A stretch of DNA of 64,000 nt, taken from assembly GCA_902789725.1 (NCBI GenBank), contig CADAPC010000028.1:309-64308 (forward strand), written 5' to 3'. This stretch comes from an uncultured Bacteroidales bacterium (GTDB taxonomy: Bacteria; Bacteroidota; Bacteroidia; Bacteroidales; Bacteroidaceae). Positions 1 to 64,000 of the stretch are shown here, one piece after another (the first letter of the stretch is position 1; each line of letters begins with the position of its first letter). The notes under the pieces are model-generated. The model was not told the DNA's origin. It ran no database searches and saw only the letters and a list, made by a program, of their open reading frames with translations. The translations under genes were made by a program, and so were the position numbers.

Positions 1-1
1 G

Positions 2-253
2 CTCTGCGACCTGGAGCGTGGTGGGGAGCGTCGCCTGCACCAATCGCCCTACGAACTCCCGAGACGAGTGGAGATGGCCAAAGACTTCATCAAGAAAAAC
101 GGCTTCATGCATGTGTATGACTATGCCACCATAACCGGTCTCTCCTACACTTCCGCCTCGCTCGAACTTAGGAAAATCTGCAAAAATCCTGAATGGGGCA
201 TCACTTGGCAAGGGAGAAAGAGCAGCAAGCTCTACTTGTTGGCGCAACAATAA
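2..253 (+). CDS. 3' end of a CDS entering from upstream of the window; product unknown, winged-helix-like C-terminal tail
   Basis: Frame 2 is open from nt 2 to the TAA at 251-253. The 68..253 track ORF is only its last Met-initiated part. The tail ATITGLSYTSASLELRKI...GRKSSKLYLL looks wHTH-like but is not diagnostic. Confidence 0.35.
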   Translation, partial: LCDLERGGERRLHQSPYELPRRVEMAKDFIKKNGFMHVYDYATITGLSYTSASLELRKICKNPEWGITWQGRKSSKLYLLAQQ

Positions 254-891
254 TGAAAAAGAAACAAAAACTAAAACCTACTGCAACAATGAAAAGACTT
301 GTTTTAATTGCGCTGTTGACCCTCACATGGGCACAGACGGCCTTTGGGCAACACACTGTGGAGAGCATCCGCAAGCAATATACAAACATCAAAGCCAACA
401 TCACCGAGATGCTGAAGGAAGAAGGCTACCCCGATGAGTACTACCAGGTGCTGGTGCGCCAAAACCTGCCTGCAACGGGTGGGCACTTTGAGGACACAAG
501 GATGTACTGGGGCGAAAGAGATGATGATGAAATTTACCCTTCACACTACGTGCAGTTTGTAACGACAAAATACAACTTTGCCGCTCGTGAGTTCTACGAA
601 GAATATCTCTACGACGAAAAGGGAAACATCCTGTTCATCTATGCACAGACGCCCGATGCCGATGAAGACATGGACAAGATGCACGAACTGCGCTTCTACT
701 TCGATGCGGGCAAACTCATCAAGGTGTTGGTGAAAGTGCGTCGTGCTGCAGACAGCCAAGCACCCTTTGCCGAAGAGTATTCAGGAACGACTGTCCCTGA
801 AAAGTACAAGAATCTCTACGAGCACTACTGTGGATGGTCAAGGCAGTTCGTTCAACTCTTCGATGCGGTAGATGGAGCTGCACATCTCTAA
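253..891 (+). CDS. secreted hypothetical protein (signal peptide)
   Basis: The internal ATG at 253 gives MKKKQKLKPTATMKRLVLIALLTLTWAQTAFGQ, a typical signal peptide. The track ORF begins at 193 inside the preceding gene. I recognise no family. Confidence 0.55.
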   Translation: MKKKQKLKPTATMKRLVLIALLTLTWAQTAFGQHTVESIRKQYTNIKANITEMLKEEGYPDEYYQVLVRQNLPATGGHFEDTRMYWGERDDDEIYPSHYVQFVTTKYNFAAREFYEEYLYDEKGNILFIYAQTPDADEDMDKMHELRFYFDAGKLIKVLVKVRRAADSQAPFAEEYSGTTVPEKYKNLYEHYCGWSRQFVQLFDAVDGAAHL

Positions 892-953
892 AAAAAAGTA
901 AGTAACTGAACAAAATAATTGTTGATAATTCGTAATCAATTCGCGATAATTAC

Positions 954-1019
954 ATGTTTTGTATAAACACGAATTGCCCATGAATTAATCATGTAAACCA
1001 TTTTTGTTTACCTACTTAC
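954..1019. repeat. copy A of a two-block dispersed intergenic repeat (copy B at 15852-15938)
   Basis: ATGTTTTGTATAAACACGAATTGCCCATGAATT and ATTTTTGTTTACCTACTTAC recur nearly identically, in the same order and orientation, at 15852-15883 and 15919-15938. Confidence 0.7.
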
Positions 1020-1048
1020 AATTCAAAACAATTTTCACTTCTTTCCAG

Positions 1049-2896
1049 ATGATAAACATGACGATTATGGGACAATCTTTACAGAAACTATGGTGGCTCT
1101 GCATCGTGTGGCTATCTGTAGCAGCCAGCTTTGGCCAGGAGCCTGCCAGCGAGGTGGAAACACAGGAAATGGCTTCCGGCAGCCAGACGATTTCAATTCT
1201 CGACTCGCTCAAAGCCGTGAACGACTCCATTGTGGGAGAGTTGCGTCATCAAGTGCAGGAACTGAAACTGCAAGGCATCATGATGCAGGAGCAATTGGAG
1301 CGCACAGGCATGAATGCCCGCGAAGATTCATTGCGCCAAGCCGAGCGGAAAGCCAGAATTGATTCGCTCAGGAATGTGACCCAAGGGGCACCCTTGGTTG
1401 TGGAGGGCGACACCCTACTCGTCATCTACGCCCGCAAGGGTGGCATGTTGCCTGAGGCTCGCGTGGCTGCCGCACAAAGCAAAATTCTGGAAACAGGCAA
1501 GAGCCTATCGATGTTTATCGACTCCATCTATGTGTTTGACAGCGAAGTATCTACCGACGTAATGGCAGGCGAGAACGTCATTCTGAGCGTGACAGACCTC
1601 GATGCCCTGTGGAACAACAAAGAGCGCTTGCAATTGGCTGAAGAGTATCGCAGCATTATCAGTTCAAAAGTGACGTCTCTGCACAACACCTACGGTCTTC
1701 AGCAGAAATTGCAGGGCATGGGATGGGTGGCACTCATCATTCTGGGGCTCGTCATCCTCATTGTGCTGGTGGTGCGCTTGTTCCGCCGGTGGAAGTTTCG
1801 CGTCACTCGCAAACTGCTGCGCTCCATCAAGACAGTCAGCATCAAGGACTACACCCTTCTCGACGCCCACCGCTTAGGCATCGTCATCATTGTGGTGTTC
1901 AACTTCGTGCGGTTCCTGCTCATCCTGCTCCTCATCCTGACCAGCGTGCCCATGCTCTTCTCTGTCTTTCCAGAAACAAAAACGTTCACCTACACCATCT
2001 TGGGCTACGTGTGGAAACCGCTGAAGGACATCTTCGCCTCCATCGTGGCATACATGCCCAATCTGTTCAAAATCATCGTCATCATCGTCTGCTTCCACTA
2101 CCTGATGCGAGCCATCCGCTACTTCCGCGACGAAATTGCGAGCGGAAGGCTGAAACTCAACGGATTTTATGCCGACTGGGCTTTGCCCACCTACACCATC
2201 CTGCGCGTGCTGCTCTACTCCTTCATGTTTGTGATGATTTGGCCTCTGCTGCCCAACTCCGACTCCGAAATCTTCCAGGGAGTGTCCGTGTTCATCGGTG
2301 TCATTGTCTCGCTGGGGTCCTCCTCCATTGTGGGCAACATCATGGCAGGACTCGTGATGACTTACATGCGTCCCTTCCACATTGGCGACTACATCCGCTT
2401 TGGTGACACAGAGGGGGAGGTGATTGAAAAAAGCATGCTTGTCACCCGCATCCGCACTCGCAAAAACGAGGTGGTCACCATTCCCAACTCGAACATCATG
2501 AGTGCACAGACTTCTAACTTCACTCTCTCAGCGCGCCGCTACGGAGTGCTGGCTCACACCTCTATCACCATAGGCTACGATGAACCTTGGCAAAAAATTG
2601 AGCGGCTCCTTGTCGAAGCCGCCCTTGCCACCGATGGCATCAAGAAGACACCCCCACCGTTTGTCATCATCAAGTCGCTCGACGACTTCTACGTGGAGTA
2701 CGAAATCAACGCCTGCACCGATCGTGCCCGCACGCTTCCCGTTGTCCACTCCACCTTGCGGCAGAACATTCTCGACCACTTCCATCGGGCAGGCGTAGAA
2801 ATCATGTCGCCTCACATCGAGGCTCGCCGCGACAACCTGCCTGTGCAGATTCCAGCTGTTGAAAGTGAACCTTTTGCTCAACGCAGGCAAAAGTGA
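1049..2896 (+). CDS. mechanosensitive ion channel family protein (MscS-like) with a long N-terminal extracytoplasmic coiled-coil region
   Basis: MscS core signature GNIMAGLVMTYMRPFHIGDYIRFGDTEGEVIEKSMLVTRIRTRKNEVVTIPNS, preceded by several TM helices. The track ORF starts at a TTG (1004); the first ATGs are at 1049, 1058 and 1067, so the start is uncertain. Confidence 0.85.
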   Translation: MINMTIMGQSLQKLWWLCIVWLSVAASFGQEPASEVETQEMASGSQTISILDSLKAVNDSIVGELRHQVQELKLQGIMMQEQLERTGMNAREDSLRQAERKARIDSLRNVTQGAPLVVEGDTLLVIYARKGGMLPEARVAAAQSKILETGKSLSMFIDSIYVFDSEVSTDVMAGENVILSVTDLDALWNNKERLQLAEEYRSIISSKVTSLHNTYGLQQKLQGMGWVALIILGLVILIVLVVRLFRRWKFRVTRKLLRSIKTVSIKDYTLLDAHRLGIVIIVVFNFVRFLLILLLILTSVPMLFSVFPETKTFTYTILGYVWKPLKDIFASIVAYMPNLFKIIVIIVCFHYLMRAIRYFRDEIASGRLKLNGFYADWALPTYTILRVLLYSFMFVMIWPLLPNSDSEIFQGVSVFIGVIVSLGSSSIVGNIMAGLVMTYMRPFHIGDYIRFGDTEGEVIEKSMLVTRIRTRKNEVVTIPNSNIMSAQTSNFTLSARRYGVLAHTSITIGYDEPWQKIERLLVEAALATDGIKKTPPPFVIIKSLDDFYVEYEINACTDRARTLPVVHSTLRQNILDHFHRAGVEIMSPHIEARRDNLPVQIPAVESEPFAQRRQK

Positions 2897-3010
2897 AGAG
2901 TTAATTCTCTCAAACCTTTGCCACGATTTGGCATAGTCTTCGTGTACTTTTGCAGAAAAAACAAAGAAACATGGACAATGACAGAGGGCAAAGCCTAATT
3001 ACCAATAGCA

Positions 3011-3046
3011 CTTGTCCGATCGTTTATCGAACAACTATCGGACAAG
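3011..3046. terminator. 10-bp perfect hairpin between convergent genes (candidate bidirectional terminator)
   Basis: CTTGTCCGAT (3011-3020) pairs with ATCGGACAAG (3037-3046). It lies between the MscS stop (2896) and the GH43-like stop (3086). Confidence 0.45.
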
Positions 3047-3085
3047 AATGGGACAAGAATGGGGGGGGGTAAAGCTCCTAAATTT

Positions 3086-4138
3086 TCACTTTTCGCTAAA
3101 CGCTTTCGCCAAACGCTTATATTCAGCCTTTGTCAGGCGCAAGAAGCTGCCATGCTGCGGAGCAGTCACCCCCTGAATGTCCACAGGGTCATGGAAGCCT
3201 TTCAAGTATTCGTCCGTTTGGCAAATGCGGTAGTGCTTGGGACGGTCGCTATACTGGATGTAAGCCACCCGCCAACCTTTCTCGCCCACAATTTGGAAGG
3301 CACTGCTGCCCTCGCACTTCTTCGTGCCTTCGAAGCTGACGAAATCGTTCTCGTCGGGTTCTGGCCAAGGACCGGTAAGCTTATCGGATGTGGTTTGGAA
3401 TATGCCAGGATGTCCCCCTTCCTTCTTGATGAGCATGTGGTACTTATGGTCGCTCTCCAAATAGTTGATGTCGGCATCGATGGTGGCATACCCCCAATCG
3501 AACAGCACGCGGGGTTTAGTCAGCTTAGTGAACGTTTTGTCGGCATAGCTATACACCATGCGGTCGTATTTGTCATCCTCGTTCGTGCTCCAAATGGAGT
3601 AGTAAATCATGTAGCCCCCCCTGTCACCATTGGCCCACACGTAGTTGGGGTCCCAAAAGATTTGGGGTGCCCACACACGGTTTATCTTGCTCCAGTCGGC
3701 AATGATGTCAGGACTCTCCGGGTCGCAAAAAATCTCGTTTCCCTTGCGAAAGTCGAAGGTGGTGGATGTCCAGTTGATGAGGTCATCGCTCTTCATGAGG
3801 TTGATGCCATAATTGAACCACACCTTGCTTTTGGCCACACACATGTCGGTGGTGACCATGAGAAAGCCTTTGCCTGAATCGGATTTACGACACACGTATG
3901 CGTCGCGCTGTCCACCTTCGATGGCTGCCATCTTTTGGGGGTCGATGACAGCTTTCCCGCCATTCAAGTCGTGATAGTGAAGTCCGTCGCGACTCAGCGC
4001 ATAGGCAGTAAACTCGCCGTTGTCGCTCATGTGGCAATAAAGGTATCCATAATCCCCCTTCTGAAGGTTTTGAGCCGAGAGGGGTAGCAAAGACAATCCC
4101 GTCAGGAGACTTGCTAAAAATGTTTTTTTTGAGGTCAT
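3086..4138 (-). CDS. GH43-like five-bladed beta-propeller glycoside hydrolase, secreted
   Basis: N-terminal signal MTSKKTFLASLLTGLSLLPLSAQ. Propeller-type motifs QRDAYVCR, VWAPQIFWDP, YMIYYS and CEGSSAF are present. The subfamily is not assignable by eye. Confidence 0.65.
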   Translation of the reverse strand: MTSKKTFLASLLTGLSLLPLSAQNLQKGDYGYLYCHMSDNGEFTAYALSRDGLHYHDLNGGKAVIDPQKMAAIEGGQRDAYVCRKSDSGKGFLMVTTDMCVAKSKVWFNYGINLMKSDDLINWTSTTFDFRKGNEIFCDPESPDIIADWSKINRVWAPQIFWDPNYVWANGDRGGYMIYYSIWSTNEDDKYDRMVYSYADKTFTKLTKPRVLFDWGYATIDADINYLESDHKYHMLIKKEGGHPGIFQTTSDKLTGPWPEPDENDFVSFEGTKKCEGSSAFQIVGEKGWRVAYIQYSDRPKHYRICQTDEYLKGFHDPVDIQGVTAPQHGSFLRLTKAEYKRLAKAFSEK

Positions 4139-4263
4139 AATCGTTAGTTTTTATAGATTGCAGGGGCAAAGGTAGTAATTTTAAGTGAAAAGTGAAGAGT
4201 GAATAATGAAAAATCTAAGTCACCTTTGGATAAGTGAAGAGCTAAAGGTTCACTTTTCATTTT

Positions 4264-7200
4264 TCACTTCTTTTGGGGCTGCCTGTTGAGCCGATAAATG
4301 ACATGGAGGATTCCGTAGGAAGGAATGACATTGCGGAACACCTCAGCGCGTCCTTGTGCATTGACCGTCCGCTGCACATTGGAAAGATTGCCCAGAAGGT
4401 CGAAACCATCGAACATGAGGGTTAGCTTTCCCTTCATCATGCGCTTAGACAGGCGGGCGTTCCACACCAGCTCGTTGGTGTTCATGGAAGATTCGCTATA
4501 TCCCCTGCGGCTATACATGGTAATGTCGGAAGATACTTGCATGCCCCAAGGGAGTTCCACCTTAGTTGTCAACCCATAATTGAAAGAGAACACATCGAGT
4601 GTGGTGAAATCCTCGCGTTCGCTGCCTGAGTGCTGATAGTTCAGATTGCCCGCCACACCGAATTCCATCTTGCTGGAAGGTTGCCAACGCAGTGAAAGGT
4701 ATTCATTCACATTGTCCGACACAACGACAGACTTGGTGGCGACAAGGCTCTCGTTAGTTCCGCTCAAATCGACATTGTTCGTGTGGCTATACCCCACTCG
4801 CTGCGACACACGCCATTTGTCGTTCTTGTCTAATGCGACAGAGACGTTTGCATTGGCCGACAGATTCCAATTACCATTCACATTGTCGGGAGTGACGGTG
4901 CGCACACCCGTTTCCTTATTATAAATGTAACCCGACGCAACGGCATTTTCTGTGATGTTGGCCGAGAGGGATGAATTGAAGAGAGTTTTTTTCCACTTGT
5001 CATGATAATACAAGCTAAAATCGTGACTATGTGTCTTTTTCAAATTCGGATTGCCCAGCGTGATGTAAAGAGGGTTGCTGTCGTCGCGGATGTTGAGCAA
5101 ACTCGTCATGGAGGGTGCTGAATTGTTTAGGGTATAGTTGATGCTGACACCTTTGTTCTTTTTATAATTGTCCTTGGAGAACGAAATGGAGGGGTTGAAC
5201 AATGCGGTGTTGCGAGTCAGGAGAGTATCCACTTGAGTTCCCCGACAATAATCCAAACGTTCGTGGGTGAAAGGCGCATTCAGAACCAGGGTGAAGAAGG
5301 CGCTGTTGTCGCCCTCCATCAAACTGTATGAATAAGAGAGGTAGGCTTGATTGCTAACATTGTTCGTTGTGGAGTGGGAGCTGTTTTGCGCATCCAATGT
5401 GGAGAGCATGTCATCGACCGAAGGTAGTGTGCCCAACGAATGTGTCTCGGGTTTACTCCATTCGTCCAATTTGTTCAGCAGATAGAGGGAACGGTTGTTG
5501 GTGTTGTGATGATACTCAAATGTGTGCTTGAAGAAGAGTTGGTGGTGCTGCTCTTTGTCGAAGGCAATGCCCACCCCCGCTCCTGCACGAGCTTGATGAG
5601 AGCGTTGTTTTGAGGGATTGTACCGATTGCGGAAGTCGGTGGGTTGCGTGGCTGAATTGGGATAGTCGAGCAGATAGTGCTCATAGCTGTCTGTCCGACT
5701 ATCGGAGTAGTTATAGCCAAATTGCACATCAAAATTGACATAATCGTTGTGTGCAGGCATAAATGTCAAGAATCCGTCGAAATTGGCATTGGTTTGATGC
5801 CCATTTCCCTTGCTGGTAGTCATGGTTCGGTTGATGGCATAACGGCGCAACAGTTCGCCCGCATTGGGCGTCATGATGCTGTCCATCCATGCTTTGCCCA
5901 ATTGCGCAGCCACATCTTCCGCGAGGGTGACGCTGGCATTGTTGCCACGATTGTTCCACTTATTGTAGCTGACATTGGGGCGCAAAGAAAGAAAGATGTA
6001 GCGGAACGTTTCCCACAGGGGATCGGTGTGTTGCAAACGGAGGTCATGACTGCTCTGAAAACCCCAAGTATAGTTTCTGCTGTTCTGAAAACTTTTTCCG
6101 TAGGTGTCGCCTCCCTCAAGGAAAGTTGCGCTGGTGGTGTGCGAGGCATTGTCTATGTCGCTATAACTGCCGTTCACGCTTCCTTGGTAGTTATACTTGT
6201 CCTCCTTGTCGCGCATGAAGTTGCCACCCACTTGGTAGGTGGTGGTTAAGCCGCCCGTTTGTTCCAAGTCGCTCCATTCACCCTCATAGCCAGGTTGTCC
6301 GTTGTCGTTCACATTGTTCACGTTGGCAAACAGCGTGATTCGGGTGTTGTCGGAGAATCGCAAGCCAAACAATCTTCCCATGAACTTGGTGTCGAGTTTT
6401 CCTTCCTGATTTCGGAAGAACGTAGCTCCCGCACCTCCCTCGGCATTGGCTATCCACCCTGTGGCGTACTCCTTTTTCAGCTTCACGTTCAGCACCAGTT
6501 CCTTTTTCGTATTCTTCTCTCGGGGCGTTCCTTTCACCTCCTCAGGCACACGCTCAAACGACTGGATGTTCTTCACCATGTAGGAAGGCATATTTTCCAG
6601 CAACAACTCGCGATCGCTGTCGAAAAAGTTCTTACCATTCAGTAACAAGGCATCCACTTGCTTGCCATTCACTTTGATGACACCCCCTTTCTCCAACTCC
6701 ACGCCGGGCAATTTCCTGATGAGTTCGCTCAACATGGACCCCTCAGCCATGTTGAAGGCATCGGCATCATAGACGAGGGTGTCGCCATCCATATAGAATT
6801 TCAGCTTGGTGGCCACCACCACAAATTCATCCAGTTCGCGCTCCAGTTTTTTAGGGATGGTGCGCAAATAGACAGGCTTCAGATAGCGATAGTTCTCGCG
6901 CTTGTAGAGTTTCTTCACCTCCACAGGTACATACTTGCTCACATACCCTTCGGCATCCACCTTCAGCAGGTAATCCCCTGCCTTCGTGATGGGAAAGTCC
7001 AAACTGGAGCTTTTGAAGTACTCTTCCTCTTGGTACTCAAAATGCACCGTGTCGGCATGCGAGCTGTCGGCTGCCCACAACAACTCGGCTTTCACATTCT
7101 TCACGGGGTCGTGGGTCAGGTGGTCTTTCACTTCCATATATACCTGCATTCCGCGCACAGCCGCACGCGCTGTGTCGGCATCATGTTTCTGTGCCGAGAG

Positions 7201-7275
7201 GGGGGGAGTGGCTATTAAAAACAGAACAATTTGCAGAAACGACTGAATGGACACTGACTTAAACCGACGCATCAT
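4264..7275 (-). CDS. large outer-membrane beta-barrel protein with carboxypeptidase-regulatory-like and plug-like N-terminal domains (TonB-dependent-receptor-like)
   Basis: Signal peptide, then plug-like DGDTLVYDADAFNMAEGSMLSELIRKLPGVELEKGGVIKVNGKQV. A long Y/N/S/G-rich alternating beta-strand region follows. The start overlaps the PrsW stop by 4 nt. Confidence 0.7.
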   Translation of the reverse strand: MMRRFKSVSIQSFLQIVLFLIATPPLSAQKHDADTARAAVRGMQVYMEVKDHLTHDPVKNVKAELLWAADSSHADTVHFEYQEEEYFKSSSLDFPITKAGDYLLKVDAEGYVSKYVPVEVKKLYKRENYRYLKPVYLRTIPKKLERELDEFVVVATKLKFYMDGDTLVYDADAFNMAEGSMLSELIRKLPGVELEKGGVIKVNGKQVDALLLNGKNFFDSDRELLLENMPSYMVKNIQSFERVPEEVKGTPREKNTKKELVLNVKLKKEYATGWIANAEGGAGATFFRNQEGKLDTKFMGRLFGLRFSDNTRITLFANVNNVNDNGQPGYEGEWSDLEQTGGLTTTYQVGGNFMRDKEDKYNYQGSVNGSYSDIDNASHTTSATFLEGGDTYGKSFQNSRNYTWGFQSSHDLRLQHTDPLWETFRYIFLSLRPNVSYNKWNNRGNNASVTLAEDVAAQLGKAWMDSIMTPNAGELLRRYAINRTMTTSKGNGHQTNANFDGFLTFMPAHNDYVNFDVQFGYNYSDSRTDSYEHYLLDYPNSATQPTDFRNRYNPSKQRSHQARAGAGVGIAFDKEQHHQLFFKHTFEYHHNTNNRSLYLLNKLDEWSKPETHSLGTLPSVDDMLSTLDAQNSSHSTTNNVSNQAYLSYSYSLMEGDNSAFFTLVLNAPFTHERLDYCRGTQVDTLLTRNTALFNPSISFSKDNYKKNKGVSINYTLNNSAPSMTSLLNIRDDSNPLYITLGNPNLKKTHSHDFSLYYHDKWKKTLFNSSLSANITENAVASGYIYNKETGVRTVTPDNVNGNWNLSANANVSVALDKNDKWRVSQRVGYSHTNNVDLSGTNESLVATKSVVVSDNVNEYLSLRWQPSSKMEFGVAGNLNYQHSGSEREDFTTLDVFSFNYGLTTKVELPWGMQVSSDITMYSRRGYSESSMNTNELVWNARLSKRMMKGKLTLMFDGFDLLGNLSNVQRTVNAQGRAEVFRNVIPSYGILHVIYRLNRQPQKK

Positions 7276-8003
7276 GCTCTCTCATTCACCCCTTTCTTAT
7301 GTATCAGTTTATTGTCTGCCCTGAGCAGTCGCATCATGTGCCGATGCACAAAGATGCCCATCGCCACAAAGAGCACGATGAATGTGCCTGCAGCTATCAT
7401 CATGTGCGTCTCACTCAAGTCAGCCGCCAAAACGATGCTGTCAAAGGCTCCGTGGAAAAGGAAAGGCACCAAGAATGCCAACAGGAAGTAAAGACGGCGA
7501 TGACGGCGGTAGCCATAGATGCCCAGCGAATAGTAATAGCCCATGAACACGGCGTAGAAGAAGTGGCCTGGCACGCTGAGCAGCCCCCTGGCTATGCCTA
7601 ATGCGGCAAGGTTGTCGAGATTGACGAGCAAATAGCCTATATTCTCCAACCCGGCAAAGCCCATGCCCACACAGGCGGCATAGACAATGCCATCCATGCG
7701 CTCGTCAAAATAAGGATTGCCACGAACCAAGAGCCAGAAGAAGAGGTATTTCATCACTTCTTCGGAGAATGAGATGACCACAAAACTGTAATAGAGGGCG
7801 CCGCTCATGGTGTTGAGTTCAGGCTCTGGCCACAGCATTTCCATGACAATTGCCCCACCGCAGGCAAGGATGCCAAACCAGAAGGATTTGGCAATCCACT
7901 TCATTGGCTCGCGCTGGTATTTGTCTTGCCAATAGATAAAAGCCACCAAAATCAGAGCGGGGAGGATGCCTGAGAGTATAGCTAAGAAATACAGCATCGT
8001 CAA
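7272..8003 (-). CDS. PrsW-family intramembrane protease
   Basis: Polytopic membrane protein carrying the EE..K motif (FSEEVMKYLFF) and the H...D motif (FLFHGAFDSIV) that I associate with the PrsW family. Confidence 0.65.
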   Translation of the reverse strand: MTMLYFLAILSGILPALILVAFIYWQDKYQREPMKWIAKSFWFGILACGGAIVMEMLWPEPELNTMSGALYYSFVVISFSEEVMKYLFFWLLVRGNPYFDERMDGIVYAACVGMGFAGLENIGYLLVNLDNLAALGIARGLLSVPGHFFYAVFMGYYYSLGIYGYRRHRRLYFLLAFLVPFLFHGAFDSIVLAADLSETHMMIAAGTFIVLFVAMGIFVHRHMMRLLRADNKLIHKKGVNERA

Positions 8004-8012
8004 AAAACGGTT

Positions 8013-8960
8013 TTATCGTGCACTTTTCTTGGGAGAACGTAACTGACTGAACACAAACCATCCGATGGAAAGAACCAACACAGCTATCAGCCCTATGCCA
8101 AAGGGGGTGAGTTCGCCCTGATGGAGGATGGCACCGCGCATGGAAGTCATGATGCCCTTAGGCGAATAGGAAGCTCCCACATATTTATTGTTTTCCCAGT
8201 TGCCAGCCAACTCTGTTCCGCCTGGTGTGGTATAGACTCCATAACCGTGACGGCGGTCGTTATGGAAGGTGCCCACATAGACTGAACCATTCTGCGAGGT
8301 GTATTTTCCTTCGCCCTCAAACTTGGAGAGGACAAACTCACCTTCATACACAGCTCCGTTGGCAAACTCGTAGCGTCCCTGCCCCTCACGCTCGCCATTC
8401 ACCCAATGTCCCTTGAACACATCGCCGTGAGCCCAAGTGTAGGTGCCCTCACCATTGCGCTGGTTGTTTTCATAGTGACCTGTATATTCGTCTCCACCCA
8501 CAGCTACGAAGGTTCCCTCGCCTGTGCGCACATCGTCAACCCAATCGCCCTCGTACAAGTCGCCATTGGCCCAATGGAGTTTTCCCTTGCCATTGCGCTT
8601 GCCATTGTGCCAAGTGCCCTCAAAAATATTCTGTTTCCCTGCATAGTAGGCAATACCCTTGCCCTCTTGTTTGCCATCTTTGAAACCGCCTTGGTAGAAA
8701 TCGCCATCAGCCCAAGTATAAACACCATAGCCCTCCATCTTGCCCTCCACGAAGCTGCCTTCATATTTGTCACCATTGTCCCACGTGTAGGTTCCTTCGC
8801 CATGAAAGAGCCCCTTCTTCTTTGGGCCTGTATATTTTCCTCCTGTTGTACCGTTCTTCACTGGCTTGATAAAGTCGTCGGTGTGTTCGGCAGCTGAAAT
8901 GACGCCTGCCATCATGAAGAATGCTGCAATAAGCAATGCTGCTTTTTTCATCATAATCAA
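8013..8960 (-). CDS. MORN-repeat protein with signal peptide and C-terminal TM anchor
   Basis: About 10 tandem 23-aa repeats of the Y.G.W..G...G.G type (YEGSFVEGKMEGYGVYTWADGDFYQGGFKDGKQEGKG...). The C-terminal hydrophobic helix is GIGLIAVLVLSIGWFVF. Confidence 0.8.
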   Translation of the reverse strand: MIMMKKAALLIAAFFMMAGVISAAEHTDDFIKPVKNGTTGGKYTGPKKKGLFHGEGTYTWDNGDKYEGSFVEGKMEGYGVYTWADGDFYQGGFKDGKQEGKGIAYYAGKQNIFEGTWHNGKRNGKGKLHWANGDLYEGDWVDDVRTGEGTFVAVGGDEYTGHYENNQRNGEGTYTWAHGDVFKGHWVNGEREGQGRYEFANGAVYEGEFVLSKFEGEGKYTSQNGSVYVGTFHNDRRHGYGVYTTPGGTELAGNWENNKYVGASYSPKGIMTSMRGAILHQGELTPFGIGLIAVLVLSIGWFVFSQLRSPKKSAR

Positions 8961-9027
8961 AGTTATTTAGTTTTTAATGTAAATAGTAAATTCTGCTTTT
9001 TCTTGTTCCAAATACGAATAATCAGTG

Positions 9028-9035
9028 CAAAAATA
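9028..9035 (-). promoter_or_regulatory. candidate Bacteroidota -7 box (TATTTTTG on the minus strand) for the MORN-PrsW-OMP operon
   Basis: The plus strand reads CAAAAATA, so the minus strand matches TAnnTTTG. It sits 68 nt upstream of the ATG at 8960. Confidence 0.25.
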
Positions 9036-9144
9036 TTGAGTTTTATGTATTTAGCAAAATATTTGGCGAAGAAAAGTACTTTACTGCATGATTTTCGGCA
9101 TCAATTGCCATCTATTTCCGAAAAAAGAGGGGGGAATGAAGTCA

Positions 9145-9813
9145 TCACCCCTCCAACAACGCTTCAGAAACAGCAAGGTCGAAGGGGGTAGTGATTTTGA
9201 TGTTTTCACGATTGCCCTGCACCAGGGTGACAGCATGCCCATAACGCTCCACCACCGAAGCGTCGTCGGTAAAAAAGTCGGTGTAAGGTTGGGAATAGGC
9301 GGCTCGTAACAGGGCAGCGGAAAACACCTGAGGTGTCTGCACCAGTTTATATTCGGAACGGGGCACGGTTTCCGACTCGCTGTCGCTAATCATGTGCCGA
9401 ACCGTCTCCACCACTTCTGTCACCGGAATGGCAGCCCCTGTGCGTGCAGCCTCATCATAGCAAGAGCCGATGGTAGCGATGGAGACAAAAGGACGCACCC
9501 CATCGTGCACGCCAATCAAGCGAACATGGGGCGACACCTTGGCAAGGCCGTTCAGCACAGAGTGGAAACGGGTTTCTCCCCCATCGGCAATAAGATGAGG
9601 AGCGGTGAATTTGTACTGCCTACAGAGTGACTGCCAGTAGTCTTGCTGACTTGGGGGCAGAACCAACACCACCTGCATGTCCTCAGCGTACTGGAGGAAA
9701 CGCTCAATGGTTCGCATCAGGATGGGCTTACCACCAATGGGGAGGAACTGCTTGGGGATGTCTCCCCCCATGCGCAATCCCTTGCCCCCAGCTACTATGA
9801 TAACGGCCTTCAT
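9145..9813 (-). CDS. ispD: 2-C-methyl-D-erythritol 4-phosphate cytidylyltransferase
   Basis: N-terminal [29 protein letters not shown] plus the overall IspD pattern, 222 aa. Confidence 0.9.
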
Positions 9814-10358
9814 AAATCGTTATACATCATGCCAGCCTTCAACGCTTCGGCAGCATCCTTTCCGCAGAAATGCTCCACAAGAAGATAGCCCAATGCAAGG
9901 GCGGCGGCAGGTCCTTTGCCCGTGAACATCAAGCCATCTTGTTCCACAAGCTTTGCCGTGTAGTCAGCTCCTGTCAGGTACTGCTCAAAACCAGGATAGC
10001 AGGTCATCTTTTTACCTTGAGCCAATCCTAAGTTACCATACACCATCGGTGCGGCACAGATGGCAGCCAAGGCTTTGCCTGCTGCGTGGTGGGCAAGGAT
10101 GACGTTGCGAAGCCCTTCATGCGCATTGAGATTTGCTGCGCCAGGCATTCCGCCTGGCAGGAACAGCAGGTCGGCATCGCTATAGTCGTTGTCGGCAAAC
10201 ATAGAGTCTGCTACGATGCCTATTTGATGGGCACCCATTACAGTTTGTTCGTCCATGATGGACACAGTCTTCACGTCAAGACCCGCACGACGCATCACAT
10301 CGATTGGCCCGAGGGCTTCCACTTCTTCGAAACCCGTTGCAAGAAATACATAAATCAT
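9810..10358 (-). CDS. DJ-1/PfpI (ThiJ) family protein
   Basis: 182 aa with the nucleophile-elbow motif AAICAAP and LFLPGG. It overlaps the ispD start by 4 nt. Confidence 0.8.
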
Positions 10359-10385
10359 AGTTGTGAATGTTTATTGGGATGGTGG

Positions 10386-11405
10386 CTATTGAAGTTTGAA
10401 TCGGTAGGTTATCGTACCATTTTCCGTGCGGTCACCTTCCGAAAACTTTGATTGTTTTGCAGCAGCTACAGCGGCATTCTTTAAGGTTGCAGACGAAGTG
10501 GTGCTGCGAATCACAGTGGCACTAATGACAGCACCCGATGCACTTACTTGAATAGACACCGTCACAGTTCCTTCGCTGTTGGAATCATAAGAGGGCTTTG
10601 CTAAATAAACTGCCAAGCGGCTCCCCACCTTGGCGGAGGTGCCAGTGCCGAGTCCTCCCACTCCCGATGTCTTTCCGGTGTTGCTGTTTCCATCAGGCGA
10701 ACCTTGAGCACCATTCCCCGTGGTGTTTCCGCTGCTGCCTTTATTGCCAGCGTTACCGAATGCCCCTGTTACACGGCTATTGGCAGCTGCGGCAGCTTTT
10801 TCTTCTGCAGCTTTCTTCTTGGCAGCTTCCTCAGCAGCTTTCTTCTTGGCAGCCTCCTCTGCGGCTTTCTTCTTGGCAGCCTCCTCTGCGGCTTTCTTCT
10901 TGGCAGCTTCCTCAGCAGCTTTCTTCTTGGCGGCTTCCTCTGCGGCTTTCTTCTTGGCGGCTTCCTCTGCAGCTTTCTTCTTGGCAGCTTCCTCTGCGGC
11001 TTTCTTCTTGGCAGCTTCGGCAGCAATAGTTTTTTCCTGATCTTGGGTAATTACAGGTTTTGCCGCCTTTTGTGGAGCAGACTTCACACTGGGTTTCGAC
11101 TCTGGCTTCGGCACAGGAGCAGGTTCAGGTTGAGGAGCAGGAGCCAGAGGCACTTCCTCCACTTCTGCTTGGTCAACATGCTCAAGTTCAGCATCCTCTG
11201 CGGTTCCCGTTTCAGCAGGCAAACCGCCAAGGTCTTCTCCCCCAGCATCTTCCACCATTCCCAACAACACAGGCACACCGTCCTCCTTGTTCTCATCAGG
11301 ATGCACGGCCGAGAGTGTCAGGAATGCCAGCAAAAGGATAAGAACCACATGCACTACAATAGTAGCGAGCCCTGCTTTCAGATTTTTCTTTTTGTTGTCA
11401 GTCAT
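10386..11405 (-). CDS. tonB: energy transducer TonB with an expanded AAEEAAKKK repeat linker
   Basis: N-terminal TM anchor, a P/E-rich segment, the repeat linker, and a C-terminal TonB domain (GTVTVSIQVSASGAVISATV...GTITYRFKLQ). I prefer the ATG at 11405 (MTDNKKK) because it lies 4 nt after the exbD stop. The track ORF begins at 11429. Confidence 0.85.
   Translation of the reverse strand: MTDNKKKNLKAGLATIVVHVVLILLLAFLTLSAVHPDENKEDGVPVLLGMVEDAGGEDLGGLPAETGTAEDAELEHVDQAEVEEVPLAPAPQPEPAPVPKPESKPSVKSAPQKAAKPVITQDQEKTIAAEAAKKKAAEEAAKKKAAEEAAKKKAAEEAAKKKAAEEAAKKKAAEEAAKKKAAEEAAKKKAAEEAAKKKAAEEKAAAAANSRVTGAFGNAGNKGSSGNTTGNGAQGSPDGNSNTGKTSGVGGLGTGTSAKVGSRLAVYLAKPSYDSNSEGTVTVSIQVSASGAVISATVIRSTTSSATLKNAAVAAAKQSKFSEGDRTENGTITYRFKLQ
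10795..11024. repeat. 27-bp in-frame tandem repeat, about 7 perfect and 2 degenerate copies, inside tonB
   Basis: The unit GCAGCTTCCTC(A/T)GC(A/G)GCTTTCTTCTTG repeats head to tail from 10822 to 11010, with degenerate copies on both sides. It encodes (AAEEAAKKK)n. Confidence 0.95.
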
Positions 11406-11814
11406 CGCGCGATGGGGGTCTTGTGGCAAGAACCATCTTGAAATGATTCTCGTTGGCTATACTCAGAATTTCAACAATATTTCTATAGGGCACAGCTTCG
11501 TCGGCATAGAGCGAGACGAAGAGTTCGGTAGAGTCATTCACCTGGGCATTGAGCACTTGGGGGAGTTCTTCGAGCGTGACGGGTTGCTCCTGCTCATTGC
11601 CAGCAGCGGCATAGAGGTTCAAGTCCTTATCAATGACCACCCGCGCCGTAGCCTTAACGGTGGTTTGCTTCTTCCCCTGTGGCAGGAGCACCTTGATGGC
11701 ATTGGGCGACACCATTGTGCTTGTAATCATGAAGAAGATGAGCAAAAGGAATATGATGTCGGTCATTGACGCCATATTGAACGTCGGACTGACTTTGGTT
11801 CTTCGCTTAAACAT
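11398..11814 (-). CDS. exbD: biopolymer transporter ExbD/TolR
   Basis: 138 aa with N-terminal NMASMTDIIFLLLIFFMI, typical of ExbD. It lies between exbB and tonB. Confidence 0.9.
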   Translation of the reverse strand: MFKRRTKVSPTFNMASMTDIIFLLLIFFMITSTMVSPNAIKVLLPQGKKQTTVKATARVVIDKDLNLYAAAGNEQEQPVTLEELPQVLNAQVNDSTELFVSLYADEAVPYRNIVEILSIANENHFKMVLATRPPSRDD

Positions 11815-11818
11815 AGGC

Positions 11819-12442
11819 CTAATCTTCCTCGCTTACAATATCCATAAATGTGAGGGACTTTGCTTCTATCTCATTCACCACCCCATCAATCTTTGCTACT
11901 AAATAGTTGTAGCCAAACAGGGCAATGATGCCTACAGCCAAACCGCCCACTGTGGTAATCATTGCTTGATAGATGCCACCCGAAAGAAGGCTGATGTCAA
12001 TGTTGCCCCCGGCATTGCTCATTTGCCAAAAAGCCTCCACCATACCGATGACCGTTCCAAGAAAACCAATCATAGGTGCACCACCCGCAATGGTAGCAAG
12101 CACAGGAAGTCGCTTTTCCATCGTTGCAATCTCCAGATTACCCGTATTCTCGATGGCTGTTTGAATTTCCGAAGCCGGCTTTCCCATACGACTGATACCA
12201 CGCTCTATCATGCGGGCAGCCGCAGTATTGGTGTTACGGCAAAAGTTGATGGCCGATTTCACATCATTGTTCTTGAGATAGTCGCGGATACGATCCATAA
12301 AGAGTTTGTCATCCTTTCCCGCACTGCGAATAGCAATGAATCGTTCCACAAATATATACACGGCTATGACCGAAAGGACAGCCAGGACTATCATAATCCA
12401 CCCACCTTTCGATGCTAATTCAAGAATGCTAAGTTCTTCCAT
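11819..12442 (-). CDS. exbB: MotA/TolQ/ExbB proton-channel protein
   Basis: 207 aa with three TM helices and GGAPMIGFLGTVIGMVEAF. Confidence 0.9.
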   Translation of the reverse strand: MEELSILELASKGGWIMIVLAVLSVIAVYIFVERFIAIRSAGKDDKLFMDRIRDYLKNNDVKSAINFCRNTNTAAARMIERGISRMGKPASEIQTAIENTGNLEIATMEKRLPVLATIAGGAPMIGFLGTVIGMVEAFWQMSNAGGNIDISLLSGGIYQAMITTVGGLAVGIIALFGYNYLVAKIDGVVNEIEAKSLTFMDIVSEED

Positions 12443-12544
12443 AATGAGTTTAAGTATTTGTATTTATTATCAATTAGAATATAATTTTCCATCCAACAAT
12501 AATAATTTGTGCATGCATGGCCACTGATTCTCAAATTAAAACTG

Positions 12545-12552
12545 TAACTTTG
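12545..12552 (+). promoter_or_regulatory. candidate -7 box TAACTTTG upstream of nadK
   Basis: Matches the Bacteroidota TAnnTTTG consensus, 63 nt upstream of the ATG at 12615. Confidence 0.3.
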
Positions 12553-12614
12553 CATTTATTTCCGTTGCAAAAGTACGACTTTTTCGTACATGACACAAAA
12601 AAAATATCTTAAAT

Positions 12615-13499
12615 ATGACTAAAAAGCTCAAGTTTGCCCTCTTTGGCAATGTTTATCAAGAACGCAAGAGTGCTGCGGTGCAGAAATTCTTCGCCATTGC
12701 CCACGAACGGAAAGCCGAAATTGCCATTCCGGAGCAGTTCCACGACTTCTTGTGCAACAATCTGAAAATTCATGTGCCTGAATGCGAAATTATTCAAGAC
12801 AATAATTTCACGGCCGACTACGTGGTTTGCATGGGAGGAGACGGCACGTTCCTTGATGTGGCAAGCCGAGTAGGCGACAAGGAGATTCCAATCATCGGCA
12901 TCAACACTGGGCGGTTGGGGTTTCTGGCAAGCTTTTCCCCCGATCATATTGAAGACACCATATCCGACATCTACGAAGGATATTTTGGAGTGGAAAACCA
13001 CAGCGTGCTGAACATCTCCTGCGACGAGCTGCCCCTGAAGGACTATCCTTATGCCCTAAACGAAGTGGCTATCCTGAAGCACGACATCTCCTCCATGATT
13101 GCCATCCACACCGACATCAACGATGAGTATTTGACCACCTACCAAGCCGACGGACTCATTATTGGCACTCCCACTGGCAGCACAGCCTACTCCCTGAGCG
13201 TAGGCGGCCCCATCATCGTACCACAAAGCGAAACCATCAGCCTCACCCCCGTGGCTCCTCACAGCCTCAACATGCGTCCTATCGTACTCTGTGACAACAG
13301 CGAAATCACCCTTCGTATTGAAAGCCGAAGTCACAGTTTCCTCATTTCGCTCGATGGGCGCAGCCAAAGCTATCCCGACAACATCCACCTCCGCATCCGC
13401 AAAGCTCCCTACAGCGTGAAGGTTGTCACCCGAGCTGGACAGAATTTCTTCTCCACCCTAAGGAAAAAAATGATGTGGGGAGCCGACCACCGAGGATAA
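12615..13499 (+). CDS. nadK: NAD kinase
   Basis: The GGDGTFL and GINTGRLGFLA motifs are present, 294 aa. Confidence 0.9.
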   Translation: MTKKLKFALFGNVYQERKSAAVQKFFAIAHERKAEIAIPEQFHDFLCNNLKIHVPECEIIQDNNFTADYVVCMGGDGTFLDVASRVGDKEIPIIGINTGRLGFLASFSPDHIEDTISDIYEGYFGVENHSVLNISCDELPLKDYPYALNEVAILKHDISSMIAIHTDINDEYLTTYQADGLIIGTPTGSTAYSLSVGGPIIVPQSETISLTPVAPHSLNMRPIVLCDNSEITLRIESRSHSFLISLDGRSQSYPDNIHLRIRKAPYSVKVVTRAGQNFFSTLRKKMMWGADHRG

Positions 13500-13559
13500 A
13501 TCATCCCCAACCGTCCGTGTTCTGCAATTAGTCTGCCGCCCCGCCCCACATTCCAGGTT

Positions 13560-15317
13560 ATGCGGTTTGCTCGCAAAATCTCCCCTAAGCCATCCCCCAT
13601 GAGAATCAACAAGTCAAAATACCCACTCAAAAAAATTGCCGCCTGGCTCTGGGCCCATCACAAAAGCTGCCGCCAACAAGCACTGATAAACGTCTTTATC
13701 GGCCTTTCCCAAGTGGGTCTGGGCCTTCTATGGGTCGATGCACTCCGCTCTCTCACCGACATAGCCACCCACGCAAAGGAGGGAAGCATCATTTGGACCT
13801 CCGTGACTCTCGCCGGCATCTTTTTACTTGAAATGGGCATGCACATTGCCTACACTTGGATTAGTGCCGTTCTCGGTGTGAAAAGTCAAAACATCATGCA
13901 GCAATTCTTCTTCCAGCGAATCATCAAAGGTGAATGGCGGGGCATCGAGAAATACCACTCTGGCGATGTGCTAAACCGACTGTTTACCGACGTAAACGAC
14001 ATTGTCAAACTTCTTACCGACATCACACCTACGGCCGTTGTAGTTGTCGCCCAGTTCCTGGCATCATTCATCTACCTCTACACCATGGACAGCACCCTGG
14101 CCCTCATCATAGTCCTCACCAGCCCCATTTTCATCCTCTTCTCACGCATTTACTACAAACGTATGCGCCGCATTGTGCGCACCATCAAAGACAGCAACTC
14201 CGCCATCCAAGCCATCATCCAAGAGAGCATTCAACACAAAATGGTCATCAAGGTTTTGCAACGAGAGCAATCCATGGTGGACAAACTGAAACTCAGACAA
14301 AGCCTACTGCACAAGCAAATCAAGAGCCAAGCACGCTTTTCCATCTTCTCCAAGACTCTCGTCAACATCGGCTTCGCCTCGGCTTTCCTCGCTGCACTCG
14401 TCTGGGGACTCTTTCAACTGCAAGAAGGTCTCATCACAGTGGGTGTCCTAATGGCTTTCACCCAACTGGTCAATCGCATCCAACGCCCCATGCTTGATGC
14501 AGCCCGACTGCTCCCTATCTTTGTCAACAGCATGACTTCTTGCGAACGCCTCATGGAACTGGAGGAATTGCCCTTAGAGCCAGAAGAAACTCCCCTACAC
14601 CTTTCAGGACGCGTAGGGCTACGCTTCCAAAACATCTCTTTCAGCTATGCCCCCCAACGTCGCACCGTCATCAAGAACTTCTCCCACGATTTCCGCCCTG
14701 GCTCCTTCACCGCTATCCTCGGCCCCACAGGTGCAGGCAAAACCACCCTCATCCGCCTCATGCTTACCCTCATCTCCCCCACACAAGGTAAAGCAGAAGC
14801 CTACACCACTCTCTACAGCAACTCCCAGGCCCGTTCCGATAACGGCCCAGGCCATTCCCCTCATGACACTCAAGAAGAGTTTCATCCGCTCTCCCCTGCC
14901 CTCCGCTGTAACATTTCCTACATTCCCCAAGGCAACACCCTCTTCTCGGGCACCATTCGCGAAAACCTCCTCATGGGCAACCCCGAAGCCACCCTCGAAG
15001 CCATGAACGAAGCCCTCCACCTCGCGCTCGCCGACTTCGTCTTTGACCTTCCCAAGGGTCTTGACACTCGGTGTTCCGAACAAGGTGGAGGTCTCTCCGA
15101 AGGCCAAGCGCAACGAATCGCCATCGCCCGTGCCATTCTCCACCCCTGCCAAGTCCTCCTGCTCGATGAAGCCACGTCTGCCCTCGACATCGAAACCGAA
15201 AAAAAACTGCTTGAGAACCTCAAACAGCATTTTGCCAATAGCACCATCATCTTTGTCACCCATCGCCTCGCCGTCATGGATTACACCACCGATGTCATCC
15301 ACCTACAACGCCAATAA
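13560..15317 (+). CDS. ABC transporter, fused permease/ATP-binding protein (MsbA/CydC-like exporter)
   Basis: Six-TM N-terminal half. Walker A GPTGAGKTT, signature LSEGQAQR, Walker B LLLDEATSALD and H-loop FVTHR are present. There is an extra loop between Walker A and the Q-loop. Confidence 0.85.
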   Translation: MRFARKISPKPSPMRINKSKYPLKKIAAWLWAHHKSCRQQALINVFIGLSQVGLGLLWVDALRSLTDIATHAKEGSIIWTSVTLAGIFLLEMGMHIAYTWISAVLGVKSQNIMQQFFFQRIIKGEWRGIEKYHSGDVLNRLFTDVNDIVKLLTDITPTAVVVVAQFLASFIYLYTMDSTLALIIVLTSPIFILFSRIYYKRMRRIVRTIKDSNSAIQAIIQESIQHKMVIKVLQREQSMVDKLKLRQSLLHKQIKSQARFSIFSKTLVNIGFASAFLAALVWGLFQLQEGLITVGVLMAFTQLVNRIQRPMLDAARLLPIFVNSMTSCERLMELEELPLEPEETPLHLSGRVGLRFQNISFSYAPQRRTVIKNFSHDFRPGSFTAILGPTGAGKTTLIRLMLTLISPTQGKAEAYTTLYSNSQARSDNGPGHSPHDTQEEFHPLSPALRCNISYIPQGNTLFSGTIRENLLMGNPEATLEAMNEALHLALADFVFDLPKGLDTRCSEQGGGLSEGQAQRIAIARAILHPCQVLLLDEATSALDIETEKKLLENLKQHFANSTIIFVTHRLAVMDYTTDVIHLQRQ

Positions 15318-15404
15318 CCAGCTTTTTGTCACCTCCTTGCTGATAACAATTGATTGAGTCATTAATGGCGTGCCCGCTGCAACCATGCAATCCATTTCAT
15401 TTTT

Positions 15405-15620
15405 ATTGCCTACGGCGAGCTAAAGGTTCGTGAGATTCGTGAGATTCGTGTTCGTTAAAAAAACTCCATGCTATTCTTTTTTCGACCACAGATTTCTCAG
15501 ATTGAACGGATTATTTTTCAGCCTCTCTCAGTCCTCCTCTCTTGTAGAATTGGCCGAGCTCTAAGTTCGTAAGATTCGTGTTATTGGCTACGCCGAGCTA
15601 AAGGTTCGTGGTCGAAAAAG
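15405..15620. repeat. cluster of three ATTGGC..GAGCT(A/C)TAAGTTCGTG-type direct repeats plus a 12-bp inverted repeat
   Basis: Copies lie at 15405-15450, 15549-15580 and 15583-15610; the first ends in tandem GAGATTCGT x2. The inverted pair is TTTTTCGACCAC (15478-15489) and GTGGTCGAAAAA (15608-15619). The core GAGCTAAAGGTTC also occurs at 4239-4251. Confidence 0.8.
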
Positions 15621-15668
15621 AAAAGACTACCCAACCCCTTGCCTAAGGCTTGGAAAAGATGGATGTGA

Positions 15669-15744
15669 GCCATTAATAATGCCTGTGCCTTGCCATTAAT
15701 AATGCCTGTGCCTTGCCATTAATAATGCCTGCGCCTTGCCATTA
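15669..15744. repeat. 23-bp tandem direct repeat, 3.3 copies
   Basis: GCCATTAATAATGCCTG(T/C)GCCTT at 15669-15691, 15692-15714 and 15715-15737, plus a partial copy at 15738-15744. Confidence 0.95.
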
Positions 15745-15755
15745 GCTTGATCCAG

Positions 15756-15833
15756 TTCATTAATGCGTCAAAACACGTTCATTAATGAAAATCGTCCAAT
15801 TCATTAATGAAAATCATCGAATTCATTAATGAA
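15756..15833. repeat. four phased copies of the palindrome TTCATTAATG(AA) at exactly 22-bp spacing (iteron/operator-like array)
   Basis: Copies start at 15756, 15778, 15800 and 15822. TTCATTAATGAA is its own reverse complement. A related TCATTAATGG lies at 15359-15368. Confidence 0.9.
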
Positions 15834-15851
15834 CGGTTTTTACCGAACAAG

Positions 15852-15938
15852 ATGTTTTATATAAACACGAATTGCCATGAATTGGCCTTGAATTTATCAT
15901 GAATATTTTATATAAATTATTTTTGTTTGCCTACTTAC
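15852..15938. repeat. copy B of the two-block dispersed intergenic repeat (copy A at 954-1019)
   Basis: ATGTTTTATATAAACACGAATTGCCATGAATT at 15852-15883 and ATTTTTGTTTGCCTACTTAC at 15919-15938. Confidence 0.7.
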
Positions 15939-16117
15939 TTAAATGGAGGATAAAGTTTGCGACAAGTCATTGTCTTGATTTTAGCTGTGGCTTTCAATCT
16001 CACAAATATTGGTGTCAATTTTGTGATTTTTAGTCTCAATTGAACTAAAAGGCAAAGAAAATTGCCGCATTTTGTCATATTTTTGTTTATTCTTGCACGT
16101 TTTACATGAAAAATTAG

Positions 16118-16125
16118 TATTTTTG
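16118..16125 (+). promoter_or_regulatory. candidate -7 box TATTTTTG for the HTH-hsd operon
   Basis: Matches TAnnTTTG, 20 nt upstream of the ATG at 16145, with TTTG-containing sequence about 30 nt further upstream. Confidence 0.35.
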
Positions 16126-16144
16126 CTGCATTAAATTTTGTATA

Positions 16145-16357
16145 ATGGCAAATAAAGACCTCAACAGATTGAAAGTGGTGCTTGTTGAACAGCACAAAAC
16201 AGCAAAATGGTTAGCAGAGCAAATGGAAAAAGACCCTGCAACTATTAGTAAGTGGTGTACCAACAAAGCACAGCCTTCATTAGAGACAATCAAAAAGATT
16301 GCAGAAATCCTACAGGTTAAAATGAGCGACCTAGTAAGCAATGAACAGCCTTTATAA
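16145..16357 (+). CDS. XRE-family helix-turn-helix transcriptional regulator (controller-like, heads the R-M operon)
   Basis: 70 aa. LKVVLVEQHKTAKWLAEQMEKDPATISKWCTNKAQPSLETIKKIAEILQV is a classic HTH_3/Cro-C1 pattern. The stop directly abuts the hsdM ORF. Confidence 0.8.
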   Translation: MANKDLNRLKVVLVEQHKTAKWLAEQMEKDPATISKWCTNKAQPSLETIKKIAEILQVKMSDLVSNEQPL

Positions 16358-16366
16358 TTGAAGCAA

Positions 16367-18223
16367 ATGACTGAAAAGATAAATATTCGTAAACTGGAAG
16401 CTGACCTTTGGGAGTCGGCAGACCTGCTTCGTGCAGGAAGTAAACTCACATCGAGCCAATACTGTATGCCGGTATTGGCATTGCTGTTTCTAAGGTACGC
16501 ATATAGTCGCTTCAAGATGGTTGAAGCTGAATTGCTGAAGAATCGTCCAAGTCGTGGTGGTCGCGTAATGCCTGTTGAACCAAGTGACTTTGCTGCTAAA
16601 AGTGCGCTCTACCTTCCTCGTGAGGCTCAGTTTGACTATCTGGTAAATCTGTCGGATGACCAACCTTTGGGCGAAGCTGTCAATCGCGCTATGACTCTGG
16701 TCGAAGAACAAAGCGAACAGTTGACAGGTATTCTGCCTAAATCATACACTATGTTCAGCGATGAACTGTTGCGTGAACTCCTTCGTATCTTTAATAACAA
16801 GACACTCGACGAAATCGGTGGCGATGTTATAGGTCGTATTTATGAGTACTTCCTCAGCAAGTTTGCTAAGGCAGTAGCATCAGACGATGGTGTGTTCTTC
16901 ACTCCTAAGTCTTTGGTAAAGATGCTCGTAAATGTACTGGAGCCAGAACAGGGCGTAATGCTTGATCCTGCTTGTGGTTCGGGAGGTATGTTCGTTCAAA
17001 CTGGCGACTTTGTGAATGCAGGTGGTATGAATGCCAATACACAGATGACCTTCTACGGTCAGGAAAAGGTGGAATACAATGCCCAACTCTGTCTGATGAA
17101 CATGGCAGTACACGGTTTGAATGGCAGGATTGTCTCTGGTGATGAGGCTAACTCCTTCTATCATGATGCACACAACCTTGCAGGAAAGTGTGACTACGTG
17201 ATGGCGAATCCTCCATTCAATGTTGATAAAGTAAAGTCGGAATCAGCATCTGCTGCTGGTCGTCTGCCATTCGGCTTGCCTGGTGTTAATGCAAAGACAA
17301 AAGAGATTGGTAATGCCAACTATCTCTGGATTTCATATTTCTATGCCTACCTCAACGACCATGGTCGTGCAGGATTTGTTATGGCATCATCGGCGACGGA
17401 TAGTGCCAACAAGGATCGTGACATCCGTGAAAAGCTTGTTCTTACAGGCGATGTGGATGTTATGGTGAGTGTGGGCAACAACTTCTTCTACACCCTCTCG
17501 CTCCCTTGCTCGCTGTGGTTCTTTGACAAGGCAAAGCGTTTAGAGAATAAGAATCGTGTACTTTTCATTGATGCCCGCAACTATTATACCGTTGTTGACC
17601 GTACTCTTAATGAATGGTCAGAATGGCAATTGAAAAACTTGCAAGCTATTGTCCATCTGTATCGTGGAGAACAGAACAAGTATAAGGCGCTTATCAATGA
17701 GTATTGGAATGCACTTAGCGAACATGCCGAGAGGCATGACAATGCAGCATGGCAAGATCGTGACATGACTTTCGAGAAAGCCCTCGGTGTACTCAACTCC
17801 GAGGAGGCGATGTACAAAAAGTATATCAAAGACCAACAAGATGCCCTCAAAAAGACAAAAGGGAAAAAGGAGAAGGATGAACTGAAGGCTGTCATTACCT
17901 CCAATGAGGCGGAACTTGCTGTTACTCTTGAAGCCAAGGATATGGTAAACGAAGCCATTTGGCTCACTTCAAAGTTCGGTCTTGAAGGCGAATATCAGGA
18001 TGTGCTTGGTCTTTGCAAGATTGCCACTATTCAGGAGATAGAGGAAAAGAACTACAGTCTTACCCCCGGTGCATACGTGGGTGTTGCCGAAGTCGAGGAC
18101 GATGGCGTTGACTTCCATGAGCGTATGAATGAAATCCATACAGAACTCGCCTCTCTCAACAAAGAAGCCAATGTGCTAATGAGTGAGATCATGAAGGAAT
18201 GGGAAACTCTTAACACGAAGTAA
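16367..18223 (+). CDS. hsdM: type I restriction-modification system methyltransferase subunit M
   Basis: HsdM N-terminal pattern LWESADLLRAGSKLTSSQY, SAM motif DPACGSGGMF and catalytic NPPFN. The track ORF starts at TTG 16358; the first ATG is at 16367. There is a long K/E-rich C-terminal helical extension. Confidence 0.9.
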   Translation: MTEKINIRKLEADLWESADLLRAGSKLTSSQYCMPVLALLFLRYAYSRFKMVEAELLKNRPSRGGRVMPVEPSDFAAKSALYLPREAQFDYLVNLSDDQPLGEAVNRAMTLVEEQSEQLTGILPKSYTMFSDELLRELLRIFNNKTLDEIGGDVIGRIYEYFLSKFAKAVASDDGVFFTPKSLVKMLVNVLEPEQGVMLDPACGSGGMFVQTGDFVNAGGMNANTQMTFYGQEKVEYNAQLCLMNMAVHGLNGRIVSGDEANSFYHDAHNLAGKCDYVMANPPFNVDKVKSESASAAGRLPFGLPGVNAKTKEIGNANYLWISYFYAYLNDHGRAGFVMASSATDSANKDRDIREKLVLTGDVDVMVSVGNNFFYTLSLPCSLWFFDKAKRLENKNRVLFIDARNYYTVVDRTLNEWSEWQLKNLQAIVHLYRGEQNKYKALINEYWNALSEHAERHDNAAWQDRDMTFEKALGVLNSEEAMYKKYIKDQQDALKKTKGKKEKDELKAVITSNEAELAVTLEAKDMVNEAIWLTSKFGLEGEYQDVLGLCKIATIQEIEEKNYSLTPGAYVGVAEVEDDGVDFHERMNEIHTELASLNKEANVLMSEIMKEWETLNTK

Positions 18224-18226
18224 ATC

Positions 18227-18778
18227 ATGGCAAACGAGATAAAACCAATAGGGTCAACCGATATTTCAGCAATGGGTGCAGTAGTTGGAATTTTGATGAC
18301 TGACCTCCGCCAAATCATTGACGAAGCGCGAATCCATGTGGCATCTACAGCCAACTATGAGCTTACCATGATGTACTGGCATATTGGCGAGCGAATTAAC
18401 CGCGACGTGCTTGGAAATGAACGAGCTGCATACGGAAAACAAATTATCGCAACAGTGTCACGACAATTACAAGCATGGTATGGTAGCAAGGGCTTTGAGG
18501 AGAGAACAATTAGGAGAATGGTACAATTTGCGCAAGAATTCCCTGATTGGCAAATAGTGTCACCGCTGGTGTCAAAATTGTCTTGGACTCATTTCCTGAC
18601 TATTATGACACTGAAAGACCCACTTCAACGAGAGTTTTATCTTACAATGGCATCAAACGAGAGGTGGAGTAAACGTACACTTCAATCAAAGATTGATGGA
18701 ATGCTATACGAGCGTACTGCATTGTCGTCAGTCGCAAAAGCTAAATGGGGAAATGGAAGAAAGGAGGATGAGGTATGA
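18227..18778 (+). CDS. DUF1016 (YhcG-like) N-terminal-domain-only protein; the PD-(D/E)xK nuclease half is absent
   Basis: ELTMMYWHIGERINRDVLGNERAAYGKQII...LSWTHFLTIMTLKDPLQREFYL...ERWSKRTLQSKIDGMLYERTALS matches my recollection of the DUF1016 N-domain. The protein ends at 183 aa, and its last 4 nt overlap the hsdS ATG. Confidence 0.65.
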   Translation: MANEIKPIGSTDISAMGAVVGILMTDLRQIIDEARIHVASTANYELTMMYWHIGERINRDVLGNERAAYGKQIIATVSRQLQAWYGSKGFEERTIRRMVQFAQEFPDWQIVSPLVSKLSWTHFLTIMTLKDPLQREFYLTMASNERWSKRTLQSKIDGMLYERTALSSVAKAKWGNGRKEDEV

Positions 18779-19911
18779 GTGAGTGGAAGAAAGTGAAGTT
18801 GGGAGATATTCTTCAAGTAAAGAAAGGTGAATACATCACAAAGAAAGAAGCGCATGATGGTATTTATCCTGTTATTCTTGGAGGAAAAGAACCTGCTTAC
18901 TATATTGACAAATACAATCATACTGGGAAGGCTATTGTCATATCAAGAAGTGGTGCTTCTGCTGGATATGTATCATTTTGGAATGAGCCATTATTTGTAA
19001 CCGATGGATTCCTAATTGAACCCAAAGACACGCTAACATACGAATTCCTTTATTATGCATTGAAAAGCAAACAATCCCTTCTACATAATGCACAAAAAGG
19101 AGCAGCCATTCCGCATGTCACGCCATCTCTTATTGGAGATATAGACTTTTTTTTGCCAAGTGCAGATACCCAGCACCGCATCGCCACCATCCTCTCTCGC
19201 TACGACTCATTGATAGAGAACTATCAGAAGCAGATAAAGCTATTGGAGGAAGCAGCGCAGAGGCTCTATAAAGAATGGTTCGTTGACCTCCATTTCCCCG
19301 GACACGAAAACACAAAGATTGTCGATGGTGTGCCTGAGGGGTGGGAGAAGAAGAAAGTCAACTCCATCATTGAATTACAAAGCGGTTTTGCTTTCCAGAG
19401 CTCATCCTTTGACGAAAGTGGTGCATACAAGATTGTTACAATCAAGAACGTAAAAGATGGTGCCTTTGACTGTGATAATGTTAGCAGAATTTCTGCAATT
19501 CCGAAAAAGATGCCTAAACATTGTGCACTTACAGATGGTGACATTCTCCTTTCGCTTACAGGTAACGTCGGTAGAATTTGTATCGTAAATGGTAAGGACT
19601 ACTTGCTAAACCAGCGAGTTGCCAAACTGAAAACGGATTTCAAAGCATTTACTTACTGTCTTTTCAGAAGCAGAGAAATGTTTATTGAAGTGAATAATCT
19701 AGCAAATGGTGTTGCCCAACAAAACGTAAGCCCTATAAGAATTGGAGAAATGAAAATACTTCTGCCAAACAAAGAAGTTCTGCATAAATTTGAATCAATA
19801 ACTTCCAAATCGATTGTTGGCATAATCTCCTTTCAATCTCAAATCCGCCTCCTCACCGAAGCTCGTGACCGCTTGCTTCCCAAACTGATGAGCGGCGAGA
19901 TAGAAATATAG
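18775..19911 (+). CDS. hsdS: type I restriction-modification system specificity subunit S
   Basis: Two variable target-recognition halves are separated by the conserved IATILSRYDSLIENYQKQIKLLEEAAQRLYKEWFVDLHFPG. It ends with the distal conserved QIRLLTEARDRLLPKLMSGEIEI. Confidence 0.9.
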   Translation: MSEWKKVKLGDILQVKKGEYITKKEAHDGIYPVILGGKEPAYYIDKYNHTGKAIVISRSGASAGYVSFWNEPLFVTDGFLIEPKDTLTYEFLYYALKSKQSLLHNAQKGAAIPHVTPSLIGDIDFFLPSADTQHRIATILSRYDSLIENYQKQIKLLEEAAQRLYKEWFVDLHFPGHENTKIVDGVPEGWEKKKVNSIIELQSGFAFQSSSFDESGAYKIVTIKNVKDGAFDCDNVSRISAIPKKMPKHCALTDGDILLSLTGNVGRICIVNGKDYLLNQRVAKLKTDFKAFTYCLFRSREMFIEVNNLANGVAQQNVSPIRIGEMKILLPNKEVLHKFESITSKSIVGIISFQSQIRLLTEARDRLLPKLMSGEIEI

Positions 19912-19938
19912 AATAATAAACAAATTAAATAAGGTAAC

Positions 19939-21063
19939 ATGAAAGAGTATTTAAGAATTCAGAACTTTGGACCGATTGTAGATATTGAATTAGACGACAT
20001 CGCTCCTCTAACCATTCTTATAGGAGAATCTGGTAGTGGTAAGAGTACCGTTATGAAAGTACTCTCAATGTTCAGATGGATATATAAGCGTATCGTTTTA
20101 CGTTCCTATGTTCGGCAAGCAAAAATCAAAAAAACAGGCATCGGTATTCAGATGAAAACCTTATTAAAGACCTCACAACTGAGTGAGTACATAAAGTCAG
20201 ACTCTGAAATCGTCTATTGTAGAGGCGACTATTCGATAGTTTATTCAAATGGCAAATTGAATGCTCAGGCCGACATTCCAGCTGATGACCTCAGTCTGGA
20301 AAAAATATGCTATATCTCGGATAAGCGTTCAATGATTCCTGATTTCTTGGAAAATAAAATAGAAAAAAAGAATGCAAACTATCATTTGCAGGATACCTTA
20401 GAAAATTTCCTACTTGCGGCTGACTCTATCCGCCAATTACCCTTGGATTATCTCAACGTGGAGTTGAAAATTGAAAAAGGGACCCAAGGTGACAAATATA
20501 TGATAAAAGGAACTAATGGCACCCCATGCTCCATCCAATTGCGCAACTCATCATCAGGTATGCAGACGGTAACGCCATTAAGTTTAATAGTTGAGTACTA
20601 TGCAAAGAAATTCGACTCGCAGAAGTCTATGAACTCTTCATTGTTTAGTTACCTGCAAGACAATGACAAACTAGACGTTTTTAATACTGCAAAGAATATT
20701 GGTGAAATACAATCTAAAAATGTACATTTGTTTATTGAAGAACCAGAGTTAAGCCTTTATCCTGAGAGCCAAAGAAGCCTGATAGACTTCTTGGTTAACA
20801 GATGCTTTATGAATGAGCATCCATATAATATGACTCTTATGATGGCTACGCATAGTCCATATATAGTAAATTACCTGAATGTTCTTATTCGTAGAACCAA
20901 GGAGCAGGGCCTTTCATTTATTCGCCCTGATGACGTTAATGTATATGAGATTTTTGAAGGAAATGCAGGACCTTTGAAGACTCTCAACGATAGACCCATT
21001 ATCGATACTCGATCCATGTCTGACCCAATAACGGAAATGTACACTGAATTTAACAGTTTATAG
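19939..21063 (+). CDS. ABC/SMC-like (AAA_15/AAA_21-type) ATPase, candidate defence-system component
   Basis: N-terminal RIQNFGPI...LTILIGESGSGKST (Walker A), ABC-signature-like NSSSGMQ, Walker B HLFIEEPELSLYPESQ and H-loop MATHSPYIV. A hand count of 20041-20140 gives 36 G+C per 100 nt, against 53 per 100 in hsdR at 22001-22100. Confidence 0.8.
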   Translation: MKEYLRIQNFGPIVDIELDDIAPLTILIGESGSGKSTVMKVLSMFRWIYKRIVLRSYVRQAKIKKTGIGIQMKTLLKTSQLSEYIKSDSEIVYCRGDYSIVYSNGKLNAQADIPADDLSLEKICYISDKRSMIPDFLENKIEKKNANYHLQDTLENFLLAADSIRQLPLDYLNVELKIEKGTQGDKYMIKGTNGTPCSIQLRNSSSGMQTVTPLSLIVEYYAKKFDSQKSMNSSLFSYLQDNDKLDVFNTAKNIGEIQSKNVHLFIEEPELSLYPESQRSLIDFLVNRCFMNEHPYNMTLMMATHSPYIVNYLNVLIRRTKEQGLSFIRPDDVNVYEIFEGNAGPLKTLNDRPIIDTRSMSDPITEMYTEFNSL

Positions 21064-21065
21064 GT

Positions 21066-21731
21066 ATGGAACAGATTCTAAAGAGTGAAATAATTGCAAT
21101 ATTAAATAAAATCCAAAGAGGTTCTGCTCCAAAACTGACGGACAATGACATTGTTCCTAATTTTGTTGTAATTTCAGACCATAAGTTTGACCTCGTCGAT
21201 TCTAAGGATGGTTCTCCTGTTAGAGATTTTGAAACTGGTACAGCACATTACATTAATGGTAACGAAGGTGATACATATAATCTGAAGATTATCTGTTACG
21301 ATGATTTCCTTCATCAATTTACCTACGATGATGGAATAGGTCATGCACATGTCAGCAGGTTAAAAAATGGTGTAAGGGTTTCAGATTTTCTTGTCTATGA
21401 AGAGGGTGAATCGAAAGCTCTGTTCATTGTTCACGAATTGTCTGATGAAAATTCCAGCAAAAAAATTAGGGTAGCAAGAAAACAATTGTCAGATACTTTG
21501 AATCAACTATATCAGTCTGAAGTGATAGGTAGGTTTATAGATGCCTTTAAAAACAAAAAGTGTTACCTGTCTGCAAAGGATAGCCGAAAAATCGTAGAAA
21601 CAGAGGGGATGGCAGATGGTTTTAATGAAATATACAGAGTTTTGCCAGAGCCGATACAATTCAATTGGGGCCAAATCGAAACACATGGTTTTTCTGCTTT
21701 TGAGACAAGTTATGTAAATCTTCCCAAATAG
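21066..21731 (+). CDS. hypothetical 221-aa protein, partner of the upstream ATPase; no family recognised
   Basis: The ORF starts 2 nt after the ATPase stop and ends 9 nt before the hsdR ATG. It has no signal peptide or TM helix. I see no Toprim EG..TE/DxD, HNH or HEPN motif. A weak PD-(D/E)xK-like stretch is VSDFLVYEEGESKALFIVHELSD. Confidence 0.6.
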   Translation: MEQILKSEIIAILNKIQRGSAPKLTDNDIVPNFVVISDHKFDLVDSKDGSPVRDFETGTAHYINGNEGDTYNLKIICYDDFLHQFTYDDGIGHAHVSRLKNGVRVSDFLVYEEGESKALFIVHELSDENSSKKIRVARKQLSDTLNQLYQSEVIGRFIDAFKNKKCYLSAKDSRKIVETEGMADGFNEIYRVLPEPIQFNWGQIETHGFSAFETSYVNLPK

Positions 21732-21740
21732 GTTTTTAAT

Positions 21741-24700
21741 ATGGCAAAGGACTATAGCGAAGACCAATTAATACAGAAATCGACAGCCGAACTCTTGGAA
21801 AAAGAGCTTGGATGGAAGTCTGTGTATGCTTTCGACAATGAGGTACTTGGTGAACAAGGCACGCTGGGACGCAAGAATCAGAGCGAGGTCGTGCTGACAC
21901 GGCATCTTCGCTTGGCCTTGAAACGTCTGAATCCATGGATGACCGACAAGCAGTTGACAGAAGCCATCGAGCGCATGACCAGCTACATGAGCTCGCAGAC
22001 GCTGATGCAGATTAACGAGGAGAAGTATGGTTACGTGCGTGATGGTGTGCCTGTCACTCGCCTGAAGCCTAATGGCGAGACTGAACTGGTACGTGCCAAG
22101 GTTATGGACTTTGCCAATGTGGATAACAACGAGTTTATTGCAGTCAGAGAACTTTGGATAAAGGGGCCTATCCACAAACGCAGAGCAGATGTGGTGTGCT
22201 TCGTGAATGGTCTTCCGCTTATCTTCATCGAACTGAAGAATCATGACCAGGACATACAGAATGCTTATACCGACAACTATCGCGACTACCTTGACACCAT
22301 ACCGCATTTATTCCACCACAATGCCATGATTATGCTGAGCAATGGCATGGAAAGCCGTGTGGGTACAGTGGGTGCCAAGTGGGAGTTCTTCCATGAATGG
22401 AAACGACTGACGGAGTTGGATCACGGAAATATCGAATTGCCAACGATGCTGCGTGGTATCTGTAAGAAAGAGAACCTGCTGGATTTGCTTGAAAACTTCA
22501 TCCTCTTCGACCATAGCGGAGGTTCAACCGTCAAGATTCTGGCACGCAACCACCAGTACCTGGGTGTAAACCAAGCAGTGGAGATGTATCGCCATCGTGA
22601 GGAAATGAAAGGTAAACTGGGCGTGTTTTGGCACACCCAGGGCTCTGGTAAGAGCTATTCGATGGTATTCCTGGCTCAGAAGATCAGACGTAAGTTTGAA
22701 GGCTCGCCAACGATTGTGGTGCTGACCGATCGCGATGAGTTGAACAAACAGATAAGTGACACCTTCGAGAATTGCGGACTGTTGGGAGGATTGAAAGCCA
22801 AGCAGTTCATTGCACATAGCGGTGATGATCTTCGGCAGAAGCTGACCGGCAATCCTTCGTTCATCTTTTCGCTGATACAGAAGTTCAACAAGGCAGACGC
22901 AGAACCTATCTATCCTGATCATGACATCATCGTGATGAGTGACGAAGCACACCGTACACAGAATGGTGTTTTTGCCGACAACCTCATGCACATGTTGCCA
23001 ACAGCAAATCGTATTGGTTTCACCGGTACGCCTTTGTTGCGAGACGATAATATCACAGCTCGTACCTTCGGGCAGTATGTCTCTGTGTATGACTTCAAAC
23101 GTGCCGTAGAGGATAAGGCAACGGTTCCTCTCTACTATGAGAATCGCGGTGAGAAACTTCAAGAGCTGAAGAATCCGGAAATCAATGCAGAGATTGCCGC
23201 CAGATTGGATGAAGAGGACTTGGATCCTTCACAGCAAGCTAAACTAGAGCGTGAGTTTGCACAGGAAGTACATTTGTTGACCGCCGAGAAACGACTGCGA
23301 GTGGTGGCACAGGACTTTGTGCGTCACTATAGCGACTTGTGGACAAGCGGTAAGGCCATGATGGTAAGCTTCAACAAGGTAACTTGCGTCCGCATGTATA
23401 ACTACGTGCAGGAGTATTGGCAAAAAGAGATAAAGGCTCTACGCAAACGTATTGAGCAAGATCCATGGCAACAGGAAGTTCAGGAGATGAAGCGTAAGCT
23501 GCAATGGATGGAAGAAACGGAAATGGCGGTGGTGGTATCGCAGGAGCAGAACGAGATACAGACATTCAAGAAATGGCGACTTGACATCACTCCACATCGA
23601 GAGAAGATGGAGAAAAGGGAGTTGGACAAGGAGTTCAAGGATGCCGACAGCAAACTGCGGGTGGTCTTTGTCTGCGCCATGTGGCTGACAGGCTTTGACG
23701 TGAAAACGCTGTCATGCCTTTATATTGACAAACCCATGAAGGCGCATACCTTGATGCAGACCATTGCCCGTGCTAACCGTGTGGCAGAAGGTAAGTCGAA
23801 CGGTCTTGTGATTGACTATATAGGTATTGTGAAAGCACTCCGTCAAGCGCTAGCTGACTATACGGCTAATCCTGACGGCGGAGACGGCGGCAACGACCCG
23901 ACAGTCAACAAGGAAGAACTGATAAAGAATGTTTGGGAAATTATAGCGACAGCAGAAGCATTCCTGCATGATAAAGGTTTTGAATTGCAGGAGCTCATTG
24001 AGGCCATGTCGTTTGAGAAGCTATCCCTTCTGAAGAAGGCAGCGAACCTGCTTTGTGATACTATCGAAACCCGTAAGTCGTTCTGCACATTTGCGACTAC
24101 CTTGCTCAAACTTTGGAAATATCTCGATCGTGAAGATATAACTGAAGACATGCGCAAAAAGAAAGATGCTCTGGAAGCCATCTACAAGGAATTGCAGAAA
24201 AAGCGTAAGCACGCGGACATCACAGACTTGAGTGTAGCAATCAATGATATTGTCAATGAGTATCTTGAAATAGATTCCAATGCTATGATGGTTGCTGATG
24301 GTGATGGACGTAAATTTGACATCAGCGGTATCGACTTCGATTTATTGCGAAGAGAGTTTGCCAAGCGTGAAGACAAGAATCTCGTACTAAGAGACATTCA
24401 AGACTTACTTCTGGAACGTCTGGCTCGACTATTAGCAGAGAATCCATCCAGAATTAACTTTTACGAAAAGTATCAGGAGATTATTCAAGCGTACAACCAG
24501 GAGCAGAATCGCGCAACGATAGAGAAGACCTTCGAGGAGTTGATGCATCTGTCTCAATCTCTCAGCGAAGAAGAGAAGCGTTATGTACGAGAAGGATTCA
24601 AGAGTGATGAAGAGCTATCGCTCTATGACCTCCTATTGAAAGACAATTTGTCAAAGACAGAAGTCAAAAAGCTGAAGGATGTAGCCATAGAGTTGCTTGC

Positions 24701-24890
24701 CAAAATAAAGGAACAGTTGGCTGGTATGGATCATCCATTTGACAAGCCAACGACTCGTGCTACTCTTATCATTACCATACGTGATGTTTTGTGGCAAGAA
24801 CTTCCAGAGAGTTATAGCGAAGAAAGTATAAACTACTACCGAGATACCATTTACAACTATGTTAGTCAAAGATATGGTGGTGTGGCATAA
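21741..24890 (+). CDS. hsdR: type I restriction endonuclease subunit R
   Basis: N-terminal nuclease motif RADVVCFVNGLPLIFIELKN. Helicase motifs are I HTQGSGKS, II VMSDEAHRTQ, III GFTGTPL and VI QTIARANR. 1049 aa. Confidence 0.92.
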   Translation: MAKDYSEDQLIQKSTAELLEKELGWKSVYAFDNEVLGEQGTLGRKNQSEVVLTRHLRLALKRLNPWMTDKQLTEAIERMTSYMSSQTLMQINEEKYGYVRDGVPVTRLKPNGETELVRAKVMDFANVDNNEFIAVRELWIKGPIHKRRADVVCFVNGLPLIFIELKNHDQDIQNAYTDNYRDYLDTIPHLFHHNAMIMLSNGMESRVGTVGAKWEFFHEWKRLTELDHGNIELPTMLRGICKKENLLDLLENFILFDHSGGSTVKILARNHQYLGVNQAVEMYRHREEMKGKLGVFWHTQGSGKSYSMVFLAQKIRRKFEGSPTIVVLTDRDELNKQISDTFENCGLLGGLKAKQFIAHSGDDLRQKLTGNPSFIFSLIQKFNKADAEPIYPDHDIIVMSDEAHRTQNGVFADNLMHMLPTANRIGFTGTPLLRDDNITARTFGQYVSVYDFKRAVEDKATVPLYYENRGEKLQELKNPEINAEIAARLDEEDLDPSQQAKLEREFAQEVHLLTAEKRLRVVAQDFVRHYSDLWTSGKAMMVSFNKVTCVRMYNYVQEYWQKEIKALRKRIEQDPWQQEVQEMKRKLQWMEETEMAVVVSQEQNEIQTFKKWRLDITPHREKMEKRELDKEFKDADSKLRVVFVCAMWLTGFDVKTLSCLYIDKPMKAHTLMQTIARANRVAEGKSNGLVIDYIGIVKALRQALADYTANPDGGDGGNDPTVNKEELIKNVWEIIATAEAFLHDKGFELQELIEAMSFEKLSLLKKAANLLCDTIETRKSFCTFATTLLKLWKYLDREDITEDMRKKKDALEAIYKELQKKRKHADITDLSVAINDIVNEYLEIDSNAMMVADGDGRKFDISGIDFDLLRREFAKREDKNLVLRDIQDLLLERLARLLAENPSRINFYEKYQEIIQAYNQEQNRATIEKTFEELMHLSQSLSEEEKRYVREGFKSDEELSLYDLLLKDNLSKTEVKKLKDVAIELLAKIKEQLAGMDHPFDKPTTRATLIITIRDVLWQELPESYSEESINYYRDTIYNYVSQRYGGVA

Positions 24891-24908
24891 AACTAAGAAT
24901 GGACGAAA

Positions 24909-25061
24909 ATGAATCGACTCGTTATCATAGGCAATGGCTTTGATATGGCACATGGTCTTAAAACCAGTTATATGGAAAAAACTTGCAGAGTAGATGTTTT
25001 CAGGGTTAGCGAGTTCAGGGTAGGAGCACGATACCTTCCTTTTTCATGCCATCAATCTTGA
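24909..25061 (+). pseudogene. truncated AbiH-like abortive-infection gene remnant (only about 22 N-terminal codons retained)
   Basis: The 50-codon ORF begins MNRLVIIGNGFDMAHGLKTSYME. This matches the characteristic AbiH-family N-terminus (..IIGNGFDLAHGL.T.Y..F) as I remember it. The rest is unrelated sequence running antisense into the next gene. Confidence 0.5.
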
Positions 25062-27993
25062 TGACAATGGGGGCGGAGAAGCGTACATGACGCACATGCT
25101 CCGTCTCTTGAACCGCTGGGAGAGCGTTGAGAAGCGCCTGGTTGTAGATGCCGTCGCCCATGAAATCGTTGACCGTCAAGTAACCCACGCCCATGGAGGT
25201 GAGGTTCTGGAAAAAGTGGGTGCCCTGGCTCGGTTCCACACGGAAATTGCGCAAACCAGCCTCGACAATGACTTTGGCTGCAGAGATATTGGGCCACTTG
25301 ACGGGAATGCCTAACCACGAATCGCTGGATCCCCAACGTCCGGGACCGATGAGCACATAATTTTGTGCACGCTGAAGGAAGCCACGATTGATGCGCTCTA
25401 TCTCTTCGGCTATGGAAGGATTGTTGGCGGCAGTAAAATTGTCGGTCTTGACATAGACCACATCATATACATCGTTAACAATCCCATGTCCGATGGCATT
25501 GTGGCTGCGGAGCAAGCAAGCTTCGTCGGCAATGGAAGTCAGATCCTCATCCAACTGCATTTGGTTGTCAACCATTGGACGAATCTGCAAGAGATAGAAC
25601 TCGCCACTGCGATTGTCTTTCAGGTTAATGGCGAATTCAATCTCGACAGGACGAGCCATTTCTTTCTGTCCATAGTAAAGGACTTTCTGCAACAGTTCTG
25701 GCAAAGGTATCACCCCATTTTGCAACACTCCAGAGAAGGAGATAATCTTCCGATTCTTCCCTTCATAATATCCATCATAGATGCATTGGTCATAGGGGTC
25801 GTAAGTGGAGACTATCCATTTCAGAGAGCCATCGTGATCAGCGTCGCGCACTGTGACCTTCTTCAGGTTGAAGGCGTCATCCACTTGGAATGACAACAAG
25901 TTCTCTTTTTCTTCAACATCCTTAGCATCCACATCTAACGCATAAAACTTGGTTTGGGTTTCTCTCAACGCAATTTCCATCTCGCTCGTTTGCAAAACCT
26001 TGTCGGGATGATAAGGACAGACACGAAGGCATAGTCCTCCATCCACTATATACTTACCCAGGCCAAGCGCCAACTCCACTATTCCCTCTTCAGCCTTTTC
26101 GTCACCAATGGGATAATAGTTGATACTGCGCCCCACACCTGAGATGGTAGGATAAAACCCGCTGGCATATTTCTGTCCTACCACTTCTTGCAAGATAACC
26201 GCCATTTTCTCTTGGTCTATCACGTTGGACGTAGCCGCCATATAGTCTTTAGAGGCTCGATAGAAGACGCTGGCATACACACTCTTGATGGCATTGGACA
26301 GCATTTCGAGCCGCACATATTTATCCTCGGCTCGAGGAATCATATACGTGGAATAGATGCCCGCAAAAGGTTGGTAATGGCTATCCTCCAGCAGAGAAGA
26401 AGAGCGAATAGCCACAGGGCCATTGACTACATCCATAAAAGACATGAGGTCGTCGGCAAGATTTTCAGGAAGACGGCCATGCAGGAAATGCTGAAGAATC
26501 TCCTCGTCAGGAATATCGGAAAGTGCCACTTCGTAGAGTCCATTGGTTTCCATAAACTGGTCGAAGATGTCGGTACACAGAACCACCGTTTTGGGAATCT
26601 GAACACTCGCATTGGCAAATTCATTCAGGTCGGAACGCCGTTTGATGATGTTGTCAAGAAACGCCAGTCCCCTACCCTTTCCGCCCAACGACCCTTCGCC
26701 AATGCGGGCAAATTGGCTGTAGCTGTCGAAACGGTCGCGATGGAAAACAGCCACCACACCACGGTTCTTCATACGCCGATAGCTGACAATGGCATCAAAG
26801 ATGTACTGACGGTGAGCGTTCACATCGCTCTCCACCTTCCATGTGATTTTTTTCAGAAATTCAGCCACTGGGAAGATGGCACGCGAAGCGAGCCAGCGTG
26901 ACACATTGTTATGGCGCAAATGATAGCCGAGCGAATCGGCTGGCAAGGTGAAGATATTGTCTTGCAGTTCCTTCAGATTGTGAACCCGAGCCACTTCCTG
27001 CATCGTTTCAGGATTACGGAAGATGAAATCGCCAAAACCGAAATGCTTGGTGAGCAAGTCTTTCAAGTCTTGATTGAGTTTTTTGGAATTTTTATCGATG
27101 AAAGCAGCTTTGCAGCGGTCGGCATATTCTTTTTTGTCCGTCTCGCTGGAATCGAGCACCAAAGGGACGTACTCATCCACTTCACGAATGGCACTCAGCA
27201 ATTTATATCCAGCCAACTCGTCTTTCACCTTACTGTCGGCCAACATGGGGAAACGGCAGTCGCTGATGACACCTAAAACATTATCACTAAATTGAGAATA
27301 GAGTGCCCAAGCTTCTTCGTAAGAACGAGCCAAAACAATTTTGGAGCGTCCACGCATGCGCAACATTTCCAACTGAGAATTCAGTGCCTCGGTCGCAAAT
27401 TCAAGACTCTGCTGAAGAACGAATTGATAGAGATTGGGCAAGAGGGAGGAATAGAAACGGATGCTGTCCTCGACCACAAGAATCATCTGCACGCCAGCAG
27501 CAAGGTCATTGGCCAAGTTCATCTTGTCCTCTATGAGTTTGATGATGGAGAGCAGCAATTCTGTATTTCCCAACCAACAGAACACATACTCGAAAGCGCT
27601 GAGGTCTTCATTCTCCATACGGCGAGTGATGCCATGAGAGAAAGGAGTGAGAACAACGATGGGCAATGATGGAAATTCACCCTTGATGCCCCGCGCTATG
27701 CCAAACACGTCATTGTTATCGGTTCCGGGCATACAGATGACAAGATCGAAGGAATTACGCTCAATCAATCCAGCGGCTTCTTCCTGAGAGGCTGCACGGA
27801 AAAAGCGAGGAGGATAACGAAGTCCCAACTTGGCGTATTCATCAAAAATTTTCTCATCCACCCGCCCATCATCTTCCAGCATGAATGCATCGTAGGGGTT
27901 GGCTATGATGAGCACATTGAACACACGCCGCTGCATCAAATCCACAAACTTCGTTTCGCGTAACGTAGGGTATCTATTGTCAGTATTAGTCAT
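25015..27993 (-). CDS. receiver-domain protein fused to a PEP/pyruvate-binding (PPDK N-terminal ATP-grasp-like) domain
   Basis: The first region is CheY-like but degenerate (VLIIANPYDAF...DLVICMPG...PIVVLTP). A second canonical-looking receiver follows (ILVVEDS...VISDCRFP...PLVLDSS), then GEGSLGGKGRGLAFL and a long ATP-grasp-like region. No phosphohistidine swivel or TIM-barrel motif is evident. The track start at 27999 is TTG; the ATG is at 27993. Confidence 0.7.
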   Translation of the reverse strand: MTNTDNRYPTLRETKFVDLMQRRVFNVLIIANPYDAFMLEDDGRVDEKIFDEYAKLGLRYPPRFFRAASQEEAAGLIERNSFDLVICMPGTDNNDVFGIARGIKGEFPSLPIVVLTPFSHGITRRMENEDLSAFEYVFCWLGNTELLLSIIKLIEDKMNLANDLAAGVQMILVVEDSIRFYSSLLPNLYQFVLQQSLEFATEALNSQLEMLRMRGRSKIVLARSYEEAWALYSQFSDNVLGVISDCRFPMLADSKVKDELAGYKLLSAIREVDEYVPLVLDSSETDKKEYADRCKAAFIDKNSKKLNQDLKDLLTKHFGFGDFIFRNPETMQEVARVHNLKELQDNIFTLPADSLGYHLRHNNVSRWLASRAIFPVAEFLKKITWKVESDVNAHRQYIFDAIVSYRRMKNRGVVAVFHRDRFDSYSQFARIGEGSLGGKGRGLAFLDNIIKRRSDLNEFANASVQIPKTVVLCTDIFDQFMETNGLYEVALSDIPDEEILQHFLHGRLPENLADDLMSFMDVVNGPVAIRSSSLLEDSHYQPFAGIYSTYMIPRAEDKYVRLEMLSNAIKSVYASVFYRASKDYMAATSNVIDQEKMAVILQEVVGQKYASGFYPTISGVGRSINYYPIGDEKAEEGIVELALGLGKYIVDGGLCLRVCPYHPDKVLQTSEMEIALRETQTKFYALDVDAKDVEEKENLLSFQVDDAFNLKKVTVRDADHDGSLKWIVSTYDPYDQCIYDGYYEGKNRKIISFSGVLQNGVIPLPELLQKVLYYGQKEMARPVEIEFAINLKDNRSGEFYLLQIRPMVDNQMQLDEDLTSIADEACLLRSHNAIGHGIVNDVYDVVYVKTDNFTAANNPSIAEEIERINRGFLQRAQNYVLIGPGRWGSSDSWLGIPVKWPNISAAKVIVEAGLRNFRVEPSQGTHFFQNLTSMGVGYLTVNDFMGDGIYNQALLNALPAVQETEHVRHVRFSAPIVIKIDGMKKEGIVLLP

Positions 27994-28020
27994 AAACAAC
28001 TCTCAGTGATTAGTTGGATG

Positions 28021-28028
28021 CAAAGTTA
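28021..28028 (-). promoter_or_regulatory. candidate -7 box (TAACTTTG on the minus strand) for the receiver/PEP-binding gene
   Basis: The plus strand reads CAAAGTTA, 28 nt upstream of the ATG at 27993. Confidence 0.35.
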
Positions 28029-28094
28029 GTTAAAATAATACAAATATCAGGCATCAAATCAAAAAAACTACTGCACAGCAAAGATTATCGAGCC

Positions 28095-28134
28095 ACAAAA
28101 CAAAAGAAGTTCCGAACATGCAGTCCGGAACTTC
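28095..28134 (-). terminator. rho-independent terminator after the distal SusD gene
   Basis: GAAGTTCCG (28106-28114) pairs with CGGAACTTC (28126-28134). On the minus strand the hairpin is followed by a T-rich run (CTTTTGTTTTG). Confidence 0.6.
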
Positions 28135-28174
28135 CATCAATTTTTGTTTATAATCTATAAAAGGAATTTATAAT

Positions 28175-30280
28175 TTATCTGGTGGGCAAGGGAAGATACC
28201 ACGGCTTGCCCGTCATTTTATCCGTCCCCAGTGCTTCATACTTCTCCTCGATGTAGGCAGGGAGCGTGATGGTTGCACCAATGTTCTGGCCACCCTTCTT
28301 GTCCTGCATCTGATAGCGCATGATGTCGTAGAAACGAACACCCTCGAACATTCCTTCAAGAGCTTCTTCATCAAGAATCAGTTGAGCGACATGAGCCTGG
28401 CGCTTAGCACGAACGGCTGCATCGGTCGAGAGATATGCGCGGCGGAGAGAATCAGTTTTCACCAATGCCACCTGATAGAGGGAGTCAGCTTCAAGATTGG
28501 CATTGATGACATTCTGATAGTTCAGAGAATCTTCAGCCGTAGAAGTTTCATCAAGCACAGGTACCTCCTGAAGAACCAGATTAGGAGTAGGATAATTAGC
28601 ATACATCGATGCAATAGTGACAGAATCGTCGAGATAATACTTCTTGTTGTATTCTGTGTCGCCACTGCCTAATGAATGAATACCCACCTGAATGCTATTT
28701 CCACCTCGACGCTGATATGTTCCCATCTGAGATGTAGATTTGTCAAGCATACCAAACGTGTTGGAATCCCAAATGACGAATGAGCCATTTGTCTTTGCAA
28801 AGAGTTCTGCATTGTCGGCATACATAGGTTCCTGAGATGTGAAACCGTATGACTTGATTTCGCACAAACGGTCAAATTCGTCTTGCGAAATGATGTCACG
28901 ATTATTCAACGTATAATACGAGAGGCCGTATGCCAAAACAGCAAATGCAGTTTCGGGGAAGCCAGCACGATTCAGTGCCTCAGCCAAGTGGAGATAGAGA
29001 ATGTTGTTACGGAACAAAGGAATATAAGCCACTCTTATATCCGATCCACCAGCACCCATGTATTTATTGATGCTATATTGCAAGGGGTTCACATCGCTAT
29101 TATACTGGCTTTCGCGGAAATTGCTGTATGTTCCGAATACAGATGACAAGCGGAGGTCGCCCTCTTCAATCTTTTCACGGAAGTTATTCGCATCATGGGA
29201 ACCGTAGAGCGTATCGGCAAGTCCAATTTCGTAGTTGTAAGCGCAATAGTCTTGTTTCTTGGAGATGTTCTTGATGCGCTGAGAAGGAACGACGGCAGGA
29301 TAATACTTGTTGGAATATTGCGAATTGAAGACAGCACGGACATCTGTGACTGTGCCATAATACGCTGTCGTGTCAAGCGGGAGGATGCCAGCATTATATC
29401 TTGAAGAGGAGCTAAAATAGTTCAGATATGCATCTGTCAAACTTCTGTTCAAATCACGATCCATCCAGGCCACAGCACGATTTTCGGTACTAATCTCTTC
29501 TTTGGGGAAGGTGAAATAGTCGTGATACATGCGAATGGCATTGATATAATCCTGCTGGTTGTCTGTATAAGATGCACGCCAGAGGTAGAGTTCAGCAAGC
29601 AGCGCACGAACCGGCAGGAAGATGTCGCGATAACGCACACCTCCATAGCTCTTGTCGCCGTATGCCTGACGAAGTTCGTTGTTTTCGTCCATGTAGGGAT
29701 ACTTCTGAAGGTCTTGAATACAGAAATCAAGAATTGTCTTCATGTCACCCTTTTGGCCAGAAGCAACGATGTCCTCAGCCTGGTCAGAGTCATCTACGGG
29801 TTCTGTCACGAATGGTACGGAACCATAATTCTTGACCAGTTCAAGGTAGCACCAAGCGCGGAAGCACTTTGCAGCACAAACCTCTTTCTCGAAATATTTG
29901 CGTGTACCCTGTGCATAGCGCATGGTATCCACGTTAGCGAGATAGATGTTACAGCTGTTGATGACTGCATAATAGTCAGCCGGCTTGTTATAGGCATTGG
30001 AAAGCGAGACATTGTTGTTGCCCAGCTCCTGAATGTCGGCAGAAGCATGCAGAGGATCCACCTCTACGAGGTCGGCTCGGATTTCGCCAAGCAACACGGT
30101 ACGATCAGCAAGTTTCTGCATACGCTTCACAATACCCATCATCTGATACAAAGTATCTTTTGGAGCGAGGTCAGTGGTGACGAGTGAGTTCTCGGCAGTA
30201 AACATGTCCTCGCATGATGTGGTGGCCGCTCCAACTCCAAGCAGGAGCAGACCACAAGCTATAATAGATTTCAATTTCAT
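28175..30280 (-). CDS. SusD/RagB-family nutrient-binding outer-membrane lipoprotein (module 2)
   Basis: Lipoprotein signal ...GAATTSCEDMF and TPR-like helical SusD pattern (AKCFRAWCYLELVKNYGSVPF). It lies directly downstream of a SusC gene. Confidence 0.85.
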   Translation of the reverse strand: MKLKSIIACGLLLLGVGAATTSCEDMFTAENSLVTTDLAPKDTLYQMMGIVKRMQKLADRTVLLGEIRADLVEVDPLHASADIQELGNNNVSLSNAYNKPADYYAVINSCNIYLANVDTMRYAQGTRKYFEKEVCAAKCFRAWCYLELVKNYGSVPFVTEPVDDSDQAEDIVASGQKGDMKTILDFCIQDLQKYPYMDENNELRQAYGDKSYGGVRYRDIFLPVRALLAELYLWRASYTDNQQDYINAIRMYHDYFTFPKEEISTENRAVAWMDRDLNRSLTDAYLNYFSSSSRYNAGILPLDTTAYYGTVTDVRAVFNSQYSNKYYPAVVPSQRIKNISKKQDYCAYNYEIGLADTLYGSHDANNFREKIEEGDLRLSSVFGTYSNFRESQYNSDVNPLQYSINKYMGAGGSDIRVAYIPLFRNNILYLHLAEALNRAGFPETAFAVLAYGLSYYTLNNRDIISQDEFDRLCEIKSYGFTSQEPMYADNAELFAKTNGSFVIWDSNTFGMLDKSTSQMGTYQRRGGNSIQVGIHSLGSGDTEYNKKYYLDDSVTIASMYANYPTPNLVLQEVPVLDETSTAEDSLNYQNVINANLEADSLYQVALVKTDSLRRAYLSTDAAVRAKRQAHVAQLILDEEALEGMFEGVRFYDIMRYQMQDKKGGQNIGATITLPAYIEEKYEALGTDKMTGKPWYLPLPTR

Positions 30281-30292
30281 GATATATGCAAA

Positions 30293-33200
30293 TTAGAGAT
30301 TAATCTTAACACCGAGATGGAAGCTGCGCCCAGAAGAGAGGTAGCCAGCGTCGATGCCCTGAGTGAGCACACTGTTGCCACAAGAGAGTTCGGGGTCTGT
30401 GCCTAAATACTTAGTCAAAGTGAAAAGGTTGTTGGCTGCAGCCCAAACTGTGATGCCCTGGATGTATTCGTTCTGGATGGGCAGTTTGTAAGAGAGCGTC
30501 ACATTCTTCAGTTTGAAGTAAGAGCCATTCTCAATCCAGCGGTCGGAGAAGCGGCTGTTGCCCATTGGGTCGCCATACACTGTCTTGGGAACATCCGTTG
30601 ACTGACCTTCTGCCATCCAGCGACGATTGACAGCAGTAGTTTGGTTGATGAAGCTCTTGCCACCTTCAAGGATGGAGCGCTGATAATTGTAGATATCGTT
30701 GCCCACCGAGTACTTGAAGTTGGTAGCCAAAGACCAATGCTCACCGAAATGGAACTTCAGGTTCACATTACCATAGATGTCGGGATTCGGATCGCCGATG
30801 ACGAAGCGGTCATTAGGATTGATTTCGCCATTGCCATCTTTGTCAACGAATTTGACATCACCGGCACCAAAATAAACGGGGTTATTTGAGTCATCACGAA
30901 TGAACTTACCCTCGGCGGTTGCTTCTTGCGAATCCTTATAAACGCCATTGGTCTTGTAGCCGTAGAAGACACCTGCTGCACGTCCCACCTCAGAGAGGAT
31001 GGTGGCATCGTACATAGAGGTTTCAAATTTACTCATGCCTTGAGGCAGACGAGAAAGCTTATTCTTATAGTGACCAATGCTGGCACCCACTTCCAACTTG
31101 AACATCTTCTCATTGATTACTTTTGCATTGAATGCAGCATCGAACCCGTTGTTCTTCAGTGCACCATCGTTCGTATAGTAGTCAGAAAGACCAGCCACGT
31201 ATGCCAAAGTGCCGAGCGTGACAAGGTTCTTTGTCTTTGAGTTGAAGTAATTAAACTTCAAGTTCAAGCGGTTGTTAAAGAAGTTACCTTCCAGCCCTAC
31301 ATTGAAGCGGTTGGTTGTTTCCCAACGGAGTGAGGGGTTACCAATGTTAGCCAGACCGATGGAAGAAGTTCCATTACCCAGCATCATTTCCGTGGCCAAA
31401 TAAGTCAGTGTAGCTGAGTTGTCAATGGCATCATTACCCACAGACTCAAAGCCGGCATTCAATTTCAACATGTTCACAGCCTTTGTGGGTCGGAACCAAT
31501 TTTCGTTGGTCATCACCCAAGCAGCCTGGATAGAGGGGAAGACGCCCCAAACTACGCCAAACATCTTGATACCTGCATCGGCATCCTTACCAAAACGCGA
31601 AGATGTCTCCATCGTCAGCTGACCGCTCACATAGTACTTCTCCATATAGTTGTAGTCAGCATTGGCATAGTAAGAGAGCGAACGCCAGTTGGTGTCGGTT
31701 CCAGGAATTCTTTTTGAAGTACTACCCACATTAGGAGTCTTATCGTTACCAGTATTATCGGCATAGAGATAAGAAGCCTTATAGATATCGTTCATGAAAC
31801 GGACACCGCCCAAGAGTTCAACGCGGTGAGCACCATTGCTGAGAATTTTCCAGTCAGCACGTGTGTCGGAGAAGATGGCGTTGTGCCTTGAGAACAACGA
31901 ATACTTCGAGTTCCGCGTCTCACCTTCGCTGCCAGGAACGGTATAGTTAGGCATACCAATAATAGGTGTGAAGTAGGCCTCGTCAAAACTTTGCAACGAG
32001 TAGCTGAAGCGCTCTGTGAGTGAGAAGTCCTTGGTGGGTTCCCAAGTTGGAGCCACAGCTATGTTGATCATTGTACAGTCAGTGTGGTTCTTATTCTTTG
32101 CCTCACCATTCTCCAGAACAGCCTTGGGGTTGGCGATGGAACCGCGGCTACCCAACACCTCGTACATGTAATCATCAGCATCAGCAATGAATGACGACTT
32201 TTTACCATCGGTAGAGAAGTCGTATGGCGTCAAGAAAGGAGCCTTGATGTTCGCCAGTGCAGATGGAGAAGCAAGTGCTTGAAGAAGCTGTCCGTTAGCC
32301 CAGCCATCACTTCTCAAGTCGCGAGTGACATTGGTGTAGCTGGCATCGAACTGCGTGTAGAACCACTTGTTAAGCACGATGTCGGTGTTGAAACGCACGT
32401 TGAAACGCTGCATGTCATTCCTTCTGAGTGTTGACTTAGAGTCCATATAGCCTACGGAGAGGTTATACTGAGCAATGTCGTCACCACCCTGGATGGCAAT
32501 GCCATAATTCTGAGAGAATGCTGTACGGGTCACTTCCTTATTCCAATCCGTTTCATTGTGATACATATTATAATAATAGTAGTTAGGATCAGTGCTCAGG
32601 AATTTGAATTCCGTCAACTTCGTACCGGCCGATTCGAGGAGGTTGGAAGCGTAGGTACGATAATCACCAGCCTTCATCAAGTCCATTGTCTTAGGTCTTG
32701 TTTCAATACCTGCGCTGATGTTCACATCAATGCGCGTGGCCATTGAGTGGCAACGCTTGGTTTTGATGATCAACACACCATTGGCGGCTTTTGCGCCATA
32801 GATGGCAGTACCGTTTTTCAGCACCTCTACCGACTCAATGTCATCGACGTTGATGCCTTGCAATAAGTTGTTGAAATAACCGGTGTGCAACATCTCAGTG
32901 TCATACATCTGGTCGAAGACCACTCCATCGAGAATGACGAGCGGCTGTGCATTAGAATTGAGAGAGTTCAGACCGTTGATGAACATGGACAAGCCCTGAC
33001 CGGGGTTAGCAGAACGCTGAACCATTCGGATGTCGGCACCTAACGTGTTTTGAATCTCTTGGTCAATTGTAATGGCTGGTGTGTTCACAAAATTGTCGGC
33101 TGTAACACTCTTCCGAGCAGAGGCATTTTCCGTGTAGTCGGCTTTGAGCAAGTCGGAATGCAGTCTTACCACCACATTGTCTGTGCGCCCATTGATTGAC

Positions 33201-33541
33201 ACATTGTTCAAGTTATAACCTTGCAACTTCACTGTAAGAGCAGTGATGAACTGTGGCACCTTGATAACATAAGCACCATTTTCATCAGTCATTGCAGTGT
33301 AGTACCTGTTGTTGAATGCCTGAATCTGGGCACCAGCCAAAGGCTCACCCGTGATGGCATCAACAACTTTACCCTTCACATCGATGGTAGGGTAACTTTT
33401 AGAAGGCTTGATTTTTTTATTTTCCCTTGCAGCCACCTCTGTGTCCACTTCCTCTTGTACATCGTCCTGCGCAACTGCTGGAAGTGCCGTACCCAGGAAG
33501 AACATCAGTGCTGCGAATCCGTATTTATTGAAGTGCTGCAT
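30293..33541 (-). CDS. SusC/RagA-family TonB-linked outer-membrane transporter (module 2)
   Basis: Carboxypeptidase-regulatory-like domain (VKGKVVDAITGEPLAGAQIQ), plug (ANGVLIIKTKR) and a 22-strand-type barrel, 1082 aa. No STN domain. Confidence 0.9.
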   Translation of the reverse strand: MQHFNKYGFAALMFFLGTALPAVAQDDVQEEVDTEVAARENKKIKPSKSYPTIDVKGKVVDAITGEPLAGAQIQAFNNRYYTAMTDENGAYVIKVPQFITALTVKLQGYNLNNVSINGRTDNVVVRLHSDLLKADYTENASARKSVTADNFVNTPAITIDQEIQNTLGADIRMVQRSANPGQGLSMFINGLNSLNSNAQPLVILDGVVFDQMYDTEMLHTGYFNNLLQGINVDDIESVEVLKNGTAIYGAKAANGVLIIKTKRCHSMATRIDVNISAGIETRPKTMDLMKAGDYRTYASNLLESAGTKLTEFKFLSTDPNYYYYNMYHNETDWNKEVTRTAFSQNYGIAIQGGDDIAQYNLSVGYMDSKSTLRRNDMQRFNVRFNTDIVLNKWFYTQFDASYTNVTRDLRSDGWANGQLLQALASPSALANIKAPFLTPYDFSTDGKKSSFIADADDYMYEVLGSRGSIANPKAVLENGEAKNKNHTDCTMINIAVAPTWEPTKDFSLTERFSYSLQSFDEAYFTPIIGMPNYTVPGSEGETRNSKYSLFSRHNAIFSDTRADWKILSNGAHRVELLGGVRFMNDIYKASYLYADNTGNDKTPNVGSTSKRIPGTDTNWRSLSYYANADYNYMEKYYVSGQLTMETSSRFGKDADAGIKMFGVVWGVFPSIQAAWVMTNENWFRPTKAVNMLKLNAGFESVGNDAIDNSATLTYLATEMMLGNGTSSIGLANIGNPSLRWETTNRFNVGLEGNFFNNRLNLKFNYFNSKTKNLVTLGTLAYVAGLSDYYTNDGALKNNGFDAAFNAKVINEKMFKLEVGASIGHYKNKLSRLPQGMSKFETSMYDATILSEVGRAAGVFYGYKTNGVYKDSQEATAEGKFIRDDSNNPVYFGAGDVKFVDKDGNGEINPNDRFVIGDPNPDIYGNVNLKFHFGEHWSLATNFKYSVGNDIYNYQRSILEGGKSFINQTTAVNRRWMAEGQSTDVPKTVYGDPMGNSRFSDRWIENGSYFKLKNVTLSYKLPIQNEYIQGITVWAAANNLFTLTKYLGTDPELSCGNSVLTQGIDAGYLSSGRSFHLGVKINL

Positions 33542-33543
33542 AA

Positions 33544-35460
33544 TTATTTACGTGTATTAGAAGTTATCGACTGAATACCTTTTCTCATATTGGCTTCTCC
33601 ACCGGCAGCAGGAATCTCAATTTCCTCACCACCATCCTCTCGAGGTTTCAAGATGATGGAGCTGATGAGCATTTCGCGAGAATATTCATCAGTCTGCTTG
33701 GAAGTGATGTAGGTTTGCAACTGAAGGATGACACCCTCGTCATTGCGACCATAGTAAGCATTCTTGAAGGTCCATGAACCCAAGTAAGTTGTATCGTTAA
33801 TAACGACATGACCTTCTTCGTCACGTACAAAGCCTCTGGTTTCAAAAACTTCTTCACCTGTAGCAGGATTTTTCATACGCTTACCAGATGAAGGATATTC
33901 GCCCAGATTCTTTCCTTCATTTTCACGCTCATAAATGAGGCTGTAGAAACGATAGGGACGCACATCGACTGAATCAAAATTAATCGTATAGAAGTTTGAT
34001 CCACTTACATACTCTCGACTGCTCATCAACCAAATGGGGCAAGTGACGAGATAAATGTCGTAGGTGCCAGAGAGGGTATTGGGAATGTCGAAGCCCACGT
34101 TAGGATTTACGGACTTTGTAGTTGGCACGATATCAACATACTCGTAGTTGATGGCTTTTCTGGAGGTAACATTACCCAAAGTATCATAAGCCACTGTCGT
34201 AAAAGTACCTCTGTCGGACCTGAAACTCTTATTGACGTTCTTTGTGAACAAGTCCTTACCACTCGCATCCAAATCGACATTGATGCTACCAGCGTTTGCT
34301 CTCACCTTAATCTTCTTAAAGAACTGCTCCGTCACAGAGAATGGATATTCATCCACTATGTAAGCCTTACCATTAGAACACTCTACAGGATCGCCACATT
34401 TTGAGAGGATATCGTTGAGTTGTACATCTTCAGGCAGGTCTTTGGGCATTTTGCTGTAATAAACATGTTCGTACCAAGGACTTCTCATGCCATAGAGGGT
34501 GGATTTGAGAGAGTCCTGCCAATGTTCGTTAGCATTCTGGTTGTAGAACAAGTCGGTCATTGCAAAATTGTTGGCATAGTGGTGTAGCAGTGAATCGCAT
34601 GCACCAGGAGAGCGCTGATCCTCAATAGGATTGAATTGCAAAAGGCTCTCTGCTATCTTATAACGTTCAGCCCAAGCCTTTGCGCTGGGGATGATGGCGA
34701 TGAAGCTGGAGTCCTCCTCATAGAGTTTAGCATCTACATTCTTCAAGACGGTGTTGTTGCGCATGACAAAAGAGTCAACCCAAATCTTTTCACCATTCTC
34801 ATCCACACCACGACTCACAGACTTATTCTCAATCAGAGAGTCTTGATTGTTCACGGGGTCATAGAGGAAGTAACGAAGAGAACACGTGTCTTTGCCAGCA
34901 TAGGTGTCATCCCTATATTGCTTGTCAACCATCTCGAAAAGGTTAAAGCTATAAGGAGATGCTGCATCAATGAGGTGGAGCACGCCATTCTTACAAGAAA
35001 TGTTGGTTTGTCCTGGAATGACTTTGGCAATGCCGAACTGACCATCGGAGGTGAAGGAACCTCTCTTTTCGTTCATCAGGCTGAAAGTCTGATCAACCGT
35101 ATTGAGAGAGATGGCATAACGTGCGATGTGGTTCTTGATGAACTCTTTCACCACTTCAGCGGAGTCAGCAATCATCTTCCCATTGGAATCGAGATAATCA
35201 GAGACATTAAAGCCATCATTAGTTGGTGCCCAAATTGTGTAAACGTTGTCTGATGCAAGTTCACGCTCATAACCATACGCTTTGACCACCTTTGCAAAGT
35301 TTGGTGCTTTCTCCTCCAATGCCTGCATGGTGGTACCATTATAGTCAAGCATGGCTGTTGCATCATAGTGGTCATTCCACGTGTCGGTACATGAGTACAT
35401 AGCAACAAGTCCTGCTGCTACCGCAAATCCTGCACGGAATGTATTTTTTATCTTATTCAT
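33544..35460 (-). CDS. fasciclin (FAS1)-domain surface lipoprotein
   Basis: Lipobox VAMYSCTD. FAS1 motifs YTIWAPTNDGF, KNHIARY and KNGVLHLIDAASP, followed by an uncharacterised C-terminal region of roughly 400 aa. Confidence 0.75.
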   Translation of the reverse strand: MNKIKNTFRAGFAVAAGLVAMYSCTDTWNDHYDATAMLDYNGTTMQALEEKAPNFAKVVKAYGYERELASDNVYTIWAPTNDGFNVSDYLDSNGKMIADSAEVVKEFIKNHIARYAISLNTVDQTFSLMNEKRGSFTSDGQFGIAKVIPGQTNISCKNGVLHLIDAASPYSFNLFEMVDKQYRDDTYAGKDTCSLRYFLYDPVNNQDSLIENKSVSRGVDENGEKIWVDSFVMRNNTVLKNVDAKLYEEDSSFIAIIPSAKAWAERYKIAESLLQFNPIEDQRSPGACDSLLHHYANNFAMTDLFYNQNANEHWQDSLKSTLYGMRSPWYEHVYYSKMPKDLPEDVQLNDILSKCGDPVECSNGKAYIVDEYPFSVTEQFFKKIKVRANAGSINVDLDASGKDLFTKNVNKSFRSDRGTFTTVAYDTLGNVTSRKAINYEYVDIVPTTKSVNPNVGFDIPNTLSGTYDIYLVTCPIWLMSSREYVSGSNFYTINFDSVDVRPYRFYSLIYERENEGKNLGEYPSSGKRMKNPATGEEVFETRGFVRDEEGHVVINDTTYLGSWTFKNAYYGRNDEGVILQLQTYITSKQTDEYSREMLISSIILKPREDGGEEIEIPAAGGEANMRKGIQSITSNTRK

Positions 35461-35481
35461 ATACTTTATACTTTATTGGTA

Positions 35482-35519
35482 GTTTGCCTCGTCTCCCCGT
35501 CTGGAAAGACGAGGCAAAC
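35482..35519 (-). promoter_or_regulatory. 13-bp perfect hairpin between the two SusCD modules (intra-operon attenuator or processing/stability element)
   Basis: GTTTGCCTCGTCT (35482-35494) pairs with AGACGAGGCAAAC (35507-35519). It sits in the 69-nt gap between the stop at 35530 and the start at 35460, and no T-run follows it on the minus strand. Confidence 0.5.
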
Positions 35520-35529
35520 CGAATTGTTT

Positions 35530-37644
35530 TTACCAAAGAGGTTCTGCGTAATACTCATTATTATAAACTGAACTTGGACAGATTTCGATAAAGTCGAAAT
35601 TCAGCTCGTTGTTCTCAGACTCCATCTTCTGCTGCAAGCGCAGGTACTGGTCGGTCTTACCGTCGGTATAGAACGTACCAATGACCTTGCGGATGGTGTT
35701 GGGCAGGTCGCGCATAGAAGCGGCACTTGCATAGCTTGAGCGGTCACCCGGCTCGTAGCACTTGGGCCCTTTCATCCAGCCGATGTTGTGGATGGACTTG
35801 TCGAAGGCGGAAATAGCGTCTTCATCACCAATTGATTCGTCTGTCTGGTAACCGAAGAGAGTCACACCACCTGGACGCATGTCGAATGGAATGCCTTGCG
35901 GAATCATGTTGTCAGGATCATCACCCAGATAGTACTGCACAATACCACGAGACTCGAAATCCACACAGGTCATCATGCGCACCTCGTAAGTGCCAGCTGG
36001 CACAGGTGGCAATTTGATGGTCACATCGAAACGTCCCTTGATGGTCACCTCGTCGCCCTCGTACGACCAGAAGCCCAACACCTTCATACGCACATGCAAG
36101 TGTGTGTTGGGCGAATAAGAAACATTGCGGGTATAGCCCGACTTGAAGCCGATGCAAGTGTTTTTATTGTTGGCTGCTGATGCACCCTGACCACCATCAC
36201 CATAACGTCCATTATCGTGAGTGGTACGGCAGAAGTGTCCACGAGCGGTCTGTCCGTCGGTCAGCTTTGTCATGAAGTCAGGAGACAAAGTAGTACAATC
36301 CAAACGGATGCACTCGTTGAAGACCACTTCCTGCGTGTTCTTGTCGTAGGCAACAATGTCATCGATGTAATGGTAGATGCCATTGATAGAGGTCTGGTCG
36401 ATGGTGACATCCTTCGGATTGGCCACCTTAGCACCACGTACAAACACGCCTCGCTCGTCGGCACGCGACTGAACGCCACGACGGTTAATGTAGAGGCCTG
36501 CCTGAGAACCCGATGGGAAGGAGAACTTCATCGAGGAGTGTGGCATCAGGGTTGGATACCAGTCACACATGTCGTACTTACGGCGGTTGAAGTTGTACTG
36601 CAGACGGTCGTTGTCGAACGGAGTCAATGTGTAGTAGGAGCCGTAACGGTCAAGGATGTGGTAAGAGATGAAACGGTTGAGGTAGTTGCGACGATCTGTT
36701 TCATCGGTAACATTAGCATCCTCTGGATAAACCGGCTCATAGAGTTCACGCGCTTTGGCACGAAGACCGTCCAAATCCTCAATGCCATACTTTTCATAAA
36801 GGATGGAGTCGGGACACATGAAGACAGTGTAGTTGAAATACCGTTTTTCCGGATATGCCACGTTGTCGTACTCCACAGCGGTGTGGATACACAACTTGTC
36901 ATTGGTCCAGGTACAAGAGTCAATACGATCTTGCTCTGTTGCCCAACCGTAGGTGTCATCTACATAATACTGGAGAGAGTCAATCATGCCTGTCACCTGC
37001 AGAGCTGCGCCATAGAGCAGACAGGTGCTGTCCTTCAGCAGCACGGTGCCAATCAGGTCGTTACTGGAGTTGACAATCGAATTCATCGTGTGCACCACAC
37101 CGTTGCTCACAGAGTCATCAGCGTGGGCGATGAGTGCGGATTGGTTGACGTACATGGCAAGGACAGAGTCCTGCTTTGCCTCGCTCCACTCCTGCAGGGA
37201 CTTCACGCTGACGATATGTTCCAGCATGTTTGACACGGGATACTGGCCGTTGCTGTAGTCGGTGGTGAAGAAGGCCTTCTCGATAATGGAGTTGAGGGCG
37301 ATGGTGTCGCAGTCCTCTTTCGACAACTGGTCAACAGATGTCAGGCCACGGGCGCGGAGGTATTTGTCCACGGCCTCGTTGGTGGGAGCGAAGACGGTGT
37401 AGGAACCGTATGTGCCCAGCATATCGACCAAGCGGAGGTCACCGCGCTCGCCGGTGGCTCTCTGAAGAATCTGAATGTATTGAGAGAACTGCTCTCGGTT
37501 CTGAAGGTAGTCAGAAGCATATTCTCTGACTGCTGTATAGTAGTTATCCACTCCTGGGTCGTCAGAGCAGCTCACCACGCCAACCTGAACCACCGATAGG
37601 AAGAAGAGGACTACAGCCCAAAAATTAAATTTCATCTTTCTCAT
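35530..37644 (-). CDS. fasciclin (FAS1)-domain surface lipoprotein
   Basis: Lipobox VGVVSCSD. FAS1 motifs YTVFAPTNEAVDKYL and SNGVVHTMNSIV, followed by a large C-terminal region of unknown fold. Confidence 0.75.
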   Translation of the reverse strand: MRKMKFNFWAVVLFFLSVVQVGVVSCSDDPGVDNYYTAVREYASDYLQNREQFSQYIQILQRATGERGDLRLVDMLGTYGSYTVFAPTNEAVDKYLRARGLTSVDQLSKEDCDTIALNSIIEKAFFTTDYSNGQYPVSNMLEHIVSVKSLQEWSEAKQDSVLAMYVNQSALIAHADDSVSNGVVHTMNSIVNSSNDLIGTVLLKDSTCLLYGAALQVTGMIDSLQYYVDDTYGWATEQDRIDSCTWTNDKLCIHTAVEYDNVAYPEKRYFNYTVFMCPDSILYEKYGIEDLDGLRAKARELYEPVYPEDANVTDETDRRNYLNRFISYHILDRYGSYYTLTPFDNDRLQYNFNRRKYDMCDWYPTLMPHSSMKFSFPSGSQAGLYINRRGVQSRADERGVFVRGAKVANPKDVTIDQTSINGIYHYIDDIVAYDKNTQEVVFNECIRLDCTTLSPDFMTKLTDGQTARGHFCRTTHDNGRYGDGGQGASAANNKNTCIGFKSGYTRNVSYSPNTHLHVRMKVLGFWSYEGDEVTIKGRFDVTIKLPPVPAGTYEVRMMTCVDFESRGIVQYYLGDDPDNMIPQGIPFDMRPGGVTLFGYQTDESIGDEDAISAFDKSIHNIGWMKGPKCYEPGDRSSYASAASMRDLPNTIRKVIGTFYTDGKTDQYLRLQQKMESENNELNFDFIEICPSSVYNNEYYAEPLW

Positions 37645-37650
37645 AATGCT

Positions 37651-39534
37651 TTAGTTTTTGATATTTTCCTGTTCGTCCAAATAGCAAGAGTTCTGGACAA
37701 GCGCGGGGTTAACTTTCATTTCAGACTTAGCGACTGGCATGTACATGAAGTCCAGCTGAATCATCTTGATTGCCACTGAAGCACCAGCATCGCCATACTT
37801 GGTAGCAAGTGCAGCACGGAACTCGCGGGTATTGCCTACACGGCGAGAGGCACGCACCAAATCATAGTAACGCTTACCTTCGAAGAGGAATTCGCGACGA
37901 CGTTCATTCATCAGCAACGTGTGGAAACCATCGTAAGTGGTTGGCTGTGTGGGAGCATACTTAGGAGATGTCTTCACGATAGGATTGGAACGACGATAAA
38001 CTGCCGAAATCAGGTCGAAAGCATCTTTCTTCAGTTCATCAGCTGTAGCCAACGAACTTCCCGTCACTGCAATTGAAGCTTTGCGCATCTTGATGGAAGA
38101 AGGTGCAGCAGTAGAGTCGGTAGAAGTAGTGTCGGCTGGAGCTGCAGCTGCATCCATGTTGAATGCCAATTCAATTTCTGCTTCAGCGCGGAACAACATG
38201 ATTTCTGTCAAGCGATAGAAAATCCAGTTTGGATCACCTCCACTACGCCCATAACTTTGGGTTCTTGTTGCAGCAGTGTATGCGGTTCCGACCGTACCAA
38301 AATTTTCACGAGGATCGCCTGCCCGATTATCCTGCACTACATACTTGTAGATGTTGTAACCACCATTGGTTTCGTTGAAATAGAAGGAGGCAATTGAACG
38401 GTAGTCGGAAGGAACAGAGAACAGCTTGTTATCTGAATAGCTGGCACTGTTATCAGGTTTCACTTCCAACAGCTTCTCATTAGCAAGCATCTGCTGCTGC
38501 TCTGAACCGTCTCCATATTTGTTGAATACAACATTACTTACTGTATGTTGACCTTGATAGGAATAAGTCAGTTCGAAAATGGATTCAAACGAACCACCAT
38601 CACCAAAAATGGAATTAGTGGCCTGGGGGCCTCCGTTGTTGGTGCCAGGGGTCATTTCTTCTGCCAGAAGAGGATAACCGTATTCACCATAGACTTCGCG
38701 GTCAACCACTGTGCGCAGGTCAAGTCCATCAATATCGTTCGCCTCGTACTGCTCAATCTTAAAGTTGAGAACGTAGTCGCAAGCTTCGATACATTTTCTG
38801 TAGTACACGTTCTGCTGATCGGGAGTAAGATTTACGTCAGATGCACGCCACAAGTACAATTCGGAGAGCAGCGAGTACATGGCGGCACGAGTGACCTTAC
38901 CCGTGTTTTTCGCCACCTCAGAATAGCGTCTTGGAGCATAATTCTTACAACTCTCAATATCGGAAATGAGGGAGTCGAGAATCACCTCGAACTTTGTCTG
39001 GGGGAGACGGAAATTCTGCGTATCATCGATTGACGCGTCAAACGTAAAGGGCACGTCCTTAAACGTTTTAATCAGCGTCAGGTAAGAATAAGCACGGAGG
39101 AACTTGCATTCCGCAATGTTGATGCGATAGTCGGACTCTGTGTAGTTAGGGTCTTTATCCTTCACCTTAGGAGCCTCGTGAAGCACCACATTGCAGCGGT
39201 TGATTACATTGTAGAAAGCAGACCAGTTACAATAAGGATTGGTGGTTTTGAGGCTACCTTGAAGAAGATACCTCAAATTGTCGGGAAGGTCATTGCCGAC
39301 CTGAACATTATCGGAACGGCCTTCACCCCATACCAGCAAATTTTCCACATAGCCATCTGCTGAGGCACCCACATAGCAAGAGGCCACCACACTCTCCACA
39401 TCGTCCTTATTGGTCCAGAAGTTTTCATAGACTACTTCATTCAGCGGGAGTTGGTCAATGTCACAAGAACTAAGACCCAAACCCGCAACAACGTATGCAG
39501 TAGTGGTAATAATTATATTTTTTATACTTTTCAT
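37651..39534 (-). CDS. SusD/RagB-family nutrient-binding outer-membrane lipoprotein (module 1)
   Basis: Lipobox GLGLSSCD and SusD-type helices (CKFLRAYSYLTLIKTFKDVPF, ELYLWRA). It lies downstream of a SusC gene. Confidence 0.85.
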   Translation of the reverse strand: MKSIKNIIITTTAYVVAGLGLSSCDIDQLPLNEVVYENFWTNKDDVESVVASCYVGASADGYVENLLVWGEGRSDNVQVGNDLPDNLRYLLQGSLKTTNPYCNWSAFYNVINRCNVVLHEAPKVKDKDPNYTESDYRINIAECKFLRAYSYLTLIKTFKDVPFTFDASIDDTQNFRLPQTKFEVILDSLISDIESCKNYAPRRYSEVAKNTGKVTRAAMYSLLSELYLWRASDVNLTPDQQNVYYRKCIEACDYVLNFKIEQYEANDIDGLDLRTVVDREVYGEYGYPLLAEEMTPGTNNGGPQATNSIFGDGGSFESIFELTYSYQGQHTVSNVVFNKYGDGSEQQQMLANEKLLEVKPDNSASYSDNKLFSVPSDYRSIASFYFNETNGGYNIYKYVVQDNRAGDPRENFGTVGTAYTAATRTQSYGRSGGDPNWIFYRLTEIMLFRAEAEIELAFNMDAAAAPADTTSTDSTAAPSSIKMRKASIAVTGSSLATADELKKDAFDLISAVYRRSNPIVKTSPKYAPTQPTTYDGFHTLLMNERRREFLFEGKRYYDLVRASRRVGNTREFRAALATKYGDAGASVAIKMIQLDFMYMPVAKSEMKVNPALVQNSCYLDEQENIKN

Positions 39535-39549
39535 GACTTTTAACCTATA

Positions 39550-42500
39550 TTAGAATGAAACACTAAATCCGAGTGTAAATGAGCGAGAACGTGGAGTCTG
39601 GTTACCGTCGTAGGCAGCAGAGAAACCGCCTTGTGGGTGCTCAGGATCTGTACCAGAGTACCTCGTTAGACAGAACACGTTGTTGAGCGTCAAGTTTGCA
39701 CGGAGAGATTTCAGACCAATTCTCTTCAGCTGAGCTGGCTTGAAGTTGTAAGACAACTGAGCATAGTTGAGACGTATATAAGAGCAATCCTCCACGAAGC
39801 GGTCGGAACCTAAATAGTTATACGTGTTGAACTGCGTGCGGTTGGTGGCAGCACGTGGAATTTCGGTGATGTCACCCTCATTGTGCCAACGCCAGTTGAC
39901 AGCAATGGACTGGTTGTTGTTGGTAGCCATATTCTCCACATCCATACGGGCTGTGTTGATAATCTTCTGACCAGCACGGAAGTTGAACTGGAGGTTCAGC
40001 TGCCAAGCATCGTAGTGGAACTTGAAGCCAAAACCACCTTGCAGTTTAGGCAGAGAGGAACCTAAATAAACGATATCCAACTCGTTGATTTGACCATCGT
40101 GGTTGATATCTTCATAGATGGCATCACCACCTACGAAAGCATACTCTCTTGTGCCGCCATAATCGTAATACATATATTTAGGTGCGCCCTTGGCATCGTA
40201 AACCACCTCTCCCGCTTCATTGCGAGCCACGGGTGAATTAGGACCGCTCAAACCTGGCACCTCTGTTTCGGTGAACTCAGAGTACTGATATACGCCCTTA
40301 TAGCGGAAGCCAAAGATAGAGCCGAGAGGGCTGTGTAACTGGATGCGCGAAAGGTAGGAACCATTATTATAATTAAACTCCTTGTTCTCTCGTTCCAGCA
40401 CAGTTTCGTCCATCTCAATGATTCGGTTGCGGTTGTTTGCAAAAGATACATTGAAGTCGATGGAGAATTTCTTGCCAATCTGCACAATCTTGTTACCATT
40501 GATGTTGAACTCCCAACCGTTATCGCGAACAGAACCGCTGTTGTAGTTGCCCAAAGAGGAATAACCAGAGGATGTAGGGATAGCGAAGTTTGGAATCAGC
40601 TGATCGCTGGTGGTACGTGTGTAAATATCCACATTACCATCAATCTTGCCAAAGAAACCAAAGTCAAAACCAATCTGATAAGACTTCTGCTTTGCCCAGC
40701 GGAGAGCAGAAAGACGAATATTATTAGGAATGACAGATACCTGTCCCATATAAGAACCACCTGTGTTGTATTTAGAGCGGAAGAGCCCTTCGCCACCAGG
40801 TGCCTGACCTACGATACCCCAAGATGGACGGATAGACAACATCGTCAACCACTTGAGAGGCTCCATGAATTTTTCATCGCTGATGTTCCAACGTGCTGAA
40901 AGACCAGGGAACCAACCCCAGCGCTTGTCGGGGCCGAAGGCTGTTTTACAGTCACCACGAAGGGTAGCAGTAATACTATATTTACCTTTGTAAGAATAGT
41001 GGCTTTGGAATGTCAGATACTGGCTTTTCCATTGACCTGCACCCGAACCAAATCCGATAATGCGACCACCAGCCAAGGTCGATTTAATGTCGTCGGTAGT
41101 TGGCACCCAGTTCACGCCTGTGTTCTGAGTAGAGGAATTACCTTGAGAATATTCATAACGTCCCATCACCATCAGGCTGTGACCCTCGGCATTGAAATGA
41201 GGAGTGTAAGTCAAGGAGTGACGTGTTGAAAGCGTATGGCTCTTATAGTTGGAAGCATTTGCGACATTATAACCAGGCTGACCATTATCGGTAGTGGTAA
41301 ACATATTCACAGATGCGAGCCAACCAGGCATAAAGCTGTCATTGTCATTGCTGTTGATGTCGAACTTGATCTGACCATCATACTTGAGGCGGTGCTGTTC
41401 AGGCTGTGTGCCCAGAATTTCATAGCCAAGTATGAACTCAGGAGAGAGCGACACGTTTCTTTCACGCTGACGAGAGTTGTGTGCAACAGCCAGCGGGTTA
41501 CGAATGCCATACTGGTCGCTCAGATAATTACGAGATGCATCATACACACCAGTTTCCTTGGTGATGAAACGATTCATGGTGTAATACTCGGACAGGTCAT
41601 TGCCATTTTCATCCTCGCGATAGATGGAGAGGTTTGGCATTTTGCGATAAGCATCACTAAGAGCACCTGCCGTGTTGTTACGGTCGTTGTTCGTGTAAGA
41701 AAGGTCGAAGTTGGTGGTCACCTTGATACGGTCGGACACGAAGTAGTCGAGAGCGACACGTGTGGTGAAGCGATCCATTTTCTGAGCGATGATTGTACCT
41801 GTAGCGTGCTCATAACCACCAGAGATGCGGAAGTTGGCCTTTTCGCCACCACCTTGCAGAGACACATAGTGCTGCTGGTTGGTACCGAACTGCTTTACTT
41901 CCTTCACCCAGTTGGTATTGTCGTTGAACATATTATACTCTGACCATTCTGGAGCGTAAGCAATTTCAGGAATAAAGAGTGATGAGTTCTTGTCGGCAAA
42001 ACCTGACTGCTGACGAGGATTGAAATAGGCCTCCTTCATATACATGGTGTAGTCATCACCATTCAGCATTTTGTAGCCATCGGGCTGCCAAGAACCAGTG
42101 AAGCGGAATGAGTAAGTAACTTGTGTCTTACCCCTTGCACCACGCTTTGTCTTGATTTCGATGACACCATTGGCACCACGTGAACCCCAAATGGCGCAGG
42201 CAGCTGCGTCCTTGAGGACTGTGATGGACTCAATATCTTCAGGGTTGACCTTGAGGAGTTCGGCAAAACGCTCTTCGTTGGCATTGGAGAAGTCGAAACC
42301 TTCCGACATATCGTCGTTGGAGAGGATGTTGCCGTTTACTACAACGAGTGGGTTGTTGTCGCCAAAGATGGTAGAAACACCACGCAGACGCATCGTAGTA
42401 CCGGCACCCAGGTTACCTGAGTTCTGCACGATATCCAAACCTGCGATACGGCCTTGGAGAGCTTCATCGACAGTGGTCATTGAGATACCCTCAAATTCCT

Positions 42501-42915
42501 TCATGTCGATGGTTTGCGTAGCAGAAGAAATCTCGGTCATTGGAATGGAAAGACCAGTGTTTTGGCTCTTCCTCACAGCTTTGACGGTGACTTCTTTAAG
42601 AGTGGTTTTGCTCTTGAGGACAATGCGTCCGAAAGCCTTCTTATTGATGGGCAGCGTGAGTGTCTCGCAACCGATGTAAGAGATTCGGATGTGGTCCTTA
42701 GGATTCACGATTTTGAATGAGAAGTTACCATTGATATCAGTAACACCATGGGCAACGATACGGTTGTTTTTGTCTATCTCGACGACGTTACACATCATCA
42801 GAGGGTCGAAATCATCCCATACCTGACCGCTAATTACGTCACCCGCTTTTACTTGCGCGCTTGCATTGACACAGAAGCACGCTATAAGCATAAGGATTGA
42901 TATTATCTTTTTCAT
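39550..42915 (-). CDS. SusC/RagA-family TonB-linked outer-membrane transporter (module 1)
   Basis: Carboxypeptidase-regulatory-like domain, plug (ANGVIEIKTKRG) and a barrel ending ...TLGFSVSF, 1121 aa. No STN domain. Confidence 0.9.
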   Translation of the reverse strand: MKKIISILMLIACFCVNASAQVKAGDVISGQVWDDFDPLMMCNVVEIDKNNRIVAHGVTDINGNFSFKIVNPKDHIRISYIGCETLTLPINKKAFGRIVLKSKTTLKEVTVKAVRKSQNTGLSIPMTEISSATQTIDMKEFEGISMTTVDEALQGRIAGLDIVQNSGNLGAGTTMRLRGVSTIFGDNNPLVVVNGNILSNDDMSEGFDFSNANEERFAELLKVNPEDIESITVLKDAAACAIWGSRGANGVIEIKTKRGARGKTQVTYSFRFTGSWQPDGYKMLNGDDYTMYMKEAYFNPRQQSGFADKNSSLFIPEIAYAPEWSEYNMFNDNTNWVKEVKQFGTNQQHYVSLQGGGEKANFRISGGYEHATGTIIAQKMDRFTTRVALDYFVSDRIKVTTNFDLSYTNNDRNNTAGALSDAYRKMPNLSIYREDENGNDLSEYYTMNRFITKETGVYDASRNYLSDQYGIRNPLAVAHNSRQRERNVSLSPEFILGYEILGTQPEQHRLKYDGQIKFDINSNDNDSFMPGWLASVNMFTTTDNGQPGYNVANASNYKSHTLSTRHSLTYTPHFNAEGHSLMVMGRYEYSQGNSSTQNTGVNWVPTTDDIKSTLAGGRIIGFGSGAGQWKSQYLTFQSHYSYKGKYSITATLRGDCKTAFGPDKRWGWFPGLSARWNISDEKFMEPLKWLTMLSIRPSWGIVGQAPGGEGLFRSKYNTGGSYMGQVSVIPNNIRLSALRWAKQKSYQIGFDFGFFGKIDGNVDIYTRTTSDQLIPNFAIPTSSGYSSLGNYNSGSVRDNGWEFNINGNKIVQIGKKFSIDFNVSFANNRNRIIEMDETVLERENKEFNYNNGSYLSRIQLHSPLGSIFGFRYKGVYQYSEFTETEVPGLSGPNSPVARNEAGEVVYDAKGAPKYMYYDYGGTREYAFVGGDAIYEDINHDGQINELDIVYLGSSLPKLQGGFGFKFHYDAWQLNLQFNFRAGQKIINTARMDVENMATNNNQSIAVNWRWHNEGDITEIPRAATNRTQFNTYNYLGSDRFVEDCSYIRLNYAQLSYNFKPAQLKRIGLKSLRANLTLNNVFCLTRYSGTDPEHPQGGFSAAYDGNQTPRSRSFTLGFSVSF

Positions 42916-42927
42916 GATTTGCTCTAT

Positions 42928-45795
42928 TTATTCTGATGAAAGTGGCTTATAAATATAGTTGAACTGAGTTGGAACCAACAAGCCGTTCGTGTCGTAATGA
43001 GTGCCGTCAGCATAGAGGAGCGGAGCGTCGATACCGTGAATCACAACGGATGAAGAGTTGTTCAATGTTGCTGTCCAAGGGTTGTTGATTCTAGATGAGC
43101 CATTGTACCAATATTCACGTGCCATCAAGTTGTACATACCTTCCTTCATGATCACATTGGCCTTGTTACCGCCCAACGATGCGTGAGTGGTGGGGTCGTA
43201 TCCATTGCGACAGTCGGTTACAGACATGCCGTTCTCGCTAACTTCCACATATAATTTATATGGACGACCTGGAGAATACTTGCCGTTCCAAGAGATGTCG
43301 CCGGTTGCCTCGTCAACAACTGTTGACTTGATGAGTTCTGTTTTGCCTGACTCATAGTAACCCGAAGAGAATCCTTTGTCCACAAAAATAGAGTTGTCCT
43401 GAATGTGATACTTCACGAAGTCGAGCATCACTTCCATAATCTTGGCTGCGTAAGATGCGGTGTCGGTTGCGGCATCGTAGCCCAAAGAGTCATCGAGCAC
43501 TTCAGCAGCTTCCAAATCTTCGAGTGTGGGAAGACCTGCTGCGTATGCTTTCTGCATGGCTTCATTGGTTGGAGCATAGATGGTGTAGTTGAAGTTATTG
43601 AGCAGATAAGTTGCCTTACCCTTTGAGGAAGTGGCATCCTCGGCACCAATAGCTCCCTTGTTCTTCAGCGAGAAGAGGTTACCCAAGGTTTGGTCGCCTG
43701 CTTGCCAACCGTCCTTTGCGTTGTTGACAGAAATGGCGCATGTGGTCAACATCTTATAGAAGTCGGAGAAGACAGTGTCGCCTTCAATCACCACATCGCG
43801 GAGAGTGGCTGCTACAGAGCGACGAGCACCTTGTGCCACACCGTCGAGAGCGATGGCTTTACCATTCTCCATATCATACACTTCCTTAGCTTGAATGGGT
43901 TGTTTACGCTCTTCCTGCCAAGAACCTGATACGATGAAGTCATCGCCTTGCTTATCGACTTTCACGAAGGAGTGTCCCTTTGTCTGATAATATTTCTTAC
44001 CTTCCTGGTATGGTTCGGTAACGATGATATTATCAAGCATTTCTTCAATACGGTTCTTGAGGATAGAGTTATCAGTACCGCCTTCCACTCTGGCCTTACG
44101 AGTTTCGCTGGCTTTGCTCCAAGTGCCATCAGCATTCAGTGTGCATTCAAACACGTCGGCATAAAGCTGCTTCTTTTCAGCCTTGGAGAGATCAAGGTGG
44201 AATTCCCAGACATTAGTCGTTGTCTGACCGTAAGAAACGGGGTCCATGTAAGTGAGCAACGCCTTGTTGGTAGGAAGCAAGAAAATGTAGCGTGACACCA
44301 TTGAATTCAGATACTTATCGTAGTTCAAGTTCTTGACCACATTGCTGAGAATCTTGAAGTTAGTGGTATCGATTACTGCCGGGAAGAGAACTGATGAATA
44401 GGACGTTGGAGCAAACACCTTGTTAGTAAGATAAACAAGACCATTGCATCCAAGGAAAACGCTATCCACATCTTCCTTTGTAATGCCCATGCGTTCGTTG
44501 GCATCGTTCAGTACACTGGTGAAAGTGGAAGGAAGGGCGGAAACGAACGAAGGAATCTGGTTTACATTGATCAGGTCGTCGAGCACAGAGTTTGGCGTAT
44601 CTTCAAGGGTTCCATAGTAGTCCTTAATCACAGCACCACCACCGTTGTTCCACCAGTCGGTCATTGCAGCGTCTGTGGGGACAAACATGACGGCCATGTC
44701 TTCCATCAAAGGCTGACGGTCGTTCAAGATTTCGGGGATGTAGGCATTCCATCCTGGGTCGAACTTCAGTTTGGCATCGGCTGGCTTACCGTTCTTGTCA
44801 ATTTCAAACGGACGGCTTGTGGACATTGTTGAGCCCCAAGAGCGATCGGAGAAATAACGCTTCACAAAAACAGAGTCATACTCTGTGCCTTTCGCCAAGT
44901 TGTATGTTCTGGTGAGACCAACAGAGTCCTTTGGTGCAGCAAAGCGCTCAATGAGGCTGCTGTAGATAGACATCTGAGGATTCTTACGGATAATCTCTGA
45001 CATGTTGTCGAGTGGGAGGATGACTTTATCCACCTGGTGCAGGAATCCGTTCTTACAGAAAATGTTGGGATTAATCACCTTGGAGTTGTTGACATAGATG
45101 TCCTCTGACTTGAAGGTACCTTCTGGCTGATTGTAGATGAAATCGACATCGGTAAATTCAAGCTTGTTGGAGGTGATGAACTTTCCTGTGAAGTGAAGCA
45201 TCGGAGCTGCGCTGGATGCATCGGTGAACAGGACGATGGAATCGCGAGTGGCACGCAGTTCATTGAATCGGTCGTTGTTTGGCAACAGCGCATCAGCATT
45301 GCTTGCTGTGACAATCAAGACGGAGTCGAGCAACGACTGTGATGATGAACGACGGCACACTTCGCCCTTAACGGGCTTACCCGACGAACCTTGCGACTCG
45401 GCAGAAGACAACATACTCGACGAGTAGGGGTTGTCAATCATCGACGAGTTGAGCAAGAGCTTCTTCTGCGCCAACGTGAGTTGGTCGTAGCTCTTCACCC
45501 CCCAACTGTTTGATGCGTAGAATTTGGCGAACGCATCATCATCGGCGATGAACATGGTCTTACTACCGGTCTTGGAGAGAATCTCTGTCTGACCAAGGTC
45601 GTCAATCAGATGCAAGTAGTTTGTGAAGTTTCCCTTTTCCTGCATATAACCGTAGATGTTGCTCAAGCCCGAAGGCTGGTCTTCATCCAAGTCATAACGA
45701 TCAGAACAAGAGAAGATTCCCATGCTTGCAGCGCACAACACACCTCCTACCAAGAGATGTCTGTACAGTTTTTTTCTCTGAAAGTTATACAACAT
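42928..45795 (-). CDS. multi-fasciclin (FAS1)-domain surface lipoprotein
   Basis: Lipobox MGIFSCSD. Repeated FAS1 motif pairs: TMFIADDDAFAKF with NGFLHQVDKVILP, MFVPTDAAMTDWW with NGLVYLTNKVFAP, and TIYAPTNEAMQKAY with VVIHGIDAPL. Confidence 0.75.
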   Translation of the reverse strand: MLYNFQRKKLYRHLLVGGVLCAASMGIFSCSDRYDLDEDQPSGLSNIYGYMQEKGNFTNYLHLIDDLGQTEILSKTGSKTMFIADDDAFAKFYASNSWGVKSYDQLTLAQKKLLLNSSMIDNPYSSSMLSSAESQGSSGKPVKGEVCRRSSSQSLLDSVLIVTASNADALLPNNDRFNELRATRDSIVLFTDASSAAPMLHFTGKFITSNKLEFTDVDFIYNQPEGTFKSEDIYVNNSKVINPNIFCKNGFLHQVDKVILPLDNMSEIIRKNPQMSIYSSLIERFAAPKDSVGLTRTYNLAKGTEYDSVFVKRYFSDRSWGSTMSTSRPFEIDKNGKPADAKLKFDPGWNAYIPEILNDRQPLMEDMAVMFVPTDAAMTDWWNNGGGAVIKDYYGTLEDTPNSVLDDLINVNQIPSFVSALPSTFTSVLNDANERMGITKEDVDSVFLGCNGLVYLTNKVFAPTSYSSVLFPAVIDTTNFKILSNVVKNLNYDKYLNSMVSRYIFLLPTNKALLTYMDPVSYGQTTTNVWEFHLDLSKAEKKQLYADVFECTLNADGTWSKASETRKARVEGGTDNSILKNRIEEMLDNIIVTEPYQEGKKYYQTKGHSFVKVDKQGDDFIVSGSWQEERKQPIQAKEVYDMENGKAIALDGVAQGARRSVAATLRDVVIEGDTVFSDFYKMLTTCAISVNNAKDGWQAGDQTLGNLFSLKNKGAIGAEDATSSKGKATYLLNNFNYTIYAPTNEAMQKAYAAGLPTLEDLEAAEVLDDSLGYDAATDTASYAAKIMEVMLDFVKYHIQDNSIFVDKGFSSGYYESGKTELIKSTVVDEATGDISWNGKYSPGRPYKLYVEVSENGMSVTDCRNGYDPTTHASLGGNKANVIMKEGMYNLMAREYWYNGSSRINNPWTATLNNSSSVVIHGIDAPLLYADGTHYDTNGLLVPTQFNYIYKPLSSE

Positions 45796-46082
45796 AATAA
45801 AATATTAGAATAGATTTGTTTGTCTTTCTAAATTGATAAAGTTCTGGTAAAAGTTCACTCAAATCTTTGCTAAAAGAACTTTCTGCGGTAACATTTGGCC
45901 AAATTGCCGCTTCTGTCCAAATAACGTTGCAAAGAAACGACTTTTATTTTACATGAACAAAAAAAATGCTAAAAGTTTATCAAGAATGGTTAATTTTAAC
46001 ACATCTTCTGCAAAAAAACGTAATTGAAGAGGGGGGATAAGGCATATTTTTCAACAAAGCTTAACATTTTTCGCCCGCGGTC

Positions 46083-46130
46083 AAAAAAATGTTCTTCGGC
46101 GGACAAACAAAATTTTGTCCGCCGAAGAAC
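46083..46130 (-). terminator. rho-independent terminator after the GH43 gene
   Basis: A perfect 17-bp inverted repeat: GTTCTTCGGCGGACAAA (46091-46107) pairs with TTTGTCCGCCGAAGAAC (46114-46130). A T7 run follows on the minus strand (plus-strand A7 at 46083-46089). Confidence 0.8.
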
Positions 46131-46167
46131 ACAAATTCAGGCGTTTTGAACGTTGTGGAAAGGCTGG

Positions 46168-48108
46168 TTATTCTGACTTCTTTTTCATCCAGTAGGTTTG
46201 TGTAGCCGTACGGAAACCTGCCATCACGATGGTGGATTGACGAGGTGTAGCTTCCCAATCGAGTTCACGAGCTACATTGAGGCTGAAAGTCGTGCCAGAG
46301 ACGGTTATTTTCAGGATATTTTTTTTAGCGTCGAAGATGCCTGTCCCCGTAAAATTTCCCTTGATTGACACAAGATTGTTGCCAACTACAGATTTGGTGA
46401 TGGTCAATTCGGTGGAGGTTTTTTGCTTGCCATACGAATAGGTGAGGTCGATGAGTTCCCAAGTGCCTTCCAAATCTTCAGTGGAAATGGGTGCGTCCTC
46501 TACACCAGCATAACGTTCAGGCGACACCACTGGCCATCCGTCTGATGTCCAGTAAATGCGTCGTACGTGTCCCATCATAATGGCATTCGGTGCCCATTCT
46601 GTGTTGGTGGAATAATCATTGGGTTTACGCCCTTGGCTGCTGAAATACCAATTTCCTTGTCCATCATCCCAAACGGCGCAATGGCTGATGCCCACCCAAC
46701 CATCATGCTCTAACGAGCTATTGAACTGATAGGGATGGGTGAGGATGGGGAATGCATCCCCACCTGCTGTGGTGACATTTGTTCCATTTTTACCTGTATA
46801 AGGGCCATCAATATTTTTTGACCTCACAACACGCGTGTTGTAAGGGACGTCAAGTCCATCGTAAGCCAAGAAGAGGTAGTAATAGCCTGTTTCAGGATTG
46901 TAAATCACCTCGGGGCCTTCTGACCCTTGCCAACGGCTGGATTTATTGCGAGTGGCTATGAGTTTTCCGTACGTGGTTGTTTGCCCTGTGCCTATGTTCC
47001 AAGGATTCCCCACATCTTTGAGCGGTTTGCCCGTTTCCGGGTTCAGTTGGATAGCCGCTATGCCGCTATGCCAAGAACCATAAACGAGCCAATGTTCACC
47101 AGCAGGCGTGATGATGTAAGAGGGATCGATTGCATTGAAACGGGAGTAGGTGTTATTCCAATCGCCCGCTGTGTAGGCATAGGCCGTTTTGCCCTTATCG
47201 GATGCGGAGCATATTACCCCACCCTTGTCAATCCATTTGCCACTGGCAGGATTATCTGTTTCGAGCAAACCAATCCATGCCGCCTCCTGGCTGCTTCCAT
47301 CGGGCGTCCAAGAGTTTGTTTGGGCATTCCAAGCAAGCAGTCCTGTCTTGATTCCCACGCCATCAATGACGACGCTGTAATACATACGGTAGAGATGGTC
47401 GTTGACTTTCCGCATGCAAGGAGCCCAAAAGCCGAGTCCTTGAAGCGTGTTGACCTTGGCGACGCCTCGTTTCTCACGATAGACGTTGACGGAATCGAGC
47501 AACCATGCTGGCCCCACCTCATTGCCATAGCTGTCGGTGTTGATTTTCATGGCCATTGAATTGTTGTAGGTGCTGGCGGGTTCCCAGTTGATTAAGTCCT
47601 TGGAACGACGGACATAGAAATGCCCCTTTCCTCCAGTTGGGTGGCCAAAGCCTGCATCGGTCTGCGACATATAATAATAGCCATCAGCTGCCTTCATCAC
47701 TGTGGGGTCATGCACATTGGCCAACTGCCACTTGCTACGATTATCCCAACCAGCAATGTTGCGATAATCATCAGAATAGATGGGATAAAATTTGCTGTAG
47801 TTCTTATCTTGATAGGCCAGATAGGCTCGCATCAAGGAGTCAGGCGCATAAAAAGTGATGCTATCAATCGCACGAATGAGATAGTTGAAATGTTGTCCAT
47901 CGGCTATAGTGAAACTGAGAGAGTCATTTCTTCCCAGCGTCACAGTGCGATGTACAATGCCCACACGATTGAGATATTCTCCATTGAAAACGGAGGTTTT
48001 ATGCTGCGACTCTTGATGGATGTAAACTTTCTCAGGAAGCTGCTGCACTTGTGCTGTTGCAACAGAGGCCAAGCACAAAGAGGCAATGGTATATATCGAC
48101 TTTTTCAT
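46168..48108 (-). CDS. glycoside hydrolase family 43 (endo-arabinanase-like five-bladed propeller) with N-terminal and C-terminal accessory domains
   Basis: Motifs VHDPTVMKAADGYYY, FWAPCM, AIDPSYII and GSEGPEVIYNPETGYYYLF, plus a signal peptide. 646 aa. Confidence 0.8.
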   Translation of the reverse strand: MKKSIYTIASLCLASVATAQVQQLPEKVYIHQESQHKTSVFNGEYLNRVGIVHRTVTLGRNDSLSFTIADGQHFNYLIRAIDSITFYAPDSLMRAYLAYQDKNYSKFYPIYSDDYRNIAGWDNRSKWQLANVHDPTVMKAADGYYYMSQTDAGFGHPTGGKGHFYVRRSKDLINWEPASTYNNSMAMKINTDSYGNEVGPAWLLDSVNVYREKRGVAKVNTLQGLGFWAPCMRKVNDHLYRMYYSVVIDGVGIKTGLLAWNAQTNSWTPDGSSQEAAWIGLLETDNPASGKWIDKGGVICSASDKGKTAYAYTAGDWNNTYSRFNAIDPSYIITPAGEHWLVYGSWHSGIAAIQLNPETGKPLKDVGNPWNIGTGQTTTYGKLIATRNKSSRWQGSEGPEVIYNPETGYYYLFLAYDGLDVPYNTRVVRSKNIDGPYTGKNGTNVTTAGGDAFPILTHPYQFNSSLEHDGWVGISHCAVWDDGQGNWYFSSQGRKPNDYSTNTEWAPNAIMMGHVRRIYWTSDGWPVVSPERYAGVEDAPISTEDLEGTWELIDLTYSYGKQKTSTELTITKSVVGNNLVSIKGNFTGTGIFDAKKNILKITVSGTTFSLNVARELDWEATPRQSTIVMAGFRTATQTYWMKKKSE

Positions 48109-48109
48109 C

Positions 48110-48622
48110 TTATTTTACAAATAATTTTGCTGATTGACCACCAAGATTAACAATGTAGATACCTTTAGCAAAAGAGGACAGATTCACGCAGTCACCTTCA
48201 GAAACCGTTTGTTCATAAACCATACGGCCATCGAGCTGAGAAATGGTCAGTTTACCCGAACATTGTGTAAGGATTTTCCCTGTGCTGATGGAGAATGTAC
48301 TTTCAGACGAGGTTGTTGAACGCACATCATCAATATCGACTGTTGCATCTGCAAATCGGATGGCAGAGAAATTTGCCAAGTCAAACTCTTTCGAACTTCC
48401 GTCGGAATAATGTGCGGACATACGATTGACATATACAACTGCATCGTCAGCATTTGTCTCGCGGGATTGAGAAAAACTCAGGCTCTGCAAATTGGCAAAG
48501 TCGAGTGATGTAAAACTGTCACCTTCTAACCCGACCAGATAGAGTTCGTAGTTATCGGCCTTAATCGTTTGAAATGCCAAGAAGGAGAACAGCATTACTG
48601 CTAATCTCTGATTTATTTTCAT
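48110..48622 (-). CDS. small secreted protein with a T9SS C-terminal sorting domain
   Basis: Signal peptide and a C-terminal ...LSSFAKGIYIVNLGGQSAKLFVK, typical of Por-secretion tails. The stop lies 1 nt before the GH43 ATG. Confidence 0.7.
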   Translation of the reverse strand: MKINQRLAVMLFSFLAFQTIKADNYELYLVGLEGDSFTSLDFANLQSLSFSQSRETNADDAVVYVNRMSAHYSDGSSKEFDLANFSAIRFADATVDIDDVRSTTSSESTFSISTGKILTQCSGKLTISQLDGRMVYEQTVSEGDCVNLSSFAKGIYIVNLGGQSAKLFVK

Positions 48623-48654
48623 AAATGGATAAATTATAAAAAGGTTTTGATATG

Positions 48655-48662
48655 CAAAACTA
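48655..48662 (-). promoter_or_regulatory. candidate -7 box (TAGTTTTG on the minus strand) for the T9SS-CTD/GH43 pair
   Basis: The plus strand reads CAAAACTA, 33 nt upstream of the ATG at 48622. Confidence 0.35.
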
Positions 48663-48746
48663 ATAAATATTTATGACATAACACTAATTAATTCATGCCA
48701 AAATAGCCAAAGTAAATAAAAAAGAGCGATTGGGGGCACCGAATAA

Positions 48747-48780
48747 CAAAAAAAGACCGCACACAATAACGTGTACGGTC
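48747..48780 (-). terminator. terminator after rplQ (end of the alpha operon)
   Basis: Hairpin GACCGCACAC...GTGTACGGTC (48755-48780) with one mismatch. A T-run follows on the minus strand (plus-strand A8 at 48747-48754). Confidence 0.55.
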
Positions 48781-48805
48781 TGCAAGATATGTTTTTGGCA
48801 ATATG

Positions 48806-49348
48806 CTACTCTGCAGGTGTTTCTGCTGCTGGAGCTTCAGCGACCGGAGTTTCAGCGGCCGGAGTTTCAGCTGCGGGGGCTTCTTCTGTGGCAGAGGCTT
48901 CGGTTGGTGCTTCAGTTGCTTCGGCTTTGGGAGCTGATTTACGAGAACGACGAGTGCGAGTCTTTTTGACTTCGCTCTTTGCCATATTCTCATTGAAGTC
49001 AACAAGTTCGATGAATGCCATTTCTGCGTCATCTGAAGGGCGGTTACCCAGTTTGATAATACGCGTGTAACCTCCTTCACGGTCGGCCACTTTTGTAGCA
49101 ATTGTGCTGAAGAGTTCAGTGATGGCGTACTTGTTCTGGAGGTAGCTAAACACAACACGACGAGAGTGTGTCGTATCCTCCTTTGACTTAGTAATCAGCG
49201 GCTCAACATATACACGAAGAGCCTTTGCCTTGGGTAGCGTAGTTGTGATTCTCTTGTGCATGATAAGAGAAATCGCCATGTTGGCAAGCATTGCCTTACG
49301 GTGAGAGTGCTTGCGGCCAAGGTGGTTAAATTTCTTATTGTGTCTCAT
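48806..49348 (-). CDS. rplQ: 50S ribosomal protein L17 with an A/E/T/P-rich C-terminal extension
   Basis: [25 protein letters not shown]... is canonical L17. The last 50 aa or so are low-complexity ([38 protein letters not shown]). Confidence 0.95.
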
Positions 49349-49355
49349 TTTTTGA

Positions 49356-50273
49356 TTAGTCTTTGTCTAATTTATACTTGGAAATATCTGTTCCGAACGA
49401 AAGGTTCAAGCTCTCAAGCAAGTCGTCAAGCTCTGTGAGTGACTTCTTACCAAAGTTGCGGAACTTAAGCAAGTCTGTTTTGTTGAATTGTACGAGGTCG
49501 CCAAGAGTCTCAACATCGGCTGCCTTCAAACAGTTGAGGGCACGAACAGAGAGATTCATATCGACAAGTTTGGTCTTCAGCAACTGACGCATACGCAATA
49601 CTTCCTCATCGAATTCCTCATTACCATCAAAGTCAGAATTCTCAAGCGTAATCTTTTCGTCAGAGAAGAGCATGAGGTGGTAAATGAGTATCTTAGATGC
49701 TTCTTTAAGAGCTTCTTTGGGATGAATAGAACCATCGGTAGTGATTTCAAGAACCAACTTTTCATAGTCGGTCTTCTGAGCCACACGGTAGTTCTCTACT
49801 GCGAACTTGACGTTGCGAATTGGAGTGTAGATCGAGTCAATGGCGATGTCGTTAATTTCCTTGCAGAACTCGCGGTTCTCGTCAGCAGGAACATATCCAC
49901 GACCTTTGTTGATACTCAACTCCATCTCCAAGGTTGCCTGAGGATCCAAATGACAAATTACCAAATCTGGGTTTAACACTCCAAATCCACTGAGGTACTT
50001 GTTGATATCTCCAGCCTTAAACTCGGTTGAAAAGATAATGTTGGTAACATCCTCCTTTACCCCTGGGATAGTGGAGAACTCATGCTCAACACCCGCAATG
50101 CGGATAGTGTTGATGGCATAGCCCTCCAGAGATGAAAGAAGAATGCGGCGGAGAGGATTACCGATGGTAATACCATAACCTGGCTCCAACGGACGGAATT
50201 CAAACTTACCGTACTTGTCGTCAGCCTCCAACATTACTACTTTTTCTGGTTTTTGAAATGCTAATATTGCCAT
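49356..50273 (-). CDS. rpoA: DNA-directed RNA polymerase subunit alpha (305 aa, shorter than the canonical ~330)
   Basis: [12 protein letters not shown]...[11 protein letters not shown]...[10 protein letters not shown]...[19 protein letters not shown]...NFGKKSLTE. About 22-25 residues appear to be missing after EDVTNII when aligned to E. coli RpoA from memory. Confidence 0.9.
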
Positions 50274-50284
50274 TTGTTTAAATT

Positions 50285-50890
50285 TTATTTAGAGTACAAC
50301 TCGACAATCATCTGCTCCTTGATATTTTCTGGAATGTCTGCACGCTCTGGCATGTGAAGGAACTTACCACCCTTGATGTTCTCGTCCCATTCAATCCAGG
50401 GATACTTGCTGTGATTGAAACCAGAAAGTGATGCGTCTATCACTTCAAGACTCTTTGCCTTCTCGCGCACAGAAATCACCTGACCTGGCTGAACGCTATA
50501 AGAAGGGATGTTCACAACCTGACCGTCAACAACAATGTGCTTGTGGCTCACAAGTTGACGAGCAGCAGCGCGAGTGGGTGCAATACCAAGACGGAACACA
50601 ACATTGTCAAGACGAGATTCGAGAAGCTGAAGGAGGATTTCACCTGTAACGCCAGACTTTTTGGCAGCCTTTTCAAAAAGGTTGCGGAACTGACGCTCAA
50701 GCACTCCATAGGTGTACTTTGCCTTCTGCTTTTCAGCAAGCATGAGACCGTACTCTGAAGACTTTTTGCGACGGTTGTTGCCATGCTGACCAGGAGCATA
50801 ATTCTTTTTAGACAAAACTTTGTCTGGTCCAAAGATTGCCTCGCCAAAACGACGAGAAATTCTTGATTTTGGTCCAATATATCTAGCCAT
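50285..50890 (-). CDS. rpsD: 30S ribosomal protein S4
   Basis: [21 protein letters not shown]... and the S4 domain [27 protein letters not shown]. Confidence 0.95.
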
Positions 50891-50992
50891 ATATTTCTTT
50901 AATGTTTTATTGCCATGCGGTTCTCAGCAGCAGCCGCAGAAAGGAAAGATGCGACAAAACGAACTCATCGGCAAATGACATAATTGTAATGA

Positions 50993-51382
50993 TTAAACTC
51001 TTCTTCTTTTGGGAGGACGACATCCGTTGTGAGGAAGTGGAGTAACATCTATAATCTCAGTCACTTCGATTCCTGCAGCATGACATCCGCGCACAGCAGC
51101 TTCACGACCGTTGCCTGGACCTTTGATGTAAGCCTTCACTTTACGGAGACCAAGGTCGAAAGCAACTTTGGCACAATCCTGAGCAGCCATCTGAGCAGCA
51201 TAAGGAGTGTTCTTTTTCGAGCCACGGAAACCCATCTTACCGGCAGCAGACCAAGAGATAACATTACCTTCACTGTTAGCTAAAGTAACAATGATGTTGT
51301 TGAAAGAAGAGTGTACATGAAGCTGACCCTCAGCGGTTACCTTAACGTTTCTCTTCTTTGCTGAAGTTGTTTTCTTTGCCAT
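50993..51382 (-). CDS. rpsK: 30S ribosomal protein S11
   Basis: ...[30 protein letters not shown]...[16 protein letters not shown]. Confidence 0.95.
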
Positions 51383-51392
51383 ATCCTAATGA

Positions 51393-51773
51393 TTATTTAG
51401 TAGCCTTTTTCTTGTTTGCAACTGTTTTCTTCTTACCCTTACGAGTACGTGCATTGTTCTTTGTACTCTGGCCACGTACAGGAAGGCCAAGACGATGACG
51501 GATGCCGCGATAGCAACCAATGTCCATCAAGCGCTTAATGTTCAGCTGAATTTCAGAGCGAAGGTCACCCTCCACTTTGTAATCAGCCGCAATCACGGCA
51601 CGAATTTTACCAGCCTGTTCATCGTTCCAGTCTTTTACCTTAATGTCTTTATCAACGCCAGCCTTTTCAAGGATTTTACCAGCGCTGCTACGCCCAATAC
51701 CAAAAATGTATGTGAGCGCAATTTCACCTCTCTTGTTCTGTGGGAGGTCTACACCTACAATTCTTATTGCCAT
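51393..51773 (-). CDS. rpsM: 30S ribosomal protein S13
   Basis: [27 protein letters not shown]...[15 protein letters not shown]. Confidence 0.95.
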
Positions 51774-51806
51774 ATCTTACTTAAATTTCAATTTCTTACC
51801 AAAGAA

Positions 51807-51923
51807 TTATCCTTGACGCATCTTGTACTTAGGATTCTTCTTGTTAATAACAAACAGACGACCTTTACGTCTTACGATTACGCAATCAGGTGTACGTTTC
51901 TTCAATGATGCTCTTGTTTTCAT
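51807..51923 (-). CDS. rpmJ: 50S ribosomal protein L36
   Basis: Not in the ORF track because it is shorter than 60 aa. The reverse complement translates to [38 protein letters not shown], between infA and rpsM. Confidence 0.9.
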
Positions 51924-51932
51924 ATTGTGATT

Positions 51933-52151
51933 TTATTTATATCTAAATACTATTCGCCCTTTGGAAAGGTCGTATGGAGACATCTCCACCCGAATCTTGT
52001 CGCCTGGTAGAATCTTGATGTAATGCATCCTCATCTTGCCAGAGATATGAGCGATAATCTCATGACCATTTTCCAATTCAACTCGAAACATTGCATTTGA
52101 CAATGCCTCGACAATCGTTCCGTCTTGTTCTATAGCAGACTGTTTAGCCAT
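51933..52151 (-). CDS. infA: translation initiation factor IF-1
   Basis: [72 protein letters not shown]. Confidence 0.95.
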
Positions 52152-52154
52152 ACT

Positions 52155-52964
52155 TTATAAAGATTTTTCACTTAAAACTTTTTCAATTTCTTCAAACGAC
52201 GAGAGGATGTCCGCCTTGCCCTTACGCACACATATTGAATGCTCGAAATGAGCAGCGGGCTTTTTATCTCTTGTGACAATACCCCAATGATCTGTTTGCA
52301 TATAGATTTCTTTATGTCCCATTGTAATCATGGGTTCAATCGCTATACAAAGACCATTCTTGAGCAGCATTCCGTTTCCACGTTTCCCATAATTAGGCAC
52401 TTGCGGATCTTCATGCATCTTTTTGCCAATGCCATGTCCCACAAACTCTCGAACTACACCATAGCCTTGAGCTTCGCAATGGGACTGAACTGCGTATGAT
52501 ATGTCTCCCAATCTGTGACCGACAACAGCTTGCTCAATACCCTTATAGAGCGCCTCTTTTGTCGTTTTCAGCAACTGCTGGACATCTGGTGAAATATTGC
52601 CAACTGCAAATGTATAGCAAGAATCACCGCAATATCCATTCAGCTGAGTGCCACAATCGATTGACACTATATCGCCTTCCTGCAAGGGCGTATCATTGGG
52701 TATGCCATGCACTACCTGATGGTTGACCGAAGTACAGATGCTGGCGGGAAATGGTGCTCCATTTGGATTTGGAAATCCCAAGAAAGTGGGAATTGCACCA
52801 TGATCGCGAATGAATGTGTCAGCAATTTCGTTCAACTGCTTTGTTGTGACACCTGGCTCTATCACTTTCGCCAGCTCAGCCAACGTCAGGCCGACAAGCA
52901 GATTAGCTTTTCTAAGAAGTTCTACCTCTTCGTCAGTTTTAAGATATACCATCTTATGAAGCAC
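52155..52964 (-). CDS. map: type I methionine aminopeptidase
   Basis: Metal-ligand context DIVSIDCG, FVGHGIG and IEPM. The start may instead be the ATG at 52952 (MVYLKTDEE). Confidence 0.9.
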   Translation of the reverse strand: MLHKMVYLKTDEEVELLRKANLLVGLTLAELAKVIEPGVTTKQLNEIADTFIRDHGAIPTFLGFPNPNGAPFPASICTSVNHQVVHGIPNDTPLQEGDIVSIDCGTQLNGYCGDSCYTFAVGNISPDVQQLLKTTKEALYKGIEQAVVGHRLGDISYAVQSHCEAQGYGVVREFVGHGIGKKMHEDPQVPNYGKRGNGMLLKNGLCIAIEPMITMGHKEIYMQTDHWGIVTRDKKPAAHFEHSICVRKGKADILSSFEEIEKVLSEKSL

Positions 52965-52967
52965 TGC

Positions 52968-54320
52968 TTAATGTTCGCCACGAACACGACCCGTGTCTAA
53001 CAATCCATCGTAATGACGCATCATCAGATGAGATTCAATCTGCATAAGTGTGTCAAGTACTACACCTACAAGAATCAAGAGCGAAGTACCACCAAAAAAT
53101 GCGGCAAACTCTCTCTGCACTCCGAAGAGTCCAGCAAAAGCTGGCAGGATGGCAATGATTGCCAAGAACAACGAGCCAGGGAACGTTATGCGAGACATAA
53201 TCTTGTCAATATAGTCTGCTGTATCCTTGCCAGGTTTAACACCAGGGATAAAGCCATTGTTCCGTTTCATGTCTTCAGCCATCTGCACTGGGTTGATTGT
53301 GATAGCTGTGTACAAATAAGTAAACAGAATGATCAATACAGCAAAGATGAGATTATACAAGAAACTATCATTGTCCACCAATTGCATCACAACAGGGTTC
53401 AACTTACTCCCGGAGAACTGAGCCAAAGTGACAGGGATAAACATGATTGCCTGAGCAAAGATGATAGGCATCACATTGGCTGCGTATGGCTTGAGAGGAA
53501 TGTACTGACGAGCACCTCCAATCTGTCGAGCACCTGCTATCTTTTTTGCGTAGTTAACCGGCACCTGGCGAACGCCTTGTACGAGGAGTATTGCGGCTGC
53601 AATGACAGCAAGGAACAACACAATCTCAACGAGGAACATAATCAGTCCTCCGTGGCCAGCGTGCAAACGAGAGTCCCATTCTTGAGAAACAGCAGTAGGA
53701 AAGCGTGCAATGATACCAATCATGATGATGATAGAAACACCATTTCCAATACCCCTGTCTGTGATACGCTCGCCAAGCCAAAGGACAAACATGCTACCTG
53801 CAGCCAATATAACAGTTGCATACAGATAGAACATGAACCAATCCAAAGATGCATAAAGAGCTGTACCATTAGTTTGTGTCTTCAGGTTCATCAAATAGAA
53901 GAAACCTTGAAACAGCAAGATTGGCACAGTCAAATAGCGAGTGTACTGACTCATTTTGCGGCGACCGCTTTCTCCTTCACGCTGCATCTTCTGAAAATAG
54001 GGAACAGCTATGCCCAACAACTGCATCACGATTGATGCAGAGATGTAAGGCATGATTCCTAACGCAAAGATGGAAGCCTTAGAGAATGCACCGCCAGAGA
54101 ACATATCAAGCAGAGACATCAAGCCACCTTCTGTCTGATTACGCAAACCCTGCAATGCTTCAGTATCAATGCCAGGGAGCACAACATAAGACCCAAAACG
54201 ATAAATGGCAACAAACAACAGCGTGATGAGGATGCGCGAACGCAAATCCTCAATACGCCAGATGTTTGTCAATGTCTTGACAAGCTTGATATTCAGAAAT
54301 TTATCAATAGCTTTTCCCAT
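52968..54320 (-). CDS. secY: preprotein translocase subunit SecY
   Basis: A 10-TM protein with IFALGIMPYISASIVMQLL, in the canonical position after rplO. Confidence 0.95.
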   Translation of the reverse strand: MGKAIDKFLNIKLVKTLTNIWRIEDLRSRILITLLFVAIYRFGSYVVLPGIDTEALQGLRNQTEGGLMSLLDMFSGGAFSKASIFALGIMPYISASIVMQLLGIAVPYFQKMQREGESGRRKMSQYTRYLTVPILLFQGFFYLMNLKTQTNGTALYASLDWFMFYLYATVILAAGSMFVLWLGERITDRGIGNGVSIIIMIGIIARFPTAVSQEWDSRLHAGHGGLIMFLVEIVLFLAVIAAAILLVQGVRQVPVNYAKKIAGARQIGGARQYIPLKPYAANVMPIIFAQAIMFIPVTLAQFSGSKLNPVVMQLVDNDSFLYNLIFAVLIILFTYLYTAITINPVQMAEDMKRNNGFIPGVKPGKDTADYIDKIMSRITFPGSLFLAIIAILPAFAGLFGVQREFAAFFGGTSLLILVGVVLDTLMQIESHLMMRHYDGLLDTGRVRGEH

Positions 54321-54324
54321 TAGT

Positions 54325-54771
54325 TTAGAGTTTTACAGCGTTTCCGCCCTTTTCTTTGATGGCAGCCTCTGCCGTAGCGGAGAATGCATGAGCTTCCACA
54401 TCGACCTTGGCTTTGAGTTCACCCTTACCAAGAATCTTCACTAATTGATTCTTCTTCAGCCAACCTGCAGCAATCAGTTCTTCCACACCAACCTTGGTGA
54501 GATTTTTCTCATCTACAAGTTTCTGAATGAAGTCAAGGTTCACGGCCTTATATTCAACACGATTGATGTTCTTAAAGCCGAACTTAGGAACACGGCGCTG
54601 AAGTGGCATCTGACCACCTTCGAAACCAATCTTCTTTTTATAGCCAGAACGTGCTTTAGCACCCTTATGACCACGAGTAGAAGTGCGGCCTTTGCCAGAG
54701 CCGTATCCGCGACCTACACGTTTTCCATTGTGGGTTGCACCTGCAGCGGGTTTCAAATTATATAATTCCAT
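54325..54771 (-). CDS. rplO: 50S ribosomal protein L15
   Basis: MELYNLKPAAGATHNGKRVGRGYGSGKGRTSTRGHKGAKARSG. Confidence 0.95.
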   Translation of the reverse strand: MELYNLKPAAGATHNGKRVGRGYGSGKGRTSTRGHKGAKARSGYKKKIGFEGGQMPLQRRVPKFGFKNINRVEYKAVNLDFIQKLVDEKNLTKVGVEELIAAGWLKKNQLVKILGKGELKAKVDVEAHAFSATAEAAIKEKGGNAVKL

Positions 54772-54801
54772 TTTAGATCTTAATTTAATTGTGTTAATAC
54801 G

Positions 54802-54978
54802 TTAGTCAATAACCTCAACAAGGTGTGCCACCTTGCGAATCATACCACGCAAAGATGGAGAATCCTCACGCTCAACGACCTTGTTGATTTTACCAAGGCC
54901 CAAAGACTCAAGAGTCTTCTTCTGGTCAATTGGACGACCAGCCTGACCTTTTACCTGCTTTATCTTGATTGTTGCCAT
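54802..54978 (-). CDS. rpmD: 50S ribosomal protein L30
   Basis: Not in the ORF track because it is shorter than 60 aa. The reverse complement translates to MATIKIKQVKGQAGRPIDQKKTLESLGLGKINKVVEREDSPSLRGMIRKVAHLVEVID. Confidence 0.9.
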   Translation of the reverse strand: MATIKIKQVKGQAGRPIDQKKTLESLGLGKINKVVEREDSPSLRGMIRKVAHLVEVID

Positions 54979-54990
54979 GATTTATTCTCT

Positions 54991-55500
54991 TTATCCTTTG
55001 AATACTTTAGTCAAATTAACACCACGGTTCTGTGCTACAGTCTTTGGGTCACGCATGTTAGCAAGAGCTTCAATAGTAGCCTTCACAAGGTTGTGAGGAT
55101 TTGAAGATCCCTTGGACTTAGCGAGCACGTCAGTTATGCCTATGCTCTCAAACACTGCACGCATAGCACCACCAGCAACCACTCCAGTACCTTCTGAAGC
55201 TGGCATGATAAGCACGCGAGCACCACCAAACTTAGCGTAAGCCTCATGCGGCACGGTGCCCTTCAGCACTGGAACCTTTACTAAATTCTTCTTAGCAGCC
55301 TCTACGCCCTTTGCAATAGCTGCTGTCACTTCACCAGCTTTACCAAGACCATAGCCAATAACACCGTTACCATCACCTACAACAACGATGGCAGCGAATG
55401 TGAATGTACGACCACCCTTAGTAACCTTAGTAACACGATTAATAGCAACCAAGCGGTCTTTAAGCTCGGCATCGTTTTGTACTTTAACTCTATTTACCAT
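54991..55500 (-). CDS. rpsE: 30S ribosomal protein S5
   Basis: [30 protein letters not shown]...[13 protein letters not shown]. Confidence 0.95.
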
Positions 55501-55508
55501 AATCGTAT

Positions 55509-55850
55509 TTAAAATTTAAGTCCAGCATTACGGGCAGCGTCAGCCACCTTCTTAACTCTACCATGATACAGATAACCGTTACGGTCGAACACTACAGCTG
55601 TAATACCAGCCTCAAGTGCTTTCTTGGCGACCATTTCGCCCACTTTCTCAGCCTGCTCCGACTTGTTCATTTTCTCGAGACCGAGTGATGAAGCAGAAAC
55701 AAGCGTCTTCTGAGCATTGTCGTCAATTACCTGCACGTAAATCTGCTTATTACTTCTGAACACACTCATACGTGGACGTTCAGCAGTACCAGAAATCTTA
55801 TTGCGTACTCTATATTTAATCTTGATACGTCTTTCAATCTTTGTAATCAT
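55509..55850 (-). CDS. rplR: 50S ribosomal protein L18
   Basis: [20 protein letters not shown]...[28 protein letters not shown]. Confidence 0.95.
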
Positions 55851-55867
55851 ACTCTAATCAATTTTAA

Positions 55868-56437
55868 TTATTTAGCACTTGCAGACTTACCAGACTTTCT
55901 TCTAATCACTTCACCCTGGAAGCGAATACCCTTACCCTTATAAGGTTCAGGCTTGCGGAAAGTACGAATCTTAGCACAAACGAGTCCCAGCAACTGCTTG
56001 TCGCATGACTCGAGCATGATAAGAGGATCCTGGTTTCTCTCCGACTTAGTTTCGACTTTAATCTCCTTAGGAAGAACGAAAATAATCGCATGAGAATAGC
56101 CCAGTGCGAACTCAAGAACATTGCCCTGATTTGAAACACGATAACCTACACCGACAATCTGAAGAGTCTTCTTGTAACCTTCAGACACACCGATGACCAT
56201 GTTGTTAACAAGAGAGCGGTACAGGCCATGAAATGCGTGGCGCTGCTTTGTATTATCCTGCATCAGTTCTTCGTTCTCCTCCATTGTCAACTTGCCGTCC
56301 TCGATAGAAACCTTGATTGCAGGGTTTACATACTGGCTGAGTTCGCCTTTAGGACCTTTTACAGTTACAATGTCATCCTTATGAGTTACTGTGACTCCTG
56401 CAGGAATAATAATAGGTAATTTACCAATTCTAGACAT
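55868..56437 (-). CDS. rplF: 50S ribosomal protein L6
   Basis: MSRIGKLPIIIPAGVTVTHKDDIVTVKGPKGEL...EPYKGKGIRF. Confidence 0.95.
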   Translation of the reverse strand: MSRIGKLPIIIPAGVTVTHKDDIVTVKGPKGELSQYVNPAIKVSIEDGKLTMEENEELMQDNTKQRHAFHGLYRSLVNNMVIGVSEGYKKTLQIVGVGYRVSNQGNVLEFALGYSHAIIFVLPKEIKVETKSERNQDPLIMLESCDKQLLGLVCAKIRTFRKPEPYKGKGIRFQGEVIRRKSGKSASAK

Positions 56438-56453
56438 TATATATCCTCCTTAA

Positions 56454-56849
56454 TTAATAAACATAGCAAAGAACTTCTCCACCCACCTTCAGGTCGGCAG
56501 CTTCTTTGTCTGTCATAACACCTCTGGATGTAGATACAACGGCTATACCTAATCCATTTATTACACGCGGCATGTCCTTGTAACCAGAATACTTGCGAAG
56601 ACCTGGACGAGAAACACGCTTCAAGCACTGAATAGCACTTACTTTTGTCTGAGGGTCATACTTCAGAGCGATTTTAATCGTCCCCTGAGGTCCCTCTTCA
56701 ATGAACTTGTAGTTCAAGATGTAACCTTTGTCGAAAAGAATCTTAGTGATTTCTTTCTTCAGGTTTGAGGCTGGAACTTCCACAATCTTGTGCTTCGCCA
56801 TGATTGCGTTTCTCAGTCTCGTGAGATAATCAGCTATTGGATCTGTCAT
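56454..56849 (-). CDS. rpsH: 30S ribosomal protein S8
   Basis: MTDPIADYLTRLRNAIMAKHKIVEVPAS...GGEVLCYVY. Confidence 0.95.
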   Translation of the reverse strand: MTDPIADYLTRLRNAIMAKHKIVEVPASNLKKEITKILFDKGYILNYKFIEEGPQGTIKIALKYDPQTKVSAIQCLKRVSRPGLRKYSGYKDMPRVINGLGIAVVSTSRGVMTDKEAADLKVGGEVLCYVY

Positions 56850-57079
56850 AATAGAATTAAATTAATCGGGAAATGTTTGGGGAAATCCCGACAATATTTA
56901 AATATGAATTAAAACTTACTCTTTACTTAGCTTTTCCAGCGAAGAAACTTAGTTCGGCTGAACTGTTTTCCTCCACCGTTTCTTAGAAGCAAAGTATCCT
57001 TTGGTTACCCCCGAACTGGTAACCATCAGATTTTTGTTTACTAATACCGAAGCTGGTAACCGCAATTTTTACCAGCTTG
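56850..57079 (-). promoter_or_regulatory. unusually long (about 220 nt) structured spacer between rpsN and rpsH
   Basis: A 10-bp hairpin spans the rpsN stop: AAGCTGGTAA (57051-57060) pairs with TTACCAGCTT (57070-57079). A second hairpin is GGTTACC....GGTAACC (about 57003-57024). GGTTACCAG(C)TTCGG occurs twice as a direct repeat on the mRNA strand. TCGGGA...TCCCGA lies at about 56865-56890. Confidence 0.4.
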
Positions 57080-57371
57080 CTTTCTTAACTCCTGGGATCA
57101 AACCAGCAGATGCCATCTCGCGGAACTGGATACGAGAGAGTCCAAACTGACGCATGAAACCTCTTGGACGTCCAGTGATCTTGCAGCGGTTATGAAGGCG
57201 GATTGGATTTGCATTCGCTGGAATTGCCTGCAGAGAACGAGCTGCCTCATAGGCTTCCATCGGATCATTTGATGTAGCAATAACCTTCTTCAAAGCTGCA
57301 CGCTTGGCGGCATACTTTGCCACGAGTTTTGCACGCTTCACCTCGCGTGCTTTCATTGATTCCTTTGCCAT
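57069..57371 (-). CDS. rpsN: 30S ribosomal protein S14
   Basis: [20 protein letters not shown]...[43 protein letters not shown]. Confidence 0.95.
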
Positions 57372-57379
57372 TTTCTATC

Positions 57380-57934
57380 TTACTTTTTAGCGTCCTTAAA
57401 TGGAAGACCGAAAGCTTTGAGAAGTGCATACCCCTCTTCGTCAGTCTTGGCAGAAGTCACGAAAGTGATGTTCATACCAGTAATCTTGTCAACCTGGTCA
57501 ATGTTAATCTCTGGGAAGATAATCTGCTCAGTAATACCGAGCGTGTAGTTGCCACGGCCGTCAAACTTCGACTCGATACCTTTAAAGTCACGGATACGAG
57601 GGAGTGATACGCGAATCAACTTCTCCAGGAACTCGTACATACGCTCACGGCGAAGTGTCACCATCACGCCTATGGGCATCGACTTACGAAGACGGAAGTT
57701 AGAGATATCCTTTTTTGACTTTGTTGCCACAGGTTTCTGGCCAGTAATCTGCGCAATCTCGTTCATAGCCACCTCAATGACCTTTTTATCAGCCGTAGCC
57801 ATACCGAGACCTTGGTTCACCACAATCTTCTTCAACACAGGAATCTGCATAGGTGAAGTGTAGTTGAACTGCTTCATCAATGCCGGAGCAATCTGCTCAG
57901 CATATACTTGTTTCAGTTGTGCGGTAGTACTCAT
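57380..57934 (-). CDS. rplE: 50S ribosomal protein L5
   Basis: ...[14 protein letters not shown]...[17 protein letters not shown]. Confidence 0.95.
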
Positions 57935-58252
57935 TTATAATTCCTCCCCTGATTTTTTAGCGTAACGAACTAACTTTCCATTCTCACCCATCTTGCGACC
58001 AATACGAGTAGGCTTGCCAGTCTTTGGATCGATGACATTCAGGTTTGAGATATGGATAGGAGCCTCCTGCTCAACAATACCTCCTTGTGGGTGTGCAGCA
58101 CTTGGCTTGGTACTCTTCTTGACCATGTTCACACCCTCGACAATGGCGCGCTTCTTCTCAACGAGGACCTTGGTGACCTTACCGGTCTTACCCTTGTCAT
58201 CGCCAGCATTCACATACACCATGTCGCCTTTCTTAATATGTAATTTACTCAT
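57935..58252 (-). CDS. rplX: 50S ribosomal protein L24
   Basis: [30 protein letters not shown] (KOW motif). Confidence 0.95.
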
Positions 58253-58272
58253 TGCTGTGATACTTTTAATGA

Positions 58273-58638
58273 TTAAAGCACTTCGGTAGCCAAAGAAACC
58301 ACCTTCATGTTTGCAGCACGGAGTTCACGAGCGACGGGACCAAAAATACGGCTACCTCTCATTTCGCCAGCATTGTTCAAGAGAACACATGCATTGTCAT
58401 CGAAACGAATGTATGAACCGTCCGGACGACGAATCTCCTTCTTGGTACGTACAATCAGAGCCTTAGAGACAGAACCCTTCTTTACTTCACTCGTAGGAAT
58501 AGCACTCTTTACTGCTACGACAATCACGTCACCTACTGTAGCATAGCGACGTCTTGTACCGCCTAAAACGCGGATACAGAGCACTTCGCGTGCGCCGCTG
58601 TTATCAGCGACTTGCAATCTTGATTCTACCTGTATCAT
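58273..58638 (-). CDS. rplN: 50S ribosomal protein L14
   Basis: [27 protein letters not shown]... Confidence 0.95.
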
Positions 58639-58640
58639 AA

Positions 58641-58898
58641 TTACTTAGCTCTTTCAACGATTTGTACTAATCTCCATCTCTTTGTTTTGCTCAACGGGCG
58701 AGTTTCCATGATGAGGACAGTGTCACCAATGTGTGCATCATTTTTCTCATCGTGAGCATGGTACTTCTTTGTCTTCTGGACAAATTTACCATATATAGGG
58801 TGCTTCTCCTTGAACTTGGCAGATACAACGATGGTCTTGTCCATCTTGTCGCTTGTTACGACACCCTGTCTTTGTTTTCTCAAATTTCTTGCTTCCAT
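58641..58898 (-). CDS. rpsQ: 30S ribosomal protein S17
   Basis: [25 protein letters not shown]...[21 protein letters not shown]. The track ORF starts two codons earlier, at 58904. Confidence 0.93.
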
Positions 58899-58908
58899 TC
58901 TCAATACT

Positions 58909-59097
58909 TTATTTATTACGTTGAGTAAGCTCGCCCTTCATACGTGCGATGTCGTGACGCAACTTCTTAATCTGAGAATTGTCGGCAAGCGGAGAAATGC
59001 TGTGGTTGAACTTCATGTTGTTCAAGTTTGCCACCTCCACCTCGATGCGCTCAGCGAGCTCTTCGTTAGTAAGTTCTCTAATTTCTGAAATTTTCAT
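58909..59097 (-). CDS. rpmC: 50S ribosomal protein L29
   Basis: [32 protein letters not shown]... Confidence 0.93.
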
Positions 59098-59099
59098 AA

Positions 59100-59531
59100 T
59101 TAAGCGTTTTTATCGTAATCACGACGTACAACAAACTTTGTGGTAGTAGGAAGTTTCTGTGCACCCAGTCGGAGAGCCTCCTTAGCGATGTCGTAAGAAA
59201 CACCTTCAATCTCGAAAAGAATACGGCCTGGTTTTGCAGGGAACACATACTGATATGGGTCACCCTTACCTTTACCCATTCGGACGTCAGCAGGCTTCTT
59301 GGTGATAGGCTTATCAGGGAAGATGCGAATCCAAACTTGACCTTGACGCTGCATGTAACGCGTGATAGCAACACGGGCAGCCTCGATTTGACGTGCAGAA
59401 ATCCATTTCGTCTCGAGTGCCTTTATACCAAAGCTGCCAAACGCCAACTCAGTACCTCTGTGTGAGACACCTTTCCAACGACCGCGACCTTTTTGCGGTC
59501 TTCTATATTTTTGTCTTTTTGGCTGTAACAT
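59100..59531 (-). CDS. rplP: 50S ribosomal protein L16
   Basis: [16 protein letters not shown]...[15 protein letters not shown]...MGKGKG. Confidence 0.95.
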
Positions 59532-59599
59532 AGTAAATGTCTTCTAAATGTTGCGCCGTTTCTTGGAATGCTCCAATTATCGGACTACAACCCAATTAA

Positions 59600-60331
59600 T
59601 TAATTGCGGTTATTTGGCTTTCTGTTTCTGAAACGACGTCCGCCACCGTTGTTGCCTCCGCGACCCGTTTCTTTCGGCTGAGAGAAATTAGGAGTCAGGT
59701 CTTGCTTGCCAAACTTCTCACCGCGGCAAATCCAAACCTTGATTCCGAGGAGGCCCACCTTCGTGAGAGCCTCAGCAAGGCAGTAGTCGATGTCAGCGCG
59801 CAGTGTGTGGAGAGGAGTACGTCCTTCCTTATACATTTCCGAGCGGCTCATTTCAGCACCGTTCAGACGTCCAGAGATTTGTACTTTGATACCTTCAGCG
59901 CCAGAGCGCATTGTGTTGGCGATAGCAGTCTTGATAGCGCGACGGTAAGCAATCTTACCCTCAATCTGACGTGCGATGTTGTTGGCAACAATCACAGCGT
60001 CAAGCTCAGGGCGCTTAATCTCATAGATGTTAATCTGAATCTCTTTATCGGTCACCTTCTTCAGCTCTTTCTTCAGAGCTTCCACCTGCTCGCCGCCCTT
60101 GCCAATGATAAATCCCGGACGTGCTGTGCAGATAGTGATGGTTACGAGCTTCAGCGTGCGCTCAATCACAATTTTAGAAACACTTGCCTTTGCCAGGCGA
60201 GCATTGAGGTACTTGCGGATTTTGCTGTCCTCGAGGAGGTTGTCACCAAAATCATTTCCGCCGAACCAGTTAGAATCCCAGCCTCTCACAATGCCGAGGC
60301 GGTTGCTTATTGGATTACATTTTTGTCCCAT
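59600..60331 (-). CDS. rpsC: 30S ribosomal protein S3
   Basis: [24 protein letters not shown]... KH domain, with a G/R/N-rich tail. Confidence 0.95.
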
Positions 60332-60333
60332 AA

Positions 60334-60738
60334 TTAGTTTTCTTCATTAGTTTTAGCGTCCACGAAGATGGTGATGTGGTTTGAACGCTTGCGGATTCTG
60401 TAACCACGTCCCTGAGGTGCTGGTCTCATACGCTTGAGAGTAGCGCCTTCGTCAACAAAAATCTTAGAGATATAGAGTTCTCCGTTTTCAGCCTTGCGGT
60501 CATTCTTCTGCTCCCAGTTGGCAATAGCAGAACGAAGCACCTTCTCGATGTCCTTGGCAGCATTCTTGCTGTTGAACTTGAGCGTTGCAAGAGCCTTGCT
60601 CACTTCCATGCCCCTCACAAGATCTGCTACGTAGCGCATCTTGCGTGGCGATGAAGGAACATCGCGAAGACTGGCGAAGTAAACCGTCTTTTTGGCCTCT
60701 TTAATCTTCTCGGCCATTAATCTTTTTCTTGCTCCCAT
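60334..60738 (-). CDS. rplV: 50S ribosomal protein L22
   Basis: ...[25 protein letters not shown]...[20 protein letters not shown]. Confidence 0.95.
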
Positions 60739-60780
60739 TATATAATAGTCTTTTTTACTTGGTTGAAGCCTGTTCTACAA

Positions 60781-61050
60781 TTACTTCTTCTTGTTACCTG
60801 CGTGACCGCGGAAAGTACGAGTAAGTGCAAACTCACCGAGTTTATGGCCTACCATATTTTCAGTAATGTAAACAGGGATAAATTTATTACCGTTATGCAC
60901 TGCAATGGTATGACCAACGAAGTCGGGCGATATCATTGAAGCGCGAGCCCATGACTTGATAACACTCTTCTTTCCGCTCTCGTTCATGGCGAGAACCTTC
61001 TTTTCGAGCTTCACATTGATGTATGGACCTTTTTTTAATGAACGACTCAT
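60781..61050 (-). CDS. rpsS: 30S ribosomal protein S19
   Basis: [19 protein letters not shown]...[39 protein letters not shown]. Confidence 0.95.
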
Positions 61051-61062
61051 ATTCAGTTAACT

Positions 61063-61887
61063 TTATTTGTTACGTCTTTCAATAATGTACTTGTTTGACT
61101 GCTTCTTAGGCGCACGAGTCTTGAGACCCTTTGCGTAGAGGCCGTTGCGTGAACGTGGGTGTCCACCAGTGTGACGTCCTTCACCACCACCCATTGGGTG
61201 ATCAATTGGGTTCATGACAACACCGCGGTTGTGAGGACGACGTCCGAGCCATCGGCTGCGACCTGCCTTACCTGAAGATTCAAGCGCGTGGTCAGAGTTA
61301 CTTACGCTACCGATTGTGGCACGGCAAACTGAAAGCACCTTACGAATTTCGCCTGAAGGGAGCTTGATGACACAGTAGCGACCTTCACGTGAAGTTAACT
61401 GAGCGAAATTGCCGGCAGAGCGAACCATCTTGGCTCCCTGTCCAGGACGCAGTTCGATATTGTGGATGACAGTACCGACTGGAATGTTCTCGAGCGGGAG
61501 TGTGTTGCCGAGGTCGGGAGTAGCTTCCGGACCCGACATGATAGTAGCACCTACCTTCAATCCGTTAGGAGCAACAATGTAACGTTTTTCACCGTCAGCA
61601 TAGAAGACGAGGGCGATACGAGCCGAACGGTTAGGATCGTACTCGATAGTCTTCACTACTGCAGGAATTCCGTCTTTTTCTCTCTTGAAATCGACGATAC
61701 GAATCAAGCGCTTGTGACCACCACCTCTGTAGCGGACTGAAATCTGGCCTGAGTTATCACGGCCGCCAGTGCTGCGCTTACCGAAAACAAGAGTTTTCTC
61801 TGGTACCGATGTAGTAACATCATCAAAAGTACCAATAGCTTTGTGTCTTTGACCAGGTGTTACCGGTCTAAATTTACGAATACCCAT
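61063..61887 (-). CDS. rplB: 50S ribosomal protein L2
   Basis: [16 protein letters not shown]...[18 protein letters not shown]. Confidence 0.95.
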
Positions 61888-61895
61888 TTGTTTAA

Positions 61896-62189
61896 TTAAA
61901 TGTTACTATAGAAATCAATCGTTTCACCTTCTTTCAGGGTCACGATAGCCTTTTTGAAAGCTTTTGTGCGGCCCTTGATCACACCAGCCCTTGTGTAACG
62001 GCTCTTACGCTTACCAGCGTAGTTCATGGTGTTTACTGAAACTACATTTACGTTATACTTAGCTTCTATCTCTTTCTTTATTTCAATCTTATTGGCAGAA
62101 GGAAGCACAATGAAGCCGAACTTGTTGTTCTGCTTCTCTGAAAGGGCTGTCATCTTCTCTGTAACCAATGGTTTTACGATATATGCCAT
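61896..62189 (-). CDS. rplW: 50S ribosomal protein L23
   Basis: [28 protein letters not shown]... Confidence 0.93.
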
Positions 62190-62201
62190 GTCTGTACCTC
62201 C

Positions 62202-62831
62202 TTATTTGTTAAATGTTTCGTCCACCAACTTGAGCGCATTTTCAGTTACGACAAGCACATTTGCATTCATTACTTTGTACGTATTGAGTGCACTGGCCGT
62301 CATCACTTCAACTCGCTGAATGTTACGGACTGACAAATTTACGTTCTTTTTTACTTCTGGCAAAACGATGAGTGTCTTCTTGCCCTCAACTTTAAGATTA
62401 TTTAACAAAGCAACGCCCTCTTTTGTCTTTGGAGCCTCAAAATCAAAGTCTTCAACGACAACAATGGCATTTTGCTGAGCCTTGTAAGAGAGAGCACTCT
62501 TGCGAGCAAGATTCTTCACCTTTTTGTTCAGTTTGAACCAGTAGTCACGAGGACGAGGGCCGAACACGCGACCACCTCCACGGAGAACAGGAGACTTGAT
62601 GTCGCCACGGCGAGCACCGCCACCACCCTTCTGACGGATGAGTTTGCGAGTAGAGCCAGCGATTTCGCTTCTTTCCTTAGATTTGTGAGTACCCTGACGC
62701 TGAGCGGCGAGGTACTGATTCACTGCGAGGTAGATACAGTGATCGTTAGGTTCAATTCCGAAGATTGCATCGTTCAGAACCACCTTCTTACCAGTGTCCT
62801 CGCCCTTGATATTTAATACAGAAACTTCCAT
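62202..62831 (-). CDS. rplD: 50S ribosomal protein L4
   Basis: [31 protein letters not shown]...[31 protein letters not shown]. Confidence 0.95.
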
Positions 62832-63373
62832 TGCTTACTTCTTGTAATCTGCAGGTTGTGTGTAGTCACCTGCTCGTTGCCCATCTGTCCGCCCATAGGC
62901 ACGTTTTTGAACACACGAGAAGGAGTTGCACAAGCACCGATTGAACCGGGCTTACGCAGACGGTCGTCCTGACCGTGAGTGGACTGACCTACACCACCGA
63001 ATCCGTGACGCTTCACCACGCCCTGAAATCCTTTACCCTTCGATGTACCTGTCACATCAACGTAAGCAGTGTCGTTGAAAAGTTCCACTGTGATTACATC
63101 ACCGAGATTGTGCTCTTCTTCATAAGTGAACTCGGCCAAGTGTCTCTTTGGTGTTGTACCTGCCTTCTGAAAGTGGCCCATCATGGGCTTCGAAGTGTGC
63201 TTTTCCTTCTTGTCCTGGAAGCCCACCTGCACAGCTGCATAGCCATCTTTCTCAACAGTTTTAATTTGAGTTACAACACAAGGACCTACTTCGATAACAG
63301 TGCATGGCATGTTCTTGCCCTCAGCACTGAAAACGGATGTCATTCCGACTTTTTTTCCAATTAATCCTGGCAT
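62813..63373 (-). CDS. rplC: 50S ribosomal protein L3 with an atypical, apparently truncated C-terminus (186 aa)
   Basis: [21 protein letters not shown]...[19 protein letters not shown]...[16 protein letters not shown] is canonical. The protein then ends [11 protein letters not shown] and overlaps rplD by 19 nt. The conserved ..NLLLVKG.VPG.. tail is absent. Confidence 0.8.
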
Positions 63374-63405
63374 TTCAATATAACTTTAAATTGTTCTCTA
63401 ACCTA

Positions 63406-63714
63406 TCAAACCTTAATCTCGACCTCAACGCCGCTTGGAAGTTCCAGCTTCATGAGTGCATCCACTGTCTTGGTTGTAGAGCTGTAGATGTCAATCAGTC
63501 TCTTGAAAGTGCAGAGTTCAAACTGCTCACGAGACTTCTTGTTCACGAATGTAGAACGGTTAACTGTAAAGATGCGCTTGTGAGTTGGGAGTGGAATAGG
63601 TCCACTTACAATAGCGTCGGTAGCCTTCACAGCCTTCACGATTTTCTCTGCCGACTTATCCACGAGATTGTGGTCATAAGACTTCAGCTTGATACGAATC
63701 TTTTGTTGACTCAT
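63406..63714 (-). CDS. rpsJ: 30S ribosomal protein S10
   Basis: [26 protein letters not shown]...[25 protein letters not shown]. Confidence 0.95.
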
Positions 63715-63764
63715 TTTTTTAATTAGTTTAAGTAATTAATATGTATATATAAGCAAGAGGGTAT

Positions 63765-63792
63765 GCAGGCAAAGAGTCGTTTGCTTGCCTGC
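63765..63792 (-). promoter_or_regulatory. hairpin in the fusA-rpsJ spacer
   Basis: GCAGGCAA (63765-63772) pairs with TTGCCTGC (63785-63792), with a 12-nt loop. Its function is unknown; it could be a terminator/attenuator or an S10-leader element. Confidence 0.3.
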
Positions 63793-63812
63793 ACCCCCTA
63801 ACTATTCTTTAT

Positions 63813-64000
63813 TTATACGAGATCTACGCGACCGTTGCACTCCTGCAGCACTGCTTTGGCAATGGTGGAAGAAACGGGAGCATGGTGATCATACTGCATG
63901 GACGAAGTGGCGCGACCAGAAGTGATGGTGCGCAGAGCTGTTACGTAACCGAACATTTCGCCCAGCGGAACCATTGCCTTCACGATGCGAGCGCCAGAGC
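63813..64000 (-). CDS. fusA: elongation factor G, 3' end (partial; continues beyond the window)
   Basis: The reverse complement reads ...[60 protein letters not shown], a typical EF-G domain V/C-terminus. Confidence 0.85.

Follow-up and report, generated by a model that had tools for sequence, protein, structure and literature searches.

An 'OLD-ABC ATPase + novel REase' operon was reportedly described by Krishnan et al. in 2020. The experimentally validated member of this family is WonAB of Vibrio cholerae, which consists of a sensor ATPase and a small restriction-enzyme-fold nuclease (Adams et al., 2025, PMC12137116). The two proteins are deposited as AWB73975.1 (WonA) and AWB73976.1 (WonB). 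WonAB function depends on both of its genes, on the motifs of the ATPase and on lysine K71 of the nuclease; its cue arises after phage DNA replication has begun, and its action stops translation while genomic DNA stays intact (PMC12137116). The toxicity of WonB requires active WonA and WonB alone is toxic if over-produced; a simple sequestration model was excluded because WonB is non-toxic without active WonA, and WonAB was reported to protect on its own from inducible constructs, including in E. coli (PMC12137116). A second two-gene system, PD-T4-4, protects against T4, and its two proteins form higher-order complexes; it was reported to be protective by itself from an expression construct, and DNA cleavage in vitro was not seen (Vassallo et al., 2022).

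PARIS, Gabija, Septu, HEC-01/02/04 and AbiL/RloAB likewise pair a sensor ATPase of the OLD/ABC family with a nuclease that is either separate or fused to it, and the effectors are of the Toprim (AriB, GajA, HEC-01B/04), HNH (PtuB) or NERD (HEC-02B) type. The RloB/AbiLii effector is DUF4276. In the E. coli prr locus, prrC lies between hsdS and hsdR and encodes one protein that includes a fused anticodon-nuclease domain; PrrC has been reported almost exclusively embedded in restriction-modification (R-M) loci. Finally, the PADLOC database holds PDC candidates, which were defined through guilt-by-embedding, the host systems being BREX, DISARM and type I R-M.

Organization of the hsd locus

The gene pair described here lies in a window of 64,000 nucleotides (the whole stretch of DNA that was analysed) from an uncultured Bacteroidales bacterium, inside a type I R-M operon whose hsdM, hsdS and hsdR genes all encode complete Pfam domain sets. 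The features of the locus are as follows:

16145..16357, + strand: XRE-type HTH gene, 70 aa, at the operon head (Pfam HTH_3, 1.6e-10)
16358..18223, + strand: hsdM, 621 aa (Pfam HsdM_N, N6_Mtase)
18227-18778, + strand: ORF with DUF1016_N only, between hsdM and hsdS
18775..19911, + strand: hsdS, 378 aa, two target-recognition domains (Pfam Methylase_S, 2.8e-36), left border of the cargo slot
19912..19938, + strand: 27-nt spacer from the hsdS stop to the ATPase start
19939..21063, + strand: OLD-family ABC ATPase, 374 aa, WonA-like, PDC-M29A (Pfam and PADLOC matches), predicted sensor and activator
21064-21065, + strand: 2-nt spacer between the ATPase gene and the 221-aa gene
21066..21731, + strand: putative divergent WonB / 'novel REase'-type PD-(D/E)xK protein, 221 aa, predicted nuclease effector
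21732..21740, + strand: 9-nt junction from the stop of the 221-aa gene to the hsdR ATG
21741..24890, + strand: hsdR, 1049 aa, complete (Pfam HSDR_N, SWI2_SNF2, ResIII, T1R_D3-like, T1RH-like_C), right border of the cargo slot

The tight spacing given in the preliminary description (27, 2 and 9 nt) matches the ORF coordinates exactly. A terminator scan found no terminator-like site on the + strand of the hsdS-hsdR interval, and a sigma-70 promoter scan of the locus performed no better than on shuffled sequences, the sigma-70 model being uninformative for Bacteroidetes. A TAnnTTTG motif, without a -33 TTTG, occurs at 19785 within hsdS. The HTH gene at the operon head is 96-97% identical in five sister operons (L029, L030, L036, L038 and L043), and its product is possibly a controller protein. 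Whole-gene G+C is 37.1% for the ATPase gene and 35.6% for the 221-aa gene, compared with 40.3% for hsdS, 45.3% for hsdM, 46.5% for hsdR and 46.5% for the whole window; the AT-richness noted earlier is therefore real, but the contrast is smaller than the 100-nt samples used at that time implied, with hsdS intermediate.

The ATPase

All four motifs of a full ABC-type ATPase set were located in the 374-aa ORF, as had been proposed: Walker A GESGSGKST from residue 29 (K35), the signature SSGMQ from residue 205 (S205-Q209), Walker B LFIEEPE from residue 264 (E267/E268) and the H-loop ATHSP from residue 303 (H305). The Pfam domain search, which returned AAA_15 (1.6e-19) and AAA_21 (2.6e-14), bore out that there is no fused effector domain. 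Among the PADLOC models, the ATPase matched PDC-M29A at 8.6e-45 over residues 4-319, and it aligned over its full length with a Capnocytophaga 'OLD-ABC ATPase' from the supplement of the WonAB paper (31% identity, E 6e-51). That Capnocytophaga protein and a second published OLD-ABC ATPase themselves match PDC-M29A, at 2.1e-36 and 2.9e-169, respectively. Generic PADLOC ATPase models also cross-match the window protein (AriA 2.4e-20, HEC-01A 3e-16, PtuA about 1e-11). On these profile and pairwise matches, the ATPase is placed among the OLD-family ABC ATPases of the WonA / PDC-M29A clade, and it has the FIEEPE and THSP motifs in common with the WonAB family.

The 221-aa protein

The second protein has no match in Pfam or NCBIfam, its matches to PHROGs were at E 0.15 or worse and those to PDB sequences at E 0.5 or worse throughout, and tblastn of plasmid and phage collections returned none; a PDB sequence search with the 56-sequence profile of its family gave nothing useful. 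Among 1.84 billion proteins the family comprises 99 cluster representatives. Intact versions of the ORF make up 163 protein clusters (E 0.001 or better), of which the 120 among the matches listed are 69-100% identical to the window protein, nearly all over the full length. The protein divides into two parts:

residues 1-77: N-terminal extension
residues 78-221: core, with D79, D107, E124-L-S126, the putatively relocated K133, Q140 and C166

D107 is invariant across 56 relatives, 55 of which have E124 and 55 of which have Q140. What had been called a weak PD-(D/E)xK-like hairpin, with its invariant D107 and nearly invariant E124, thus turned out to be a real catalytic core. The canonical ExK lysine is missing, E124-L-S126 standing in its place. 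In the family this lysine is exchanged for another: K126 occurs in 9/56 relatives, all without K133, and K133 occurs in the other 47, such that every relative has a lysine at position 126 or 133, never both and never neither. A neighbour-joining tree of the relatives requires at least three coupled switches between the two. We infer that the 221-aa protein is a PD-(D/E)xK variant in which the catalytic lysine has left the ExK position (now S126) and is found at K133; that K133 would compensate for the lost lysine is read from covariation only.

A first AlphaFold2 model, built from a shallow alignment limited to sequences with 69% identity or more, had a pLDDT of 49.6 and was not interpreted. 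The model used here (pLDDT 90.2) displays the alpha-beta-beta-beta-alpha-beta order that is canonical for the fold. K133 would lie where the helix that follows strand beta-3 begins. With Foldseek, the model had no match in PDB or BFVD at E 1e-3 or better; many of the top-ranked non-significant matches were PD-(D/E)xK nucleases (R.BspD6I, FokI, BamHI, McrC, PaqCI and DdmD), a ranking that we took as a qualitative hint only.

The loss of the ExK lysine could also mean that the protein is decaying, or that it has ceased to be a nuclease and has an adaptor or sensor role. The serine at 126 stands where a lysine is essential in WonB, and the absence of a significant structural match would fit such a protein. 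Nevertheless, the conservation of D107, E124 and Q140, the presence of K133 in all 47 relatives without K126 and in none of the 9 with it, and the intact ORF in so many clusters all speak against this reading, which is highly improbable.

Placement in the PDC-M29 / WonAB family

The 221-aa protein itself matches PADLOC model PDC-M29B at only 8.7e-4, while 21 of its 56 relatives match the model, the best at 3.4e-10. We compared the family with WonB/novel-REase sequences taken from the MacSyFinder hits in the supplement of Adams et al. (2025, PMC12137116). Seven of these ten published sequences match PDC-M29B (best 1.5e-64), and ELK is invariant in all ten. BLASTP of the 221-aa protein against a novel REase was not significant (E 0.096), whereas hhalign of the two family profiles gave 93.3% and E 2.7e-7 over 80 core columns. 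Given the weak PDC-M29B score and the non-significant BLASTP result, membership of the effector rests on profile-level evidence, and at that level the effector cores are homologous.

By these profile matches, the window pair is assigned to PADLOC-DB v2 candidate PDC-M29, which is the 'OLD-ABC ATPase + novel REase' / WonAB family; the name 'PDC-M29' was not found in the literature searched. The preliminary description had presented the pair as an undescribed system with an effector fold not yet linked to defence. Neither statement holds, because profile searches place the pair in an already named system and a validated member, WonAB, already links this effector fold to defence. In both systems the ATPase gene is followed at tight spacing by a small nuclease gene, and the nuclease core motifs (C/S)D...hhhELx...AxxQLxxT...C/hhhS are common to the WonB family. 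The differences are in the N terminus, which is about 60-80 residues longer in the window protein than in WonB (16.1 kDa); in the active site, where WonB has its essential ExK lysine K71 and the window protein has Ser, together with a Lys placed seven residues ahead of the conserved Gln; and in location, WonAB being on a Vibrio prophage and the window pair within the hsd operon of a Bacteroidales bacterium. The window pair is a divergent variant of a known family and not a new kind of system.

Other named systems were rejected as labels because their effector type does not fit. As the preliminary description had stated, no Toprim or HNH effector is present: neither the 221-aa protein nor any of its 56 relatives matched one, and the same goes for NERD and DUF4276. 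For PARIS, no AriB (DUF4435) or Toprim match was found in these proteins, and the AriA match of the ATPase is generic and weaker than that to PDC-M29A. For Septu, no PtuB/HNH match was found in the same set, in contrast to a true Septu pair in the sister operons, which scores 1e-226 and 1e-69. AbiL/RloAB was excluded on the lack of a DUF4276/Toprim-like match (Pfam, PADLOC) for the 221-aa protein, and HEC-02 on its NERD effector type. PrrC resembles the window pair as an ABC-type ATPase-based suicide nuclease among type I R-M genes; the label was rejected given that the window ATPase has no fused effector domain and that the pair lacks hsd genes in most contexts. The window pair differs from PrrC in consisting of two separate proteins, in having a REase-fold effector and in occurring mostly without hsd.

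PD-T4-4 and PADLOC PDC-M47 come closer, with the same architecture of an ABC ATPase and a PD-(D/E)xK nuclease. The similarity is partial or weak, however: the best stretch of the match between the window ATPase and PD-T4-4_A (4.6e-13) covers the C-terminal motifs only, PD-T4-4_B is matched by one of the 56 relatives (0.0048), and three PDC-M47B models are matched by 3, 1 and 1 of them. These systems are probably a sister architecture in another family.

The hsdS-hsdR junction and the pair in other genomes

Operons with 75-79% identical HsdR carry no cargo between hsdS and hsdR, which abut at 18-30 nt. This empty junction in sister operons substantiates the earlier proposal that the pair was inserted into an hsd operon. 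In other sister operons the same slot is occupied by validated defence systems, the cargos being McrBC, Septu, AbiU, HEC-04 or Fic, and this context marks the pair as defence, as had been suspected. The hsdS-hsdR junction of this hsd family is a cargo hotspot, a modular slot: the window pair is present in only 1 of 80 sister operons, and the remaining ones are either empty or filled with unrelated autonomous systems. The pair also occurs in another, distinct hsd operon, L035. The 27-nt spacer moves together with the cassette: L035 has an almost identical version, and the solo locus L019 a similar one.

Conserved pairing with the ATPase, which the preliminary description had put forward for survey, was observed at every locus with visible upstream DNA, the ATPase gene lying directly upstream of the 221-aa homologue down to about 24% identity. 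The pair lies in an hsd operon in the window and in L035; elsewhere it mostly lacks hsd neighbours. No hsd gene was present in the available flanks of seven genome loci, two of which are short contigs, or of the metagenome contexts L012-L015, L017-L021 and L024, so that in other genomes the pair is independent of hsd. At the four genome loci sampled (L001, L004, L005 and L006) the neighbours are mostly housekeeping or surface-protein genes, caspase-like and CHAT genes lie near the pair in L019-L021, and the pair has been found beside IS elements (ISL3 transposase).

These contexts bear on whether the pair might be an addiction or toxin-antitoxin-like cassette, in which a nuclease toxin and an ATPase antidote would serve mainly to stabilise the cassette itself or the R-M island rather than for anti-phage defence. 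The pair is indeed a small, AT-rich, mobile two-gene unit found near IS elements and in a wide range of unrelated locations, AAA_21 bears the Pfam description 'putative AbiEii toxin, Type IV TA system', and over-produced WonB is toxic on its own. Yet sequestration has been excluded for WonAB, with WonB harmless when active WonA is absent, and the alternative cargos of the slot are defence systems and not classical toxin-antitoxin pairs. We therefore consider an addiction role very unlikely.

One solo copy, in Porphyromonas gulae, is flanked by relics of the hsdS 3' end and the hsdR 5' end, and both ORFs of the pair are still intact after the decay of hsd. In a survey for hsd scars around solo copies, a clear scar was seen in L005 only and marginal 5' UTR similarity in L012 and L019; none was seen around the remaining solo copies. 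Together, the P. gulae relics and L035 indicate that the hsd slot is a recurrent home of the pair.

A recurrent home in this slot is also what would be expected of a PrrC- or PARIS-like guardian, coupled to the type I enzyme and firing only if restriction is blocked, with the pair either silenced by HsdMSR or acting as a sensor of anti-restriction proteins (Ocr, ArdA). The slot is that of prrC in E. coli, the spacing forces co-transcription, PARIS senses Ocr through a related OLD-family ATPase, and OLD-ABC + nuclease dyads, PD-(D/E)xK included, have been put forward in a 2026 survey as backup suicidal BREX effectors. Against this, the pair is carried without hsd at the seven genome loci and ten metagenome contexts listed above; its neighbours are mostly housekeeping or surface-protein genes at the four genome loci sampled and include caspase-like and CHAT genes in L019-L021; both P. 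gulae ORFs have outlasted their hsd operon; and 79 of the 80 sister operons do without the pair. PrrC, by contrast, reportedly hardly occurs outside R-M loci, and both WonAB and PD-T4-4 are reported to protect from stand-alone constructs. Coupling of the pair to the R-M enzyme is thus unlikely, and a PrrC-like role in guarding that enzyme is unsupported for the window pair. A narrower version, in which this Bacteroidales lineage recruited the pair as a second R-M layer that is co-transcribed with hsdMSR and responds to anti-restriction proteins or to a loss of HsdR activity, the effector subfamily with its relocated lysine and N-terminal extension being an adaptation to this coupling, appears quite unlikely.

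Discussion

The reading that we favour, and think probable, is that the pair is an autonomous anti-phage module of the WonAB/PDC-M29 type, carried as cargo in the hsdS-hsdR junction and read through from the hsd promoter. By homology with WonAB, the ATPase would form an ATP-dependent dimer, with the nuclease held on the ATPase C-terminal extensions, which in the window protein would span about residues 320-374. A cue made during phage infection would be sensed, ATP binding and hydrolysis would license the nuclease, and the nuclease would arrest the cell, its most probable target being an RNA that belongs to the translation apparatus and not the chromosome. This arrest would abort the infection.

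The window pair opens no new class of defence system. Its hsdS-hsdR slot, which swaps McrBC, Septu, AbiU, HEC-04, Fic and the window pair, is useful for cargo mining, and the relocation of the lysine from ExK to ExS...K yields a clear prediction for the active site that can be tested. Moreover, the pair extends the WonAB-type family to an abundant subfamily in gut and rumen Bacteroidales that current models barely detect.

A two-gene cassette inside a type I R-M operon

The ORF map and Pfam searches bore out the preliminary description of two ORFs inside a complete type I R-M operon (complete HsdM, HsdS, and HsdR), with 27 nt between hsdS and the ATPase gene, 2 nt between the ATPase and 221-aa genes, and 9 nt between the 221-aa gene and hsdR.

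Genes of the operon, from the ORF map
16145-16357, + strand, HTH gene
16358-18223, + strand, hsdM
18227-18778, + strand, 183-aa ORF matching DUF1016_N only
18775-19911, + strand, hsdS
19939-21063, + strand, ATPase, 374 aa
21066-21731, + strand, 221-aa ORF
21741-24890, + strand, hsdR

No terminator-like sites were found on the + strand from hsdS to hsdR. Whole-gene G+C content was 37.1% for the ATPase gene and 35.6% for the 221-aa gene; hsdS, hsdM, and hsdR had 40.3, 45.3, and 46.5%, and the window 46.5%. The ATPase matched AAA_15, AAA_21, and AAA_23 in Pfam, and its motifs fell where they had first been placed (K35, SSGMQ at 205, LFIEEPE at 264, ATHSP at 303). The feature is confirmed as real and had been described accurately.

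Between an ABC-transporter gene and the HTH gene lies an AT-rich stretch (15318-16144, 31-38% G+C) that has no + strand ORF of at least 60 aa and carries three Bacteroides-type -7 motifs (TAnnTTTG; 15918, 16078, and 16118) upstream of the HTH gene; the operon promoter and the left boundary of the R-M island probably lie here. Directly 3' of hsdR, a 50-aa ORF (about 24909-25061, + strand) overlaps the end of a convergent PPDK_N-like gene (25015-27999, minus strand) and, in L008 and L009, which are identical contigs, has a weak precomputed match to AbiH (PF14253); a further abortive-infection gene may have left this remnant at the island's 3' edge. The whole window contained no tRNA genes. The 183-aa ORF, whose last 4 nt overlap the start of hsdS, matched the DUF1016 N-terminal domain (3.2e-46) and PADLOC PDC-S02 (6e-64), and beyond that domain holds only the first ~48 residues of a PD-(D/E)xK nuclease domain. 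Because one locus of the pair (L004) has a complete YhcG (DUF1016_N + YhcG_C, 349 aa) and the hsdM-hsdS interval in sister operons is large enough for a full-length gene, this ORF looks like a 3'-truncated embedded YhcG; the copies in L028 and L035 are shorter still.

Placement in the PDC-M29/WonAB family

By far the top PADLOC match of the ATPase was PDC-M29A (8.6e-45, residues 4-319); matches to AriA, HEC-01A, NsnB, PD-T4-4_A, and PtuA were generic and much weaker. PDC-M29 is cassette CAS_00123 (listed count 110) of Payne et al. (bioRxiv 10.1101/2024.01.29.577857), the source of the PDC candidate systems in PADLOC, in which the embedding of genes within BREX, DISARM, and type I R-M systems served to infer defence function. 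A literature search for the name PDC-M29 found no mention. The 221-aa protein had no usable match in Pfam, NCBIfam, PHROGs, or PDB sequences and a weak one to PDC-M29B (8.7e-4, residues 120-178). It is a member of a small family: a search of 5.8 billion proteins gave 163 clusters at 90% identity (69-100% identical to the 221-aa protein among the matches listed, 120 of the 163), and one of 1.84 billion gave 99 representatives at 50% identity.

For comparison with WonAB, a tested ATPase-nuclease system of Vibrio cholerae, we used MacSyFinder hits from the supplement of Adams et al. (PMC12137116). The OLD-ABC ATPase of Capnocytophaga sp. H4358 was 31% identical to the window ATPase over its full length (E 6e-51). 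An alignment of 10 WonB/novel-REase sequences, with invariant D, C, E-L-K, and Q, matched the 221-aa family profile (probability 93.3%, E 2.7e-7) across 80 columns that include D79, D107, E124, and Q140; single-sequence comparisons gave 82.5% and 55.6%. PDC-M29A was matched by two published ATPases (2.9e-169 and 2.1e-36), and PDC-M29B by 7 of 10 published nucleases (best 1.5e-64) as well as by 21 of the 56 diverse relatives of the window protein (19-44% identity) that form our conservation alignment. Together, the ATPase identity, the profile match, and the shared PDC-M29A/B matches indicate that PDC-M29, the "OLD-ABC ATPase + novel REase" operon, and WonAB are three names for one family. The window pair, which had been proposed as undescribed, is placed by these profile searches within it as a divergent member, whose nuclease is extended at the N terminus and has its lysine relocated. 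According to two papers, WonAB and PD-T4-4, another tested system, form one class of ABC-ATPase sensors with PD-(D/E)xK nucleases.

A probably relocated lysine in the nuclease

Across the 56 relatives, F41, D45, N64, D107, and F186 were invariant, and Y78-(E/D)79, E124, Q140, and C166 nearly so. AlphaFold2 run on this alignment gave a confident model (pLDDT 90.2, pTM 0.88) with a helix at 78-83, a strand at 108-112 just after D107, a strand at 119-126 (E124-L-S126), a helix at 131-148 (K133, Q140), and a strand at 163-170, a predicted order that is the canonical PD-(D/E)xK arrangement. Foldseek searches with the model returned no significant neighbour in PDB or BFVD. Many of the top-ranked non-significant PDB matches were restriction-fold nucleases (R.BspD6I small subunit, FokI, BamHI, McrC, PaqCI, DdmD), and those in BFVD included UL24, HamA, and PD-(D/E)xK phage proteins, rankings that give only a hint of a restriction-fold nuclease.

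In WonB, the lysine of ELK (K71) is required for protection and toxicity (Adams et al., PMC12137116), whereas the window protein has ELS at the equivalent point. Position 126 was K in 9 of the 56 relatives, none of which had K at 133, and S, T, C, or A in the other 47, all of which had K at 133; on a rough neighbour-joining tree, the two positions must have switched together at least three times. This covariation, with a lysine at one position or the other in all 56 sequences, indicates a migrated active-site lysine (K133) rather than a dead enzyme.

A mobile pair in a cargo slot

An ATPase gene lay immediately upstream of the 221-aa homologue in seven GTDB genomes (among others Butyricimonas, Muribaculaceae, Porphyromonas gulae, Parabacteroides distasonis, and Phocaeicola), and metagenome contexts kept this adjacency down to ~24% identity; the pair travels as a unit. 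No hsd genes were detected in the available flanks of the seven GTDB copies, two of which are on short contigs. Metagenome neighbours were an ISL3 transposase, caspase-like and CHAT genes, or housekeeping genes (one copy each), and those sampled at four genome loci were mostly surface-protein or metabolic genes. At these Bacteroidales genome loci, identity was higher for the ATPase (82-90%) than for the nuclease (67-76%). In P. gulae DSM 15663 (NZ_KB899148.1, 6750-8730), both ORFs of a solo pair are intact and flanked by relics of the hsdS 3' end (z = 21) and hsdR 5' end (z = 7), with no intact hsd genes within 8 kb; the cassette may either have outlived its R-M host operon or have moved together with its flanks.

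Across 80 metagenomic sister loci (L026-L105; HsdR 75-99% identical to the window's), the hsdS-hsdR distance, which corresponds to 19912-21740 in the window, ranged from 18-30 nt, an empty slot seen in five loci (L061, L064, L075, L079, L105), to ~4.2 kb. ORFs were called in 27 large-gap loci, where cargo was co-directional with hsd with a single exception (L093).

Cargo of the hsdS-hsdR slot
McrB/McrC-like pairs, 6 loci
Septu PtuA/PtuB, 3 loci (PtuA 1e-226)
AbiU/AIPR, 3 loci
HEC-04, 2 loci
PDC-S31/Schlafen-AlbA_2
Fic/PDC-S72

The pair itself occurred in one of the 80, L035 (ATPase 98% and 221-aa protein 87% identical), beside an unrelated hsdS (36% identity); downstream of the pair come a duplicated fragment of the hsdR 5' end (codons 1-76) and then a McrBC pair. 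Because slot contents vary across the sister loci, the cassette is one of many interchangeable defence cargos, here inserted into an hsd operon, with the conserved 3' end of hsdS and 5' end of hsdR probably serving as recombination sites for their exchange.

The duplicated fragment was also present in L026, L027, L037, L039, and L053 (4171-4398 in L035; 84-90% identity), ~3.6 kb upstream of complete hsdR, and L103 had a shorter one (codons 1-31) at ~1.2 kb; in the three of these loci with ORFs called (L026, L027, L035), a McrBC-like pair lay between fragment and hsdR. The fragment resembles a scar left when recombination at the start of hsdR inserted or exchanged cargo. Several slot proteins were unannotated, such as a 309-aa family (L056, L088, L101) without a match in Pfam or PADLOC, and may be further defence candidates. 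Operons with HsdR and HsdM 93-99% identical to the window's (L026-L054) had HsdS just 34-60% identical, which indicates that specificity subunits or target-recognition domains are often replaced within one hsd lineage.

Mechanism and relation to the R-M enzyme

We infer every mechanistic step for the window pair by homology to WonAB: the C-terminal extensions of an ATPase dimer would hold the nuclease, the dimer would sense an infection cue, ATP binding and hydrolysis would license the nuclease, and translation would be blocked so that growth stops with genomic DNA intact. For WonAB, the authors suggested rRNA or tRNA as the target (Adams et al., PMC12137116), and the PD-T4-4 paper reported no DNA cleavage in vitro.

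The preliminary description had also cast the pair as a PrrC- or PARIS-like backup that fires when the type I enzyme is inhibited; for BREX, OLD-ABC + nuclease dyads lying within R-M-like systems have already been proposed as backup suicide effectors (PMC12839542). True coupling to the type I enzyme is improbable here: the pair is usually solo and, in P. gulae, seems to have outlasted the decayed hsd genes, the slot also hosts unrelated autonomous systems, and WonAB and PD-T4-4 were reported protective from stand-alone expression constructs, although tight co-transcription with hsd and recurrence in hsd slots leave it a slim chance. The analysis connects the different names of one family, yields a testable lysine-swap prediction, and provides a map of the hsdS-hsdR cargo slot.
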